Of a stretch of DNA of 64,000 nt, positions 1 to 64,000 are shown piece by piece (the first letter of the stretch is position 1; each line of letters begins with the position of its first letter). The position numbers and the translations under genes are program-made. The notes beneath the pieces are model-generated. The model was not told the DNA's origin. It ran no database searches and saw only the letters and a program-made list of their open reading frames with translations. This stretch comes from Glycera tridactyla (lineage: Eukaryota): positions 63,984,001-64,048,000 of the forward strand of contig OZ286461.1 in assembly GCA_965644265.1 (NCBI GenBank). Reading direction: 5' to 3'.

Positions 1-60
1 CAACTATTGGATGGATGACAGACGATTCTGGCTAGACTGTCACAGCCTAGATGTCTCATA

Positions 61-311
61 GTTTTACAACACATAGGTCCGTCGGTAGTCCACGTTGGAA
101 ACGAGTAGGCAATGATGACCAGAGCTTTGCGGATCTGATGCATGTCGCAGGTAAACGATGCTGACCAGAGTTTTGCAACACATAGGTCAGTTGGTGGTCG
201 GTGTTGGAGACGAGTAGGCAGTAATGACCAGAGATTTGCAGCGCATCTGATGCAGGTTGTAAGTAGACGTTACTGACCAGAGTTTTGCAACACATAAGTC
301 AGTTGGTGGTC
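61..311. repeat. About 110-bp tandem repeat, about 2.3 units
   Basis: GTTTT(A/G)CAACACATA(G/A)GTC at 61, 170 and 282. Confidence 0.85.
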
Positions 312-1029
312 AATGCACATTCACGTCCTGCAGCCACAGGGGGTACCTCTCAACATTTCGGAGAAACCATCTTATTGCATTTTCTCCATGTCTGGGGTAC
401 CTAGGTTCAGAATCAAGAGGGTGTGGACCTCTAACCCTGGAGCGTTCCGAAAACACAAAAATGGCCGCCAAGATGTGTTCGCCTTTTTCGCCACACCGAG
501 ATGATGCATGTGGGTAGGCTGTATTTTTTATGCTAGTGCAATTGGCAACATGATATGAAATTTGGTAAGGAACACTTCTGTAGCAGCTTGTTTTGACGGC
601 GGTGCTTCATCTGTATGATTCAGTCGCGACGTCATAATTTCTACAACTTCTACAGTCAACACTTTCCTGATGATAGTAATGATAATGATGAATATAACAA
701 TGATAACAACAAGCACAGTATTTGATGAATGTTATTAGTCACACAGTCCGATATTGATGTGACAGCTCCTAGAGTTTATCGTTGCTTGAATGCTGGAAGT
801 TTCAGCCACAATTTCACATCGTTGTAAGTATAATTCCAATTATTAGAGTCATTTTTCTACAAGGATAGTACTTACGATGATGTTTCAAGAAGGGTAGTGA
901 TTACATTCGAACTATGGTGCACAATTCTTATCACTATCTTCCCTTTAACAGTTTATCGTGACTTATTGTTGAGAGGTCCTATTCCATTAATCGATAGCCT
1001 GAACTCATCGTCAAAAGTCGAGGAAAGAA

Positions 1030-2620
1030 CATGGCCTCTCATATGAGACATGTTTTGATGCCATCAATATCACTATGGTTGCCATGGTAACCATGGCAAC
1101 CACAAATCACAATCAATTACCCTATATATGTCACTAGCGCCATGTCTTGTGAAGATTTACACAAATAATTTGCCCTTGATTTTGTGGAATGTCTTAACAG
1201 AGATCGTATGAAACATGTAACTTTTTGAATTTCTTCATGTACTTGATAATATTGCACATCATATCCTCAAAAATATGCAATTTTTCAAAATTTGGTGATC
1301 AAAAATTCCAATCTTGCAAAAAATAATCAACAATTCAAGAGGAAACATCATTAACTTCTCATGAGAAAAGCTCCCTAATGAAGAAGAATTATCATTATGA
1401 GTGCAGGTACATAGGAGACATGGCGCCAGCTCAAAATGTGTGATTCTAAATGAAATATCAGGTAACCTGGTTACCATGACAACCGTCGCCATGGTGTCAG
1501 ATACTGTATATGGCGAACGTCAAAGCCTTTCATTGTGTCAATATGATGATACCATTCATTGGTTGGTAAGTATTGACAGTCTTCTCAAATACTGAATATC
1601 TGTCAAGTTGGATTTTCAGCCGTGGTATATCTGCAATTGCATTAATGACATGAGCAGATGCTTATCCTGTATGTTACTGCTTGAGCCAATATCTCAGTAT
1701 GTCTGTCGAATTTGCTATGCCATCGCAAAATGACTGTTTTCGATACCAATATGGATGGCAACCACCAAAACCACCTGACATGAGAATGTGGCACAGGTGA
1801 TAGTAGCCAAGCAACACAGTATTTCCTCATATCTATTCCAACTATATCAGGCAGTTTATTCCTAGCTGTTAATGCAAGTCAGACCAAGACAGCCATGTAT
1901 CCCAACAGTAACAATCTAATTTGAGAATGTAGTTTATCCTGAACATTGAATGGGATAATCACTGATATATTCATATGGTCAAGTGGTGCAGCTTCATTTT
2001 GCATGGTTTTATAGTTTGTCTACCTCATTCATGGTTGCCATGGCAACCATGGAAACAGCAAATTTGCACCTAGAATGATATATTTGTCTATGGCGCGAGC
2101 TATTCATGCTATATGGATTCAAACTTTTTGCCTAGAGATGTTCAGTGACCAAGCCTGAGTAATACAAAATGAGGGGGATTTGCGTATCACACATACTTCT
2201 GGAGATATCTCACTTGAAATATGGAAATTTGGACAAATTTTGGAAAATTTCAGCATTTCAAGATGAATATCTCTGACAGGAGAGCACAAATCAAAATCCC
2301 CCTGATACAGGCATAGAGAGTCGATGTAAGTCCATTTTAATGATTGCAAATAATCGATTTAATATCTATAGTTAGGTGGCGCCAGAGCCAAATGTCAAAT
2401 TCTGGTTGAAAAATCCTTATTGCCATTGTTACCATGGCAACCAGGGTCATGGTAACCATGACAAATTGATATCTCTTGAAAGTCAAACATCCGACCAGTT
2501 AAGCTATGACAATTATCATTTGGTACTACATGCTGAAATTTGGTGAGATCTAATATCAGACTAACAAGTTCATTCAACTTTTGAATTCCCTTCAAACTGC
2601 ATTAACTGCTTGAGAGGATA
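1030..2620. repeat. Unclassified interspersed repeat family with GTTGCCATGG/CCATGGCAAC palindromes (two diverged tandem modules)
   Basis: Palindromes at about 1077-1101, 1461-1492, 2032-2052 and 2421-2462. TGGCGCCAG...AAATGT...GTTACCATG(A/G)CAAC is shared between about 1420 and about 2378. Confidence 0.6.
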
Positions 2621-4699
2621 CAATTAGGCAACTATTTCGAATAGTGCGGTGTAGTTTTTGGGTACAGTTTGGTTGTTCCATCATTTGAGTTTTGAAATAT
2701 GTAAGGTTCAGTGTTGTCTGTCCTATTATTTGAGTATTGAAGGGGGTTAGATACAGAAGTGTGTGTGGTGCAATATTGGTTGTTATATCATTTGATTATT
2801 GAAATTGGTTAGATACATAATGTGTTAGCTGCAGTACTCAATTAGACAGCATTGTTTCAAATGGTGAGCAGGTCTCCTGCTCTGTCGTTCTGCCCATCTC
2901 ACAATGGAGAGGTCCCAGCGTGAAACTCTTATACCTCATCGTTGCACTCCACCTCAGTGTGAATGTGTCCTTGGCGTAGGTGATTTTGGTGATTGTAGAG
3001 TGCTTATTCCATGCAGTTGAGTCTGTATTTATGGTTGTATACTGCCTTGAAGACATGGGGATGACCTGCTAAAATGTAATTGTGAAGTCAGCTGAACTTC
3101 TCGCAGATACCAGACTGTGGAGCACGACATTAACATTTCATTTTGACATTTACATTGATAGAGCACCGCCCAGACTGTCAATGACATGCAAATGTTGCCG
3201 CTGGAAGGGGTCAGAGAGGGGTCGTTCTCTGAATCCAGTCGGATATTACACGTCAGGTCGTATGTAGTGAAGAATAGGATTCCTGGCTTCTTCCTATCCA
3301 GATGATGGAGGTTTGGTGATAGGCTGCACTCAAACCTCGCCCTCGCAGAATGTCATCTATCATTATCATGCATGATCCTCTGTGTTGATACCTGCCTTCA
3401 AACATCAATCAATTAATAAATCAACCGATAGATCGATCACCATTATCATCATCGTCATCGTCATCATCAATAACATCATTATCATCATCATCATCATCAT
3501 CGTCGTCGTCGTGCGAGGGTATACAAGAATTCCAATGAATGGAAGCCATGAGCTTCAATTGTAACCCAGATTCAAGGACACAAATTGTTGAGATTTTTCA
3601 GCGACACATTTCATTTTAAAGTGCATTTGACAGCATTTACTGATTAAGCTGTAATCGATTAGAGCCTGCAGCACATTCATTGATAATTTAATAATTGTAT
3701 TTGTGAGAGATGGAATACGTGACTTTTGTCACGTACCTCCGCTAAACACGGACTATTTTTATTCACTTTTGAAGGCATGCAAATGGGATTGATTCGCGTA
3801 GGCCATACATAAATCTTCTGTATGATTTCGCAACTAATCGTCCAACAGTTGGTTTGGAAATCCTCGAACATACCTGCAGCATCTCGACAAATCACGTTCT
3901 TCGCTTGAATCTCTGGCCTTTGTATAATCATTGCAGTAAATTTGGGGTATACTGAATAGGTAAAGTCAAATTTGACCCCAAGTAAATATGATAAGATCAG
4001 AAAAATCTTCGGATTCAGATTTCACTGTTACAAAAGCCTTTCCAGTTCGAGTTCAAGTACTCGATATTTATTTCGAGTATGCAGCATATATTTGGTAGAC
4101 TATATGCAGTGAGTCATGAATTCCCATTTCTTGCTCTTGTCCAGATGTTGAAATATTCTAGCTTTCTGGACCATGATGAATTTTTCAGACATATATTTCC
4201 ATTCTGAACACTAACTATGAGATTGTGACGATGATGTTGGTATTCTATAGTGAGAGGTATCGCGGGTAGTAGATTGACGGGATAGCATAGAGAAAAGACC
4301 GAGAGTGTGAGAGAAAAGAAGAGAAGAGAAAAGAAGAGAAAAGTGGTTGGTCGAAGACTGAGACAGGTAGGTGAATAAAGTGAAGAGATTAAGAGGAGGT
4401 TATGGAGAGAAAGACGGGGGGGGGGAGACAAAGATATGCATCGACAGAGACAGAAATGAGGAGGGATTATAGATTACATGAGGAATGGGGAAAAGTCACT
4501 GAAAAGGGGAAGAGAGATATAAGAGGGAATGGTGAAAAGAGGTGGAGAGAGCCGGAGACATATGCTCACACACAAAGACGGACACATATACACGAAGCTA
4601 TGGGATTTAAGGGCATGTAGTCTCTATCAAAATCCTCAGTAATTTCCACACAAATGAGATGCCTCAATCAACTGACAGGCAAATACGACTCCCGTAGTG

Positions 4700-4865
4700 A
4701 AAATGTCAATGTAGTGGTATGCAGTCTGGTATCCTGGGCAAGTTCAGCCAACTACACAACTACACCCTCGGTAGGCCTCACTTCCCATAGTCAAGTACCG
4801 ATTCACACCTGGGTGAAGTGAAGTGGTGGAATACATAGGTTAAACTCACTTACTTCCAAACAGTA
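4700..4865 (-). mobile_element. Possible SINE central-domain fragment
   Basis: The minus strand reads CACTTCACCCAGGTGTGAATCGGTAC, similar to the CACCCAGGTGT.AAT.GGTAC block of tRNA-derived invertebrate SINEs. No intact A/B boxes seen. Confidence 0.4.
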
Positions 4866-7312
4866 GTTGAAAAGTCATCCCACTTTACCATATGAATATG
4901 TTTAGAAGGTGTTTTTGCTTCTGTAATTGATATCGCATATCCGAGAGTCATATAGCAACTGAGAAGGTTGGACTGATCCAGATTGGTGTACATTCACTAG
5001 ATAACAGAATCAATTCAGGAAAAGGAATACTTGTCAATCAATCATTTCTTGACTCCGAAAATCGTCTATGTCCAAGTCAGCATGTTTCCTGAACCATTGG
5101 CAGCATGATCTTTTATACCGACGGGTTGTGTCAGCAGAATATATTTCGTAATCAACTTCCACTTTCCGAGTCGTTTACTTCATATACTTGTGAGATGGGT
5201 CATGCCCCAAACTGGTTTCTGCCTATAATGCATGCAAGTCACATATGTTGCCTCCAATCAGCCCACAGCCAGTTCAAAGAGCAAGGAATTTATTCTGTTG
5301 AAACCAAGCCAAGATCAATGATGCCAGTAATTCTAGCTGTAATAGAGTCGTTAAGTGGGTGAGTAGTGTTCGGTCCCCTGGCATTACTTCACCTTATTGA
5401 AGTCCTCATTACATGCCTTTCGGCGACGACAAAAGTCGTTTAGAGTGAATGAAAGTAAAAGCCGAAATGTCTTGAATGACGTCAATCTGTCTTGATAAAG
5501 CTTTCCAATCAGACTGTTACTCAAAGCATCAAGTTGAAAGGTTATCAGGACCAACATTGTTGTCATTGATGGCCTACAGCTATAGCTTTGTTACGTACGT
5601 ACGTATGTATGCATATGCATATGAATGTAGGTATGCATGTACCTATGTGATAATTACCGTTCAACAATTAATAATATTCTCATCAGTCGATGACAAGTCG
5701 AGGCAAAAATGGTGGAAATATTGAGCTGGAAAATTATAGAGCTATCAAATTTACAGACAGAATTCGGTTTATTCATACTTCAATCTCGATTCGTAATGAT
5801 TCGAAGTTGCTGACCAATCTTCACCGACCCCTGACGGGTCTATCCGACTCGGCTCCTCAAAAATGGTTGAAAATCGAATGAAAACATAATGCCAGAAGTG
5901 CGGGGTATCACCCTACACTCAAAAGATATATCTATATACATACTAATAAAGACGAATAAGCAGGTTTGGCGGATTCGTACCGCATAGCGCATAACGTGAT
6001 ATGTAGTGGAAAAATGACTTAGTACTAGAGTATATATGTAGAGTATGTAGAGGTATTGAGTTTTCACAAGAAATGAAAGGTGATGCCCTGTCAGTGATAG
6101 TCTTATAGGTGCTTACTGAGCTTTCCTCATTCCTCAGATGAGTCCGTGACACAGTGCCTGAGAGCGCTGGCACCGTGCTCCTGGTGTTAGGCTCAAGCAC
6201 GACGTGAGATGAGTACGTTCTTCCATATCTGGCTCTACCGAAAATTGTGTCGCCAAAACTTTCTCGATCCAAGGTTCATTTAGTCACTTGTTCAATTTTT
6301 CTTCAGGTTCAATAGCTTAAATATGGGTTCCCCCAGTTTTCCCTGGGTTTTGATTTCCTGCAGTTCTTTCCAAGGGGGTTCTTTTCTATGTTCAATCCCA
6401 TAAAAAACATAGTTCCAACAAGTCTGTGCATCGGATTGTCTCCACTTCAGAGTCTCAGAGTTATGCTATGGTCCCTGTTTGGGTAGATATGAATGAAAGC
6501 CAAAGAGTGGATTCTCATATCCTTGAGGCCCAGGTGGTTTAATGATGGAAAATGTCAGCTGACATCTTCTACCAATTTTCCCTACCTATCACTCTAGATA
6601 TCTGATTAGTACTGGTTCAAGTCTGGCAGACATACTGTTTGGAGTTAATTTCACATGTAATGCAGTCGTGAAATTACTGATTCAACCTTGGCCTCATATT
6701 CACGCCCAGTCGTGGTAGTCAAAATTGTGCCCAATTCATCTTAGAGAGGAAAAACAGGAAAGAAAAATATATACCACTGTGCACCTAATGGATACAGGAA
6801 TGTGACAGACGGATTGGGCACGTATCCGACTAGTGACAGCCATGGAATGAGGATAGACACCGAGAGATTTAGCAGTCCCTGCCTAATGCTGGCTTTTACA
6901 TCTATCGCACACCAGGGTCATCGCAAGTAGATGGCACGTCTACCAAGATCGGCATAGATACGGATTATTTTCTCACTGGCTTTCTCCCTCCTAGCCAACT
7001 TTGCATGCAAATGTGAATAGGATGAGAATGTTGGACTCGAATTTATTCTGGGTTAGATCTGATGTGTCCAGACTCAGTGATGGGCTTCATATCTTGAGAA
7101 CTTTATAANNNNNNNNNNNNNNNNNNNNNNNNNNNNNNNNNNNNNNNNNNNNNNNNNNNNNNNNNNNNNNNNNNNNNNNNNNNNNNNNNNNNNNNNNNNN
7201 NNNNNNNNNNNNNNNNNNNNNNNNNNNNNNNNNNNNNNNNNNNNNNNNNNNNNNNNNNNNNNNNNNNNNNNNNNNNNNNNNNNNNNNNNNNNNNNNNNNN
7301 NNNNNNNNNNNN

Positions 7313-7361
7313 GCAACAGCAGCAACAACTCCACCGCCACCACCACAACCATGAACACCAC

Positions 7362-7417
<56 letters not shown>

Positions 7418-7450
7418 ACATCAACAACAACATCATCTTCATCTTCATTT
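7313..7450. repeat. (ATC)n / (AAC)n microsatellite next to an assembly gap
   Basis: Direct reading. Confidence 0.95.
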
Positions 7451-10400
7451 TTATCCTTCTTATAGTTTTGAAAATTGTTCTATCAAATCATTATCAGGCT
7501 ATAGTCACCGATGACCCTTCTACCTCCATCGCGTATTCATTTTCTCCTGAGAGTTCCATCAGGTAGATTTCTAATGTTATTACCCACTGAAAGCTGATGC
7601 TTGGGCTCTAGGCTATTGTTTCAAAGTTATTGAATCGTATCCATCATCATTGTGATCAGAATATTCCTTCATCGTACAATGAATTCGCATCTCTTAAAAG
7701 GCACCTAGGATATCGATTCGAAAGAGATATGAGATCATATCTCATCATATTCCCTAAATTGTTGATGAATGAGAGACATGGAACATGATATCTCATCGTG
7801 GTTGTTGGGAAGAATCATATCATGTATATATTTCCGTTGTCTCAAAGCTGTCATTGTTTTTTTCTGCGACAGAAATGAGATCAGATTTTCCGTCATTGTC
7901 TCTGGACATGTCGAAATAAGAAGAAATGATATACTCATCATTTTCATCAGGCTATTATTCTATGGCATCAGGAGAACATGTGAGGAAAGAGACCATGTCT
8001 CCCCCTGGTCGCTATGTTATTGTCGTTTGAAAAGAATTGAGGTCCCTTCAACCTGCCAATTTATCTATCAACCCCTTCTCCAACCATCCTACCTTAATGA
8101 TCGCCACAAGCATGGATGGACATTGTTTATTGATTCACCCACCATAGCTTGATCTCAGGCCACATAACTTGTCCTGAATTACGGATCAAGAAGCGCCGGA
8201 GTACGGACTGTTGCCTACAATGAAGTCTACTTGCCCGCTGACAAGTTAGTATGGATTGTACTGATAGTCATTAGACGAAGACCCCTCACCCCCTCCCATC
8301 ATAAATTCGGCAGATTGTCCTAGATAATGTCCTTTCATGAGTAAATCGACAACTTCATTTGTGCTTTCACGGCGTCTGATTCAGAGATGGGTTGTGCTGC
8401 GGGGTCTTGTGATTGAGCCACAAATCGATGGCGATTGATGCAACTGATCTTGATACATATGCGATAGTCCAACAATGACCTGATCAAAATTACCTGATTC
8501 TATTTACCACCCCATGCTCTCTTTCGCGATTCTGTTTCTCAAGTTCAACTTCATTTCTTGTATCTGATGTTTCTTGTGTATTGTATCTGATGCTTTTACG
8601 TGCTATTTCATTTTTTTCCGTATCTTTCTCATTGAATATGTTCCAGCATCATCAATTTTTATATTTGAGTTCCATGTTTTTCGCAATATATATCATGATG
8701 GTATGGATGAAATGAGGTTGATTACGTTCTTCACCCTCGCTAACTTAAAAGAAAAGGTTTGCTGCGTTTTTGATCAAGATTTATGTGTATGCTTCGGTGG
8801 AACCAGACATATCTCTTCACTTGAGAGCAAAGCTTAACCTGAAAAAAAGATATTGGCAGAATATCAGGAAGATCTTATCTTACAGTCTGCAACAGTGAGC
8901 ACCATTCAAATATAAGATATATCCATATGAATGATTTCACATTCAAACAAAAACAAATATTTTCAGGGATCTTCATTTGCTCTGCTCCAATCGCAACTTG
9001 GTCATATGACCAGGGTGTTCGCTTCACAATATGTTTTTTTGGACCAGTACAGCACCATTCATGTCGTTTTGTATGTAGATTTAAATAGCACCTATGGATA
9101 TCGAGGTATTCATCTGTTCTTCAGATGCCATCCTATCCGAAGAAAACAACTATATGCTGTTTGCAGGAAATGCAATGAGTGTGTGAATCGGAGTGTGTAA
9201 GAATGGGTATGTGAATTTCGAAAGCTATCGGTACTGAGTGGAATCCATCAGCAGAGTCGTATCATGGAGAGTCGACCATACCCATTGCTGATGAATCAAT
9301 CAATGACACCAATTGATCCATAGAAATTGGACATTATGTCCCCAGCAGTGATCTCTTAACGAGAAGTTAACATGAGATGTCTGCTATGCTGAGACACGTG
9401 GGCGATATTCAGAGACCTCGCCCTTGGTAGAGGATTCGAAAAGAAAGTCGCCGACACCTCGTGCGAAGCGCATAAGGTATGTATATCAGGTCCAGCAAAA
9501 GCAGCATCATTTGGTGCACCGCTGCCAAAGGGAGGCTGGTGGTTGTTATTCAAATCCGTTGCCAAGAGCCTTATTAGGAGCAAGGTAGGGAACCCCGTGT
9601 GTCTGATGAAATTCTCAAATCATATTGTTGAAGGGATTTGAGAAGCAGATTTGCCTGAGCCATTAAAATTGAATGGCTGTGTTAAGTTGATGTTTGATCA
9701 ATTAATCCTCCCTATAAGTCGTGTGTACTGTGCTTTAAGGGGGATTAAAACCTAATCAGCAAACTGGTGAACAGTGTTGCATGCTTGCGAATCCCAATTA
9801 AGAGTCATTCCGAGTTCCCCAGTCTCTTGATACAGAGAGTGACATCCCTATAGGGTATGCATTATTACTAGCCAAGGGGCTAGTAGGTATACATCCGATA
9901 TGTGATCCCAAGAGATCATTCTGATTATAACATCATGAGTATCGAGGAAGGTTGACAAGTGTGAGTTTCAGATAGTCAAACACACCCCCACACACCTCAT
10001 GTGGATCGGGATGATCCATCAATGGCATATACACCTATTCTACAGAATAAAAGCAGACATTGGGGTTTGACAGCAATTATTTCATTTCAAGAAAAGCTGA
10101 TTGAAGCGAGAGCATACATAAGCCTCGAAGAATACTTGGGGTCTTGCAATGATGTTTTAATTTTTTTGTTGGAATCTTACCAATGGTCTTTAGGCGGATG
10201 AAATATTATGGTTAATGTCGTTGTTTGTTGTCAGGAATCTCCGGCAAGCTTATCGGGTTGGGAGACATCAATTTTTGGCGATGCACTCAAGTTCTTCCGC
10301 TTCGCTCGACAAGAAAGACTTCTCGAGTAACTCACTGATGCATAATGATTGACCACGAAATATTTCAAAGACGGTGTTCGACCGGTTTCTACGTCAGAAA

Positions 10401-13400
10401 TTGCTTGTCTTTCCCTCGGATGCCTCCAACTTTAGATTAAAGGATGCTCACTTGAAGTGAGAAGCCGTTCATGAACCTAAATACTTTGCCAATCAGTGGA
10501 AGATGGAGTGGATCAAACAAGGCAAAGAGAGACGAACAGACGNNNNNNNNNNNNNNNNNNNNNNNNNNNNNNNNNNNNNNNNNNNNNNNNNNNNNNNNNN
10601 NNNNNNNNNNNNNNNNNNNNNNNNNNNNNNNNNNNNNNNNNNNNNNNNNNNNNNNNNNNNNNNNNNNNNNNNNNNCGACATACGAACTGACGTAGATGTG
10701 AGAGGGAAAAAGAGGATAGAGTTTGGCTAATGTGTGCGTGCACGCGTGTGTGTATCCACCTCAAGAATATCAACCCTGAAATCTCGGAATAATCCGACTA
10801 ACGAGAATGACCTAGAAAGCTACAATAATCGACCAACCCAAAATATACCGTGATTACCAAGCTGTGCCATGTTCCATGACAGTGACCTCTCGGGAGTCAA
10901 AACTCTTTTCTGATGCTGCAACTTTATTGAAGGCTTGCTTGCAAATTGTCTCATGCCTTCCTCGTCGAATCTATTCCTAACGAAAGTGCTACAATCTGAG
11001 CACAGCCATGAACGTTCATCATTTATCAGAGGCATTGAATTGTCCGTTGTGCGCATTGGCGATCTTGTTCTTGGTGGTTCCATATATATCACTCGGGGAA
11101 TAGCATTGGATTTTATAGAACGACTTCCCCACTTCTTTATTAGAAGTTATCTGTTTCATATGGTACTCTGCCGGGTGAACAGCTGTCCCTTCTGCTAAAA
11201 GGGTATCAACTCCCGAGTATAGTTTTGAACACTTTGTAGTAGGATATGATATTCAAAGATAAAACACATTGGAGCAGACCGGAAGACAAAGCATCCCCGT
11301 ATATTGGATAGAACCAAGCTGATGTAGGGCAGTATTGAACTCAGAGGAGACTCATTCAAGGTCATGGCAATGAATTATTGATGGGATACAGAGTGACTGG
11401 GCCTGGGATGGATTACACAACACTCGTTGAAGAGTAACCCATCAAGACGTGTAACTTCTTATAACTCAATTTCCAAGAATACATTTAGCCGACCTTGGCT
11501 TTTTCAACATACCGTTACTTCAAGTGATAAGAGGTATATGCAATGAAAGCTACCGAAGATTCTCAAAAAAATTGCGATTTTCTTGGAAATATGAATTAGG
11601 CATAGCAGGTAGACGTCATGCATCCACGTACCGGATTAATGTTTGGAATTCTACCATATTCCGTTGATTTTATGATGTTTCTGACCTTCATGGTGCTTTT
11701 GTTGAAGTTGGTTCGGAATGCATAAAAACAGTGTTCACTAGCATCTCCAGGAGAAAACGAGTAGTGGCTATAGACAAAAAATATCGAGCACTGATGCTCA
11801 CTGAGACTAATGCCTTTTCCGGTCAGAAGCCTTTTTTTTTGTTCACAAGCAATGCTTTCAGCCAGTCAGGAGCTGATCAACGTGATGCTATGCAGGAAGA
11901 TACGTTTTTCCAAGTTGACAGCTGGCTCGTTTTGTTTGTTTCTTACCCATGCCTGTCGGAGAGCATGAAGCCATAGTGATGAAAGATACAGATTTTACAG
12001 AAAGTGATGGCATAGGCAGATATTCGGTCGTCTTTTGCTAGGCATGTGATTCACTATGAATCCTACCTCGTGTTGAGAAGCTTATATCTTCAGCTATAGT
12101 GAGGTCTCTCTCTAGCATATTCAGAGCTCCGACTAAGAGGCTTACCTTTGGAGTGTGTGAGTCCGGGCAGCTCGTTGGATTCCCAGGGCTGAGGATCGAA
12201 TCCAGGGTCTCAAAAAAGGTGATTTCAATATGAGGTCAACCTGTACAATAACTCTCACCGGTCAAAGTTGTTCACATACCGGAATGATACTGTGAGCTTG
12301 TAAACGGCCTAGTGACTTGAATCTTATATAAGAATTTCCTGAGAATTAATCTGAATTTTATATGGGGATTTCCTCCTGAGAATCAATCTGTTCGGGTGTT
12401 ACACTCCTATTTGAGATGACGGCATGAACTGTCAAGATCTTGTCTGGGCGGTCGATTCTACTACAGATATGGATGATCAATTGATTGATTAAAATTTGAT
12501 GTCAGGTATCGACCCAGAGAATTATGTATACCACGTGCTCCTGTTCAATGAAAGCTGTCCTGTCCCTGGAGGCATCCCCTGCACTAACCAAGAACATAGG
12601 GTGGTGGGGAAATTGACAGGTCGCCAAGTGGATATATGTGAAAATTCAGACACACCTCTACCTACTCGACAGAAGCATATTGAATCTGTTAATGGCGCAT
12701 CTACATGTGTAACTGGCTATAAACTAACATTCAAGACCTCAAGACTAGTGCAGTCGAAGTTGTCCTAAGTAAGACATGTACTAAGCAAGAACTATGCATC
12801 AGGATTCTGCTCATCCCACCAGAGTGTTTTCCACTATATTTAGCCTGTTCCAAGCATGATCTCGCTCTGAGCACACACATTTTCCACGTTACGTGGCTCC
12901 ATGCTTAGGACTGTAGCGATGCTTTTCAAGCAAATGGCAGCACTCAAAACCTTCAAGACCCTGACAGACGTACCAGATGCTGATAAACGGTTGATGGAGA
13001 TGGATCAGATGAGGCCTTGAATGAGATCACTTATGTTAACGTCACAAATCTAATTTGGACGACCATGATTGAGTTGATGATGTCCCTGATTGGTTTATCA
13101 CTGGAGGCAAGCGGCAAGATAGGCCCCATTGGTGGTTGCTGTCATCACCAGGCCTCTCTCAAGCGGTACATTCCAATGATATCTTGATCACTTCCAGACA
13201 CACAAATAGATGTGATAATGATGTAGAAATCATGTCAACAGTTTCATCACTACATAAGTGCATAACTACGTACGGCCTTATTACAGACTGATACATTCAT
13301 AAATATACCAATTTGATGACAGAATTGATACAAATATCAATGTGATATCAATCATAAAATATACCAGACTATTTTATGAAGCCATGCTTTGAGAAACAGT

Positions 13401-13412
13401 GTCAAAAAAGGG

Positions 13413-14742
13413 AACCAGTAGAGAGAAAAGTTAGATCACATGTTCAAAAAGGTGGCTGCTGTTCTTGACGGTGGTTAATGTTGGAACCCATTTTCAGTGA
13501 GGATCATAGTGAATATTTTGGCATTCTTATTCGAGATAGAAAAACCAGGGTGGACTACTATTTCAGTAGCTTCTGCTGGAACCTCCAATGGAGTAGACGA
13601 ACCTTACCGACACAGACAGTCATAACCCACTCAGCCTTGTTCGGGAAGCAAATCCATCAGCATTCGTCAAGTCACAATGAAAACATGTATCAATGGAAAC
13701 GCTATTCCAAGCAGCAGAGCATTAGTCAATACTGGTTGTTTCGGTCAACCCATCAGCACGGGTTGGCATGTACTGGTCTATTGTGCTACAAATATGTAGC
13801 ACAGCAGAGAATCTGTCTTAATTTTTGTGTTGGGGTCATCCATTGGAAGTGAACAAAAATATGCTAACCCATCTGCATCTACAAATGTGCATTTGACTGA
13901 GCCGAAAAGTGGATTCATATAGTCCTCATCAGTAACACATCCCAAGGCCAAGTGGACCGAAATTTATATACGCACACTATCTGCAGATTCGATGGCTTCA
14001 CCCAGCTTTTATTCAGTTGAAGATGGTCTTACTGACCGTAATTTCAGGGACATTAGATCTGCCCGATATGATGAGAGCCCAATGTCCCTGCCTTGTAAAC
14101 AGAAACATTCATCACACCGGCGGACAATTGGGATAGTGATTCAATATCAAACAGATTGTGGACTTGTAGAAACCAGTAGAGAGAAAAGTTAGATCACATA
14201 TCACAAAAAGGTGGCTACTGTTCTTGACGGTGCTTAATGTTGGAACCCATTTTCAGTGAGGATCATAGTGAATATTTTGGCATTCTTATTCGAGATAGGA
14301 AAACCAAGGTGGACTGCTATTTCAGTAGCTTCTGCTGGAACCTCCACTGGAGTAGACGAGCCTTACTGACACGGACAGTTATAACCCACTCAGCCTTGTT
14401 CTGGAAGCAAATCCATCAGCATTCATCAAGTCACAATGAAAACATGTACCAATAGAAACGCTACTCCAAACAGCAGAGCATTTGTCAATACTGGTTGTTT
14501 CGGTCAACCCATTAGCATGGGTCGGTATGTATTGGTCTATTGTGCTACAAATATGTAGCACAGCAGAGAATCTGTCTCCATTTTTGTTCTGTGTCGGGGT
14601 CATCCATTGGAAGTGAACAAAAATACGCTGACCCATCTGCATCTACAAATGTGTATTTGACTGAGCCGAAGAGTGGATTCAGATCGTCCTCATAAGTAAC
14701 ACATCCCTAGGCCAAGTGGACCGGAATCTATATCTTCCCAAA

Positions 14743-14798
<56 letters not shown>

Positions 14799-15057
14799 GC
14801 ACAATATCTGCAGATTCGATGGCTTCACCCAGCTTTTATTCAGTTGAGGATGGTCTTACTGACCGTAACTTCACGGACATCAGATCTGCCGGATATGATG
14901 AGAGCCCAATGTCCCTGCCTAGCGAACAGAAACGTATCAAAAAGGCAAGACAGTCACAGATATTGTAGGTAACGACTCACACTCATCGGGTCCGAAACAT
15001 CCATCGCACCGGCGGACAATTGGGATAGTAATTCAAACTCAAACAGGAGGTGGACTT
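13413..15057. repeat. Tandem duplication of a about 0.76-kb segment (copy 1 13413-14170; copy 2 14171-15057)
   Basis: Near-identical ORFs at 13478 and 14237 in the ORF track; shared start AACCAGTAGAGAGAAAAGTTAGATCACAT and shared end GGCGGACAATTGGGATAGT...TGGACTT. Confidence 0.95.
14745..14795. repeat. (AC)n microsatellite
   Basis: Direct reading. Confidence 0.97.
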
Positions 15058-18000
15058 ATATGAGTATCATAGATCCCACAATTTGTCTCAGTTGCACAAA
15101 AGTTTACCCTACTTCTTAGCTCTGACACCAGCGATTGAACATATCATATGAATCTATATGACAAAACCTGGAAGTGTTATGCTCTGTTCATAGCTACTGA
15201 TATAGGGTCCATCGGGTCGGTTGTCTCAGTTGGTAGGCATGTCAATTACCTGTCAGCTACATCTCTCCACAAATTTACAATCATGTCAGGACTCGCATCG
15301 ATTTCATAACCTGAATATATCTTATAGTGGGAGCGGAGGTCTGATAAGCTTTCTTGTCATATCTGCCCTGTATGCAGATTCTGCTCAATGCTGCTTCAAA
15401 GTTAATTTCAGCCAAAAGGTCTATCGGATGCACATGTCACATTGCTACGACGTGGACCAGTTCTCATGGAACAAGTCTGAAAAGATTGCGTTTCAGTTTC
15501 TCTATGTGCACCCTGGTTTCTTCGGTCAATCTAATGCGCTCAGTCACATATTTGAATGATAACTATTCAGAGACTTACCCATGAGGAGTGATATGCTATC
15601 CGTAAGTTTCTTAAATCACGAATCAATGAGAATGCCTGAAATGTAGATAAATTCAAAATCAAGCAAAATACCTGGATCCAATCCACATGAGGTGTAGGAC
15701 CACAAAGTTATCGATAAAGTAGGTGATTTGCTCCCGAAAAGCAGTGGAATGGTAGTTCAGTGAAGAATCCCTGAGATAGGTCACAACATTCAGGTTAGTC
15801 AAGTATTCACAAACCATTGCGTGATAACCATATGCCATCAATGTTACATGAGGATCGAGGTTACTTGTTTTTTCCCGAAAAGTACATAGCATTATGAATA
15901 GCGGGAGAATGGAGTCTGGTGACATATGGTGATGATACAAAAATATGTAAGCTGTATTTTTCCACAAGTACTATATTTTTATATACCACAGGCCCTCTCC
16001 AAAATGGTTCGAGGGCACTGCTGGATAACGTGTATACAATCAACTCTTATCGTTCATTGGAAATAACTATGCACCCATATTGTTTCACAATCTACTTGCA
16101 TCCAGTGAACGGTATGAGAGATAATAGGTGTGCGCCATCCCCTTATCTTTCATTGATAGTGATACGTCTGTGTATCATCCGAAAATTACTATTCGCAATT
16201 AGGCATATGAGTTGCCACACTGTGCTTCCAGGTGACAGCTTCATGAATATTCATTTTGATTCGATTTCCAGGCGTCATATCGCATTAGTCGAGCCTGATG
16301 CGTGACGCTGCTGCGATATAAAATGTATGGAATGCAATGTGTATTGCCACTGAGGTCTGGCACCTGCTTTCAGAGTGTGGATTTTTACCTTCAGTTGTAG
16401 GTCAATTCGGTGATTTTCATACGCTCACGTCATTCCCACATGAAATGAATCGGGATACCCATCGGGATGCCGTGCCACATATGAGCATCCTATTCTTTCT
16501 CAGGAGAGGGGTGTAGGTGATTGATNNNNNNNNNNNNNNNNNNNNNNNNNNNNNNNNNNNNNNNNNNNNNNNNNNNNNNNNNNNNNNNNNNNNNNNNNNN
16601 NNNNNNNNNNNNNNNNNNNNNNNNNNNNNNNNNNNNNNNNNNNNNNNNNNNNNNNNNNNNNNNNNNNNNNNNNNNNNNNNNNNNNNNNNNNNNNNNNNNN
16701 NNNNNNNNNNNNNNNNNNNNNNNNNNNNNNNNNNNNNNNNNNNNNNNNNNNNNNNNNNNNNNNNNNNNNNNNNNNNNNNNNNNNNNNNNNNNNNNNNNNN
16801 NNNNNNNNNNNNNNNNNNNNNNNNNNNNNNNNNNNNNNNNNNNNNNNNNNNNNNNNNNNNNNNNNNNNNNNNNNNNNNNNNNNNNNTTAGTTCGTGATAT
16901 ATGCGTGCGCTGGTTGACACGAGCACTGCTCTGTTCACGACGAAGTCAGATCCTGGCCCGAGATGGATAGGCAGAATGTGGAATGTGAGTAGAACTCATG
17001 GCCAAGGTTCTTGTTGGTCACCCTTGATGGACTATGTCAATAGGATCCACATCATACTTGGTACCACACACACACACATACACAAACACACACACACGCA
17101 CATGCACGAACACAGCAAGTAACGCCGACCTCATCTCACCATGTTCCTATCCTTAGTCGTTAGCAGGGCATCAACCTGTAGAGTGCATCTAGGTGCAATG
17201 GTAAAAAATATGTAAAGTAATTGAATATGATAGAAAAAAACTCATTTCCTGTGTTCGACATTGTCTTACGTTCACTTCTGATGTGTGTGCAGATTGAGGC
17301 ATCTTTTATGAAAATAATGATATATCAGTATGCTGCTTCACCTAACAATACAAACAGCTTATGTATCGCAATGAGAATTCCTCTACCTGAAATATTGTAT
17401 TTGGAAGGTTCATTGATGCCCATAATTCGGATCCGGATTGATATTTGCAAGGTTTCCATGGATGATGTACGGAATAATTTCATTCAGGGTAGAAAAGTGA
17501 ATTCCTACCTGCATCTTGAGAGGATTAGCCATCGGAGAAGTCCACGAGTGCGGTTGACAGCTCGCTGAAGTCTGCCAAGTCCAAATGCGACGGTTACGTT
17601 TTTATTTCGTACTCCTCTCAGAGCTCGAGATCCGATTACAGTAAGACTCACTGACTGACAATTTCGACATTTCCAGTGACAAATAATGTGACAAAAGTAC
17701 GATTCATTTGCATATCTCACACCACAAAACAAGATATGTGCTGCTAAGGTTGACAGGAGCAGTTGTTCATGATATTTGTTCATTTTTGATTGCGTTTGAT
17801 TCTAAGACGAAAGCGGAGTTGGAAATACACGGGAGATACACAGCAGGAGCGGTGGCGATGTTGGTGGCATCCACCTGGTGGAAATTTTCGTTGACAGGAA
17901 GTGACCATCCTAATGTAGGTCTTTCGCAAAAAGACAGAGTAACGCTTCTCGGGAATCAAGTGGCATCATCCTACTGGCTGTATGGGTGATAAGTCATTTT

Positions 18001-18380
18001 GTTCGCTGAACGGAATGCCTTAGTATAGGATTTAGCGGAGCACAAATGCGAGAGCAGTCAGCGGACTGAAAGCCTTGATGCCGGGATATTCACCTCATAA
18101 ACGCAATAAAATGTGATCGAGTCTACAGCTTGAGAGTGGAAAGTGTGTCCTCATGTCGTCGATGCAATTCCCAGGGTCTTTGAGTCCCTTCCAAACACAG
18201 GTCTTGAGATTGAGATTTAATATCCAATCATCACATACCCATGAACTGAGACAATTTATGTAGGATACATATCACGAGCTATAATCTAGGATGATCTGAG
18301 ATGATCGACCTGTATCACTGACTTGTGTGTTTTGCGAACAACTCGAACATATGCTCTGCTCTGAGATCAGGTCACACTTC

Positions 18381-19147
18381 AAGCACAAAATCCTGACAGA
18401 AGTTCAGACAGAAGTCCGATGCCGAACTTGAATGAATCACAGCTGATAGTGACACTCCATGATCTATCAAGCATCCATGACAAAACGGCGCAGGCAGATG
18501 TCACTGTGTTGGACTTGAGCAAGGCATTTGATAGGGTTCCCATTACAAACTGCTGGCCAAGCTTGAGCACTATGGCATGTCAGACAAAATCCTAAGTTGG
18601 ATCAGATCGTTCAAGACTGAAAGAGACCAATGTGTTGTAGTAGAAGCTGTGAATCGGATGCAATCGACGTTATAGTAGGTGTCTTCAAGGAAATATCCTA
18701 TGGCCACTCTCATTTCTGGTGCATATGAACTTACTTAGCACGTCAAATCCATAGAAAGACACTGCGCCGATGATTGTTCACTGTACAACCCGATTCGATC
18801 CCAGGCAGACCAATTAGCACTACAAGCGTACCTTCATGGACTGGGAAATTGGTTTAGACACTGAGGTATTTCATTTAATGGAACAAAGTGTGAGATTCAA
18901 CGTATCGCTCGAGGAGAAAACCTCTCCGCCTGCTCATATCGCTTCTTCAATCATACCTGAGCAGAAATTGACAAATGTTGGTATCTGGGAATGGACATAT
19001 CGAATGACTTGTTCCGGTCAAAAATATCGGTTGCACCCCACAGAAGGTGACCAACACACCTTCCTTTATCAGAAGGAACCTGACGACCTACCCTGGTAAA
19101 CTGAAAGAAAAACCTTAGCTTTACTAGTACGATCAGTGCTAGGATAG
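18381..19147 (+). mobile_element. Decayed CR1-type LINE RT fragment in the intron upstream of the first visible GPCR exon
   Basis: Frameshifted ESQL..TLHDL, LDLSKAFDRVP, KLLAKLEHYG, WIRSF...RDQCVVV, ADDCSLY, FNGTKC, YLGMDISNDL, FIRRNL, LVRSVL. Confidence 0.85.
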
Positions 19148-19540
19148 TTTGGTGATTCCTACTGGGTTCCGATGATGTAATGGGTATCGCATTCTTTCTG
19201 TTGTGAAATAGCGTCATGGGCCATTCATTGCTAACTCTACTAGGCTGGTTGGCACATCATGCTGGGTTCCAGTGATTCATATTTTGTTGTTGTAGAGGCC
19301 ATTCATGATTAAATCTACTACATCCTGCGGAATTTTGGCACATTTATTGTCAACTCTACTATGCTGTTTGGTGAATCATGCTCGGCTCCGATATTGTAAT
19401 GTGTATTGTATTTTCTTTCTATGATAGAATGGCATTTTGGCACATTTATTGTTAACTTTACTATGCTGTTTGGTGAATCATATTGTGATGTGTATCGTAT
19501 TTTCTTTCTGTTGTAGAATGGCATTTTGGGCCTTTCCTTT
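19135..19540. repeat. About 90-110-bp diverged tandem repeat whose unit includes the GPCR intron/exon boundary
   Basis: GTTTGGTGA(A/T)TC...TGT(A/G)ATG(T/G)GTAT...TTCTTTCT(G/A)T(T/G)...AAT(G/A)GC recurs; the last unit is the real acceptor plus the first exon codons. Confidence 0.8.
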
Positions 19541-19616
19541 GCAAGGCAATCCCCTACCTACAGGCAGTTGTCGTCAGTGCCTCTGTTAACACCCTCGCCG
19601 CCATTGCCCTTGAACG
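19517..19616 (+). CDS. GPCR exon: ECL1-TM3 (xWHFGPFLCKAIPYLQAVVVSASVNTLAAIALE-R)
   Basis: Acceptor tttctgttgtag|aa; donor cg|gtgagt. Starts in phase 1 and ends in phase 2 inside the Arg of ERY. Confidence 0.9.
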
Positions 19617-22600
19617 GTGAGTGCCATGGTATTACCATATTTCATGTAATGATTTCATGATCTCATGATTGTATTGTCCTGCCTCAATTCAACCCCTATT
19701 CCCTACCCCTCTCACGCTTCGTGTCTTTCTCCCCTTCCCCTCTTCTTCCCCGCTCCTCCTCTCGCCTCCCCGTTTACTCGCTTGCATGTTCTCTCTCCTT
19801 CATCTTTCCCCATCTCATTCTCGCTCTTTCCCCCTGCGCTCCTCTCTCTCTCTCCTCTCTCTCTCTCCCTCTCTCTCTCTTTCTCCCTCTCTCTCTCTAT
19901 CTCTCTATCTCCCTCTCTCTCTTTCGCTCTCCTCTTATCAGGCCAATGGAACGTTACAGCCGTCATAGCAAACCCGCCGAAATCAACATCTCTAGAGATA
20001 TGAACCATTCTTTGATTCCAACAAAATAGACTTGCACTAGACGAACAGGCAATCGTTTCAGGTAAACTTATATTCGATGGCATATCCTTTTCCCTACCTA
20101 GAGATGCTGCGGCATCCCTTGAACAACCACGAACACCACTCATAGATCGCATGTGAGAAATTCTTGATCAATGCTCAACTTTCTCATGTGGCGAGGAACA
20201 GCTTATTCACGACCATCACCAGTGCAAACATTTACAGTTGAATCTATTCGGAAGACCACTTCTGTATTGGGGCCAACCACCTACAAATGTCATCAATGAG
20301 CAGGTCTTTACAAGTCGTAGGGCTACAGAATCACTTCTGTCTAGTTTTGATACCATTGACTCGTACATTTGTGATGAATTGCATGGGGAAATAAGGAAAA
20401 ACTATTTGTGGATGTGTACAATCCTTATACATGTATTTAATGCCGCAATCCGCAAACATTCGCTTGTGATACCCCATATAGGACTGGGAAATGCGTCCAT
20501 TTTCAATTACATGTGGGATGAAAACAAAACTCCTTGAAGTTGCCATAGGATCGCACTTTTGCTTCGGCGTCGTGCGATGTGTTCTGCAACACTGACTCGT
20601 GCAAACTAGGAAATCAATCCAAATAACATGTGTATCTGTTGAAATACTCAACTCCTCCACTACCCACCATAATTTCCTAGGAGAACGTCCCACATCAGAG
20701 GGAAGGCATTAGTAATAGCGCGGATATATTGTAAGCGCCGGTTGTCAGTGAACATGCTGGATGCTATTCAATCTCAACAGTATCTTCTCGTTTCACCCGG
20801 CTAATAGACATTGAGTGTTGAGTGTGGATGAGGCGCAATCTCTCAGGATTAGCATTTGCCCGAATCATAGATGGCTCCACCTTGCTTATTACACCCATGA
20901 GCCCTAGTTCAATAACCACAACGTTCTTATAGTCTCATCCGACATTTATGGTGGGAGATATTTTGCGATAATTCAAAGGAGGACTTTACCTATAAGGCAC
21001 AATGAAAAAGATATGCCCACGAACGACGGTTTGAAGCAATATTGGAACAAAGGGAGCATATATCACCAATGAGCCTCTGTATCAAGAATTATGTTAGGGG
21101 CAATGAATTTCAACTAAGTTTGTCTTATATCGACAGCCAACGGCGTAATCATAGCTTTGATCATGAGTATATGTATATTTTGGAAAATGCATTCCATATT
21201 CTGATTGAAGATAATGGGATGGATACTCCCAAGTTCGGTGAGATGANNNNNNNNNNNNNNNNNNNNNNNNNNNNNNNNNNNNNNNNNNNNNNNNNNNNNN
21301 NNNNNNNNNNNNNNNNNNNNNNNNNNNNNNNNNNNNNNNNNNNNNNNNNNNNNNNNNNNNNNNNNNNNNNNNNNNNNNNNNNNNNNNNNNNNNNNNNNNN
21401 NNNNNNNNNNNNNNNNNNNNNNNNNNNNNNNNNNNNNNNNNNNNNNNNNNNNNNNNNNNNNNGTCCAGACTCAGTGAAGGTGAGACTCGGAATGACCGGT
21501 TTGTNNNNNNNNNNNNNNNNNNNNNNNNNNNNNNNNNNNNNNNNNNNNNNNNNNNNNNNNNNNNNNNNNNNNNNNNNNNNNNNNNNNNNNNNNNNNNNNN
21601 NNNNNNNNNNNNNNNNNNNNNNNNNNNNNNNNNNNNNNNNNNNNNNNNNNNNNNNNNNNNNNNNNNNNNNNNNNNNNNNNNNNNNNNNNNNNNNNNNNNN
21701 NNNNNNATTCTCCCGGGCAGACTAACAAAAATATGATGATGATGTTATAAACAGACACTATCCACTGAGGGGTGAGTTATAATATGTTATTCAAGAGCCG
21801 ATCGATCCCAATGGAGATCTTGTCAAACACGGATCGATAAGAAATCAGACTTGGGCTCTCTCCGGTCACAGGCGTTTTCCCTACTTGCTGTCCCCTGGGT
21901 GGTATCAGTTTGTATGTAATTTAATGCTCGGAATACAGTAGGCAGCATTCGTACCCTACAATACTGCGTCGGGAGGCTCGATTATTTTGAGAGATTTGAT
22001 CATTTTGGGGGCAGGGTAGAGCATTATTTCAAATTTGACTCTGGAGATGTTTTCTCGGTAAACTATGCCATAACGGACGCATCAACTACTCTTTTATGAT
22101 TCTTGTATTTTTTGTTGTCATGTTGATCAGCATAACTGCTCTACTGATCTAGCTCAGGAGTAATATTTTCTGTCGTCATCGGCCTGTATTCCATCCATAT
22201 TTTCTCCTCGACTCAAACAAATCCTTCTCACTGATTTCCTGTCTTTTTGTTCGTTTGTTTGACTATCGGTCTCTCTGAGCAGCTCTTTTGAGTGGATGAT
22301 TCCGTGGTGAAGCAGTTAAGAACGCTGGTAAACATGATATAGGAAATTGGGCTTGATGATGTTTGATTAGAGAAATTGATGAGTAAAAAAGGGAGAAGTG
22401 ATTGGATAGATTTTGAAGAATAATAATCAATTTTGGAGAGAGAAAAGATGACTGGAGAGCAAGGAATCGCCGTCATTGATAGCCAATCTACAATAAGGTC
22501 GTGTCTCAATATCTCATGGATGATTCCAATTATGCCTCCCATTTGCTGTGCACATACTGCGGCTTGCTGCTGGAGGAGTTCGTTTTAGATGAAACAAAAA

Positions 22601-25600
22601 GAGAAATGAGGCCTAATTAAGCTCCCCCTGATGGGACATGGTGGTCATTGGTGATGGTGTCGTGGGTGGCACGGATTCATGCATGATGTAATCCTTGACC
22701 CATTTCTGCCAGCGTGTTACATCGGCCGCCTACCGAGACAAGCTCATCCAGTGTAGAAGAATGAGTTCTCATCAACCTACTTGAAATCTAAGTGCTCCAT
22801 ATCGGGCGCCTCTATTCACAGCGTATCCAAACACTATTAGTTAGGATGGCATCAGCATTCAGATGTTTCAAAAATAATCTCTTCCCTAACCCCCTCCCCA
22901 TCCTTCCCTCTTTCTCCACCTCCTTCTGTATCTTTCTCTTTTCCAGTCTTTCGCTCTGCCCTTCACGCCCTTCTCCGATCTCTCTCATGACCACAATCCC
23001 ATCAATTGATCTCTTCTTTGAGTATATTGTCAGGATAAACGTTTAGAAAATGTCGTTACAATAAGGAGGCATTCAATTTCTGGTTCGTTGATGAGAATTG
23101 GGCATTACTCATCCGATCAATGTTTGAATCAATCAATCTGTGAAACCTGTAGTCTGTCTGTTCGACTCACATTGGTCTGTCTGTCTGTCTGTCTTTCGCA
23201 TTATTGTCCGGTTTTTCATTGATCAACTTCCCAGGTTGTGCAATCGATTTCACACATTTCACTTAATATGAATATTGCAAAGATAAAATCAGGAAGAAAC
23301 CAACAGTTCAAGACAGACAATGCTCCACTAGCAGCAATACGACGAAAGACAGATTCAGCGATTCTGATATGGGAGAAGTCACGTATTCTTCAGGGAGGTG
23401 GGTTCTAGTTAGGAAGATCACCATTCTTACTGAGCGTATGGTGTGCAAGAGCACTCCAAGGTGTACCAGACGATCACCTTCGATACCTACTCTTACGTAG
23501 GATGATAATATCTAGCTCTAATTTGTAATCCAACAAAAACACTGTGTGGCTTCCATGTATACGTTCTGTTTCCTGTGAATGAGGTGAGACCTGCTTCTCA
23601 TGGCGTTCCTTTGAGATGAAGATGGATAAGAAATCAGGCTTCAGCTCTCTTCAATAACGGACATGGCCCTCGCTTGCAGTCTCTTGGGTGTTATTAGCTC
23701 ATGCATAATTTAATCCATGAGATATTCTTGTCGGCCAACCTCAATAACCACGTGGAGAATTCTGCTCCATATGTCTGGGCGAATATACATCATGACCTAA
23801 CTTAGATGGTAATATTCGGCATTGGTCGATTTCATTTGAAAGGGTTTCGTCCACTTCAATTGGAAATGCAACTAATTTTACATTTCACACTTTCATTCTC
23901 CATCCCTTTTTCTCTGTCTCTCTCTGTCTCTCTTTCTGTATTACTCTCTCTCTCTTTCGTACTCTTTTTTTTGCCATTATCATCTATTTGTCTATTGGTC
24001 AGTCAGTCAGATAGTTGGCCAGTCGGCCGGTCGATTGGTTGTTCGGTCGGTCAGTCAGTCAGTCGGTTAGTTGGTCATTCAATCAATTACTCATGTCATT
24101 AAAACAATTTCGGCTGAAATATCGACAGGTGCTGAAACATGCTGGAGATTTCTTTATTTCAACATGATCAAAGGAAGTGATCTCAAGATAGATGTATGTG
24201 TGTACGAACGTGACTGGGCACCAAGATGAGTCGGTTCTATTATCTGTATCCAAGGTTATTGTTGTCATAGCAGCCTACTAAGTAAGAAATTCTCTCTGGA
24301 ATCATGAGTCTAGCTGATAGATATAAATGTTGCATGCAATTATATTCAGATATCTGGCCTCCAATAGATCCTATGGGGGCTACTTGAATTTCCTTGTAGT
24401 TTTCACAATTTTTTCTGACAAATGCACACTGATATTGAAAAAAAAACCTACTTCCATCTTTATTCGATCGTATTATGGAAATATATTCAGAAATCCCTGT
24501 AGCCCCAAGCATGCACTGATAGAGATCTCCAAGATGAACGAAACAATGTGCCCCTTTTTTACATATGACACCCTAGAATTCATCCCGGATTTCAAAAATG
24601 TGTGATTTCTGGTTAAAATTCTTGGCTACCATGGTTGCCATGGCAATCAAACTCCAAAGTGATTTGGTGAACTCTGCGCAAATCAAAGCTGTTCATTTCA
24701 GGTCATATGATGATCAGCATTTTGTTATGTGAAAGAAGGATATTCAGGCCCGAAATATCAAATAAACATCAATTGTCGAGATTAGGTTCGAGTATATCAT
24801 GGGTATCGATCATTGTGATCAACATGAAAATATCAACATGACCCATTCAAGCTTGAATACCTTCCTCTGATTCAGCCCACCATGCAATCAGTACATCCAG
24901 CAACATATCCATCCAGTAATCGGTCCAATTATCTATCCACCCACTCAATCATCATATCATATATCCATGCAGGCTTCCCTTCTTCGATAAACCAGTCACT
25001 GATCTATCCATCGACTTTTCCCCGAATCATCACAGATTGACTGGTCACATACAATCCTAATTCAACTGGTCCCATATCAACCTATCTTAGTTTGTTGGAA
25101 AGCTTGCTACATTAACTGACGATAAATTTCCACGCACTGTGGACTGAACGAGATTGGGGAGCTTTTGGTGACGTTTCCACATCATCTCATTACGATGATT
25201 GAGGGCAGGTGAAGATGACCATTACATTCGTACCAGGATAGGATGATCGCAGTTTTTTGAATAGAATGTCAGCCACGAATCTGCCCTGAACTTCAGGGAT
25301 GAGAAATATTGCATGGAATAGAAAGTAGTAATGGCTATTCTGCAGAATGATTGACACCGAAATATCGTCTATATGAACTGATTATGTCTGCACGGCTTGT
25401 TTTTCGATGTTTTGCAGGACGAGCGTGGACAATTATCAGTCTTCGATATTCCTGCATAGCGATAAAGTTACACGATCTTATCGGATTACCTACAAATCAT
25501 AATCTCCCGATGTTTTGCTTCTGGTTGTTGCAGGTATTTTGCCATTTTCTGGCCTCATCGAGTGATCATACGGCCCAACTATGCTGCGGGTATCATCAGT

Positions 25601-28249
25601 ATACTCTGGATCATACCATGCTGTATACAGGTCCCCTGGGCCTATTACTACAGTCAGGTCAGTACGATATACTTGACAGCTTTCCCTCCCAATTGCGCCC
25701 ACTCTGAAAAGAAATGTGAGTAAGTCCAAATTCGAAAAAAAATTCGAAGTTGCTTTTCCGTTGAGGATGATAATGTAATCAACAAAGGGGAATCTCTGAG
25801 GTCTTATCTGTGGTGATATGTACTGCTATCCATTGTGGTTTTCACTGAATCCTNNNNNNNNNNNNNNNNNNNNNNNNNNNNNNNNNNNNNNNNNNNNNNN
25901 NNNNNNNNNNNNNNNNNNNNNNNNNNNNNNNNNNNNNNNNNNNNNNNNNNNNNNNNNNNNNNNNNNNNNNNNNNNNNNNNNNAACAACAACATCATCCAC
26001 AAGCACTATCCACCAACACCATCCAGCACCAGATCACCAACCTCACTTTTACCATCAGCATCACCATCACCATTATCATAGAAATTTAATGTGAACCTAA
26101 TGACGATGCAATTCGCGAATACTTTACGAGCCAACTCCATTTTTGCCATTCTACTGCCTGATTTGACAGTTGATGTATAGGGAAAACTGTAGCTTGCAGC
26201 TATGGATGTGTCCCCATCTCAGGCTAGACACATCAGGTGCGAGTAATCGGCTAAATGTGATGGGGTAGTGGTATAATATCAATGTGACCGAGTTTTACTG
26301 ACTGATGTGAGATAATCCCCTACCACATCCGTGCATGCCATCAACCTAATCCATGGGATACATTCGATGTAACCATATAGATAAAAGCAAGAAACCTGAC
26401 ATACGACTAATGACCCTGAGCCGGGGACTAGTCACAGATAGACTCTGTCCATACCGAGGCCAATAAAAGGGAGATGAGTATTGCATTCATTTCATTCAAT
26501 AAATTCTCATGAATCCTTATGAAGGCCAAGATATGGGGTCAAAATGGTCAATTACCATCTCTGCACTCTAACAATTATTTGTACTTGGCGATAGTTGGCC
26601 ATGTGGGAACTATCGAGTTGACCTATATATCTATTCCATGGTCGTTTCGTTTATAACATCAATCCTTTGGTAGCACTTTTGTAGATCGGATTAGCGATAA
26701 TATTCATATCAGTGACACCGTTTATTCGATTGATGGTTCGTGCTTAAGAACTCGTGTCTGNNNNNNNNNNNNNNNNNNNNNNNNNNNNNNNNNNNNNNNN
26801 NNNNNNNNNNNNNNNNNNNNNNNNNNNNNNNNNNNNNNNNNNNNNNNNNNNNNNNNNNNNNNNNNNNNNNNNNNNNNNNNNNNNNNNNNNNNNNNNNNNN
26901 NNNNNNNNNNNNNNNNNNNNNNNNNNNNNNNNNNNNNNNNNNNNNNNNNNNNNNNNNNNNNNNNNNNNNNNNNNNNNNNNNNNNNNNNNNNNNNNNNNNN
27001 NNNNNNNNNNNNNNNNNNNNNNNNNNNNNNNNNNNNNNNNNNNNNNNNNNNNNNNNNNNNNNNNNNNNNNNNNNNNNNNNNNNNNNNNNNNNNNNNNNNN
27101 NNNNNNNNNNNNNNNNNNNNNNNNNNNNNNNNNNNNNNNNNNNNNNNNNNNNNNNNNNNNNNNNNNNNNNNNNNNNNNNNNNNNNNNNNNNNNNNNNNNN
27201 NNNNNNNNNNNNNNNNNNNNNNNNNNNNNNNNNNNNNNNNNNNNNNNNNNNNNNNNNNNNNNNNNNNNNNNNNNNNNNNNNNNNNNNNNNNNNNNNNNNN
27301 NNNNNNNNNNNNNNNNNNNNNNNNNNNNNNNNNNNNNNNNNNNNNNNNNNNNNNNNNNNNNNNNNNNNNNNNNNNNNNNNNNNNNNNNNNNNNNNNNNNN
27401 NNNNNNNNNGGACATCTGGTGAAATTCACACCTTGTTTGGTATTGCTTTTTTACTTCACGGTCATTTAGTCTTGCTTTTATCACATGGATGATGGGATAA
27501 ATCATCAAAAAGTAGTTCTCTATCCATCCAAACCCTCAAACCCAGCAAGCATGTTATTTTGAAGAATTATTCTTTCTTCCAGGTGGATTGATGTTTTCCC
27601 TTTCGTTGCAGGTACCCTATCCAACGAAGAAATACGTCTTGCCACTAACGATATGCTACCCACAGTTTCCTGACCCGGAGTTCGAGAGAGGATTCTTCTT
27701 AGGAGCTGTTTTCCTCACTTGCTATCTCGTGCCACTTTCTTTCATATGTATTTTCTACTGCATGATAGGAGCAAAGGTGAGCAGAAATTTGAAGTGTTGA
27801 ACTGGGGTCCTCTTTCGCTCAAGAGTCTGCATGCACATTATTCAGCCGTCCTAGTCATTGTTGATGAGTTTAGCTCGATGGTTTGCCTCAAGACATCGAC
27901 AGATATACTGTTCCTCTAAATAATGATAATGATAGTAATAATCATAACTATGATAATGATAATACTAGTGATGATAATATTAATTATGATGATAACAATA
28001 TCAATGATGAGACAATACCAGTAGTAGCAGTGGTAGTATCTTCTGTTTGCTTGAGGTTCAACAACAGAGAATTATGTATGCCATGTATTTCTCGTTAATC
28101 AAAGCTAGATGATTTCTCGCCACAGACAGTGATAGTTGTAGTAGTAGTAGTAGTAGTAGTGGTAGTAGTAGTAGTAGGTAGTAGTAGTAGTAAGTAGTAA
28201 GTAATGAGTAACCTTATGTGACAGAGGATATAACAAAACAGAGAAATAA

Positions 28250-28292
<43 letters not shown>

Positions 28293-28931
28293 AACCTAAC
28301 ATACAGAATAAGTGTCAAAATTACATATTCCACTTACTATATACGAGAAATACATACTGCACGAGACTATTTACACGGAAAAGGTCATCCTATCACGGAT
28401 TTTCACTGAAAAATTCAGTGAAATTAATCAAATGAAGGGCTACACAATTTGAACATATAACTAGTAGTAGTAGTAGTAGTGATAGGATTATAAGTCTATG
28501 GTCTGCACCTTCGTATTTGTATGTTCCAGGTGTGGCGCCGGAGCGTGACTGGTATACGAGGTACCAAAGCCGAGAGAAACATCCAACGCTCAAAGATCCG
28601 AATCATTCGCATGTTGATTGTAGTCGCCGTCTTTTTCACCATCTCCTGGCTGCCTCTCTATTCCATCCGTGTCCGCATCCTTTATGGTCCTCCCATGCCC
28701 TGGGAAGAACAAAAGGTGACGGGAGTGCTCACCCCGATCGCTCAGTGGCTTGGTTCGGCTAACAGCTGTGTCAATCCCTTCATCTACTGCTACTTTAGCG
28801 AACAATTCCGGAAGGGCATGTTGGCTTTACTACAAGGACGTCCATGCGCTCGACGTCAGTCGGGAGCTGTGAATACGGAGATCATACCTTACCCCAATTC
28901 ACGTGCGGTCAACAGCAATGCACACACGTAA
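19517..28931 (+). CDS. SIFaR: Class A neuropeptide GPCR, SIFamide/NPFF-receptor-like (partial gene model, 4 exons, TM3 to stop; 5' exon(s) not seen)
   Basis: Spliced translation: WHFGPFLCKAIPYLQAVVVSASVNTLAAIALER-YFAIFWP...PWAYYYSQ-VPYPTKK...LTICYPQF...CYLVPLSFICIFYCMIGAK-VWRRSV...ISWLPLY...PIAQWLGSANSCVNPFIYCYFSEQFR. It has ERY, the WLP motif (CWxP equivalent) and NPFIY. SASVNTL and IAQWLGS.NSC.NP resemble SIFa/NPFF receptors. All three introns are GT-AG with matching phases (2,0,0). GPCR identity is certain; subfamily is by motif recall only. Confidence 0.8.
19790..19935. repeat. (CT)n-rich polypyrimidine tract
   Basis: Direct reading. Confidence 0.9.
24440..24720 (+). repeat. Further copy of the CCATGGCAAC-type repeat family
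   Basis: AAATGTGTGATTTCTGGTTAAAATTCTTGGCTACCATGGTTGCCATGGCAATC aligns with 2392-2445 and 1434-1485. Confidence 0.55.
25534..25657 (+). CDS. GPCR exon: ICL2-TM4 (R-YFAIFWPHRVIIRPNYAAGIISILWIIPCCIQVPWAYYYSQ)
   Basis: Acceptor ggttgttgcag|g completes CGG (Arg); donor cag|gtcagt in phase 0. Conserved TM4 Trp and Pro. This frame is not in the ORF track. Confidence 0.9.
25991..26640 (+). repeat. About 650-bp unclassified interspersed repeat, copy A (GPCR intron)
   Basis: Co-linear with 62081-62690 in the same orientation, roughly 85% identical by eye. Confidence 0.9.
27612..27776 (+). CDS. GPCR exon: ECL2-TM5 (VPYPTKKYVLPLTICYPQFPDPEFERGFFLGAVFLTCYLVPLSFICIFYCMIGAK)
   Basis: Acceptor tttcgttgcag|gta; donor aag|gtgagc; both phase 0. 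ECL2 Cys and TM5 CYLVPL...Y. Confidence 0.92.
27918..28290. repeat. Cluster of (GAT/AAT)n, (GTA)n and (TA)n microsatellites in the last GPCR intron
   Basis: Direct reading. Confidence 0.9.
28530..28931 (+). CDS. GPCR last coding exon: ICL3-TM6-TM7-C-tail
   Basis: Acceptor tgttccag|gtg; SWLPLY, NSCVNPFIY, helix-8 FR; stop TAA at 28929-28931. Confidence 0.95.
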   Translation: MWRRSVTGIRGTKAERNIQRSKIRIIRMLIVVAVFFTISWLPLYSIRVRILYGPPMPWEEQKVTGVLTPIAQWLGSANSCVNPFIYCYFSEQFRKGMLALLQGRPCARRQSGAVNTEIIPYPNSRAVNSNAHT

Positions 28932-30361
28932 AAGAAGAACACTTGCGAGTCACCGGCTGGCAATAGAACGCCCTTTTTACCAGATTGTTTCGTCTACTCT
29001 CCAACTGGTGGAGACTGCGAATATAAGTATTGGAGGTATATCACTATCTCATAGAACCTATCAACAGAACGAGACTCTCTGGAAAAATTCTGTCTGCAGG
29101 CATCATGACCTCCATTTGTACAGTTTCAGACAATCCACTCATATGTATTGCTTCTTGTCTATTATGTGATGGTTTTTAGTTATTCTGATATACCGGTTAC
29201 GTTCTTCTTCTTGCATGTTGCAAATCAATCCGTGGAATATCATTTTTGTAACCAAAATGTCGTGATATGTTACGAGCCGAGGGCTGAAATCGGCTAATTT
29301 ACTTCTCTCGCTGTTAGATCGTAGGAGAATGTACCAACCCCTCATAGAATTGAAACCAAAAAAAGTCTCTCATTGGAGCTCAAAAGGAGGAGCCTCAAAC
29401 AACCCGTCGTCGTCGTCTTGATATAGCACAGATGTTGCCAACGGTATAGAAATCAATCAAGGGAATGTGGTATTGAAAAATGAATCGAAGCATTATCGAG
29501 CATTATTTCTGATTTCTAATTTCTAATTGGAAACAGACTGAGAACTATTTCGATTTGTCGTGCTTGATCGAGTAGGAGCAAATCCGCAAGCAGGTATATA
29601 TGGATGGATTTGTGCTATCTTGATGATATGTCTAGCATCATCATCACTATTTTCATCTTCGTCATTAGCATCATCCGCATCTATCATCAACTTCTATCAT
29701 CGTTATCATCATTATCATTATCACTATCATTATCGTGATCATTAAGATCATCTTATTATCACGATTATCCTTATCAATGTGGATATCTTTTTATCATGAT
29801 TATTGTTATCAATGTTGATATCTTATTATCATGATTATCGTTATCAGTGTTGATATCTGCATTAGTATGAACATCATTTCCATCGTTTCGATCTTCATTA
29901 CATTCAATCTAACTGCCATCATTATAATTCCTCTATGTGTATCCATGTCATTGTCATCTTACAAGATGCAGACATATCTGTTGGGCAGTCCTCCTCTCAC
30001 TGGCAGCATTTCTCTATCCACTAAGCCAGATTTATAGCAGCTGTGAATGTATAAGGCACTCGCACATCATCATCCTCGCCGTCACACCTGCGTCCGTGGA
30101 TAATATGCAATCGCTCACGTAATATCATGTCAGATCTCATGTCCCTGGCCTTGCCAACCTTATCTTTTGCAATGAGAAAAATGACATGGTATAACTATGC
30201 TCGACCAATCGATCATAAGAAGACAGAGAAAGGTCAATGTCTTCACCTGCCTCGGATACTATACTGGCGATCGCCTTGCTCTTCACCAGTCACTCTGTAA
30301 ATTCTAAAAAATCATAATATGAATCGATCATCCAGAAAATGCGTCACATACACTGCTCAAG

Positions 30362-30690
30362 AGCACAGTATGGTATGATACCATACAGTACAGAGCCTAC
30401 AGTGTAGTACACTACAAGGCAAGGCAAAGCAGGGTAGTGCAGTGCAGTAGGTAACAGTTTTGCATAATACATTGCAGTGTTGTACAGTGGAGAAGGCACA
30501 TTACGATACAGTACAGTACAATGCGGTATCTTACATTGCAGCCCCGCAATCTAGAGTGCCGCATGGTATCGTACAGTACAGTGGGGTAGAAATGATACAG
30601 TATATTACACAATTATTGAAAGTACAATACTCTGCAATACAAAACAATACAGTACGATACAATATACAACAAACTGCAATATAATGCAAT
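30362..30690. repeat. Degenerate pentanucleotide repeat (TACAG/TACAA-like)
   Basis: Direct reading; 5-nt periodicity. Confidence 0.8.
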
Positions 30691-33600
30691 GAGAGTATTA
30701 TATCACATCGTTCATGTACTTGAGTGACCATACATACATGAAACATAAACATATATTTACACACTTTTCTGGCCACGATATTAATTTCTCGTGAAAGGTT
30801 CCAATGACTTCAGAAAGTTTGACATCACAATTTGTTCGGCAGGAATATACGAACCGACATCTCCATCCTATAATTTCACCTGTTCGCATCATCGGGAGCA
30901 CATTGATTGATCAAGTGTTGTTTAACATCCTGATATACTTGTATAATATCATATATCGGCGGGTTATTGGGAATCTTAAATAGTGATGGGTTGTAGTTTT
31001 GACAGACCATCACAGCTTAGTGTAGAAACACAAGAATGTATATTTACAAATTTCAGAAGCATTTTGTCATATATCCACCAAAAGATCAGATGAACATAGG
31101 TGATGAAAGAACCAGAGTTAGATGGCCACGAGTGTTAGGCAGTCCTAGAAGTTAGCAAATCAGGCTGGATCATTTTGGCAATGGCCACCTTGTTGCAACG
31201 TGCTGAATGTGACCACTTACTTTGCAGCCGCGCCCTGACATGGCCACAGCTAATCAGCTTGATTGGCTGACCAGGCACAATGGCATGTTTGTGTGTCTGC
31301 AGTACATTTGGTGAACGACCAACAGTGTACACGATACCTATATCTCGTGAGTATATCAGTGACAACAGTGAACATCTGAGTTATAGGTAGTCTGAGAATG
31401 CAATATCGCGATACTCTAGATCAGAGTAATACCTGTCACCTAATACATTCACGAGGAACGGGCTGAAAGCTTATCCGCATGAAATTATTTCACACCAATC
31501 ACCGAAACTAGAAGGGTCCATACGTATGCCCAGTGGGCTTCATGGACATTCAAATCCAATCGAAAGAAGAGACAATTCGTTACATATCTTCGTGCATCTG
31601 ACCATGCAGGAGTGTGACCTCCCATTTAAGCATGTATAAATGTACAACTCATTTTTCTGATGTGGGAATCGTTCGGAAATATATGATATTCGCTGCTGAT
31701 TTCATAGCAAGTGAATGACAGAACTGATGAAAAGGCATCATGGATATCTGGTTACTCAGCAGTGGTGGTGTTTTTTCGACTACAAACGTATTCAGCCAAT
31801 TCATTTTGACAATACCTTCTGGTACTCCATAGACCTGCTAGATTGATTCCTGTGGTCTCCTTGGTACCTTTCACGAGGCGATGATTAGATATCTGAGGTG
31901 AGAGGATCAGCACATGTGAGTGTTAAGGCTGCACATTGCGTGTGGTTCTCGGTGGTGATTTTCGCAGTGTGAATGATATCAGGCGATTAAGCTAGGTGCA
32001 TAAAGTGTGAGGGCTCACACTATTAGATTTGTCCTGATTTCCCACAAGGCCAGTCACACATCTCATCAAACCACGTTTGTTCATGGCGGCAACTCTCCCA
32101 CATCCGACCCCCTATTAATGGTAACCAATCATCAAAATGCTCGTTATCCCGGTGTAATTCTCAGGCTAGCCTGATGTCACTTTCATGGAACTGCAGTCAG
32201 GAATTCTCTAATATGGACACAGGGATACCACAGGGATACCATTCCCAGCGAATCCACCGTTATGGTGTCTTTCGTATAGCTGCATGCATTCATAGCCTAC
32301 GCTATCGGTCATTATCATCACGATCATAATCATTCTCCCGGAGCTACCAAATATCTTTTTTTGTGAGGCCACCCTAATCTCGATCGATTCGACTTAGGCC
32401 ATGGACAGAAATGTCCCAGAGAATGTCCTTTGGGGAGAGTACTGAGAGAATCTCAACCAGAGAAGTAATCATATATTTTTTCGCTTAGATAGATATTAAG
32501 ACTTTTCTGATGGGGTGATGCTATCACTGCTATACACAGCTGCATGTTGGGATGGGGGATGGAGGTTGTCTGATTATTCGTGATTTTATCAACGTGATGT
32601 TTATTATGATATGTTTACATAAGAGGCACCAGATGATATCAGTATTATCCGCTGGGTTTAGACATTGCTCATTCGACATTCTTTCTTGTTGAGATCACAA
32701 TCACAGAAATGATACATTCGACCCGGTTGGATAGGCATACTGGAGTACACCGGTTTCGGGAAAGGAATTATAGCAGTAATAGTAATGATAATAATGATAC
32801 GGATAATGATGATAATAGTAATACTAATGATAATGAAAATGATAATGATAATATTGATAATAATAATGAAATGTATGATAACAATGATAGCGAGGACCAT
32901 ATGATTGGGGATGAGTGACACATGAGATATCCACGAACTGGTAGTAACGAAAATGAAACGACCGAGATGTAACAGTGCAGGTGTTATGCGAGCTTGTAAA
33001 CTATTACGTAGTATCCCTCAAAATAATCCTGAAAAATTCTTGGGTATGATGGTATCATTATGCATGTTAACGCAAAAGAATGTGGTTCCTAATTTAGGCT
33101 AGGAATATTCCTAAAGATTTCGATCCATCTTAGCCACTGCCTGTCTAAATGAGGTTCCAAGCGATGTCGGGGATATTGAGTTGCAACTACGCGTATGGGG
33201 TTAATCCGAGAGGACATATTATCTCTCAACCAATACTTCATGATGGGGATACACTAGGCAGATCCTCTGCAGCGCTATCATATCATAGATTCATATCTAG
33301 TATTGGTATATTAGACGGGGTGGTCAGGATGAAGTACTGTGGAGGAATATTTGCTGGATAGGGAGAAAATACTCTTGGGAAGCGAGCATCATCAGAGAGC
33401 TACATACATCTTCGCGCTGACTCAAGCTCTGTATCTCGAGGAATGCATGATCGTTGTCCCAACATCTATATATGATATCTGGCCATCGAAATTGTGGTGA
33501 ATTCCAACAATAGTTGATGTCATCTGTGACTGTGAAATCAAGAAAGGATTTTCACTGACTGACGCGTGAGGGGGCAAGGAGCATCAAATACTCAAGAGGT

Positions 33601-34661
33601 TCGATTGGATGAGTAATGTATATTGTCCCTTTAATCAGGGCAGGCTGATTTGATGAGAAAGCATTCTTAGCAGTTCTAACAAATATAGGCCCATTGGCGA
33701 TTGCTGATCTGGAAGTGAACACTTCATACTGAAGGTAACAAGATTCAATGGAGGGAGGGTGTGAGAGACAAGCAACCTCCGATGATGGAGAGAGGGCATC
33801 GAGAGCATCAGGATTGGAGCATGAGATGAGTAGCAATCCTTGCACTGCAACTGCACCTGCAACCTTGTGACATGGTCCTCACCATAAATCGAATAATGGT
33901 TGTCATGTAATGGGATTATCACTATCACCCTCAGGCCATAAAACCTCTTCATTTCATCATTTTCTCCCTGATGGGGTCCAGCAATGAGCACGTTGGCTCT
34001 ATTTCACCAATTGGCCATACCATAAATTGCGTTGCACTTCATTATGTCCTGTTTCAGTTTGAGTGCCTTCAGTTCTCAGATGCGGGACACATAGATTGGG
34101 TGGTACACAACTGCGCGACATGATATCAGTGTCAGATCTGTTCGGAGATCACTTACAAAGCTAACTAGGGGTTTATTTCAATTCAGAATATCGATCTTCT
34201 TGTTATCAGCAATTTCGAACGCCATGATACTCTCGTGTTGCACTCACGTCATCGTATTACACCTTATTAGTTCATTATGATGTATGATCATCGTTCTCTG
34301 ATTCGTGCGGATTTGTGGGACGAGGACGCATCTTGTGCATCTGATGTTTTGTGAATTGTTTTTCATGTGATATATGGAAAGAAATGATTTCAATTCTTGC
34401 GGATCTCATGATGAACTTTTACCCCTGTCCGCCGCATTGGTTCTATAATTTAGTAATTCAGGAGCTCGTGAGATGAACACAGTCAAGGAACGAAAAGTAT
34501 AACAATATTTGATCAGTACGCGGTGAGGCATGCTCAGTTAATTTTCCAACCAACCAATCAATCAATCAACAGTCCGTTGGACTGAAGCACGATAACCTTT
34601 AAAACTCTTGAACAATTCTTACAAGTTTATGGATGAGAGTGTAGACACGTATTGCAGTAAT

Positions 34662-36234
34662 AGCAGGTTCGATAATAGCGTGCGTCAGCCGAATGCATCC
34701 CTCTTATCTCGAGCAGGTTTGAGAGTAGTGTGCGTCTGCCGAATGCATCCCTCTTATCTCAAGCAGGTTACAGAGTAGCGTGCATCAGCCGAATGCATCC
34801 CTCTTATCTCAAGCAGGTTTTAGAGTAGTGTGCGTCAGCCGAATGCATCCCTCTTATCTCAAGCAGGTTTTAGAGTAGCGTGCGTCAGCCGAGTGCATCC
34901 CTCTTATCTCAAGCAGGTTTGAGAGTAGTGTGCGTCTGCCGAATGCATCCCTCTTATCTCAAGCAGGTTTGAGAGTAGTGTGCGTCTGCCGAATGCATCC
35001 CTCTTATCTCAAGCAGGTTTTAGAGTAGCGTGCATCAGCCGAATGCATCCCTCTTATCTCAAGCAGGTTTTAGAGTAGCGTGCGTCAGCCGAATGCATCC
35101 CTCTTATCTTGAGCAGGTTTGAGAGTAGCGTGCATCAGCCGAATGCATCCCTCTTATCTTGAGCAGGTTTGTGAGTAGCGTGCGTCAGCCGAATGCATCC
35201 TCTTATCTTGAGCAGGTTTGAGAGTAGCGTGCATCAGCCGAATGCATCCCTCTTATCTTGAGCAGGTTTGAGTGTAGCGTGCATCAGCCGAATGCATCCC
35301 TCTTATCTGGAGCAGGTTTGAGAGTAGCGTGCATCAGCCGAATGCATCCCTCTTATCTCGAGCAGGTTTGTGAGTAGCGTGCATCAGCCGAATGCATCCT
35401 TCTTATCATAAGCAGATTTATGAGTAGCATGCGTCAGCCAAATGCATCCCCTACATCTTTGAGAGGTTTGAGAGTAGCATGCGTCAGCCGAGTGCATCCT
35501 TCATAGCTTTCGCAGGTTTGAAAGTAGCATGCGTCAGCCGAATGCATCCCTCTTATCTCAAGCAGGTTTGAGAGTAGTGTGCGTCTGCCGAATGCATCCC
35601 TCTTATCTCAAGCAGGTTTTAGAGTAGCGTGCATCAGCCGAATGCATCCCTCTTATCTCAAGCAGGTTTTAGAGTAGCGTGCGTCAGCCGAATGCATCCC
35701 TCTTATCTTGAGCAGGTTTGAGAGTAGCGTGCATCAGCCGAATGCATCCCTCTTATCTTGAGCAGGTTTGTGAGTAGCGTGCGTCAGCCGAATGCATCCT
35801 CTTATCTTGAGCAGGTTTGAGAGTAGCGTGCATCAGCCGAATGCATCCCTCTTATCTTGAGCAGGTTTGAGTGTAGCGTGCATCAGCCGAATGCATCCCT
35901 CTTATCTGGAGCAGGTTTGAGAGTAGCGTGCATCAGCCGAATGCATCCCTCTTATCTCGAGCAGGTTTGTGAGTAGCGTGCATCAGCCGAATGCATCCTT
36001 CTTATCATAAGCAGATTTATGAGTAGCATGCGTCAGCCAAATGCATCCCCTACATCTTTGAGAGGTTTGAGAGTAGCATGCGTCAGCCGAGTGCATCCTT
36101 CATAGCTTTCGCAGGTTTGAAAGTAGCATGCGTCAGCCGAGTGCATCCTCCATAGCTTTCGCAGGTTTGAAAGTAGCATGCGTCAGCCGAATGCATCCCT
36201 CCCATCTTTGGCAGGTTTCAGAGTAGCGAGCATC
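34662..36234. repeat. 50-bp minisatellite, about 31 units, with an internal about 600-bp block duplication
   Basis: Unit GAATGCATCCCTCTTATCTCAAGCAGGTTTTAGAGTAGCGTGCATCAGCC; direct tandem, no spacers. Confidence 0.97.
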
Positions 36235-36529
36235 TTTCATATCTTTCTCATATTAGATGCGGGTGAATGAGTCCCTGGTCTGTCTCATGGAAAAGTGGTA
36301 ACACATCCGGGTACTAGTGGTCGGGCCATGCCATTAGCAAAATTTGTGCGAAGCAAGAAAGGCCTATATCTGAACACTGTAACTCAATACTTTAAATCCA
36401 TCCATCAATAACACGAAGATATGTATTTGAAATTAGGCTGGATATCAAAATTCACTACTCAGTTGACATATAGGTACATAATTCAAGACTAAATGATGCC
36501 ATTATATCATATGACTCACAAGGATCTTC

Positions 36530-37050
36530 TTGAGAGACTTTCATGTTCTTTGCTCCATGGTTGCTATGATAACCAAGGACAAATGACCTAAAATGATTGT
36601 AAAATCACATTTTTTCAATTTGTGCAGGCCGTTCCAGCCCCTCCGCATGAGAAACAATTTCATGTTATTACACAATCCATAAGGCCCTGATAGAAAACCA
36701 TAGGGCCTAGCATATTGATGGAAGTTCTCTCGATCAGGTGAGCTGAAATATGTCCAAATTCAGCATTTTTGCAGGTTGTTATGGAATCTCTTCTTACATT
36801 AACACAGACTATTGTCTTATGTGTCAAGGCCTTATGATTTTTGTGAAAGGTCATAAGATAGCTTCATGCTGAAGGTTGATACTTATTTCTGATGAGTGGA
36901 ATGGCCTGTATATTTAGCATTATTCGAGGTGAGTCGAAAAATGAGGGGATTCGAACTTCATGTGACCTTGACCTAGGTTAGTTCCCTGCAAAAAATATAG
37001 ACTAGAACTCTCATGCTCATCATATGCGAAAAATTGAGAGAAAAGGTTGA
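36530..37050. repeat. Further mosaic copy of the same repeat family
   Basis: Reverse-strand AAAATGTGATTTT...GGTTATCATAGCAACCATGG at 36556-36615; AAAATGAGGGGATT shared with about 2166. Confidence 0.45.
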
Positions 37051-37624
37051 AATCTAGATGCACCACGACCATATTACCAGGTTATTGTGAGCATAAATGA
37101 TTATGCCCTGATAAACAGGGCCAGTGTCATTAATGACACTGCGAAGGAGGAAGTAGTGCCTTCATAATTGGTGTAATTGGTGGCACGGGTCAGAACACTT
37201 TCACCATGGGACAAACAGGTGCTTCCAATGCCCTGACCACCCCTGACTATTTTATGAGTGGGTATCACCTCAGCGGACCATCATTTTATAGCCCTGATTT
37301 ACCCTCATCCCCACATAAGGGACTGTGTAGAATTCAGAACCGTTCTGAAATGTCAAATGATACATATTTCTGTAAAGAAATTAGGTACCGATTGGTTTCA
37401 CTTTTTTCAACAAAAGAAATGTGATTCGAGTGAATCATAAGTATTAATGCATTATGAATTTAGTAGAGTCATGCAAGATGGATCTTTTATCTGTACATTG
37501 TGGGAGAAAGTATTTTCCATCGTATGCATCATGAATTAGTAGAGTCATGCAAGATGAATCGATCAGCTTATGGATCAGCACTGAAGATGAGATGTGAACG
37601 TCTAAGCTAGCGTCTCCAAAAAAA

Positions 37625-38355
37625 ATCAGCTAAAGGATCAACAATGTACACGTGAATATCTCAGCTAGTGACAGTGCCATGCAAATATATATCTTCTAGA
37701 GAATCAACACTGAAGATCCAATTGTCTCAATCAGTGACTCTGTCGTGCAAACAGATATCAGCGCAAGGATCAATACTAAAAATCTAATTGTCTCAACTAG
37801 TGACTGTGTCGTGCAAACAGATATCAGACAAAAGATCAACAATGAAGATGTAATTGTCTCAACTAGTGACTATGTTGTGCAAACAGATATCAGACAAAAG
37901 ATCAACAATGAAGATGTATAATTGTCTCAACTAATGTTTGTGTCGTGCAAACAGATATCGGACAAAAGATCAACAATGAAGATGTAATTGTCTCAACCAG
38001 TGATTGTGTCGTGCAAACAGATATCAGACAAAAGATCAACAATGAAGATGTATAATTGTCTCAACTAATGTTTGTGTCGTGCAAACAGATATCAGACAAG
38101 AGATCAACAATGAAGATGTAATTGTCTCAACTAGTGACTATGTTGTGCAAACAGATATCAGACAAAAGATCAACAATGAGATGTAATTGTCTCAACTAGT
38201 GAATGTGTCGTTCGAACAGATATCAGACAAAAGATCAACAATGAAGATGTAATTGTCTCAACTAGTGACTGTGTCGTGCAAACAAATGTCAGCTTAAGGA
38301 CCACAGCTAAGAATGTGATTGTTTCAACCACTGACTGCGTCAACAAAACATATAT
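37625..38355. repeat. 66/68-bp minisatellite, about 11 units
   Basis: Unit TGACTGTGTCGTGCAAACAGATATCAGACAAAAGATCAACAATGAAGATGTAATTGTCTCAACTAG; degenerate at both edges. Confidence 0.93.
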
Positions 38356-38739
38356 CAGACAGTCCTCGAGTGTGCTTGCCCTGCACACATGTCGACCATG
38401 TGAGCGGCTGTGGCTCCTACTCAGGGCTAAAGGAGGGGGCCACACATACGTTCTAACAATTGGTGATGATCTATGATGGTTTTGGGTCACTCAGAATATC
38501 ATATTGTATAGATCTGATACGAATGGAGTTTCATTCTGCATCATGTATGGCTGAACTCACGTGAAGTTATAGTCCGAATACTGTTACGATGCCCCATGTC
38601 TTTCTACGAGTCATATAATCATGTGAGTGTTACATTATGTGTTTCTATTGATATAGACCGGTGTAGTGTGATATATGCCTGTATCATGTATCATTTGTTT
38701 TCTATATAATGACACTAACGTTGGGTGATTCGCACTCGC

Positions 38740-39610
38740 TGTTCACCATGCAATATGTTCTAGGTTGTCCTACGTGGTGGCATGCTTCATAACACCTGTC
38801 AGGGGGCAGTGCATGTCATACTGATTCAGGGAAGGTGAAGGTGTGATTTGTCCCACATCAATTAAATAAGAGATTAGGGCGGTTCAGGTGCTACGAAATG
38901 ATATGGTTTCAACCAATTCACTTTCACCGTGGATGAGGCATGCAGGGATGGGGACATAGACCATCTACCACCTGCTTCATAAAACCTGTCAGAAGGCAGT
39001 TCATGTCATACTGGTTCAAGAAAGGAGAAAGTTTGATCCACCCCACATCAACTAAAAAAGAGATGGGGTGGTTCAGAAGCTACTGAATGGTATGGTTTCA
39101 AACAATTTATCTTCACCGAGAATGAGGCATGCAGAGGTGGGGACATAGACCAACTGTCACCCACATCATATAGCCTGTCAGGCGGCAGTACATGTCGAAT
39201 TGAATCAGGGAGGGTAAAGGTTTGATCCAACTCACATTCAGTAAATATGAGATGAAAGAGGGGGCTAAGAAGGTGAAGAATGTTATGATCTTAACCAATT
39301 TACTTTCATGGTGGTTGAGGTACGCTGAATGGGGACAGAGACAAACTGCCACCCGATTCATATGACCTGCCAGGGGGCAGTACATATCGAATTGATTCAG
39401 AGAAGGTGGAGATTTGATCCGCCTCACATTCATTAAATACCAGACAGGGGTGGGAACAGCAACCAATTCAGTTTCCTGCTTGATTGTTTGTAATTCATCT
39501 TGTCTCACATGGTGATACAGTATACATACATATACAATATATATGTCTCCATATGGGGAGGCGTTTCCGAGGTAACGAAAATGATGAGGCATGCTGAGGT
39601 GGGGACCGAG
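38740..39610. repeat. Old about 190-bp tandem repeat, about 4.5 diverged units
   Basis: TTCACCG...GAGGCATGC..G.TGGGGACATAGAC...CCTGTCAG..GGCAG..CATGTC recurs at 38923, 39112 and about 39305. Confidence 0.8.
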
Positions 39611-42414
39611 TGAAGAATTCGTTGGGAATCCTGGGTGAAGGCTGCCCATATAAGATTGAAGATGGTAACATTGCAACTTCCCAGAAAACGTCGAGTGTAT
39701 CTTATTTTTCTTGCGATGACCGAATACGCAGCAAGCAGTCGTCGACTCGTTTCTCGTGTGATGAAATATCCTCGGCAAAACAGTGTGAGATGTGCTCCTA
39801 ATGACCAGAAGCAGATACAACCGGATTCGAACAAAGGTTTGATGACTTCACCGAGAATGTATCATCTATATTGAGCGTCGTGAGTTGCCTCGGTGAAGAT
39901 TGTTCACATGCCGAGCGGGTCACTCGTTATTTGCTCATCCTGGGAAAGCAGTGAGATCTTCGCATCAGGGACCATGAATATAAGCCACTGCCACAGTTTC
40001 TCAACTGATTTCCTTATTCGCCAGAGCTGAATGCTCTCACGTGGGTCCATACATTATATAGCTTTACCGACATCATTATCTCAGAAGTGATCATTCCATA
40101 CGCTACCAATATTGTCGCAATATGTGCCACCGTTTGTATCTTAGCAACGCGATCGGTCGTTGTCGCGAAAAGATGGTCATGAGTACAGCCAGATTAATGG
40201 TCCCATCATTACACAACCCTGTGTGTATGGCCATATTCCAATATCATAGCTCTGTTTTTCCCTCTACCTCCTCATTCCCATCCCATCATCCGTCTTCTTC
40301 TCCCTCTATCGCTCTTTTTCTTCACCTATTGCTATCTTTTTCTTCTTGTAACTCCGTTTGCTACATTTATTTTTCTCCCTATACCAAACTATTTTTGTCT
40401 CCCTGTCTCGGTTTCTGTATCGGTCTTTCCTTATCTGTCTCTCTCGGTCTCTGCCTTATACTTCTCTCTCAATATCTATAACGCCCAATCAGATCCTTAT
40501 CACCATTTTCTATATTTCCTGGCTCCATCTATTCATCTAGTTAACATCCTCCCGGAATATGTTTCATTCATACAGGTTGGAATCAGGCTGAATCAAAGAC
40601 GCTGCTCATTGCTAACAGATCAATATTTCATCCTAACATTTGTATCAAATAATGCAGGAGTGCCAGTCAGATGGATTTAACCCCACGTGTACATCAGTCT
40701 GTTGTCTGAAATACGTTCGACACAGGTATGCTCGAATAGTTGTTCTGCCCCTCTTCGAACCTCATCATCAAATTGTCAGTGTGCGATACGGATATATTTC
40801 ATGTCGTGATAATGCTTCCTCGTTTGTACAAATCCATGAAATATGATTATGTAAATAAATGTATTATAATGGAGTAAGATACTCGATATGTTCCTTTTTC
40901 TCCACTCTAACTCAACAAACCCTATATCAGTCGATGGCATGGTTGTNNNNNNNNNNNNNNNNNNNNNNNNNNNNNNNNNNNNNNNNNNNNNNNNNNNNNN
41001 NNNNNNNNNNNNNNNNNNNNNNNNNNNNNNNNNNNNNNNNNNNNNNNNNNNNNNNNNNNNNNNNNNNNNNNNNNNNNNNNNNNNNNNNNNNNNNGTGGGG
41101 TATATAGACTGTTAAGAGCAATGGAATCCACCATCAGTCACCGTGGTCCACCTAGCTTTAATAAGCAGTATTCTGATGAGGGGCAGTGTGACTGCTTGGC
41201 AGGCTTCACACCTGTACTATACAGAGAGGCATTAGCACGTCATTATAGGGATTCTATGCCGGACAACTATTGCTAGTGCCAAATAATGTCAGACCATTAC
41301 GACTGACACTTCTGATGCGGCAATGAGGGGTCCACCTATTTAGCATCTGTCGTCGTTGCTCCCATTAGGATGTCAATAACGACGTCCAACACCACGATCA
41401 TCACCTCTTTCATCACCAGGTAGTATGATGATTCCGATGTTGTTACTGCTGCTGCTCTAGGTGGGTTTTTTGTGTGTATGGGCTCAATGTCCTTTCAGCC
41501 ATTTTGGATTATATCAGAGGAAGATTAAATGAAAAATACTTCAGCCTTCCTTGGATGTAATCAGAGCAGATAGAAGGGACGTCAAACCAAACAAAAGAAC
41601 GAACAAACGAACGGACGGACCAACAATAATAGTAGCAGCAGAATCCCCTCACTACTGAAACTAACAATCTAGGCGACAACAACGACAACCACATTACCAC
41701 CATCATGGCTCTTATAAGTTCGCCCGTAGCATCCACAAACATTGCGATCGGGACTCGGGTCGCAAAGGTATACACGTCATGGACAGGTGTATTCAGGCTA
41801 CGTGAGGTGCCCAGTCGTGTCTCAGCAACGAGACAGGGCATGCAAAATGATTTGGGTCGATACATGTCGCAAAACCCCACCCGAACCCTAACCATCACCG
41901 CTGCTTTCGCCTGTGACAAATATTACACTCTTCTCACAGCCTGATCTATCTCCGTATCAAGGATTCTGACTGACTCGAATGCACAGGGGGAGTTGCAGAT
42001 AAGGAAAGATGGACTCTTCCGTACATTTCGAACCCATTCCTCAAACATAATTCGTGAAGAATGCATCACACACCCGACTCCATCACTGTTCAAGTCGTGC
42101 CACACGCAACAACAGAATCATTCTGAGTTCTTCTTTGAGAATTCAAGACAAGCTATTACTCTTCTTGCTACCACATTCTCACGTGAGACTTGTAAGCGGG
42201 TTGAATATGAATGATAAAGCATTGGTCATTCAGTTCGCAAAAATGACAAACACAGAATTTACACATTTACGCTGCTGCAACGTTTTGAGCAACAACTTCA
42301 CCCAATTCGATTGCGACGACTGCCTTCAATGCTTAAGGCGCTAGATCTCACATGATCTTAGTCATAGTGTGGACGGCCCTGATGGATTGTGCAGGAATTC
42401 TGGTGACCATCGAA

Positions 42415-42630
42415 CCCCCCCAGGTTTATTCATTTAACCTGGGGATCTATACTTACCCATTTCTCCCTCAAATTCTGCATTCCCCAGGCCGAAGGGCCTA
42501 CGTGCGAACATAACTACAAGAACTTTTTAGGATGACAGCCCTCCCGTTGATGGGATCCACTAGGTGGCTCCCCTTATGATGCCTCCCGACGTCACCCGGC
42601 AACCGCTGTGTCTCTGTGTATTTTTTCAAC
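42415..42630 (-). repeat. DIRS 3' inverted terminal repeat (42443-42630) plus 28-bp terminal extension (42415-42442)
   Basis: See the 5' ITR. The extension CCCCCCCAGGTTTATTCATTTAACCTGG has no counterpart at the 5' end and contains a 9-bp hairpin (CCCCAGGTT/AACCTGGGG). Confidence 0.93.
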
Positions 42631-42677
42631 GAGCTTATATATAGCTCTACAGCGGGGACGGACGGGAGGGACCATCC

Positions 42678-42771
42678 AATTTGAGGGAGAAATGGGTAAG
42701 TATAGATCCCCAGGTTAAATGAATAAACCTGGGGGGGATCTATCTGTACCATTTCTCCCTCAAATTCTGCA
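42678..42771 (-). other. DIRS internal complementary region (ICR)
   Basis: 42678-42737 is the exact reverse complement of 42415-42474. 42736-42771 is the exact reverse complement of 50250-50285. The two halves meet in a G7 run. Confidence 0.95.
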
Positions 42772-42802
42772 ATGAATATGACACGGCTGGAGGGTGTAGA
42801 GC

Positions 42803-43025
42803 AACTACTCTCTGTGTCTCTCAGGTTCTCATACCTTAACCAAGGTAAAATAAAACCATTTATTCCCGAGACTTCAATTGTTAGAACTATAGATATGTAC
42901 AATTATATAATACACAGAACTACCCTCTGTGTCTCTCGGATCACCTACCTGCGAACAGGTAAAATAAAATTTTTAGTTGTTCCAAGTCTTCAATGAATTA
43001 TAAGCTATGAACTATATACAACTGT
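42803..43025. repeat. Diverged about 115-bp tandem duplication in the DIRS 3' non-coding region
   Basis: AACTAC(T/C)CTCTGTGTCTCTC...AGGTAAAATAAAA...CTTCAAT...CTAT at 42803 and again at 42918. Confidence 0.7.
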
Positions 43026-43037
43026 AGTTACATATTC

Positions 43038-45962
43038 TTATTCTCCTGGGTCAACTATTGATTGTGCTGCTACAATTGGTCCCAGAGAATACAAACTCAA
43101 CGCTTGGCCACACATATTACGTAAATAGAAATTGCCAAACGTATTGCCTGACTTCCAGAACGCAGCTCTCATTATATCCTCCACTGATCCTGCTTGATTT
43201 AATGAATTCCAGGATGTAGAGATTGCTCTCAATTCATGAGCTGAGATATTGTCTGGAAGTTCAGAACTCCTCTCCGCCTCTTCATACGACATTTTCACTA
43301 CCTGCTGAATCCAGCTTGAAATTCTATCAATTCCGATCTCTTTAGAGGTATTCTTGTTCGGCGGAATGAATAACCGGACTCTGTTACGCCTGAAACCTGA
43401 CACTCTTTGCAAATATATAAATAATGATCTCACTGGACACAGTGACTTGTCCTCATTATTGCATAGATCATTTGATAATGCTGGGATAATCACCTCTGGT
43501 GATTTGCTGGTAGGTTTCTGGGATTTAGCTAGAAACCCCGGAACCGAAAAGAGTGTGACCTTGGATTTGTCTCCTGCAAATATAACAGATCCAGGCGATC
43601 CGGAAAAAGCATGAACTTCGCTTCGGCGTCTACCCGAGGCCAGTGAAAGTAAGAAAACTGTCTTTCTTGTCAAATTGAGAATACCACAAGAATCCAAGGG
43701 TTCAAATTGTGGACCTTGTAAAAACTTCAGAACTATAGACAAGTCCCATTGTGGAATAGATCTCTGAATCACTGGCCTCTCCAGTTCAAAATTATTCTGC
43801 AGCGCTTTAACGTCCCTACTATTCAACACATTACAGCCTGAAAAAACAAAAACAGACTGAAGTGCGTTTCTATAACCTCTGACTGTAGCTTGAGAAAGAC
43901 CTGATTCGAATAATTCAATCAGAAAATTCACCACGTCTGGTGTAGAGGGACACGTGTTATCCACCCTGTGTTCTCTACACCAGACACTCCACTTCGTCCA
44001 CCTACAGTCATAAATCTTTGCTGACGAATCTCTGATTGATTTAGAGATCCGCTCCGCTGCCGCTGCAGAATAACCTTTCCTGGAGAGGGCACCCCGGATA
44101 GACACCAAGCGGTTAAGTTCATTACTTGGGGTCTGAAGTGGTGGACAATCTTGTTGCCCACTCTCTGAGTCATCAGATTCTTCACCGGAGGAAGTTCTAT
44201 TGGCTGATCTATTGATAATTCCAGGAGATCTGGAAACCACGACTGGTTTGGCCACCAAGGAGCTATACAAACCAGTGTGATTCCCAGACCCCTCAGACAT
44301 CTGATGACTTCTCTCAGAAGAGCTGTCAGCGGGTAAACATACGCCGTCCCGAACTTGCTCCAGTCCACTGACAGAGCGTCCACAGCATACGCTGTCTGAT
44401 CCGGGTATGGACATATGAATATTGGAAGGCGAGAATTCTCTCTTGTTGCCATTATGTCTATTGTTGGAGATATATTGAATTTGGCTATTATCTGATTGAA
44501 AATTTCTTGGTCTAAGGACCATTCGGTTTGGATTGGAACTGCTCGAGATAAGGCATCCGCTAACACATTCTGTCGACCTGGAATGTGCCTTACTCTGATC
44601 AGACAATGAATCTCCTCCGCCAACATGAATATTTGCCAAGCTAGGCCGCAAAGAAGTGATGAATGAGTCCCCCCTTGCTTTTCCAGATAAGAGACCGTAG
44701 TAGTGTTGTCTGTTAGTATCAGAATGACTCTGTTTGATAGGAAGTTCTGAAACTCTGTTAAGGACAATAGAACAGCCTCTAATTCCAAGGCGTTTATTGA
44801 CCTTCCTATCCGAGATTGGGACCAAATCCCTGAGGTTTCCCTCTTCTCCTGACCCTCTGTCATACACGCCCCCCACCCTTTGAGGGACGCATCCGTCATT
44901 AAAGTTACGGATGACTTCTGAGGTTTCAGTGGTATTCCACTGTAAACGTTGTTTCTCTCCTGCCACCATCTGAGGGAAACAAGAATTTCCTCTGGCAGTG
45001 ATATCAACACCTCTAGTGGGTCTGCAAATGGTCTCCATCTGGAAAGAAGAAATATCTGGAGGGGTCTCATGTTGAGACGGCCTAGATGTACAAAATCTGC
45101 TAGACTCGACTTGTGGCCGAGTACCCGAAGCACAGCTCTGACTGGCTGCCGAGGACGTCTGAGAAAAACTCTCACACAAAGATCCAGTCGTTCTATCCTT
45201 TTCAGTGCTGGGCGCACCAACCCCTCCTGGGTGTCGAACTCGATACCCAGGTAGGTGAATTGTCTGCTCGGAATTAAATCCGACTTCTGATGATTGACAA
45301 TCCACCCCAGGTTGGTGGTCAGCGAGAGTACATAATCCAACTGATTGGATAGAGTGACTGGGTCCTGGTGCCTCAGCAGCCAGTCGTCTAGGTAAAAATG
45401 AATCTTGATACCTAGATAGTGTGAGTGGTGCGCCACCTCCCTCAGTACCATCGTAAATACCCTGGGCGCAGAACAAAGACCGAAAGGGAGGGCCCTGAAC
45501 TCGTAAGCCTCCACTTTGGACACGGCAAATCGAAGGTATTTGTGGAATGATGGATGAATCGGGACATGGAAGTACGCATCCTTGAGGTCTATTGAAACTG
45601 TCCAGTCTAGAAGGGAAACTGATTTTACTACCGACATCGCGGTTTCCATCTTGAATTTCTGATTTCTCATGAGAAGATTCAAGGGCCCTAAATTTATCAT
45701 GGGCCTGAAACCCCCTGATGCTTTCTCTACTAGAAAGAGATTGCAGTAGAATCCTGGATCTACTGGTAACTCCACTGGGACTATTGCACGCTTCTTCAGC
45801 ATCTCTTTGATTTCCAGAAGTAGAGCCTCTTTCTTCGCTTGCGATTTGGGGAGCGAAAAAGGTAGAACTGTCTTTGAAAGAGGTGGTATTTCCTGAAATG
45901 ATAAGGACAGGCCTTGTTCTACTATCTCCAGAACAAATCTGTTCTGAGTAATCTCCTTCCAT
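43038..45962 (-). CDS. DIRS tyrosine recombinase ORF (YR domain about 43038-44100; N-terminal part overlaps the RT ORF)
   Basis: SAM-like N-domain (SIRDSSAKIYDCRWTKW), LASGRRRSEV (catalytic R), HELR (HxxR), FWKSGNTFGNFY (W and catalytic Y). Confidence 0.95.
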   Translation of the reverse strand: MEGDYSEQICSGDSRTRPVLIISGNTTSFKDSSTFFAPQIASEERGSTSGNQRDAEEACNSPSGVTSRSRILLQSLSSRESIRGFQAHDKFRALESSHEKSEIQDGNRDVGSKISFPSRLDSFNRPQGCVLPCPDSSIIPQIPSICRVQSGGLRVQGPPFRSLFCAQGIYDGTEGGGAPLTLSRYQDSFLPRRLAAEAPGPSHSIQSVGLCTLADHQPGVDCQSSEVGFNSEQTIHLPGYRVRHPGGVGAPSTEKDRTTGSLCESFSQTSSAASQSCASGTRPQVESSRFCTSRPSQHETPPDISSFQMETICRPTRGVDITARGNSCFPQMVAGEKQRLQWNTTETSEVIRNFNDGCVPQRVGGVYDRGSGEEGNLRDLVPISDRKVNKRLGIRGCSIVLNRVSELPIKQSHSDTNRQHYYGLLSGKARGDSFITSLRPSLANIHVGGGDSLSDQSKAHSRSTECVSGCLISSSSNPNRMVLRPRNFQSDNSQIQYISNNRHNGNKREFSPSNIHMSIPGSDSVCCGRSVSGLEQVRDGVCLPADSSSERSHQMSEGSGNHTGLYSSLVAKPVVVSRSPGIINRSANRTSSGEESDDSESGQQDCPPLQTPSNELNRLVSIRGALSRKGYSAAAAERISKSIRDSSAKIYDCRWTKWSVWCREHRVDNTCPSTPDVVNFLIELFESGLSQATVRGYRNALQSVFVFSGCNVLNSRDVKALQNNFELERPVIQRSIPQWDLSIVLKFLQGPQFEPLDSCGILNLTRKTVFLLSLASGRRRSEVHAFSGSPGSVIFAGDKSKVTLFSVPGFLAKSQKPTSKSPEVIIPALSNDLCNNEDKSLCPVRSLFIYLQRVSGFRRNRVRLFIPPNKNTSKEIGIDRISSWIQQVVKMSYEEAERSSELPDNISAHELRAISTSWNSLNQAGSVEDIMRAAFWKSGNTFGNFYLRNMCGQALSLYSLGPIVAAQSIVDPGE

Positions 45963-46024
45963 TGACTGATAAACCCCAGGAGACGCGCTCCCACGACCGG
46001 ATTCACTGAAGGTGTGACGCCCAA
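43928..46024 (-). CDS. DIRS reverse transcriptase / RNase H / methyltransferase-like ORF
   Basis: GFRPMINL, IDLKDAYFHVPI, LPFGLCSAPRVF, YLDD (45383-45394). RNase H: TDAS...ELEAV...TDN...ADALSR. MT-like: IDIMATREN...AYVYPL...IAPWWPNQSWF. No ATG at the start (TTG). Confidence 0.97.
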   Translation of the reverse strand: MGVTPSVNPVVGARLLGFISQWKEITQNRFVLEIVEQGLSLSFQEIPPLSKTVLPFSLPKSQAKKEALLLEIKEMLKKRAIVPVELPVDPGFYCNLFLVEKASGGFRPMINLGPLNLLMRNQKFKMETAMSVVKSVSLLDWTVSIDLKDAYFHVPIHPSFHKYLRFAVSKVEAYEFRALPFGLCSAPRVFTMVLREVAHHSHYLGIKIHFYLDDWLLRHQDPVTLSNQLDYVLSLTTNLGWIVNHQKSDLIPSRQFTYLGIEFDTQEGLVRPALKRIERLDLCVRVFLRRPRQPVRAVLRVLGHKSSLADFVHLGRLNMRPLQIFLLSRWRPFADPLEVLISLPEEILVSLRWWQERNNVYSGIPLKPQKSSVTLMTDASLKGWGACMTEGQEKRETSGIWSQSRIGRSINALELEAVLLSLTEFQNFLSNRVILILTDNTTTVSYLEKQGGTHSSLLCGLAWQIFMLAEEIHCLIRVRHIPGRQNVLADALSRAVPIQTEWSLDQEIFNQIIAKFNISPTIDIMATRENSRLPIFICPYPDQTAYAVDALSVDWSKFGTAYVYPLTALLREVIRCLRGLGITLVCIAPWWPNQSWFPDLLELSIDQPIELPPVKNLMTQRVGNKIVHHFRPQVMNLTAWCLSGVPSPGKVILQRQRSGSLNQSEIRQQRFMTVGGRSGVSGVENTGWITRVPLHQTW

Positions 46025-46028
46025 CGCC

Positions 46029-48620
46029 CTAGGGCCGGCGTTTCTTACCTCTGCCTCTAGGTCTCTGGAATGTTACATTGACTTCCTGTTTGGGCTTGTT
46101 GCTGGACTGGTTGAACTGTGTATGGTCCTCAGACTTATTCTGACCTCCACCTCTGCCACGGCCCCTGCCCCTATTGCTTTGACCCCTACTCCTAGGGCCA
46201 TTCCAGCCACCTTTTCCTCTCTTCTGGTACCCTCCCCTGTTAGAGAAAGTGTTAGAAGAATCTGTATGCCTCTGTCTGAAGTCATAAGCATTCTCTCTGG
46301 ACCGTCTGCCAACCTTGAAAGACTGTTTAGAGGCATCGGCCAGTCTGCCCCCAAACAATTCCACCTGACCCAAAGGGAGAGACCTCAATTGGGCCTTGGT
46401 CTCCTCATCAAAGTCTGTGCCCTTAAGGGCCGCGGAACGACGGGACAACTCCATGTTGCCCGCCACTTTCAAAACTAATTGGGTCGCATGTTTCACAGCT
46501 AGTAGCCCAATTCTCGTGGCATCTTTAGCCTTGGTCTTCACATCCTTGATGTCAGCATCTGTTACTTCAGACGCCCCTAGTCCCGCTGCCAATGCGAAAT
46601 CCGCATAACTCAATGCTTTCAAGGACTCCCTAAGAGTAATCTCATCATTGTTGGGCTTCAATTCTATCTTTGGTGTCCGACCATATCTCACATAATCCCT
46701 ATCAATCACTGGTGATTCCACCAAGTACCTATGGGATCTCTCGCCAGTCCTACGAATCCGGTATGACCTCGGATTACAGCCGTAAACACGAGGCATATTG
46801 ACCCTAAAATATTTAACGCTCGGGTCCTGCAGACCTTCACGTCCCAACTTGAAGGATTCAAGAGGCGTAGAAATATTATGAAGCTGTTGAAACCTATCCA
46901 AACCTTGTAAGGCCTTATCTAACTTCTCCTGACTCTCTATCAAAAGCGGAGAAATAGGGAGAGAGGTCTCGGCTATATTATCTACCTCTTGTTCTAGAAT
47001 CTGGGCATCTGCATCTGTTCCAGTGGTTCTATAGGCCACCCCTGAACCCTTCGGATCAGAAGTTTCTGGTTCTGGGATGTATGAAGGCAGAATTTCGGCA
47101 GCAAACTTCCTAAATCCTCTCAGCCGTCTACGTACAGCAGGCTGCTCCTTCTCTTCTTCTGAATCTCCAGGAGAATCCTCATGTCTATTCTTCTCCTCTT
47201 TCTGATCTAATCTTTCCCTCATTCTCTCCATATTCTCCTTCAATGAGGAAATCTGAGCATCCCTCTCCTTGTCCTCCCTACTTATACTATTCCTAGTGAC
47301 TACTGGAACTCCTGAAACCAAGGGCATTTGTATTTGATTCATCTGGGCCACTTGACCAGGTGCTGCTGCCGTACTAGGAGGACAAGATCTTTTGGCTAAA
47401 CGAGAGGGGTCTCCCATTGAAACATCTCTTTTCCTTTTACCCGTAAAGTTAATCTGTTGAGGGGCGACAGGAGTACCTAAACTCATCCGAGTATCCAACA
47501 TAAGCTTCTTTACAGCAGCTAAAGACGCTTCCATCTGCTGTCTATGAGCTTGCAAGTCTTTCAGTTTACTTGCCGCCATCCTCCTATCCAGATCCGGTGA
47601 GCCAAATACAGAAGTTGGTAAAGGCTGAACGTTAGAATTCATACCAGCTAATAACTGGCCATGATCAACCGACGAAATATTGATATTTGTGGCAGTACTG
47701 GGTTGTGACAACACTGGAACCCTCGATATTGTTTTCAGAGGTCCTTGGCTCTGAAGATATTGTGGCTGAATAGGAGGTTGATGCGGAATTTGAGATGACA
47801 CAGGAGTAGTAATGGAAAAATTCAAGGGTGTATGTACTTGTGACATAGGAATCTGAGGTGATTGAACCACATGGGATGAAGCACGCGACAAATCTAAGAC
47901 CTGCCCAGTCATATTTGTACTAGTACTCACTGGTAGTGTACTATTTGTACACAAATTCAATCCACACTGTCCAGTCAATGGTTGTCCCGCCGGGGTACTA
48001 ACCTGAACCAATTTAGATGCAACCTGATCTACTTGCTGAACAATAGCATGATTCCCATTATTGTGAGTAGAAGAAACTACGTCTCCCTCTGAGGAACCTT
48101 GACCAGAGTGTGAGTCCCCCTGACTCAAAATTTCCACACACTGTCCTGTCCCCTCAACAGATTGTGTGTTCTCTGGATACTCTGGAGGAACTCTCTGTAC
48201 AGCCACTACATTGATAGGGTCTTCCTTCTCAGGAACATATACATTATCATAGTAACCACCATGTGGAATAACTGGGAGTGGAGCATAAACAGAATCTTCA
48301 TCTTCTGAATCTTCAGCTACCCCTGCTTCATGCTGTACAGAGAGATCATTATCTACCCCACCATCCAAATGTGACAGTCCATGAGGTAATCCAGAAGGTT
48401 CGGTTCCTTTGTCCATTTCCCCTGTTCTATCCTCCGATGCCGAGGATCTATGACAGGAAGCCTGCTGTTGCAAACCAGATTTTGTGCTAGCAACTGATAA
48501 CTTGGTTTTAGAGGCTCTCTCCACATTCATTTGTTTCCTCTTTCTAAGGGAAGCTACCAGCTGAGGTCTAGAAGCCAATTCATCAGCGAGGCTACCTAAA
48601 CTAGAAGCCGTGTCCCCCAC
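46029..48620 (-). CDS. DIRS ORF1 (gag-like), main body
   Basis: 863-codon ORF upstream of RT with a low-complexity Q/S/P middle, LSRR...LRSLPL...ELFGG and a C-terminal RGG-rich tail (RGQSNRGRGRGRGGGQ). Confidence 0.85.
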   Translation of the reverse strand: MGDTASSLGSLADELASRPQLVASLRKRKQMNVERASKTKLSVASTKSGLQQQASCHRSSASEDRTGEMDKGTEPSGLPHGLSHLDGGVDNDLSVQHEAGVAEDSEDEDSVYAPLPVIPHGGYYDNVYVPEKEDPINVVAVQRVPPEYPENTQSVEGTGQCVEILSQGDSHSGQGSSEGDVVSSTHNNGNHAIVQQVDQVASKLVQVSTPAGQPLTGQCGLNLCTNSTLPVSTSTNMTGQVLDLSRASSHVVQSPQIPMSQVHTPLNFSITTPVSSQIPHQPPIQPQYLQSQGPLKTISRVPVLSQPSTATNINISSVDHGQLLAGMNSNVQPLPTSVFGSPDLDRRMAASKLKDLQAHRQQMEASLAAVKKLMLDTRMSLGTPVAPQQINFTGKRKRDVSMGDPSRLAKRSCPPSTAAAPGQVAQMNQIQMPLVSGVPVVTRNSISREDKERDAQISSLKENMERMRERLDQKEEKNRHEDSPGDSEEEKEQPAVRRRLRGFRKFAAEILPSYIPEPETSDPKGSGVAYRTTGTDADAQILEQEVDNIAETSLPISPLLIESQEKLDKALQGLDRFQQLHNISTPLESFKLGREGLQDPSVKYFRVNMPRVYGCNPRSYRIRRTGERSHRYLVESPVIDRDYVRYGRTPKIELKPNNDEITLRESLKALSYADFALAAGLGASEVTDADIKDVKTKAKDATRIGLLAVKHATQLVLKVAGNMELSRRSAALKGTDFDEETKAQLRSLPLGQVELFGGRLADASKQSFKVGRRSRENAYDFRQRHTDSSNTFSNRGGYQKRGKGGWNGPRSRGQSNRGRGRGRGGGQNKSEDHTQFNQSSNKPKQEVNVTFQRPRGRGKKRRP

Positions 48621-48904
48621 AGACTTGGGGCCTGAATTGATTTTGCAACATTCTTATGCAGAGCAGCAGGCTCGGACTTCCTAGATGAAAGGGAGGGGCC
48701 ACGAGATTGCAATGACAGAGACCTCAATTTATAATGAGCTGCCCATCTATCTAATGGCCATATTGCACAAATTGCACAAACTTTTTGACCTTTGGTCATC
48801 ACATCGTCGGAATTCCCACACTCTCTACAGCATGGACAATAATCATGGTTATCCCAGTTGGCCATATGGTGACCACACAAACCCTGTTTTTGTCCCGACG
48901 ACAT
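48596..48904 (-). CDS. DIRS ORF1 N-terminal Cys/His zinc-finger segment (out of frame with the rest of ORF1)
   Basis: ATG start; CGHHMANWDNHDYCPCCRECG...CAIC is a Cys/His cluster of the kind found at the start of DIRS ORF1. Overlaps the next ORF in a different frame. Confidence 0.7.
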   Translation of the reverse strand: MSSGQKQGLCGHHMANWDNHDYCPCCRECGNSDDVMTKGQKVCAICAIWPLDRWAAHYKLRSLSLQSRGPSLSSRKSEPAALHKNVAKSIQAPSLWGTRLLV

Positions 48905-49284
48905 TTCAAGGTTGAAGGGGAGGGATCAACAATAAACGCAAGACCAGAATGGATGCCGGTTTTCTTCTGTACCGGAGTAGGCAATCAATAAACACCGAAA
49001 GGGCAACCGTTATTGGGCATATGATACAGACAGGATGCTATCGGCTTGTATCAACTAAGTTCATCAATCCATTTAACCTATATTGACAAGTGGCAACTGA
49101 TATGAAATTCACAGACTCACTAAAGAGCCATTTCAAAACCACTTACTCTTCAGTGTAGTATCAGATATGAAAATCACAGATCCTCAAAGAAGATCATTTC
49201 AAACACAAGCAAATTGCAATTAGGGGACTGCTACCATGCACCAGCGCCGCGTCCTTGACAACGTACACAAACAGTTATACCAGT

Positions 49285-49652
49285 AGCGATCAAATTGATA
49301 AAGTGAATCTAATACAATTGATAATCATCTACGACAGCAACCGTAGGCAAGGTCAACTGTCGACGGAGCGCGCATTTTTCCTTATCTGCGAACCCCTGCG
49401 AATATTTGATGCATTCGAACGACATCACCACGCTACCGAATTTCGCCAGCTACCATAAACCGCCGCTGTCAGCGATCAAGATTGACAAAGTGAATCTGAT
49501 ACAATTGATAATCATCTACGACAGCAACCGTAGGCAAGGTCAACTGTCGACGGAGCGCGCACCTTATCTGCGAACCCCTGCGGATATTTGATGCATTCGA
49601 ACGACTTCGCAACGCTACCGAATTTCGTCGGCTACCCTTTACCGCCGCTGTC
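49285..49652. repeat. 186-bp tandem duplication in the DIRS 5' leader
   Basis: Copies start at 49285 and 49471 (AGCGATCAA...ATCATCTACGACAGCAACCGTAGGCAAGGTCAACTGTCGACGGAGCGCGCA...CCGCCGCTGTC). Confidence 0.9.
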
Positions 49653-50099
49653 AAACTATCGCGGGACGGTCCCGGCGACGCGTCCCTGACAACGTAAACA
49701 CCCCGCGCTACATACAAGCAATAAACACAGTCAAAACTCGGATATTGATATGAAATTCACAGATCTTAGAGTAAGATCATTTCAACAGGATAAGGTAAAC
49801 TGTCAACATTGATACAAGCCCAAGTATGGAGCCCCGAACGACAGCACACGGCAGTCAACATCGGTGTCTCGGCATCCAAAACCGCGGTCTACGCGGACTC
49901 CCCTCCCCGATCAACACAGGCAAACGTTCGCAAAACTATCCAATTTGATACATATATCCTTCAGGATCCAAGTATGATATTCCGATATGATACACGAAAC
50001 TACTATAAAACCTGAAAGAAAATCGGATAGCCGTAGGCCTCGTAAATAACAATTTTTTTACGGAGCCCAGGTATTCTACAACTGCTCTCAACAAGCGAA

Positions 50100-50285
50100 G
50101 TTGAAAAATACACAGAGACACAGCGGTTGCCGGGTGACGTCGGGAGGCGTCATAAGGGGAGCCACCTAGTGGATCCCATCAACGGGAGGGCTGTCATCCT
50201 GAAAAGTTTTTGTAGTTATGTTCGCACATAGGCCCTTCGGCCTGGGGAATGCAGAATTTGAGGGAGAAATGGTACAGATAGATCC
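50100..50285 (-). repeat. DIRS 5' inverted terminal repeat
   Basis: Reverse complement of 42443-42630 with four substitutions, one T indel and one short non-matching block near the end (CTGTA vs ACTTAC). Confidence 0.95.
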
Positions 50286-50910
50286 TGTAATTATGGTCTG
50301 AGATATGTTCTGGCAACTCCAATCGCGGGGGGTGCGTTTTTCGCACTAGCAACACGAATTCGGATCAGATCGGGTTAAAAGTGATATACAGACATTGTTG
50401 ACATCCCCGGCGACAAAATATTTAATTTTGACAAGGTTATCTTGTTTTTTTCCCCATAGAGTGCCAAACATGTCGTGGTTTCATGGCGGATGCCGCGGCC
50501 ATAACTCTACTGTTTCTTCAACAAATAGTCACCGATAATGCCGGCAAATCCACCGTGAATATGGTGGCATATCATCTTCAAAGACATGCAGACTACACAA
50601 AACCAGGTTCGATGATCACCGGAAGACGTATCATTCCATGCGTGCTATCAAAACTCAGCTGGGCAAGAAATGGCGAATTTATAGCATGGAACATACCCGC
50701 CACAGTTGGATATGACGGAGTTTAGTTCGCATACGCCTTGATTCCATTGCACTTATACGGCGAGACCACAGACAACATCGACTACACTTCATTTTTCGAA
50801 CCATGGGGATGTAGCCTACGATCTCGTTCTATGGATGTCGTGAAATTAACGTAGGCAAGGAGATGTCAGTGGTAACGACGGAGACGCACGTTCGTCAAGG
50901 TCGTATTTGG

Positions 50911-51116
50911 ACAGTCAAACCTAACTGGATGCGCTGCCCATATAAAGCCACTTCAAATATATGAGACCCAGATCAGTCAGGGTCCTATATGGGCAGTGAC
51001 TGTTATCTGAAATCGATGCCCACATTACGACCATTCCCCAATAATAGAACCGGACTAGTCCGAGTATCATATGGGAAGTTGCTCTATGTAAGCAGCGCAT
51101 CCAGTTAGGGACGTCT
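50911..51116. mobile_element. Foldback MITE, probably Tc1/pogo-type terminus (CAGTCAAACC...)
   Basis: Perfect 18-bp inverted repeat 50920-50937 / 51092-51109 that continues inward imperfectly for about 65 bp. Left end is ACAGTCAAACCT; right end is decayed and no clean TA duplication is visible. Confidence 0.65.
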
Positions 51117-53718
51117 GCCCCTATAAGACCCTCACCCCTGTACGATAGTTGTCTTCGTGTCGTGGACGAATTCAGTGAGGTTGAACGACCAATGACGGCA
51201 TTCTAGCTCTTAATGGGCTTCACCAAAGTGAGCGGAACAAGAGCACCGAGGCACACAATGGAGAATTTGCTCCATGACCATATCCTCGCGAGATCGCGTG
51301 GAAATCAGAATGATGAGAAAGACGGAGAAAGCCTATTGTCAGGGAGCATCATGGGATTGTGACGTCACCATCTTGGTATCACTTGGAGATGGAGTACATC
51401 TCTAGTCATTATTGTCTTCATAGGCAAATCATCAGTGACAATAGCCTTCAGAACCACTTTCTCCATCAGGAAAAAGTAATCCGAGAGAAAAACAGCCGAT
51501 GTATTTTCATCTGTGTTATGAGTTGATTAATCTCCCAGGATGAAGGAATTATTCATGTTTCTATTTTTCTCTGAATCAAATGAAAATTTCAGTATATCTC
51601 GGTCGGTCACGGACACTCGCATCTGATGTACCTGTTGTGACATTGCCACATGGGCAACATGGGTGATGATATTGCTCATATCCTTATGACATCACAATCC
51701 TCAGCAACATGGTAATCTTCACAGGTTCAGGCTTTGTTTGCAGTATCTCCCAAATAGACAGACTTGTTCAATGAGATGATAGACGAATCCGAATTTTCCT
51801 CTGGTAGAGGATGAGTTCCCCGGCATTTCAATATCTCAACGAAAACAACATTTGCCGGGCGTATCAGAATTGTCTGTGTATCATATATTTTTATATCTTT
51901 GAAAGTTGCACTCCAACTACTGTATATCTAGTTATCCAAGGGTAAGAAACTAAGGTGAAGTGTCTACAGAAGGTGCTAGGAATGTGTTAACTGAGACAGA
52001 TTGATGGATTTATTCGTTATTCGATGTTTAACGGCATGTATTGACCTACAGGATTATATATGATGTTTGTTCCTGGTCGATGAAAGCTGGATGTCCTGTT
52101 TGCTGCAGGCACCACTTACACTAACTCTGAACACAAGATGATGGAGAGCCTGAGAGTGTAAGTAGCTGATAGTTCAGACACACTTCTGCCATCTCAACAT
52201 AAACAAACTGAACCTAATGATGGCATATCTAATCATGTAATTGGCTGGAAGGTGACACTCAAGGCTGATAGCAAGGCTTTCTCTTTGGATGTTAGTATTC
52301 CTCGAGATTAGACATCAGTTAAAGCACATTCAAGGGACAACTCCACAGCGTCGAATTACATTTCTGGCTGAGTGGAGAAAGATTTACACTGCGTTTGCAC
52401 TGGTGTTGATCTCTTTTCACTCAAGTACGAACGTTTCTTCTGTGGTATGGATATATTAGGTAAAATGCAACCGTTTCAACTTCAGTGCGAGATTACCAAC
52501 TCAGCGTGAGTTCATTTCCACTGTGATATATAGCGGATTGATCAATCCACTTTCTCACAGATATACACAAGTATGTTGGTGAAACTGTGTGTCACTTCGG
52601 TCTACTCCTTTATTTCTGCGCACAATATATTGAGTTATGGATTGGGAGACTCTCATTTTACTACCATGGTACATATATTCTGATACATAAAGACAATGGA
52701 ATTCTCTGCCCAACCATGAGAGATATTTCAGAATTTGAAATGAGAGACAAATACTCCCGACAGATTCAGTTAGTCAGATCTTGGAATCACGGCTTATCTT
52801 TTCAATACATCGCAATCAGATGACAGTCAAGTTAGTTCATATAGTTTATTAGGTTTTAGATTGGAGGGTACGTGGACAATATCGCCCTGCAAGGTTTTCG
52901 ATGAGAATTGCAAGCTATGGATTGCAAGGCTGAGAAGGAATGTGTCGACTGAGACAGATTCTTGAACATGCGATGGTTCTCTCATATTCCTCTTATTTCT
53001 GGTTGAGTAGTTTCTAACTATCACTCGGATGAAAAGTTTTCAAGACTTTTTGCCCCATTTCAGCTTCTTGTTCGGCGAGTGAATTGTTCACCATCTGCAC
53101 ATTTCCCAGTGGAATGGTTTGTGTGTGAACATTTTTGAAGGCCTTTGTGGGTGTTCGGATTGTTATTCGTACCAGAGTTTATCGGACTTTTTTCGGTAAT
53201 TTTCCATCCGTAACTTCGTAATCCAANNNNNNNNNNNNNNNNNNNNNNNNNNNNNNNNNNNNNNNNNNNNNNNNNNNNNNNNNNNNNNNNNNNNNNNNNN
53301 NNNNNNNNNNNNNNNNNNNNNNNNNNNNNNNNNNNNNNNNNNNNNNNNNNNNNNNNNNNNNNNNNNNNNNNNNNNNNNNNNNNNNNNNNNNNNNNNNNNN
53401 NNNNNNNNNNNNNNNNNNNNNNNNNNNNNNNNNNNNNNNNNNNNNNNNNNNNNNNNNNNNNNNNNNNNNNNNNNNNNNNNNNNNNNNNNNNNNNNNNNNN
53501 NNNNNNNNNNNNNNNNNNNNNNNNNNNNNNNNNNNNNNNNNNNNNNNNNNNNNNNNNNNNNNNNNNNNNNNNNNNNNNNNNNNNNNNNNNNNNNNNNNNN
53601 NNNNNNNNNNNNNNNNNNNNNNNNNNNNNNNNNNNNNNNNNNNNNNNNNNNNNNNNNNNNNNNNNNNNNNNNNNNNNNNNNNNNNNNNNNNNNNNNNNNN
53701 NNNNNNNNNNNNNNNNNN

Positions 53719-56436
53719 GAGTCATAGGTCAATACATACATCAGAAATGTGTTAGTTGTTAATGATACATTTGACCCCCGGCCCCTGACGGGCCTACAAG
53801 ACTTTAGTGTTAGTATATTCCATATTAAGATAAGTGTGTGGTATATATTTATGTACACCCCTGTCCACATTCAGAATTGTTCTGGGGGGAGGACCTGAAC
53901 TTGGTGTTGATATTAATGGGGTGTTGGTCCGTTATTTGTGTGTGTGTGCTCATGTTAGGCTGTTATCTGGTCTTCGTATGGCATTTGGTTTGTGTCGGCA
54001 GTGTGTTCAAGTGAGAGGATAAGTTGATAAATACATATATATGTGGATGGTTGAATAGAACGACGAGTGGATGAATAAAGATGTATATATCTGTGTATAT
54101 AGCCAGGAATAACTCAGTTGGGTGGTTTAACGTGGTAAAAGGGTGAGTATCATATCATGTATATCTGGTCAAGTGTGGAATTATGTCAGATGAATATATA
54201 TATAGGTAGATATAGTTGTAGTTAAAAATGGGTATATCGATGGGAGGCAGACAAAATAGTAATAAGTGAGCAGGTAAATAGTTTCGGTGCGAGTAAAAGT
54301 GGTGGATGGCACATATGTAGTCTGGTACTTGGAATTCATATAAATAGGCGTATATAGGGAGTAAAAAGGTGTATGGGGCTAACAGAGGTTGTATATGTAT
54401 ATAAGAATATAGTATATAATATAATATGGGCATTATCGTCTGCCTAGGCTACCTTGAGGTGGGAATAAGATGCTTCTTCTCTCCATAAGCATTTCTTCTG
54501 ATGATTTGCCGAAGATCGTGATATTAGTAGGCTGTCCGGAGAACTTTATCTTTTGGTAGTCATCCGTGTCCTCGAAATTGTCCGGGAGGGTCATATTGTC
54601 CAGAAGCTTTCGTAGTTGCGGCGCAAATTTTGAGCATTTTAGGACAAAGTGGACCTCATCTTTGACTTCACCGGAGTTGCATAAGACACATGTCCTTTCT
54701 TCCGGCCTTTTTCCTGCGTATCTCCCTGTCTCTATCTCTAGTGGCATGATTCCGCAAAGTAATTTAGCCATAATGGAGCGTTGGTTTCTTGTAAGACTGG
54801 ATCTAGCAAGTGTGAGAGGCCGGTCAAATTCTTTAATTTTAATGTATGTGCGTAACTTAGGCTTGTTCTTTGCTTCCTCAGTCCTATCAGCTCGTGCCTT
54901 GTCATATAGGCGGTTATTGATATCTCTAAGGCATATTTGTGAGTCAGGATCATAATCCAGGTCCAATTCTTGGTGTATAGCCAGAACTTCAGACAGCCAG
55001 CCTATCGATCCCTGGTCTTGGTCCCACTTGTGGACTTTCTTAGGGATTTTGTTGCTTTTCATTTGTGTCAACCTATTGTAATACCTGAGAATATCCAGCC
55101 ATCTGTGGAAAGCCATGGGTATTGCATCCATCTCTGTGTGAGTGGCTGCCAAAGGGGCGAATCTATGCAATCCTAGATAAAATCTAATGATCCTGTTGTG
55201 TAATACCTGGGGGTCTGGGTAGTCCCTGAGTCCCCACACCCCCGCCCCATAGTTGGCCACCGGGAGAACATATGTTTCAAATAAAGTATTGTATATGTCA
55301 TACCCCATATCCTTGAGGGTTTTGAACATATTGATTATTCTCCCGAACGACCTCCCAGCGGCGGCGGTGAGGGCATCCAGCGTTTTATTGTAGTTTAAAA
55401 ACTCATTCACCCAGCACCCCAGGTATTTGTAATTTTCAACAAATTCAAGTTCATTGTGCCCTAGCATAAAATTCTGTCCTATACGAGGTCGTTGTTTGTT
55501 TCTTACGTGCACCACCTGGCTTTTTTTCACATTAATTTTCATTCCCCAGGTGGTGCACCAAGAGTCTAGTATATTCAACATACATTGCATATCAGCCGCA
55601 GACCCACCTATCAGCACAATATCGTCTGCATAGAGTAAGATACTAAGCTGTTCATCTCCGACCTGGACACCATAACCTGCTTCTATTACTTCCTCTGCCA
55701 GATCATTGATGTATAGTGCGAATAAGGTAGGGGAAAGAGAGTCCCCTTGTCTCACTCCTGACTGGACGGGAAACCAGCCTGACAGCATGCCGTTCAGCCT
55801 TACACAGCTCGATGGTGACATATATGTAGCCCTGATTGCATCATAAATTCTCCCCTCAATACCATATTTCAGTAACTTATGAAACATGAGCTCGTGGTTT
55901 ACATAGTCGAAGGCCTTCTGGAAATCTATAAAGGCACAAGAGGTTTCTCCATTCCTACTCTTCCTGATTCTTAGGATGTTGTCTAAAGAATATATATGAT
56001 CCAGACAAGAGCGATCTGAACGGAAACCGTTTTGTTCATTGACTAAGATGTTATTTTTTTCCAGAAAGCCTCCGACTGTGCTCGCCACGAGCCCTGTGAA
56101 CAGTTGACTTGCTACAGAGAGAAGACTAATCCCTCTGTAGTTGAGGGGTACTCTGGGGTCGCTGTTGTAGTGACGCTGGGTTGAGACTAGTAATTGTTGC
56201 TCTTTTGCTCTGTTGTCAGAAATAATAATGTTGTTCGAATTGCTCTGCTCGTCCGGGTCCAAAGTGGGTGGTGTCAGCAGTGACCCAAAGTCCCTCTCCC
56301 AAACCTTCAGTACATCATCAATGTTGGATAAAATCGTGCCATCTGGTCCGTAGACCTCGTTGGGGATAGGTTTTTGTGGCTTACGGCCCATTTTCTTAAC
56401 ATCTTCCCAGAATTGGGTCGGGTCATCAACACAGGC
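53719..56436 (-). mobile_element. Non-LTR retrotransposon (LINE), RTE-group/RTE-X-like (clade tentative), 5'-truncated, internally deleted
   Basis: RT ORF 54433-56391, about 700-nt AT-rich 3' UTR, and a small GC hairpin (53780-53794) just before the N-gap where a microsatellite tail would be expected. The reading frame continues to ACVDDPTQFWEDVKK at about 56436. Confidence 0.85.
54433..56391 (-). CDS. LINE ORF2: reverse transcriptase plus C-terminal CCHC domain, no endonuclease
   Basis: NYRGISLLS, EQNGFR..RSC.DH, FIDFQKAFD, GVRQGDSLSPTLF, YADD, YKYLG; C-terminal IETGRY...CVLC...HF..C. Confidence 0.95.
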   Translation of the reverse strand: MGRKPQKPIPNEVYGPDGTILSNIDDVLKVWERDFGSLLTPPTLDPDEQSNSNNIIISDNRAKEQQLLVSTQRHYNSDPRVPLNYRGISLLSVASQLFTGLVASTVGGFLEKNNILVNEQNGFRSDRSCLDHIYSLDNILRIRKSRNGETSCAFIDFQKAFDYVNHELMFHKLLKYGIEGRIYDAIRATYMSPSSCVRLNGMLSGWFPVQSGVRQGDSLSPTLFALYINDLAEEVIEAGYGVQVGDEQLSILLYADDIVLIGGSAADMQCMLNILDSWCTTWGMKINVKKSQVVHVRNKQRPRIGQNFMLGHNELEFVENYKYLGCWVNEFLNYNKTLDALTAAAGRSFGRIINMFKTLKDMGYDIYNTLFETYVLPVANYGAGVWGLRDYPDPQVLHNRIIRFYLGLHRFAPLAATHTEMDAIPMAFHRWLDILRYYNRLTQMKSNKIPKKVHKWDQDQGSIGWLSEVLAIHQELDLDYDPDSQICLRDINNRLYDKARADRTEEAKNKPKLRTYIKIKEFDRPLTLARSSLTRNQRSIMAKLLCGIMPLEIETGRYAGKRPEERTCVLCNSGEVKDEVHFVLKCSKFAPQLRKLLDNMTLPDNFEDTDDYQKIKFSGQPTNITIFGKSSEEMLMERRSILFPPQGSLGRR

Positions 56437-58290
56437 TCAAAACACATTACAGAAGGAATACCTAGAAAACCAATTGGTCCTAAATGAAAATAACAAGTAC
56501 AAATTTTGGCAGGTTATACGACAGTTCTGGAAAGACGATTATAAATGTAGTACCAATATGAACAAGATAAATGACAGCACTGAGCTGCAGGAGATGGTTG
56601 AAATATCGAATGACTTTTTCTCAAATAAAGGGGCGCATCTCTCGGAAAAGATTGAATCAGTAGCAGGGGGCCCACTGAGAGAATTCCCATTCAAACCTGA
56701 TAACACATTCTCGTATAAGGAGGCTACTACTCAGATATATTGTTGATATAATCAAACCCCTACTAGTAAATAAATCAGGGCGTTAGGATGGGCTCCCAGT
56801 CAGGGTTATCATAGAGTGTAAACGTGTCATTGCGCCCATTCTTTGCTTGTATATTACATGGTTTTTTCGCTAATCATTGGAAGACAGCAACCCTTGTTCC
56901 TTTGTACAAAGAGGGGGCCCATAACGAACCTAACAACTATACACCTATTAGTTTACTTTCACCATCAAGTGGAATATTCGGGAAACTTTTGCACCATCAG
57001 ATACACGATTAGGTAGAGTGCATGAGTCTACTGTGTCGGGAGCAGTCAGGGTTCAGCAGGGGGGCGTTCTACTGGCACTTGCCTACTTGAATATCTTGAC
57101 AACCTATACTTAGGTATAGAGTGAGGGAGTGCCACTGGAATGATCTTTCTGGACCAAAAAAGGCTTTTGACATGGTGGACCATGTGCTACTAATAGCTCT
57201 ATTTTCACGGTCTGAATGACCTGTCTCTAAAGTACTGGAGTACTACTAGAGTGGTTGGTACTGTGTCACAAGCCTTGGCTCTGTCACTTCTGAACCTCTT
57301 CCTATACGGTGTGGCGTTCCTCAGGGATCTATTTCAGGCCTGTTATTGTTCAGTTTATATATTAATGACCTCCCATTTCACCTGAGGAATGCCACACAAT
57401 CCTTAAAATCATCTACCAATGACACCAGTATTGACAGTATATCAATCATTGCCCCATCTGGTTTAACTTGTCCAATTTATGAGGACAATACAGCTATAAG
57501 TGTCACCACCTCATCCCCGAAAACTATGCACACCTCCTTTAACCATATCATGAAGTTTATCACAGTATGGATGAAAAGAAATAAACTGTCACTAAATCTT
57601 GCGAAAAACAATTTCATGATTCCGGGTATTCCAAGTAAGCTAGCACTTTTTGGGCGTATTTAAGTACAAGCAGATAATCAAATTTTGCCCTCAGTCGAGA
57701 AAATGAAGTATCTAGGCATTGTTTTAGACCCATGTCTAACATTTAAACAACATGTAACATATGTCAAGGCCAAGACCTTGAGCAAAGCAGGAAGACTTGG
57801 GAGATTATGTAGTATTTTAAGCAGGTCGGTGGCACTTATGCTGTATCAATGCTTGTTCTGCCCATCTTCGATTATAGAGATATTGTTTTTAATTGTCTCT
57901 CGCAGAGAGATAATTTCACGTTACAAAAGGTGCAAAACGTTGCTATGCACTCTATCGCTATGAAATTGAGAAGGACATCTTCATCAGGGGCTAGGTTAAC
58001 AACCGCTTGCTGATAGGCATGCAGAGCATGAGCTTATGCATGTAAACGACGTTATCCATGGGCACTTCAAGTCCAATATGTGGATTCAGTGTGAAGCTGC
58101 GTGATCATTCCACCAGATCCAAGGACAAACCATTATCAAGAGTTGATCGTGTAAAGTATGCAATTTGTAAGAAGAATTTCAGGCATCTGGCATCTGTAAG
58201 ATGGAATAGTTTTGCATACGACCACCCAGATCTAGAGGTTATGAAGCAAGGTGCCTTCAAGAGATACACTAAATCTTTCTGAAAGTACTG
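56432..58290 (+). mobile_element. Decayed CR1/L2-group LINE fragment (RT and C-terminal region)
   Basis: Frameshifted remnants: KFWQVIR, WKTATLVPLYKEG...NYTPISLLS, QSGF..GRST, KKAFDMVDH, GVPQGSISGLLLFSLYINDLP, YEDNT (degenerate YADDT), KYLGIVLDPCLTFKQHV. Many stops. Confidence 0.88.
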
Positions 58291-58717
58291 ATCATGTATC
58301 ATTTGCTATCTAGAATAGGTCAGCATATATCTGGTTGTGTCCTGGGCCGGGTTGTTGTTTTCTCGTTCTCTGACTTGATTCTCTTGCCTTTTTATATCTC
58401 TTTCAAATACCTCTGTCTTTGTGGTATCATTGGTATCATTGTAAAATAATCTAGCTTGTGCCATGACTATAATGAAAGACGGAATGTTCTATCTCACATC
58501 ACATATTCATACTCACATGTGGATAACGTTCTTTATATCCATATACCATCTTATCGTAAGTAGTGTATGTCATAGACGCGGCCAGACATGGTTTGCAGGT
58601 CGGATCCAAAACGGCACGGGATCTCACCTCAGCCACTGCTGAGCATATCAGGTCAGGAATGTCGCACTGAGAACGGCGATGATTTTTAGCTAGAGGGCAA
58701 TTTTCGGGGGCGGCTCC

Positions 58718-58861
58718 ACTGTCCAACCTATTGGAGAAACCAACACTGTATAGAGACCACCTGTCTATTAGAACCACCCTGTGGTGTGCCACTATAGCAT
58801 GTCTACAGAGACCACTTATTGCTGAGACCAACAATTGACTTTGTAGACAGGTTTGATTAGA
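58718..58861. mobile_element. Decayed Tc1/pogo-type MITE remnant
   Basis: ACTGTCCAACCT... and ...AGACAGGTTTGATT ends with internal AGAGACCAC subrepeats; resemblance is from memory of common invertebrate MITEs. Confidence 0.4.

Positions 58862-64000: not shown

What the first reader, a model, noticed from the sequence alone, without database searches (positions are those of the whole stretch)
42415..50285. DIRS element that appears to circularise and integrate through a C/G run (CC overlap) rather than a T run
Seen: the left boundary is GAA-CCCCCCC-AGG (7 C), the right boundary is GAT-CC-TG (2 C), and the ICR, which spells the end-to-end junction, has exactly 7 G (42731-42737). Inference: the circular intermediate has the junction GAT-CCCCCCC-AGG. 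Conservative tyrosine-recombinase crossover at a genomic GAA-CC-TG gives 7+2 C, as observed, so the overlap is CC, possibly within a GA(A/T)CC context. Established (from memory, to be verified): Dictyostelium DIRS-1 and many DIRS1-like elements are described with TTT termini and T-rich targets. A G/C-overlap family would be a distinct target-specificity variant.
Basis: partly seen in the sequence, partly recalled or inferred. Interest (0 to 1): 0.7.

Follow-up and report, generated by a model that had tools for sequence, protein, structure and literature searches.

The report
DIRS retrotransposon with poly-C circle junction
This is an intact, very abundant DIRS-type retrotransposon whose two ends join through a run of seven C, and it inserts without duplication at short A-A-(A/T)|C…G-(A/T)-T-T sites, so only one C, not a CC or a C run, is shared with the target.

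Summary
Window 42415-50285 is a complete DIRS1-like element on the minus strand. It has a 7-C left end, GAT-CC at the right end and 7 G in the internal complementary region (ICR).

The inferred circle junction GAT-C7-AGG exists in this genome as head-to-tail tandem junctions: two were read and at least 15 more were mapped. Seven empty sites show conservative insertion with no duplication or loss. Three are paralogous, and four are independent hits at one phase of a 165-bp satellite.

The "CC overlap" does not hold. Of 89 right ends, 64 carry one C, 24 carry two and 1 carries three. The exchange falls at W|C in both partners.

The target is a pseudo-palindrome, R-A-W|C-N4-5-G-W-T-Y. T occurs at +8 and +9 in about 75% of sites. 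In sense orientation this is a GTT/GAT-type site like those of ordinary DIRS1-like elements.

Two things are unusual. A C7-8 run fills the donor's crossover region, and a junction hairpin leaves three C unpaired. Three related families share both features (RT 61% and YR 54% identity to the window copy in the two other families), while more distant relatives have A/T-rich junctions.

Verdict: a new variant of a known kind, of moderate interest.

The parts
42412..42414 (+). Target-derived left half-site GAA (consensus R-A-W) directly before the exchange point
   Evidence: Across 28 independent left flanks, -3 is a purine in 27, -2 is A in 24 and -1 is A or T in 28. Empty sites retain these bases.
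42415..42421 (+). C7 run. This is the first 7 nt of the element in window orientation, equivalent to the G7 at the 3' end of the sense strand. It is the donor's crossover region.
   Evidence: It equals the G7 of the ICR and the C7 of the tandem junctions.
42415..42456 (+). Terminal extension outside the ITR proper. It contains the hairpin CCCCAGGTT-9 nt-AACCTGGGG (42418-42444).
   Evidence: D11, I2. Fold energy is -9.1 kcal/mol, z = -4.1.
42457..42625 (+). Inverted terminal repeat, window-left arm (the element's 3' ITR)
   Evidence: I1: 169 nt, 98% complementary to 50104-50272.
42678..42771 (+). Internal complementary region. It spells the end-to-end junction, with G7 at 42731-42737.
   Evidence: I2 and I4.
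43041..44000 (-). Tyrosine recombinase coding region (C-terminal part of ORF 43038-45962)
   Evidence: R125, K159, H255-x-x-R258, W282 and Y292 are invariant in alignment A1, which includes homologues carrying Pfam PF00589. Pfam on the protein itself gives only Phage_int_SAM_1 at E = 0.17.
43928..46024 (-). RT / RNase H / presumed methyltransferase-like ORF (698 aa)
   Evidence: RVT_1 E = 2.5e-18 and RT_RNaseH E = 5.5e-5. The YLDD motif is visible. 1,684 homologues were found.
46029..48620 (-). ORF1 (863 aa), gag position, no Pfam family
   Evidence: It is 36% identical over 518 aa to ORF1 of the relative L061, E = 5e-83.
49294..49653 (+). Two ~185-bp direct repeats in the leader between the 5' ITR and ORF1
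   Evidence: D1 and D2 (90-98% identity).
50104..50283 (+). Inverted terminal repeat, window-right arm (the element's 5' ITR), ending ...ACAGATAGAT
   Evidence: I1 and I4.
50284..50293 (+). Target-derived right half: CC (+1, +2) then TGTAATTA, with T at +8 and +9
   Evidence: +1 is C in 32/32 file copies and in all non-chance rows. T at +8 and +9 is 26/32 each (p = 4e-9), and 42/57 and 41/57 by hand count.

Best explanation
This is a young, high-copy DIRS1-like tyrosine-recombinase retrotransposon. It encodes ORF1, RT/RNase H and YR on the minus strand, and has ITRs and an ICR.

Its ends are joined on the ICR into a junction ...ACAGATAGAT|CCCCCCC-AGGTTT. The element-encoded YR then exchanges strands directly 5' of the first C, at W|C, in both the junction and a genomic site with consensus R-A-W|C-N(4-5)-G-W-T-Y. 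The products are flank-RAW + C7AGG... on one side and ...GAT + C-flank on the other. There is no target duplication or loss.

The C run is therefore the donor's crossover region, not a motif required in the target. Only its first base must match. A second or third C in the target is tolerated and stays at the right junction.

The target's inverted half-sites (AAWC / GWTT, 6-7 bp between the symmetric W|C positions) have the geometry of a classical YR core site.

Shown here: the anatomy, the junction sequence, the exchange position, the absence of a TSD, the target consensus and the intact catalytic residues. Inferred: that a circle is the substrate, that the YR catalyses the step, and where the second strand is exchanged.
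For: Anatomy and coding capacity.

Junction: L074 and L033 are right-ITR-GAT-C7-AGG-left-ITR. At least 15 more full-length junction matches exist, whereas ICRs match only query positions 22-115.

Empty sites:
- L004/L048: gaat|CCC|atcg gives left C7 and right C3.
- L016/L037: aaaa|C|tttag gives C7 and C1.
- Four insertions sit at the same phase of a 165-bp satellite. The empty monomer reads ccaaat|cacaaaatt. The filled site reads aaat+CCTTCCC-AGG...GAT+cacaaaatt, and these copies' ICR also reads CCTTCCC.
- Those four elements are 98.9-99.7% identical, but their flanks are only 82-94% identical, so the hits are independent.
- Two nested insertions lie in the TTTAA|CC|TGGGGATC site of older copies.

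Target consensus: left flanks; right flanks (n = 32; 57 further right ends, hand count). GWTY starts at +6 or +7 in 39 of 89 sites against about 3.7% expected.

No alternative junction classes were seen: no left end with fewer than 7 C before AGG, and no right end with GAT-C6 followed by flank.
Against: - The donor junction does not fit the target consensus in register. GTTT lies at +10 to +13, not +6 to +9, so a symmetric 6-7-bp staggered exchange is not obviously possible on the donor.
- 8 of 28 left runs are longer than the copy's own ICR run (8-21 C). In the CC targets (L013/L039 and the nested cases) only one C stays on the right. The exchange point may therefore slide within C identity, or the runs may be unstable. 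The segmental duplicates L028 and L029 differ, 11 against 8 C.
- 4 of 28 left flanks end GA, not AW.
- The flank sample is about 90 right ends and 28 tabulated left ends (about 35 read) out of roughly 1,200 copies, and part of it was counted by hand.
- No biochemical or read-level evidence for a circle was obtainable.
Confidence: 0.75

Rival explanations
1. The recombinase uses a CC (or C-run) overlap, and the family is a G/C-specific target variant distinct from T-run DIRS elements.
For: The window copy has 7+2 C, and its ICR arms overlap by GG. Targets with CCC or CC occur. A second C is slightly enriched, 25/89 against 20% background. G at +2 is depleted, 5/89. In CC targets the exchange seems to slide within the Cs.
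Against: 64 of 89 right ends have one C only. The satellite and L016 empty sites have a single C. Positions +2 to +5 of the target are otherwise unconstrained, and the strongest target signals are A/T (A at -2, T at +8 and +9).
Confidence: 0.08
2. The ordinary textbook 3-bp model. The circle trinucleotide GAT (sense; ATC in window orientation) recombines with any GWT in the genome. The C run and the downstream GWTT signal would be incidental.
For: In sense orientation the element starts GAT and is followed by WT after its last G, like TnDIRS1a (GTT/GAT) in Table 3 of PMC3266345. In the satellite sites the shared identity is exactly ATC.
Against: The -1 base is A in 19 of 28 copies while the element has T, so identity over 3 bp is not required. 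T at +8 and +9 (about 75%) and G at +6 or +7 are far above background. Four independent hits at one phase of a 165-bp monomer and two hits in the same site of older copies indicate recognition of more than 3 bp. The C run with 3 unpaired C is conserved in three families.
Confidence: 0.1
3. The donor is a folded single strand. The minus-strand cDNA (which has the window + strand sequence) closes on the ICR. The junction hairpin (12-bp stem with three extrahelical C) would be the recombination site, as in integron attC x attI, with one strand exchange and resolution by replication.
For: The hairpin across the closed junction is predicted in three families despite sequence change, each with 3 unpaired C (z = -3.5 to -5.8). 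With the 3 C looped out, the donor reads GAT|CCCCAGGTTT, which matches the target consensus in register. Only one junction class is seen, as expected from a single strand exchange. DIRS-1 cDNA is reported to be mainly single-stranded (PMC7192593).
Against: This rests purely on predicted structure. The hairpin is also explained by the ITR/extension layout needed for ICR pairing. There is no evidence on strandedness in this organism. A double-stranded circle with directional repair gives the same products.
Confidence: 0.1
4. The C run is non-templated (RT tailing) or an assembly artefact.
For: Run lengths of 8-21 occur. The duplicates L028 and L029 differ.
Against: The run is encoded as G7 in the ICR of the same copies, is 7 in 20 of 28 left ends and in the tandem junctions, and recurs as C7-8 in independent assemblies of related families.
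Confidence: 0.02

Closest known systems
DIRS1-like retrotransposons with GTT/GAT termini (TnDIRS1a, SkoDIRS2 in PMC3266345; TcDIRS1 as cited in PMC9210276)
   Same: Same gene set, ITRs, ICR spelling the junction and absence of a TSD. On the sense strand this element starts GAT and inserts at G|WT(T).
   Different: The junction trinucleotide is preceded by a G7 (C7) homopolymer that lies in the crossover region. Identity with the target is reduced to one base. The element is larger (7.9 kb against about 5-6 kb), with an 863-aa ORF1.
AmDIRS1 of Allomyces macrogynus (PMC3266345, Table 3)
   Same: It is the only listed DIRS1-like element with a G/C-rich junction (CGG/GCG, junction CG).
   Different: It is fungal, has a left extension only, has no homopolymer, and was not compared by sequence here.
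Dictyostelium DIRS-1 (Cappello model; PMC7192593)
   Same: The ICR acts as a splint for joining the cDNA ends. Copies are clustered and nested or tandem.
   Different: DIRS-1 has an A/T junction (TTA/TAA) and prefers to insert into other DIRS-1 copies. Here only 2-3 of about 40 insertions are in own-family DNA, always at one site.
Classical tyrosine-recombinase core sites (loxP, FRT, dif) and integron attC x attI
   Same: The target consensus has inverted half-sites 6-7 bp apart, with exchange at the arm/overlap boundary. A G|TT-type crossover and a bulged hairpin recall integron sites.
   Different: The half-sites are only 3-4 bp. The donor and target overlaps are not homologous. No biochemical data exist. 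The YR is a eukaryotic DIRS type with no significant PDB sequence match.

Membership tests
DIRS1-like retrotransposon | Reverse transcriptase plus RNase H of Ty3/Gypsy-like type | tested here: met
   RVT_1 E = 2.5e-18. RT_RNaseH E = 5.5e-5, just under the Pfam cut-off. YLDD motif present.
DIRS1-like retrotransposon | Tyrosine recombinase with the catalytic R-K-H-R-(H/W)-Y residues instead of a DDE integrase | tested here: met
   R125, K159, H255, R258, W282 and Y292 are invariant in A1, which includes PF00589-bearing homologues. The Pfam match on the protein itself is not significant. The AlphaFold model is too poor to use (pLDDT 55).
DIRS1-like retrotransposon | Methyltransferase-like domain after RNase H | not tested
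   About 200 aa follow the RNase H domain in the 698-aa ORF, but no profile for this domain was available. Its identification rests on recalled resemblance only.
DIRS1-like retrotransposon | Inverted terminal repeats, plus an ICR complementary to both termini, next to the 3' ITR | tested here: met
   I1, I2 and I4. The ICR lies between the YR ORF and the window-left (3') ITR.
DIRS1-like retrotransposon | Insertion without target-site duplication | tested here: met
   Seven empty sites.
DIRS1-like retrotransposon | 3-bp NTT trinucleotide at both ends, complementary to a 3-bp circular junction | tested here: inconclusive
   The sense strand starts GAT and is followed by WT after the last G, so a GAT/GWT reading is possible. 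The middle base differs from the element's in 68% of copies, and only G/C is always shared.
Canonical YR core site (inverted arms, 6-8-bp overlap) | Inverted recombinase-binding half-sites flanking the exchange points | tested here: inconclusive
   The target consensus RAWC-N4-5-GWTY is statistically strong. The donor junction does not share the spacing, and cleavage positions on the second strand are unknown.
Integron-like folded single-strand site | Hairpin with extrahelical bases used as a single-stranded substrate | not testable with these tools
   The hairpin with 3 unpaired C is predicted in three families. Strandedness of the substrate is unknown.

The most novel reading that the evidence does not exclude
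The conserved junction hairpin with three looped-out C is the real donor site. A folded single-stranded cDNA circle would recombine with double-stranded RAW|C...GWTT targets by a single strand exchange resolved by replication. This would be a eukaryotic analogue of integron attC x attI recombination, and would explain both the homopolymer and the single junction class.
Probability: 0.1. Interest if true: 0.85.

Novelty: new variant of a known kind. Interest (0 to 1): 0.5.

Why it matters
How DIRS elements integrate is still a paper model. The recombinase's specificity has never been measured (PMC7192593), and the literature describes only a 3-bp motif.

This family has more than 1,000 near-identical copies, genomic copies of the closed junction and exact empty sites. 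Together these give a concrete, testable rule: exchange at W|C, one shared base, and a 12-13-bp pseudo-palindromic target.

It also has a clade-specific oddity, a C7-8 crossover region with three unpaired C, that any mechanism must explain.

The clustering of same-phase insertions in a satellite and the frequent head-to-tail arrays are relevant to how such elements build heterochromatin.

Tried and rejected
- **Sequencing reads:** none was listed for the left flank. No empty allele, circle-junction reads or RNA ends could be examined, and read laying was not used.
- **More genomic flanks:** I stopped extracting flanks after that. The logo rests on 28 left and 32 right ends in files, plus 57 right ends printed and counted by hand.
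- **YR identification:** Pfam on the YR and ORF1 gave nothing significant. A PDB sequence search gave no hit. The AlphaFold model had mean pLDDT 55, so no fold search was run.
- **L003/L032:** this insertion in a tandem repeat is ambiguous. Paralogous monomers read gaa-A-catgtg where the filled site has gaa / CC-atgtgg, and monomers are only about 80% alike.
- **L062:** this relative (48% RT identity) has G11/C13 runs around a 45-bp palindrome, but its termini could not be defined.
- **Preference for own copies:** only L053 and L068 are nested, with L044 possibly a third.
- **Staggered-exchange model:** a 6-bp staggered exchange with a heteroduplex predicts a second junction class (left C1, right C6). 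None was seen.
- **Other:** earlier findings of the scan returned nothing. The host species was not identified. The nearest protein neighbours are mostly molluscan or come from marine metagenomes.
Full report
**Observation**

- The left boundary is ...tcGAA, then seven C (42415-42421), then AGGTTT.
- The right boundary is ...ACAGATAGAT (GAT at 50281-50283), then CC (50284-50285), then TGTAATT.
- The inverted repeats 42457-42625 and 50104-50272 are 98% complementary.
- The internal complementary region (ICR) at 42678-42771 is the reverse complement of the first 60 nt of the left end, followed by that of the last 36 nt of the right end.
- The ICR has seven G at 42731-42737. In this copy the two ICR arms overlap by GG.

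**What the element is**

All long ORFs lie on the minus strand, so the window-left end is the element's 3' end.
- ORF 43928-46024 carries RT and RNase H (RVT_1 E = 2.5e-18; YLDD motif).
- The last ~320 residues of the overlapping ORF 43038-45962 are a tyrosine recombinase (YR).
- In an alignment with six homologues, some carrying Pfam PF00589, the residues R125, K159, H255-x-x-R258, W282 and Y292 are invariant.
- ORF1 (46029-48620, 863 aa) matches no Pfam family. It is conserved in a relative: 36% identity over 518 aa, E = 5e-83.
- The first ~650 residues of the 974-aa ORF are a stop-free out-of-frame reading of the RT ORF. This is the long ORF overlap described for many DIRS1-like elements (PMC3266345).

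The genome is 2.04 Gb in 207 contigs. A 25-mer from the right end, also present in the ICR, occurs 2,479 times against 0 for the control. That implies roughly 1,200 copies or more. Many copies are 96-99% identical to the window copy.

**The circle junction**

The predicted junction exists in the genome.
- L074 (G000:C1:9924330-9924520) reads right ITR ...ACAGATAGAT, then CCCCCCC, then AGGTTT... left ITR. ITR-specific sequence on both sides distinguishes it from an ICR.
- L033 is a second such junction, also with seven C.
- A search with L074 found at least 17 places matching the full 121 nt (lengths 121-126). ICRs matched only positions 22-115.

Head-to-tail arrays are common.

**Empty sites**

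Comparing the flanks of about 60 fetched loci gave three paralogous empty sites.

| Insertion | Empty site | Left run | Right run |
|---|---|---|---|
| L004/L048 | gaat\|CCC\|atcg | C7 | C3 |
| L016/L037 | aaaa\|C\|tttag | C7 | C1 |
| L013/L039 | caaa\|CC\|ttttt | C12 (own ICR has 10) | C1 |

Four further elements (L063-L066) sit in a 165-bp satellite.
- More than 20 uninterrupted monomers read ...ggaccaaat|cacaaaattac.
- The filled sites read aaat + CCTTCCC-AGG ... GAT + cacaaaatt.
- The ICR of these copies carries the same CCTTCCC variant.
- The four elements are 98.9-99.7% identical, but their flanks in the same register are only 82-94% identical. They are therefore independent insertions at one phase and in one orientation.

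Two nested insertions lie in the TTTAA|CC|TGGGGATC site of older copies (L024/L053 and L068).

In every exact case nothing is duplicated or lost. The bases left of the exchange are the target's, not the element's: the element would give T at -1, but 19 of 28 copies have A.

**Where the exchange is and what the target looks like**

The run of C after GAT at the right end was counted in two sets.

| Set | One C | Two C | Three C |
|---|---|---|---|
| 32 independent right ends in files | 22 | 9 | 1 |
| 57 further right ends printed (hand count) | 42 | 15 | 0 |
| Combined (89) | 64 | 24 | 1 |

- A second C occurs in 28% of sites, against a background C frequency of 20%. CC is therefore not required.
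- All rows without a C are consistent with the chance rate of the 12-mer (281 control hits against 1,468).
- Left flanks (n = 28): -3 is a purine in 27, -2 is A in 24 (p = 6e-10), and -1 is A in 19 and T in 9.
- Right flanks: +2 to +5 are nearly free, apart from G being rare at +2.
- G is enriched at +6 and +7, at 14/32 each in files and 22/57 and 18/57.
- T dominates +8 and +9, at 26/32 each (p = 4e-9) in files and 42/57 and 41/57.
- The motif G-W-T-Y starts at +6 or +7 in 39 of 89 sites, where about 3.7% is expected.

The consensus R-A-W|C-N4-5-G-W-T-Y is a short inverted repeat. AAWC is the reverse complement of GWTT, and the symmetric W|C positions lie 6-7 bp apart. That is the layout of a classical YR core site.

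The window copy fits: GAA|CC TGTA ATT, with T at +8 and +9.

The simplest rule fitting all exact empty sites is exchange at W|C in both partners. The element's C run then lies in the donor's crossover region. Only its first base needs a match in the target.

**What does not fit neatly**

- Eight of 28 left runs exceed the copy's own ICR run (8-21 C). All of these have a single C on the right. The CC targets are among them, so the exchange may slide within C identity.
- Homopolymer instability or assembly error is an equally good explanation. The segmental duplicates L028 and L029, with identical 1.4-kb flanks, have 11 and 8 C.
- Four left flanks end GA.
- The donor junction has GTTT at +10 to +13, three to four bases further out than in targets.
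- A symmetric staggered exchange between non-homologous overlaps predicts a second junction class (left C1, right C6). I saw none among about 35 left and about 90 right ends.

**A conserved junction hairpin**

Once the ends are joined, the junction folds as a single strand.
- The fold is a 6-bp stem (ATAGAT/ATCTAT), then three unpaired C, then a 9-bp stem (CCCCAGGTT/AACCTGGGG). Free energy is -11.4 kcal/mol, z about -4.
- The ICR of L061 (61% RT identity, from another assembly) reads GAT-C8-GATTTATTC. Its 3' end is ...AAATC-G8 followed by flank.
- The ICR of L079 (54% YR identity) reads CTAA-C7-AGATT.
- Both fold in the same way, with different stem sequences and again three unpaired C (z = -5.8 and -3.5).
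- With three C looped out, the donor reads GAT|CCCCAGGTTT, which matches the target consensus in register.

This numerical fit is the basis of the speculative single-strand (attC-like) reading. It is not evidence of mechanism.

More distant relatives have A/T-rich junctions without G/C runs: L076 (42% RT identity) and L081 (48% YR identity). The homopolymer is therefore a trait of a sub-clade.

**Comparison with the literature**

- PMC3266345 annotates 28 DIRS1-like elements. 23 begin and end with NTT, most often ATT. Several pair NTT with NAT, for example TnDIRS1a with GTT/GAT.
- Only AmDIRS1 of a fungus is G/C-rich in that set.
- The model in that paper is recombination between a 3-bp junction and an identical genomic trinucleotide.
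- Xenopus families end in TTT, and TcDIRS1 is cited there with GTT (PMC9210276).
- PMC7192593 states that YR specificity has not been tested experimentally, and reports mostly linear single-stranded cDNA for DIRS-1.
- I found no description of a homopolymer junction or of an extended palindromic target in the held library. Repbase and Dfam could not be consulted.

On its sense strand this element starts GAT and inserts at G|WT(T). Its target class is therefore close to the known GTT/GAT type.

Three things are new: the C7-8 (G7-8) crossover region, the reduction of shared identity to one base, and the evidence for recognition over 12-13 bp.

**Verdict**

This is a new variant of a known kind, of moderate interest. 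Its main value is as an unusually clean natural dataset for the DIRS integration mechanism.

Noticed in passing
G000:C1 about 49.2-53.5 Mb; L063-L066: Copies are far denser here than in the first 49 Mb of the contig. At least four lie at the same phase of a 165-bp satellite. This may be pericentromeric accumulation, as for DIRS-1 in Dictyostelium.
   Followed up: partly
L074; L033; 15 further places listed (e.g. G000:C42:7568057, C4:104079700, C10:111198246): Head-to-tail tandem copies joined by the exact circle junction are frequent. They could arise from integration into the W|C site at a resident copy's end, or from multimeric intermediates.
   Followed up: partly
window 54433-56391 (-): A 652-aa ORF with a strong RVT_1 match (E = 3e-34). 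It belongs to a different retroelement 4 kb from the DIRS copy.
   Followed up: no
window 26722-27508: ORFs of 222-254 aa are open in five of the six frames over the same ~750 bp. This stop-poor stretch is probably low-complexity or repetitive sequence.
   Followed up: no
L028 / L029 (G000:C21:130596 and 110281): These segmental duplicates have identical 1.4-kb flanks but 11 against 8 C at the left end. The terminal run is unstable or poorly assembled.
   Followed up: partly
L005 / L041 (G000:C13:15345537-15353310): 1.19 kb of the left flank recurs at 98.8% identity in the right flank, offset by 210 bp. The element seems to sit inside a larger tandem duplication.
   Followed up: no
window 46029-48620 (-); L061:10-3489: ORF1 is unusually long for a DIRS gag (863 aa here, 1,159 aa in L061). 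It has a conserved C-terminal ~500 aa and an RG-rich tail, and matches no Pfam family.
   Followed up: partly
L062:6653-6872: A relative with 48% RT identity has G11 and C13 runs flanking a 45-bp perfect palindrome downstream of its YR gene. Its termini could not be defined because the contig ends there.
   Followed up: partly
L061 (GCA_029979705.1), L081 (GCA_019100385.1, labelled Candidatus Thiodiazotropha sp. ex Ctena orbiculata), P0014: Complete DIRS elements sit on short contigs of assemblies labelled as bacterial symbiont MAGs. This is most likely host (animal) DNA binned by mistake.
   Followed up: no
L076:6653-6744: In the A/T-type relative, the ICR centre GTATTTT-A-AAAATAC is itself a near-perfect palindrome. 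Its circle junction may form a symmetric core site.
   Followed up: no
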